From assembly GCA_964583985.1 (NCBI GenBank), contig CAZOYD010000083.1:1-13702 (forward strand): DNA of 13,702 nucleotides. The letters run 5' to 3'. The stretch is from an uncultured archaeon (GTDB lineage Archaea > Asgardarchaeota > Lokiarchaeia > Sigyniarchaeales > SOKP01). Positions 1-13,702 of the stretch are shown here, piece by piece. Below the pieces are notes generated by a model. The model had not been told where the DNA came from, made no database searches, and saw nothing but the letters and a program-made list of their open reading frames with translations. A program made the translations under genes and the position numbers. Each line of letters begins with the position of its first letter. Within the stretch, counting starts at the first letter, position 1.

Positions 1-162
1 TCACATTAATTTTATCAATTTTTCAATTATCGGAAAGCAAGTTTTCAGAAGTAAAATAAAGTTTCTATTAGTAGCTTAGGAGAAGATTATTATCTCTCAA
101 TTCGAAAAAAATTTCAAGCAATATTAAATATTCGCTTGAGTCTCTGTGCTCAAATAATAAAT

Positions 163-177
163 AAAAAAAAAGAAAAA
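163..177 (-). terminator. Oligo-T terminator of the NosD-like gene
   Basis: The plus strand reads AAAAAAAAAGAAAAA, which is a T-tract on the minus strand just after the stop codon at 182-184. Typical archaeal intrinsic terminator. Confidence 0.6.
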
Positions 178-181
178 GGTA

Positions 182-1648
182 TTAGATTATCTTGTTTCGT
201 TTAATCTTGACTGATATTAGCAAGAGAGCAATGCTTAAGGCGCTAATAATGAGATAGAAATTACCGAATGGAATTGCTTGGGGCGTCGAAGGTAAGCTTT
301 CTTTTATAATGGTGATACTATCTGAAGCTAAATTTCCCGCGGTATCATTTACGTATACCGTAAGAGTATACATCCCCGCTGGCAATGTATCCCACACGGA
401 TTGGTCAACGGATCCCGTTAAACTATAGATGATTTGGCTTTCGTATACTGATGGTCCTGAAATTACATAGTAATACGTATCGATATGTAATTCGGTAATG
501 GTGATGGAATAAGTAGGTGCTGTTGTATTGTATTTGGAATTATTGAGAGGCATTAAAATAGTTATTATTGGTGCTATGTCGTCTCCGTCATCCCATATTG
601 GAAAATGATCGACTCCCGCGCCTGTACCGGGAATAGAGTATGCTGAGTCCCCTATTCCATCATCATTGGCATCAACTCCACCATAATCGCTCCAATAATT
701 ACCAATGATACCAGTATCCCATTTAGTAGCAGTTCCATTATCAAGAGCATTTTGCGCAGATGGATTATCGAATGAATTCAGAGAAAATTGATTATTGTGA
801 CTCTCTCTAGTTTCGGCTACTATGAGCACGCCATAATCCGAGTTGTCATGGATGGTGTTATTAATTATTCTATTATAATTAGAATTATCTTGAATTTTAA
901 TCCCCTTATCATTATACATAAGGACGTTGTCAGTGACGTTAATACTTTCACTATCAATAATTCGAATTCCCTCTCCATAAGTAGGTTCTCCTGTATTATT
1001 TTCAAAATAATTACCGCTAACAGTATTATTATCACTGCCTGCGTTAATTAATAAACCATAATAATGGCTTTCACTCTGTTCATTATCAATAATCTGGTTT
1101 CCCTTACTTTGGTATAGGATAATCCCTTGTCCTGGATTATTATCTATGCTATTACCCGTGATCGTGATATTTTCCGAATGGGATAAATACATGCCCACGT
1201 AATTTTCCGTTATCTCGCAATTTACGATGGTTCCGTTATGAACCCAGTCCAATTTTATCCCAGCGGCACCTCCAGAGGCTTCAGCATTTATAAGTAAGCA
1301 GTTAGCTATGACAAAATACTCATTATAGGAGTTTTTAATATAAATACAAGATCCTTCTGATTGAGCGTCAATAGTCACATTCTCAATGATATAAGGGCTT
1401 TGTGGAGTTCCTAACCCTGAACACCAGTCATACGTGCTCGCTGTAGCAGACCAATTATTATCGATGTGAATTGGTGAAGATAAAATCCAAAACGCCGAAT
1501 CTTTTAATCCGGTAAATTCCTCCTTCTCTGGTAACGAATTATTCCCCACATTCATCCAGGAGTGAATGAAGAATGATGGAGTTAATAGGATTGTAGTAGC
1601 TAAGACCAGTATTATAATTAATTTATTGTTTATTCCTGTAGATTTCAT
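182..1648 (-). CDS. Cell-surface protein with NosD/right-handed parallel beta-helix repeats, an Ig-like domain and a C-terminal sorting/anchor motif (Loki-CTERM-like)
   Basis: 488 aa. N-terminal hydrophobic signal; PIHIDNNW...GTPQSPYIIEN cap; many xNxIxxN/GI beta-helix repeats; GNYWSDYxGxDxNxDGIGD motif typical of NosD-like proteins; beta-rich domain ending YTLTVYVNDTAGN; tail IPFGNFY + hydrophobic helix + KIKRNK. Confidence 0.85.
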   Translation of the reverse strand: MKSTGINNKLIIILVLATTILLTPSFFIHSWMNVGNNSLPEKEEFTGLKDSAFWILSSPIHIDNNWSATASTYDWCSGLGTPQSPYIIENVTIDAQSEGSCIYIKNSYNEYFVIANCLLINAEASGGAAGIKLDWVHNGTIVNCEITENYVGMYLSHSENITITGNSIDNNPGQGIILYQSKGNQIIDNEQSESHYYGLLINAGSDNNTVSGNYFENNTGEPTYGEGIRIIDSESINVTDNVLMYNDKGIKIQDNSNYNRIINNTIHDNSDYGVLIVAETRESHNNQFSLNSFDNPSAQNALDNGTATKWDTGIIGNYWSDYGGVDANDDGIGDSAYSIPGTGAGVDHFPIWDDGDDIAPIITILMPLNNSKYNTTAPTYSITITELHIDTYYYVISGPSVYESQIIYSLTGSVDQSVWDTLPAGMYTLTVYVNDTAGNLASDSITIIKESLPSTPQAIPFGNFYLIISALSIALLLISVKIKRNKII

Positions 1649-2066
1649 GATTCAATTTTTATAGATTTATTGATCTTACACTATATTAAAATAAGAACCA
1701 ATTTAATATTTCTGTGCAATTTTGTACATCAAAGTCGTAAATCTTACATAATCATAAATACGATTTTGCTTTGTAGTAAATTCATATTATAAGTAAGCTA
1801 ACTGTCTAAGAAGCTGAATCATATAAATTAAAAAAAATTCATTTTTATTTCTACAAGAATTGCGATAAAGAATGATGTTCATTTAAAATAATCTAATTAA
1901 TTCATGAAACATCACTATGAGATTAAGCATATATTTTGAACTTGACTCATGATAATAGGAAGGACAGATTTAAAGTAAATTTTTTTTTATTAGGATGGGG
2001 GCTACTACAGAGATGGAGTTATATTGAAAGAAAAACTAATTCCTTTAGTAATAACTATTGAGAATA

Positions 2067-2080
2067 GGAAAAGTTTATAG
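2067..2080 (+). promoter_or_regulatory. BRE/TATA promoter of the candidate C/D RNA
   Basis: GGAAAAGTTTATAG: a purine-rich BRE-like stretch followed by TTTATA (2074-2079), ~25 nt upstream of the predicted RNA 5' end (~2104). Confidence 0.6.
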
Positions 2081-2104
2081 GTTTAAGAACAATTTTAACT
2101 AGTA

Positions 2105-2192
2105 GCCGATGATGAAAAGGCATTTGGGTGAGAACTCGACATGGATATCACGTGTGCAAAATTCAATGATATGGAGTTATACTTTCTGAGGC
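2105..2192 (+). ncRNA. Box C/D 2'-O-methylation guide sRNA (snoRNA-like), predicted to target LSU rRNA H69-H71
   Basis: Terminal stem GCC(2105-2107)/GGC(2190-2192); perfect box C ATGATGA (2109-2115); D' candidate GTGA (2128-2131); degenerate C' ATGATAT (2166-2172); perfect box D CTGA (2186-2189). The guide AAGGCATTTGG (2117-2127) is antisense to CCAAAUGCCUU of LSU rRNA. Upstream TATA and downstream TTTTATTT (2195-2202). Confidence 0.8.
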
Positions 2193-2368
2193 GATTTTAT
2201 TTATGGAAAGGGTTTTCAATAATTTGATAATTCAGATATTTCACGATTGAATGCATCAAATGAGGAAGTAGCAAAATATTACTGTGATTATATCTTCAAT
2301 TCTTTCAATCCAGCTAATCGTTAATGGGATCATAATATTAATAAAGTTAGAATAATTCATTGATCACC

Positions 2369-2929
2369 ATGATCATGACAATCAGTTTTCATTTTCGGGA
2401 ACCTTTCATTCCAGATATCATCGCTCTTATCTCTTTTATCTTATTATTAGTTGCTAGTATGCTCATAAAAAAGGATAATAAACTCAAAAGAGTGAATCTC
2501 CTCATTATCGGAAGTGTTATTGCTATCTTGTGGTTCTGTATTGATTTTTTTATTCCAGGCATATTATTACCAATAGTTCCTACTCCAGAAGATCTTGAAT
2601 TTACGCACGTATATGGTGCAATACTTGCGGGATTGATTCCAGATCTTGTCCTGATCTTGAGTCTTGGGATTCTACCACTCGTGGTATTTTTCATGAATAG
2701 ATCATCCAATTCCGTTCTAATGCTTGCGTTGGGAGGAATTTTACAGATTATTGCAGTTCTCATCGGCATTCATCAATATGATCCCTTGCTATCTGCATTT
2801 TCATTATCTTTTACCGCAATTTCCATGGCTTGTTTTGCCTATTTTGGCTACCGGATTAAAAACATCTATATAATATTATTCACCATATCGTTTTTTATAG
2901 CTCGTTTACTTTATCTTCTAATGATTTAA
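2369..2929 (+). CDS. Hypothetical multi-pass membrane protein (~6 TM)
   Basis: The ORF track starts at TTG 2360; ATG 2369 or 2375 is more likely. Alternating hydrophobic segments with short basic loops; no recognisable motif. Confidence 0.75.
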   Translation: MIMTISFHFREPFIPDIIALISFILLLVASMLIKKDNKLKRVNLLIIGSVIAILWFCIDFFIPGILLPIVPTPEDLEFTHVYGAILAGLIPDLVLILSLGILPLVVFFMNRSSNSVLMLALGGILQIIAVLIGIHQYDPLLSAFSLSFTAISMACFAYFGYRIKNIYIILFTISFFIARLLYLLMI

Positions 2930-3116
2930 TAATGATTGGACCAATTCATGATAAGATTGTATTCTCTATAGGATATAATGATTCTATTTTGATGAAAAGA
3001 TGAATCATCTATTCAAATTGAAGAAGAAATAGGTTTTTAGAAGATTATAATTTAAATTTTATAAGTATATAGCTATAATAAATAAATCGAATCCTCATTT
3101 TCTTAATTTTTTAACT

Positions 3117-3131
3117 GAAAAAAGTATAAAG
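3117..3131 (+). promoter_or_regulatory. BRE/TATA promoter, probably giving a leaderless mRNA for the DsbA-family gene
   Basis: GAAAAAAGTATAAA ends ~27 nt before ATG 3158, and there is no Shine-Dalgarno sequence. Confidence 0.5.
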
Positions 3132-3157
3132 GTTGATCTTACTTCTTAATCCTACTC

Positions 3158-3784
3158 ATGAGTCAAACAAAAATAAGGGTTATAGCTTATTCTGATTATA
3201 TTTGTCCATTTTGCTATATTGGATATCATCGAATAGAAAAACTCAAAAGAGAGTATGATCTTGCTGTTGAATGGAGACCCTTTGAGATCCATCCAGAAAC
3301 ACCAAAGGAGGGAGCATTCACTGAGGAATTGCCGTTTCCCAAGAGTTATTTAGAGATGGCATTCGCTAATGTGAAACGTCTTGCGGATGAGGATGGTATA
3401 CAGCTTAAATTTTCAGAAAAATTACCAAATTCAAGGTTAGCTTTATATATTTCTGAATTTGCAAGGAATAAGGGCAGATTTGAAGAATTTCATAAATTAG
3501 TATTAGAAGCGTATTGGTTAGAGGGAATAGATATTGGAGATAAAAAGTTCTTGTTCGATCTTGCTGAATCGGTTGGTCTAAATAAGAAGGAGATAGAAGT
3601 TTACTTGAGTACGGATGAACCTTTCAAAGTTTTACAAAAATCCTTAAAAGAATTAAGAACATGGGGGATAAATGGAGTTCCTTCTTTTATAATTGAAGAT
3701 AGTCTAATCGTTGGAGCTCAACCTTATGAGGTTTTCAAAAAAGTGATTGATAAAATATTGGATGAGAAATCAAAGGAAAATTAA
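3158..3784 (+). CDS. DsbA/FrnE-family thiol-disulfide oxidoreductase (cytoplasmic)
   Basis: SDYICPFCYIG (CxxC), WRPFEIHP, and GINGVPSF cis-Pro loop followed by GAQP; no signal peptide. Confidence 0.92.
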   Translation: MSQTKIRVIAYSDYICPFCYIGYHRIEKLKREYDLAVEWRPFEIHPETPKEGAFTEELPFPKSYLEMAFANVKRLADEDGIQLKFSEKLPNSRLALYISEFARNKGRFEEFHKLVLEAYWLEGIDIGDKKFLFDLAESVGLNKKEIEVYLSTDEPFKVLQKSLKELRTWGINGVPSFIIEDSLIVGAQPYEVFKKVIDKILDEKSKEN

Positions 3785-3879
3785 AATACTAATTTCATCT
3801 CTTATTCTTCAAATAGAACTTCTGCAATCACTATTTCATAACCCGAGAATTTAAATAATTCGCTTGGATGCATATCTTA

Positions 3880-4254
3880 ATGATAAACTTAAAAAGAATC
3901 GTATTTGCAACATTAATTGGCGCAATATTAGGCATCTTATGCATTTTAGGTGCAAGTGGAAGAATTGGTGGATGGTCAGGAAACGAAGTCATTTTAATCG
4001 GACTGTGGTATAATCGAGTAATCATGGGTTTAGTAATTGGTTTTGCTGGGGATTTAATACTAATTAAAAAGGGCAAATATTCCAAATGGGTAAATAGTAC
4101 AATAAGAGGAGCTCTCTTAGGTTTACTTATCTCTCTGCAGTTCTACTTATCAACAAATTTCCTTGATCTGTTAAGCTTTCTCGCTGGGATTCTTTATGGA
4201 ATTGTTATTGATATACTTTGTACTTTATTCATACAAGAAAAGGTACATGAATGA
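3880..4254 (+). CDS. Small hypothetical 4-TM membrane protein
   Basis: Gly-rich hydrophobic helices (GAILGILCILG, WYNRVIMGLVIG, RGALLGLLISL, GILYG). The start may be 3868 or 3880. Confidence 0.8.
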   Translation: MINLKRIVFATLIGAILGILCILGASGRIGGWSGNEVILIGLWYNRVIMGLVIGFAGDLILIKKGKYSKWVNSTIRGALLGLLISLQFYLSTNFLDLLSFLAGILYGIVIDILCTLFIQEKVHE

Positions 4255-4706
4255 GCTATATCACTTGTATCCTTTTTAAACTTGTATCTGATAATAATGA
4301 AGCGAATCCATAATATCTGATCTCCATAGAGCTGGAAGCGTGATTTCAAGTTTTCTTTTAGGAAATTAAAACCGAGTCTTTGAATAGCCTCTATGATAGA
4401 ATAGTTGTTAAAATTGGAGAAATTTACTCTTTCATATTCAATTCAGACCACGATCTAACTCATTTTGACTATTTTAAGATTAAAATCGTAGTTACTTCAT
4501 GTTTGCTTTTTTATCATGAAAATTTATTTAGCTTTTATTTGAGTTAAAATATTAGATATTGAATTAGGAGGTTTGTAGATCAAATCAGTTAATAAAATTT
4601 AAACCTATTTAAATTTTTTAAATCAATGTTAACATTTATAAATAATTTTAACATATATGCATTTAACCATAATTTCTAACTTTAAAAAGTATAGGTTAAG
4701 ATTAAG

Positions 4707-6089
4707 ATGAATAATGAAAAGCATTCAACAGGTAAAATGGTTTCGTTTACATCTGTAATATTTGGCACTACAATCGTAACAAACGTCATGACAGCGAGAT
4801 TTACAGCCTTTTATGAGACTGAAATATTATTACCTATAAATCTAATGGTTTTAGCCATAATTGTATATACAATATGGGATATGATTAATGATCCCATTTT
4901 CGGACATCTTACTGATCGAAAGTATCGATTGACTAGGAGGTGGGGAAAACGATTTCCTTGGTTAATGTGTGCTTCTTTTCCAGTTATCATTATTTTAATT
5001 TTGTTTTTTATGCCTCCAGATCCGAGCGTGAGTGGCGTATGGCTTACATTGGTATGGTTTTTAATATTTTTGATGTTATTTGATGGGTGCATGACCATCA
5101 TAGGAGTATCATATCTTGCATCTCTTATCAATAAGTTTCGATCCGATGAAGAACGTTTAAAAGTTTCTTCCTACCAGCAATTATTATCCACTTTAGGATT
5201 AATGCTTGCATTCTTTATTCCCCCTTTGGTTGTTCAATATGGAAATAAGTCTTCTTATATTATGTTGGCTTTAATTTGTGGAGTGATATTTTTAATTACA
5301 ATTCTAGTAAGCATTCCTGGTCAGAGAGAATCTAAGGAAGAAATTGATAAATACTATGTAACCGAAGAGGAGCAAGAACCATTTCTTAAGAGCTTCATTG
5401 GAATGTTTAAAATAAGTTTAAAACAAAAAAATTTCCGAGCCCTTCTCGTTATTACTATCACTCTCGCTTTGTTTAATTTGCTATTTATTGCTTCTATTCC
5501 ATATTATGTTCGCTATGTCCTCCAAGCAAGTGCCACCACTGAGCTTTTATTATATCTTCCTTATTTATTAGCTGCGTTCATTCCAATTCCGTTGTACTTT
5601 TGGATGTCCAAGAAGTATGGCCACTTGAAGATGTACATAATTACTTTATTTCTCAAAGCAATTGTTCTATTTCTCATGATAATTTTTTATACGAACTTTT
5701 TGATCATACTTGTTCTTGTGGCAATAATGGGAGTTTCAGTAGGAATAAGTAATATTGCTGGAACACCTGTAGGAGGAGATTTTTACGACGAGGCCGCAGT
5801 ATTTAATAAGAAACGTTATGAAGGAATATATATGGGTATCCAAACATTTCTGAGTCGAACCATGTACATCTTTCAGTTGGTGGTATTTTGGATAATCCAC
5901 TCACTAACAGGTTTCATTGCTGAAGCATCAACCCAGACTCAAGCAGCGCAATTTGGCATAATAATTCACATGATGATCATACCTGCGATTGCCAGTTTAA
6001 TTGGGGTACTCTATTTCTGGAAAACATGGGATTTGAAACCAGAAAAGGTACAAACAATCAAAAATCAACTCAAAGAACTAAAAATTTAA
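4707..6089 (+). CDS. MFS transporter, glycoside-pentoside-hexuronide (GPH/MelB-like) cation symporter
   Basis: 460 aa, ~12 TM. Signature IWDMINDPIFGHLTDR...RWGKRFPW, plus ER motif in the cytoplasmic loop and DE...RYEGIY. Confidence 0.92.
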   Translation: MNNEKHSTGKMVSFTSVIFGTTIVTNVMTARFTAFYETEILLPINLMVLAIIVYTIWDMINDPIFGHLTDRKYRLTRRWGKRFPWLMCASFPVIIILILFFMPPDPSVSGVWLTLVWFLIFLMLFDGCMTIIGVSYLASLINKFRSDEERLKVSSYQQLLSTLGLMLAFFIPPLVVQYGNKSSYIMLALICGVIFLITILVSIPGQRESKEEIDKYYVTEEEQEPFLKSFIGMFKISLKQKNFRALLVITITLALFNLLFIASIPYYVRYVLQASATTELLLYLPYLLAAFIPIPLYFWMSKKYGHLKMYIITLFLKAIVLFLMIIFYTNFLIILVLVAIMGVSVGISNIAGTPVGGDFYDEAAVFNKKRYEGIYMGIQTFLSRTMYIFQLVVFWIIHSLTGFIAEASTQTQAAQFGIIIHMMIIPAIASLIGVLYFWKTWDLKPEKVQTIKNQLKELKI

Positions 6090-6102
6090 TTTTTTTTATT
6101 TT
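6090..6102 (+). terminator. Oligo-T terminator after the MFS gene
   Basis: TTTTTTTTATTTT immediately after the TAA stop. Confidence 0.6.
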
Positions 6103-6228
6103 TAATTATGTAATGCGAAATTAGAATAAATTGAATTTAAAAATAATTAAAATCAGGATATATAATAAGAGAAATTTCAAATAAAAGATAATGAATTTAG
6201 ATGTTAGATAATAAAATGAGATGATCTA

Positions 6229-6591
6229 ATGGAAGCGATATTCTCTATTTTGCGGGCAAAATTAAAAGAAAATATTCAAATTGAATTTGATGATAGAAAT
6301 AATACTGTTTACCTATGGGTAAAATCAAAACAATTTACGGATGCAATAATCGCGACGCCTAACGAAGTGAAAGTAATGCTTATAATATTTGGTGGACTAA
6401 ACGAAAATACATCTTTGACAATTGAAGTTAATAATTCTTCGAAAATAATTAAATTAATTTCTGATAATAAGGATGAATACACTTTTTTAAAAGGAATTAT
6501 GGAAAATTTATGGGATCAAACAATAGATCTCTTAGAACAAGTGGATGTTGGAAATTTTTCAGAGTTCCTGAAAATAAAATTTGAAGATTAA
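6229..6591 (+). CDS. Hypothetical protein (120 aa, soluble)
   Basis: Clean ATG-TAA ORF co-oriented with the cluster, protein-like alpha/beta pattern; no recognised motif. Confidence 0.7.
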   Translation: MEAIFSILRAKLKENIQIEFDDRNNTVYLWVKSKQFTDAIIATPNEVKVMLIIFGGLNENTSLTIEVNNSSKIIKLISDNKDEYTFLKGIMENLWDQTIDLLEQVDVGNFSEFLKIKFED

Positions 6592-6651
6592 AAGTATTAC
6601 AAAATTCCAAGATAATAAAAAATTAGAGCACTATGAGGAGAATCTTAAGAG

Positions 6652-8490
6652 ATGGATGAAAAATTGGATGACAGGATTAATCCATTTATGGAAATTGCAA
6701 AAGAGCCAATTAAGAGGATAAAAAATTCATATGAACGGATAATATACGATGAGTATGTCACGATGCGAGATGGAGTTAAGCTAGCAGTAACTGTTTCTCT
6801 ACCAAACCTGGATGGTAAAAATAATAAATTTCCCACTTTTCTTTCTCAGACAAGGTATTGGAGGGCCATGAAATTACGCTTACCGTTCAGATGGTTGATC
6901 GATGAATTACCGTTAGCAACTGTTGTTAATGTCATGTTCAATTCTCATGGATATGCAACAGTCTCCGTTGATGTACGAGGAACGGGAGCTTCCTTTGGAA
7001 GCAGGAATTTTCCATTTACCAAGGAAGAAGTACAGGATGGTAATGAACTTCTAAATTGGATAACCGCTCAACCTTGGTCGAATGGAATGGTAACTTCTAG
7101 TGGAGGATCATATTTAGGAACCGCTGCGGAATACTTAGCAACCCACAACAATCCCTCTCTAAAAGCAATTGTACTTGGTCATTGTTCATGGGATGCATTT
7201 TTAGATGGTGCAGCTCCTGGAGGTTGTTATAATCACACATTTATGCAAATGTGGTCACTTTCTGGAAAGTTACAAGATCAAAATAATCCTAAAATGTTCA
7301 AGCAAAACTTACCAATGTTTTGGTTAATGTCTGAAGGGGTTAAACCGGTTTATTCTGAATTAAATCCGAATCTCTTGCAAGAAGCAATTGATCAACATGC
7401 TAATAATCAATATGTATATGAATTAACAAGGGATCTTAACTTTCGGGATGATGAGCTCCCAGATGGAAACCATGTAGATTATATTAGTACTTTTTACCAT
7501 AAAAAAGAGATAGAATCTTCAAAAGTTCCAATATTAAGTTGGGCTTCATGGCTTGATTCTGGTTATGGAGATGTTGTAATTTATAGATTTCTAAACTTAA
7601 ATAATCCTCAAATAGGAATAATTGGGGATTGGAATCATGGTGCAACGCTTCCTTCAAATCAGTTTTTCCCTGAAAGAAAAGTGGTCAATCCAACACTTGA
7701 TCGATTGCTAAAAACTTGGATTCACTTTTTCGAAAGTTGCATAAACAACAACCAATCTCATGAAAAATTACTTTACTATTATACGATGGGAGAAGAAAAA
7801 TGGAAAAAGACAGATATCTGGCCACCACTTCGACATGAATATTCGAGATGGTATTTCTCAAGCAAAAATGCTCTGATAAATACTCCACCAAAAGAAGATG
7901 TTGGATCTGATCAATACAAAGTAGACTTTTTCGCAAGTACGGGAAGAAATAATCGTTGGTGGGCATTATTAGGATATCAAGTATTATATGGAAATAGAGC
8001 AGAAAGAGATTCAAAATTATTAACATATACGAGCATGCCATTTAAAACAGATATTGAGATTACTGGTAATCCCATAATTTCCGTCAATCTTAGCACAACC
8101 CACCAAGATGGTGTTATTTATGGGTATTTAGAAGATATTAATCAAGAAGGGGTCGTAACTTACATCACGGATGGACATATTAGATTCATTCATAGAAAAA
8201 TTTCAGATGAACCATCGTTATATAAAGCTCTGATTCCATATCATTCTTATAAAAAGAATGACGCATTAGAAGTAATTCCAAATGAAATAATGGAAATTAA
8301 ATTTGGCTTGCATACCACATCTGCTGTTATCAAGAAGGGCCATAGGATGAGAATAGCATTAGCAGGTCATGATCGGGAGACATTTAAAAAATATCCCAGT
8401 TCCGGAAAACCGATTTTATCCATCTATCGAAATAATGCGAATCCTTCATATATTGATATCCCGATTATAGCAAAGAAAGACTCAAATTAA
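6652..8490 (+). CDS. CocE/NonD-family serine hydrolase (S15 peptidase-like alpha/beta hydrolase with PepX_C-type domain)
   Basis: MRDGVKLA; TRY oxyanion motif; DVRGTGASFG; QPWSNG; nucleophile GGSYLG; WLD (Asp); GDWNHG (His); C-terminal KKGHRMRIAL. GAGGAG upstream. Confidence 0.92.
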   Translation: MDEKLDDRINPFMEIAKEPIKRIKNSYERIIYDEYVTMRDGVKLAVTVSLPNLDGKNNKFPTFLSQTRYWRAMKLRLPFRWLIDELPLATVVNVMFNSHGYATVSVDVRGTGASFGSRNFPFTKEEVQDGNELLNWITAQPWSNGMVTSSGGSYLGTAAEYLATHNNPSLKAIVLGHCSWDAFLDGAAPGGCYNHTFMQMWSLSGKLQDQNNPKMFKQNLPMFWLMSEGVKPVYSELNPNLLQEAIDQHANNQYVYELTRDLNFRDDELPDGNHVDYISTFYHKKEIESSKVPILSWASWLDSGYGDVVIYRFLNLNNPQIGIIGDWNHGATLPSNQFFPERKVVNPTLDRLLKTWIHFFESCINNNQSHEKLLYYYTMGEEKWKKTDIWPPLRHEYSRWYFSSKNALINTPPKEDVGSDQYKVDFFASTGRNNRWWALLGYQVLYGNRAERDSKLLTYTSMPFKTDIEITGNPIISVNLSTTHQDGVIYGYLEDINQEGVVTYITDGHIRFIHRKISDEPSLYKALIPYHSYKKNDALEVIPNEIMEIKFGLHTTSAVIKKGHRMRIALAGHDRETFKKYPSSGKPILSIYRNNANPSYIDIPIIAKKDSN

Positions 8491-8533
8491 AAAATTAATG
8501 AATCGCAAGAACGAGAAATTTAGGATCAAGTAG

Positions 8534-11353
8534 ATGAAGGCTAATCAGATAGTTCTTGTTTCCGAAACTCATTGGGATAGGGAATGGTATCTCCCCTTTC
8601 AAGAGTATCGGGTGCAATTAATTAAATTAATGGACGAGGTTATTAAAATTCTTGACCAAAATCCAAAATACAAAAATTTCACATTAGATGGACAGGCTAT
8701 TTTAATCGAAGATTATCTGGAAATAAAACCAGATGAGGAATCTAACCTTAGAAAGCTGATTCAAAAAAGTAGGATATCAGTTGGACCAATGTATATAATA
8801 CCCGATGAATTTTTAGTTAGTGGGGAAAGTTTAATTCGAAATTTAATGATAGGTCATAAAATAGCGAAAAAATTTGGTAGAGTTATGAAAGCAGGATATG
8901 TTTCTGATCCTTTCGGGCATATCGCTCAACTCCCCCAAATTTTCCAAGGGTTCGAGATTTCCGCAATATTATTTTGGAGAGGTCTCGGTAACCAACTCTC
9001 AGAAAAAGAGTTAGACCTCGAATTTTCTTGGAATTCTCCAGGAAACGCAGCTTCAGTTATAGCCAGCTTTATGAAATTAAGTTATGGTTCAGTCGCGAAT
9101 TTAAGTATAAAAAAAACAAAAGGATTCTATACTAAAGCGCTTCAGAAGTTAAATTGGGCAATTTCAAAACTTGAAAGTTTCACTGCAACACCTATTCTAT
9201 TACTAAACAGTGGTACTGATCACTCTTTTGCAAATCCAGAGCTCCCTGAGATAATTGAACAATGGAATGAATTAAATCCTAATAAACGCATGGAAATGGG
9301 TGATTTCGAAGATTATATCAATAAGGTAAAAACATACAAACCTAATTTAAAAAGTTATGAAGGTGAACTAAGAGGAAGTAAATATATTCATATTCTATCG
9401 GGTGTATTATCTTCTAGAATGTGGATAAAGCAGCTTAATTCTCACGTCGAACATCTTTATGAGAAATACATTGAACCATTATTGACTATTGCTTGGGTAT
9501 TAAATAAACATCGAAATGTTAAATACCCTTCAGACCTCCTCCTAAATGGGTATAAATGGTTATTAAAAAATCACCCACATGATTCTATATGCGGATGTTC
9601 CATAGATCCCGTATATGAAGAGATGAAAATTCGATATAGTTGGGCAGAACAAATTGGTTTAGAACTATTAAAGAATTCACTGTTATCCTTGGATGAGTTA
9701 GTTAATCTTCAAATGGATAATGCTGATCGCATCCATTTAGTGATATATAATCCACTTGCTTGGAAAAGAAGAGATATCGTTAAATTTAATATCCTCAGTG
9801 AAATGAAGAGAGTAGGCATAAAAGCCACTAAATTTTTCCGTTTATTTGATTGCAATGATAAGGAAGTTGATTATTACCTCAATGAAGTCAATGAAATTGC
9901 AAGATTCCGCCATATAAATTCTAAAAGTTATAGATGTTCATTTCTTGGGGAAGTACCTGCATGTGGATTTAGCATTTATTATTTAAAATCAACAACGGTA
10001 CGGTCCATACCGGATCAACAATCTAATAAAATTTATTCATCAAATAATAAGATTGAAAATCAATACTATAAGATTACAGCAACAAATGATGGGAAAATTG
10101 ATCTATTTGATAAAGAGAGCCAATTATGGTATAAAAATGTTCTTAGTATCGAGGATATTGGGGATTGGGGTGATCTTTATGACTTTTCAGGTCCAAGTAA
10201 AGAACAATACGATAAAGTATTTTCAACTGAAAATATACATCCTCTAAACATATCAAGACAAATAAGTGGTTTGATATGTGAATCATTGTTAATAGAATAT
10301 GACCTTAGATTACCTATCTCATTAAGTACTGACCGTAAAAAAAGGGAAGAAAGATTAATATCAAATTTAACTTCAATTCGTATAACATTATATGACTCTA
10401 TTAAACGAATAGATATCAGTGTGAATGTAAAAAATAAGAGTAAAGATCATAAACTACGAATTTTGTTTCTCACATCTATTAATGCTCAAGAGATTAGAAG
10501 TGATGGGCACTTTCATATAATTTCTCGTCCAATTGAGATTCCAAATGTAAAAGATTGGAATCAGAAACCAACAGCGAATAGCTATAATGAACATTTTGTA
10601 GCGGTTAGTGATAAGGCTAGAACTTTTGCCATTTTAAATAAAGGGCTTCCAGAATATGAAGCAATTAAAAATGATGATGACACCGTTAGTCTAGGTATAA
10701 CATTGTTACGTTGTGTTGAATGGTTATCGCGGTCTGATTTGAGTTCGCGAGACACAAATGCGGGACCGGATTTAAATACACCAGCTGCTCAATGCATAGG
10801 CTCTCATCTTTTTGAATTATCAATAATCATTGAAAATAACAACCAAGGATTAGAAGATGTACATTGCTATGGTCAAGAATTTAACAACCCACTTATGGCT
10901 TTCTGTCCTGCGATGATAAAGACCAATTTGGGGGCTTTCGACAGAGTGATTTTAGCACCACTGGGTCTTTTATATCCCTACCGTCTTAAAAAACATGTTG
11001 AGAGGAAAGCGCTGTTACCAACCCAATTTTCATTCCTTTCCATTGATAATAAATGCACTCCTTTGAGTATCCTAAAAAAGGCTGAAGAAAGTGATGATAT
11101 GATCATAAGGGTGTATAATCTTTCTGCACAAATTCAATTCTCAAAAATATCTTTTTTTAAGGATTTGCAGATAATTTCTGTGAAAATCGTTAATTTTCTT
11201 GAAGAGCCTCCAACAAATGACATAAAAGCTAAAATTACAAGAATCGCTAATAATAATTTTTCCCTCTCACTTGATCCACATGTTATTGCTACTATAAAAA
11301 TAAGTTTCCAGTGTAAACTGGAAAAGAATGCAATATCCAATCTCATTGAATGA
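8534..11353 (+). CDS. Glycoside hydrolase family 38 alpha-mannosidase (MngB/alpha-mannosylglycerate hydrolase-like, cytoplasmic)
   Basis: THWDREWY (Zn ligands), FTLDGQ, DEFLVSGESLIRN, nucleophile DPFGH, GTDH, HPHDSICGCS, and C-terminal NKGLPEYE / ITLLR / LKKAE motifs. Confidence 0.93.
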   Translation: MKANQIVLVSETHWDREWYLPFQEYRVQLIKLMDEVIKILDQNPKYKNFTLDGQAILIEDYLEIKPDEESNLRKLIQKSRISVGPMYIIPDEFLVSGESLIRNLMIGHKIAKKFGRVMKAGYVSDPFGHIAQLPQIFQGFEISAILFWRGLGNQLSEKELDLEFSWNSPGNAASVIASFMKLSYGSVANLSIKKTKGFYTKALQKLNWAISKLESFTATPILLLNSGTDHSFANPELPEIIEQWNELNPNKRMEMGDFEDYINKVKTYKPNLKSYEGELRGSKYIHILSGVLSSRMWIKQLNSHVEHLYEKYIEPLLTIAWVLNKHRNVKYPSDLLLNGYKWLLKNHPHDSICGCSIDPVYEEMKIRYSWAEQIGLELLKNSLLSLDELVNLQMDNADRIHLVIYNPLAWKRRDIVKFNILSEMKRVGIKATKFFRLFDCNDKEVDYYLNEVNEIARFRHINSKSYRCSFLGEVPACGFSIYYLKSTTVRSIPDQQSNKIYSSNNKIENQYYKITATNDGKIDLFDKESQLWYKNVLSIEDIGDWGDLYDFSGPSKEQYDKVFSTENIHPLNISRQISGLICESLLIEYDLRLPISLSTDRKKREERLISNLTSIRITLYDSIKRIDISVNVKNKSKDHKLRILFLTSINAQEIRSDGHFHIISRPIEIPNVKDWNQKPTANSYNEHFVAVSDKARTFAILNKGLPEYEAIKNDDDTVSLGITLLRCVEWLSRSDLSSRDTNAGPDLNTPAAQCIGSHLFELSIIIENNNQGLEDVHCYGQEFNNPLMAFCPAMIKTNLGAFDRVILAPLGLLYPYRLKKHVERKALLPTQFSFLSIDNKCTPLSILKKAEESDDMIIRVYNLSAQIQFSKISFFKDLQIISVKIVNFLEEPPTNDIKAKITRIANNNFSLSLDPHVIATIKISFQCKLEKNAISNLIE

Positions 11354-12468
11354 TTATGACAGGATTGATAGAAGAGATTTTATCTCAAGGAAAAGCACTA
11401 GACGCATGTTTTAGCTTTCTTTCAAAGAATCAGATTGAATCACTAAAGAGTCTAAGAAATTATTTTGAGAGCCATCATATTACAAAATTGATTTTTACTG
11501 GTATGGGTTCAAGTTTTTTTAGCACGTATATTCCATTTTATATGCTAAGGCACGCTGGTTTTGATGTTGAACGAATGGAAACAGGAGAATTTCTCCTTCA
11601 TGGATTCCCTCAAAAGAAAATGGAAATTTTTAACAATGTTGCCATTATTTTAGTTTCTCAGTCAGGTGAAAGTGGAGAAATGGTCGAATTAATTAAATTA
11701 ATCCAATCCTTAAAAATACAACCATTAACTATAGGTATCACTAATAATTCACTTAGCTTTTTGGCAACGCATACAGATATACAATTGTTTTTAAATGTTG
11801 GAATTGAGGAATCTGTAACCTCCAAAACTTATGTGTGTTCTATTTTAGTGTTGTATGTGGTTGCTCGTTCTTTAATCACCAATTTTTTTGAATCTGTGAA
11901 TGAAGTGAAAATGATAAAATCTTCAATAACAAATGTAGAGAAAGTCCTTAGTGATAATACAAATCTTAGTGGCGTGTTAGATAGAATCGAAAAAAATTTT
12001 GGAAACGACTATCAATTTCTTCAGATTCTTGCAAGAGGCACATCCATGGCAACCGCAGATCAAGGAGCCCTAAACTTTAAAGAAATAGTTAAAATTAGTT
12101 CAGAAGCGCTAACAGTTTCAGCTTTTAGACATGGTGGAATAGAATCTCTTAATGACAAGACCAAGCTAATACTCATAGCTTCAAATCTCATAGATCACGA
12201 TCTAAACATTCAATTCATCCAACAACTCATTTCAAAATGGAAATTTGGAAATTTATTATATCTTACTAACCAAGAATTGAGTTCAGATGATAAAATTTTA
12301 TTAAAAAATCCAAAAATAATTCTTTATCAACATAACATTGAAAATCCGTTCTTAGCTCCGCTTCTAGAAATTATAATTCTCCAATTAATGTGTTACAAAA
12401 CAGCTCTAAAGAGAGGAATTACTCCAGGAGTGTTCAATTTTTCCTCAAAAATCACTAAAGGGTTATAA
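11350..12468 (+). CDS. Double-SIS-domain sugar-phosphate isomerase/deaminase (GlmS C-terminal / AgaS / FrlB-like), no glutaminase domain
   Basis: TGMGSS, SQSGES, ITNN, TSKTY, GALNFKE, FRHGG, C-terminal SKIT. ATGA overlap with the GH38 stop. Confidence 0.9.
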   Translation: MIMTGLIEEILSQGKALDACFSFLSKNQIESLKSLRNYFESHHITKLIFTGMGSSFFSTYIPFYMLRHAGFDVERMETGEFLLHGFPQKKMEIFNNVAIILVSQSGESGEMVELIKLIQSLKIQPLTIGITNNSLSFLATHTDIQLFLNVGIEESVTSKTYVCSILVLYVVARSLITNFFESVNEVKMIKSSITNVEKVLSDNTNLSGVLDRIEKNFGNDYQFLQILARGTSMATADQGALNFKEIVKISSEALTVSAFRHGGIESLNDKTKLILIASNLIDHDLNIQFIQQLISKWKFGNLLYLTNQELSSDDKILLKNPKIILYQHNIENPFLAPLLEIIILQLMCYKTALKRGITPGVFNFSSKITKGL

Positions 12469-12510
12469 AGAAACAAGATTTTATATAAAAAAGGACATCT
12501 TGTCATATAA

Positions 12511-13293
12511 TTACTTCCAATTATTCCCTTTTTTCCAATATTGTTCAAAAAACTCAGTTGTCCATTCAATAAAGGATTCATTATTATCCAATAAGCATTG
12601 ATTATAATCAATTTCCCCCTCTTTATCTAAAAATAGCATTGCTCCTTTATCAGTGATTAACAATGAAAATTCCAGTGTTTTATCGTAAATTTTTACGGAT
12701 TTCAACAGATCTGCTTTCTTGAAAAACTCTAACTGCTCCTTTTGATTTAAAGATTCATTTCCTGAATTTTGACTGGATTTTAACATAGAATTGTCAACTA
12801 GGATGCGAATATCCATTGATTTATCCTGTATCTTTTTTTCGAACACGGGGATTATTGAATTCTGGACTTGATCCATGGTGATATATATAACTTTTTCAGC
12901 ATTTTTAATTAGATCTCCCCATAATTCAAGGTTTTGAATTGTTTTCATACCGATTTCAATTGTTTTTAAATTTCCTAATTGCATTATAAGTTCCAGAGGA
13001 ATCATGGCTATTGAATGGGTGTTAAAAAATTCTCTTAACTTAATTGAAACTTCAAAAATATCTAATATTTGGTAAAAGATCATACCTAAATTTGTGATGG
13101 AATATTGATGATTGAGAGATTTTCGGATAAGATGGCTATCATTTAACCGCTTAAGATGGCGAGAAATTTCAGATCCCGGTAAATTAAGTTCTTGTTCAAG
13201 ATCACCATGCTTTTTCTTTTCATTGAATAATGCCTTGAATACGCGTAATCGTTCCTCGTTAGAAAGTTCAAATAAAATTTGATTAATTATCAT
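12511..13293 (-). CDS. Archaeal ArsR-like winged-helix transcriptional regulator with C-terminal DUF1724/TrmB-like effector domain
   Basis: LFELSNEERLRVF...EISRHLKRL...YSITNLG wHTH; FFNTH..IP linker; C-terminal LLITDK...W..EFFEQYWK. ATG 13293 is preferred over TTG 13305. Confidence 0.85.
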   Translation of the reverse strand: MIINQILFELSNEERLRVFKALFNEKKKHGDLEQELNLPGSEISRHLKRLNDSHLIRKSLNHQYSITNLGMIFYQILDIFEVSIKLREFFNTHSIAMIPLELIMQLGNLKTIEIGMKTIQNLELWGDLIKNAEKVIYITMDQVQNSIIPVFEKKIQDKSMDIRILVDNSMLKSSQNSGNESLNQKEQLEFFKKADLLKSVKIYDKTLEFSLLITDKGAMLFLDKEGEIDYNQCLLDNNESFIEWTTEFFEQYWKKGNNWK

Positions 13294-13637
13294 TTTTGTT
13301 CCCAAATATCTTTAATTATTAGACTCTTGAATATGATAAAAATGATTTGAAGATTAATATTAAATTGAGTTATATAATCTTATTTAAATCATTTAAATCA
13401 AGTTAATCTAAGATTTAATAAGGAATGGATTGATTTAAGATTTTCTCTCGATATTAGATTATTATGCAAAGAATATCTTAAAATTCTGCTAACTTAAGTT
13501 TAATAATTTAAGAGTTATATCCTAAAATTCGGATTAAATAAAAATCAGCTCTACCCGTATTTAAGAGAACTGGATTTATCGGATTGTCACTATATTCATT
13601 GATGTAAGAGTTTACATTATTTATATTCATGTAATCC

Positions 13638-13702
13638 TTATTTCCGGCATCGTATTATTAGGAAGAATGGAATTATTCTTGAATCATATTCTTCCGGATA
13701 CT
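13638..13702 (-). CDS. 3' end of a gene truncated by the window edge (possibly the C-terminus of an alpha/beta hydrolase)
   Basis: Open frame from the edge: YPEEYDSRIIPFFLIIRCRK*. PEEY..RI..FF resembles hydrolase C-terminal helices. Too short to be sure. Confidence 0.35.
   Translation of the reverse strand, partial: YPEEYDSRIIPFFLIIRCRK

Follow-up and report, generated by a model that had tools for sequence, protein, structure and literature searches.

The window, by which we mean the whole 13,702-nt stretch of DNA that was analyzed, contains an 88-nt candidate box C/D RNA at positions 2105-2192 on the + strand, identified by inspection of the sequence. The RNA is intergenic. It lies in a gap of ~700 nt, with a gene for a beta-helix (NosD-like) protein on one side (- strand, ORF start at 1648) and a gene for a hydrophobic, probably membrane, protein on the other (+ strand, ORF start at 2360/2369). 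No open frame longer than 31 codons was found across 2105-2192. The host genome is 3.8 Mb with 31.7% GC and an archaeal 16S, and the host belongs to the Lokiarchaeia; the first-pass annotation of this DNA had reasoned for the case of an Asgard host, which is indeed the case. Farther along the window, a cluster at 4707-13305 encodes an MFS sugar transporter (4707-6089), a peptidase S15 hydrolase (6652-8490), a GH38 alpha-mannosidase (8534-11353), a SIS-domain protein (11350-12468) and an ArsR/FilR1-type regulator (12511-13305, - strand). This cluster probably serves the use of glycans or glycopeptides and has no relation to the C/D RNA.

The features of the RNA and its immediate surroundings are as follows.

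2066..2081, + strand: BRE-like purine run (2066-2073) and TATA box TTTATA (2074-2079), seen in the sequence; near-invariant in 10 aligned homologues
2105..2107, + strand: 5' strand of the terminal stem, GCC, pairing with 2190-2192; 97% of alignment cells paired in 13 homologues
2109..2115, + strand: box C, ATGATGA, perfect consensus; invariant in 13 homologues
2116..2127, + strand: 12-nt spacer holding the D' guide; invariant except for the last base in 13 homologues
2117-2127, + strand: 11-nt guide AAGGCATTTGG, pairing 11/11 with 23S 1934-1944
2128..2131, + strand: box D', GTGA, one mismatch to CTGA; invariant in family f1 homologues
2132..2164, + strand: internal stem-loop between D' and C', with an outer stem (2132-2137 with 2159-2164) and a short inner hairpin
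2166..2172, + strand: box C', ATGATAT, two mismatches to RTGATGA; invariant in 13 homologues
2173..2185, + strand: D guide, or accessory pairing element; core GAGTTATA invariant in 13 homologues
2186..2189, + strand: box D, CTGA, perfect consensus; kept in 12/13 homologues
2190..2192, + strand: 3' strand of the terminal stem, GGC; pairing kept in homologues
2195..2204, + strand: T-rich tail, a possible archaeal terminator; T-rich in homologues

We found that the locus has the sequence properties of an archaeal box C/D sRNA: a C/D k-turn with a terminal stem, internal D' and C' boxes, and a guide of 11 nt that is complementary to congener 23S, with a Watson-Crick pair at N+5. Boxes C and D have k-turn geometry with a 3-nt bulge, and C' is placed where it could form a k-turn with D'. 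The first-pass annotation had proposed a stand-alone box C/D guide RNA here; its boxes, stem, guide and D' are all where it put them and are conserved in 13 homologues, whereas the C' box and the second guide, directed at helix 69, had been overlooked. The terminal stem shows one C-G to U-G change among the 13 homologues, with the stem and the C/D G-C pair retained. In other Lokiarchaeia, D' reads CTGA, ATGA, TTGA or TGGA. The outer stem of the internal stem-loop is partly mismatched in the host genome, and 87% of alignment cells are paired across the homologues; three sequences from genus g22 share one compensatory A-U to G-C change that is probably a single event. These data lend modest support to a structured element ahead of C'. 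At 88 nt (83-89 nt in homologues) the RNA is longer than the 50-70 nt that is typical, but not a strict property, of archaeal box C/D sRNAs (PMC7994747).

The element at 2066..2081 is the probable dedicated promoter of the RNA. TTTATA lies 26 nt ahead of 2105, in agreement with the spacing of ~25 nt given at first pass, and over the 50 nt that precede box C the identity is 76-100% in 8 homologues (genus g22 included) in which the flanking genes differ. A scan for sigma-70 promoters gave only background levels; that consensus is bacterial and the host is an archaeon. Two genera of the host's family, together with metagenomes, supplied the 13 homologues. Promoter, boxes and the cores of both guides are retained, whereas the loop is variable and different genes lie alongside. 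Promoter and RNA move together as a cassette, which supports the description of the RNA as stand-alone. The T-rich tail noted earlier is present, although as evidence for a terminator it is weak in a genome of 31.7% GC, and sequence conservation stops ~25 nt past the terminal stem. We also observed that a block of ~130 nt upstream of the RNA (window 1975-2104) is kept in several relatives even though the upstream genes differ. This exceeds what a core promoter needs; the block may contain a divergent promoter or have a regulatory role. The D-guide core recurs at window 2015-2023, but this second copy lacks conservation and was dismissed as chance.

The 23S gene of the host was sought by motif, with Rfam and with blastn, and is absent from the assembly, so the pairing of the guides was examined on the 23S of congeners. 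In five genomes of the same genus (G020, G009, G016, G008 and G007), every base of the D' guide (11/11) has a Watson-Crick partner in the 23S; of these, G007 carries both the RNA and the matching target. The predicted energy at 1934-1944 is -16.8 kcal/mol, compared to -12.7 for the next-best site in rRNA, and only 5/2000 shuffles of the guide had a perfect 11-bp site in the rRNAs. The 23S of one bin, G015, was left out of the pairing checks as bacterial: this bin has a bacterial 16S-tRNA-23S operon (L021, L111; contig C263) beside an archaeal 16S, which is contamination. The target lies between helices 69 and 71. By the D'+5 rule, nt 2123 is opposite the third A of CCAAAUG, which is E. coli A1938 (rrlH numbering); the same base had been named at first pass and is borne out by the 23S of the congeners. 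E. coli has a bacterial variant in this region, also as anticipated. In one genome of the same order (G029) the 23S reads CCAUAUGCC, with U in place of A1937; the sole pattern match there lacks C/D architecture.

We found that A1938 corresponds to a known methylation site of eukaryotes. An offset of 343 to yeast 25S fits 9/9 published modified bases (2256 to 2288, including Am2281; PMC5699541) on the Loki sequence, and other offsets fit at most 4. The D'+5 base is thus yeast A2281. In Table 1 of PMC3511168 the snR13 site is equated with human Am3764 (U15a) and plant Am2271, and SNORD15A is supported as the guide for human A3764 (PMC5389715). The equivalence of A1938, yeast Am2281 and the human SNORD15 site, given in the first-pass annotation, is therefore correct.

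Motifs this short can arise by chance. A scan of single genomes for boxes C and D, a stem and at least 10 nt of guide gave 1 match in the host and 0, 1 and 2 matches in three Markov-random genomes. The motif in one genome alone does not exceed chance, and the case rests on conservation. A survey of other Asgard genomes, which had been proposed as a check, gave a clear answer. A strict box-guide-box pattern was found in 9/399 Asgard genomes, and a looser pattern in the A1938 register in 72/399, from ~20 families; the reversed control gave 0 for each. A minority of the 72 are chance matches without C/D architecture (for example in G022, G024, G029, G165 and G339). A pattern shifted by one base, to A1937, was at chance level (4/188 near-complete genomes and 4 in controls), compared to 33 matches in the A1938 register among the same 188 genomes. 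A pattern with the guide at the D position, searched in the host's class, gave chance matches only.

The distribution is patchy. In the host's family the guide was found in 8/134 genomes, one of them a chance match, and it is rare in several large Asgard families; in four other families it was found in 9/14, 16/19, 8/12 and 4/4 genomes. This spread reflects loss, or variants outside the search patterns. Promethearchaeum syntrophicum MK-D1 (G037) has an 87-nt RNA of the same layout (C1:2567288-2567374, - strand; equal to L148:79-165, - strand), with a D guide that pairs over 7 nt with 1920-1926, and its own 23S (L019) contains the A1938 target. A scan of all GTDB species found the guide between C and D boxes in Ignisphaera, Aeropyrum, Thermocladium and Vulcanisaeta, in two Bathyarchaeia, in one related Thermoproteota bin and in Baldrarchaeia; bacterial matches lacked C/D architecture. 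Six of the loci recovered (L038-L041, L052 and L059; Baldrarchaeia, Ignisphaera and Aeropyrum) are compact double-guide RNAs with the layout of Sac-sR125 and IHOsR109, and those of Baldrarchaeia sit between divergent genes whose N-termini resemble purA and pyrG. A 2.4-kb contig in a bin labelled Bathyarchaeota (L072:128-216, - strand) carries the Loki RNA and its upstream region nearly unchanged, unlike the true Bathyarchaeia guides; this contig is probably misbinned.

These results bear on the notion that the locus is a fortuitous array of short motifs in AT-rich intergenic DNA that gives rise to no RNA. The 0-2 loose matches per random genome would fit this notion, as would the folding of the isolated RNA, which is no better than that of shuffles (an unremarkable z of +0.85), and the outcome of another proposed check: comparison to Rfam C/D models gave no family at cut-off. 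However, boxes, guide and promoter are kept as a cassette in 13 homologues with changing neighbors, the A1938 pattern is present in 72/399 genomes compared to 0/399 in the reversed control, and crenarchaeal sRNAs that are expressed have the identical guide. We consider a chance array extremely improbable.

The active guide in our proposal adjoins a degenerate C'/D' pair, and this is a counterpoint to it. With D' reading GUGA and C' reading AUGAUAU, these boxes might be inactive, and a real RNA might then do no more than assist the folding of helices 69-71 as a chaperone; or they might shift the register, so that a neighbor of A1938 is methylated. There is precedent for both. Non-consensus D' boxes move or double the target in yeast (PMC5389607), and for Pyrobaculum sR33 guide contacts in helices 68-69 have been described as non-methylating (PMC6009581). 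Several observations argue otherwise. Many Asgard families and the crenarchaea share one spacer length, 12 nt, and one register, whether the guide is at D or at D', and several of these RNAs have consensus CUGA. The adjacent register is not above chance, and the shift seen with snR13 needs a C directly before D', where the RNAs here have G or A. We therefore regard a chaperone-only or shifted-register function as quite improbable, and favor methylation of A1938 itself.

A second stretch of the RNA, ahead of box D, can pair with helix 69. Nucleotides 2174-2181 form 8/8 pairs with nt 1915-1922, followed by a G-U pair at 1923; two more A-U pairs lie past a mismatch at C1914. Across the 13 homologues, C1914 is faced by C or T but in no case by G. 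This guide has a spacer of 12 or 13 nt, the longer form being found in 3/13 homologues, and the spacer length slips the D+5 position between U1915 (13 nt, as in the host) and A1916 (the commoner 12 nt). The 12-nt form has 10/12 Watson-Crick pairs, one G-U and one mismatch on helix 69, the best ungapped count in rRNA. Pairing ends ~12 nt upstream of the main target. Shuffled guides equalled the helix 69 pairing within 50 nt of A1938 in 27/5000 cases (p ~0.005), whereas 13% reached 10/12 pairs somewhere in rRNA, and helix 69 is not the best site by energy. A site in 16S near 1217-1225 has -13 kcal/mol, wobble-rich, compared to -9 for helix 69, and a site near 2775-2786 in the 23S of G020 also has lower energy; these alternatives are wobble-rich or broken at N+5. 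No convincing site for the D guide was found among 22 tRNA predictions.

In other lineages, too, the partner guide pairs in or beside helix 69, but the register differs: G1906 for the RNAs of Sulfolobus and Ignicoccus, A1913 for family f19 and the Bathyarchaeia, and ~1917-1923 for P. syntrophicum and others, with other Lokiarchaeia at about 1917, 1920 and 1921. (We had also considered A1919 as the target of the Bathyarchaeia partner guide; their own rRNA gives A1913, which rules this out.) Pairing with helix 69 thus seems to be conserved more than any single methyl site. Such a pattern agrees with the view that archaeal double guides act as chaperones (PMC4644070; for sR33, PMC6009581), and we liken it to yeast snoRNAs, whose additional base pairs are, in the case of snR13, required for Am2281 (PMC3116282, PMC5389607). 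Judged from these alignments, the second guide is probably an accessory anchor on helix 69.

Alternatively, the RNA could be a conventional double guide, with the D guide also methylating helix 69 at D+5 (U1915 or A1916); this would be compatible with its action on A1938. The D guide does adjoin the perfect C/D motif, the 12-nt form falls inside the criteria of Dennis et al. (2015), which allow one mismatch and two G-U pairs, and U2181, equal to U1915 by that paper's offset, is among the predicted targets in its supplement (PMC4644070). On the other hand, the register varies among close relatives, as 3/13 have the longer spacer, and still other registers are used elsewhere in the Lokiarchaeia. 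The mismatch, which no homologue repairs with a pairing G, falls between the target and the box, 1-2 nt away from the target. Methylation by the second guide, at U1915 in the host or at A1916 in the 12-nt variants, is on balance doubtful, although it is the most plausible of the alternatives, and we retain the anchor as the preferred role for this guide.

The 23S of G007 has a large insertion in the same region. At L026:1455-2689, 1235 nt are inserted after E. coli A1927, between the two guide targets of the RNA, and the ends of the insertion can form a bulge-helix-bulge motif. An ORF within it (L026:1556-2665, 370 aa) has two LAGLIDADG-like motifs by eye; a Pfam search with the 370-aa product gave no match. 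The insertion is probably a lokiarchaeal rRNA intron encoding a homing endonuclease. Its position, 1927, is presumably a known crenarchaeal intron site; a literature search on intron site 1927 found no report. A 14-nt stretch of the ORF (L026 near 1830, + strand) matches, base for base and in the same orientation, the end of the D guide plus box D; this is coding sequence and probably a coincidence. We considered and rejected a tie between the RNA and the 23S intron, as G027, G034 and G037 have the guide and a 23S that is uninterrupted there.

The host encodes the proteins with which such an RNA would act. L7Ae, Nop5 and fibrillarin assemble on RNAs of the box C/D class. Genes for fibrillarin (PF01269, E 2e-80) and Nop5 (PF01798, E 1e-59) are adjacent on contig C1 of the host, and an L7Ae-family gene is on C6 (PF01248, E 4e-22). 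Elsewhere in the host genome, we observed a second C/D-like RNA with an 8-bp terminal stem on C15 (- strand, near 7012), and ARAGORN called a tRNA-Sec with a UCA anticodon at C27:19492-19584.

Based on these results we suggest the following mechanism. The RNA, of ~88 nt, would be transcribed from its own TATA promoter. L7Ae would bind at two places, the terminal C/D k-turn and, internally, the degenerate C'/D' motif, and Nop5 and fibrillarin would join next. The D' guide would then bind pre-23S rRNA at 1934-1944, and fibrillarin would add a 2'-O-methyl group to A1938. Meanwhile the second guide would hold the loop and 3' strand of helix 69 (1915-1923), mainly as an anchor that keeps the region open. 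We put the probability of this reading at roughly 85%.

The site itself is not peculiar to Asgard archaea. Judging from where the guides are found, A1938 appears to be a site of TACK archaea, Asgard archaea and eukaryotes. The RNA described here is a further member of a known guide class, and guides for the same base have already been published for Sulfolobus and Ignicoccus. The suggestion made at first pass, of a site and guide shared across the archaea-eukaryote transition, holds in that the base is the same; it is not a new link between Asgard archaea and eukaryotes, since crenarchaeal guides were published in 2015. Likewise, the guide is shared over the 10-11 nt that the target dictates, but the Rfam models of snR13 and SNORD15 miss the locus. 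We think it fairly likely, somewhat better than even, that the methylation site was inherited across the archaea-eukaryote line. A lineage of the snoRNA gene itself, from archaea to eukaryotes and including the Loki RNA, is unlikely in our estimation; if true, it would add what Hoeppner and Poole (2012) could establish for no family (PMC3511168). At 10-12 nt, a guide holds no phylogenetic information beyond what its target imposes. Since its sequence is set by the target, and since guides move between D and D', orthology of the RNAs is indistinguishable from convergence; guide swapping and convergence have been documented by Dennis et al. (PMC4644070), and Hoeppner and Poole found that common sites are no proof of common RNA ancestry (PMC3511168). 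The A1938 site is not among the eukaryote-ancestral sites with archaeal counterparts in the passages of their paper that were consulted (PMC3511168), and to that extent it is a modest addition to their list.

A literature search, which lay outside most subscription journals, found no paper on Asgard C/D RNAs or on an Asgard rRNA methylation map. The analysis annotates an RNA that Rfam misses, and carries a site of yeast, plants and humans, predicted in two crenarchaea, across many Asgard families. Three things that it adds are of use: a survey across Asgard genomes that includes a register control, an interpretation of the second guide as an accessory anchor, and the counterpart in a cultured archaeon. 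P. syntrophicum has an RNA of the same layout and its own copy of the target, so the prediction is testable in a cultured Asgard archaeon. What is known of the mechanism and origin of C/D RNAs is unaltered by this RNA.

RNA-seq has detected the closest known RNAs, the box C/D sRNAs sR125 of S. acidocaldarius and sR109 of I. hospitalis (Dennis et al. 2015; Additional file 1 of PMC4644070). Their predicted target is alignment position A2204, which is E. coli A1938 by the paper's correspondence of 2178 to 1912, and the same paper names helices 68-71 a methylation hotspot (PMC4644070). They have a guide made of AAGGCATTTG and one further base, in the same D+5 register, and a partner guide in helix 69, theirs at G2172 (about E. 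coli G1906). The arrangement is different. In sR125 and sR109 the A1938 guide is at box D, the partner is on the 5' strand of helix 69, and these compact RNAs (about 57-65 nt) have a D'-C' loop of 3 nt. In the Loki RNA the A1938 guide is at D', the partner pairs, with a mismatch, with the loop and 3' strand of helix 69 (1915-1923), and a 34-nt stem-loop parts D' from the degenerate C'.

We also compared the RNA to its eukaryotic counterparts. Rfam scans of the window, of a 141-nt region and of seven homologous loci gave nothing above cut-off, and the weak matches covered boxes only. The locus was not among the matches when the snR13 model was run on the host genome at E<=10, with 150 of 2438 candidates scored, nor among those of the SNORD15 model on the host genome; a focused scan of the locus with both models gave no match. 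Thus what the RNA would have in common with the snR13/SNORD15 clan is the target, and the Rfam models found no similarity past boxes and guide. Yeast snR13 (RF01223, clan CL00045) resembles the Loki RNA in its target, 25S Am2281 (PMC5699541), in using a guide at a non-consensus D' box and in having accessory pairing with rRNA (PMC3116282, PMC5389607). It differs in that it also methylates Am2280, has overlapping D' boxes and an accessory pairing that overlaps the guide target, and has a model of 124 nt. Human SNORD15/U15 and Arabidopsis U15 (RF00067, clan CL00045) act on the same base (human Am3764, plant Am2271; Table 1 of PMC3511168, and PMC5389715), and SNORD15A is a double guide for neighboring sites; however, the human guide for A3764 is at box D, the D' guide is directed to G3771 (equal to G1945; PMC5027482), and the model is 146 nt. 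The placement of the guide therefore differs even between yeast (D') and human (D). Pyrobaculum sR33 (Lui et al. 2018, PMC6009581) has other targets, and its mismatch is at N+5, whereas that of the Loki RNA is at N+3 or N+4. It is a double guide on helices 68-69; one of its guides retains a conserved mismatch, which recalls the Loki RNA, and is considered to pair there without methylation.
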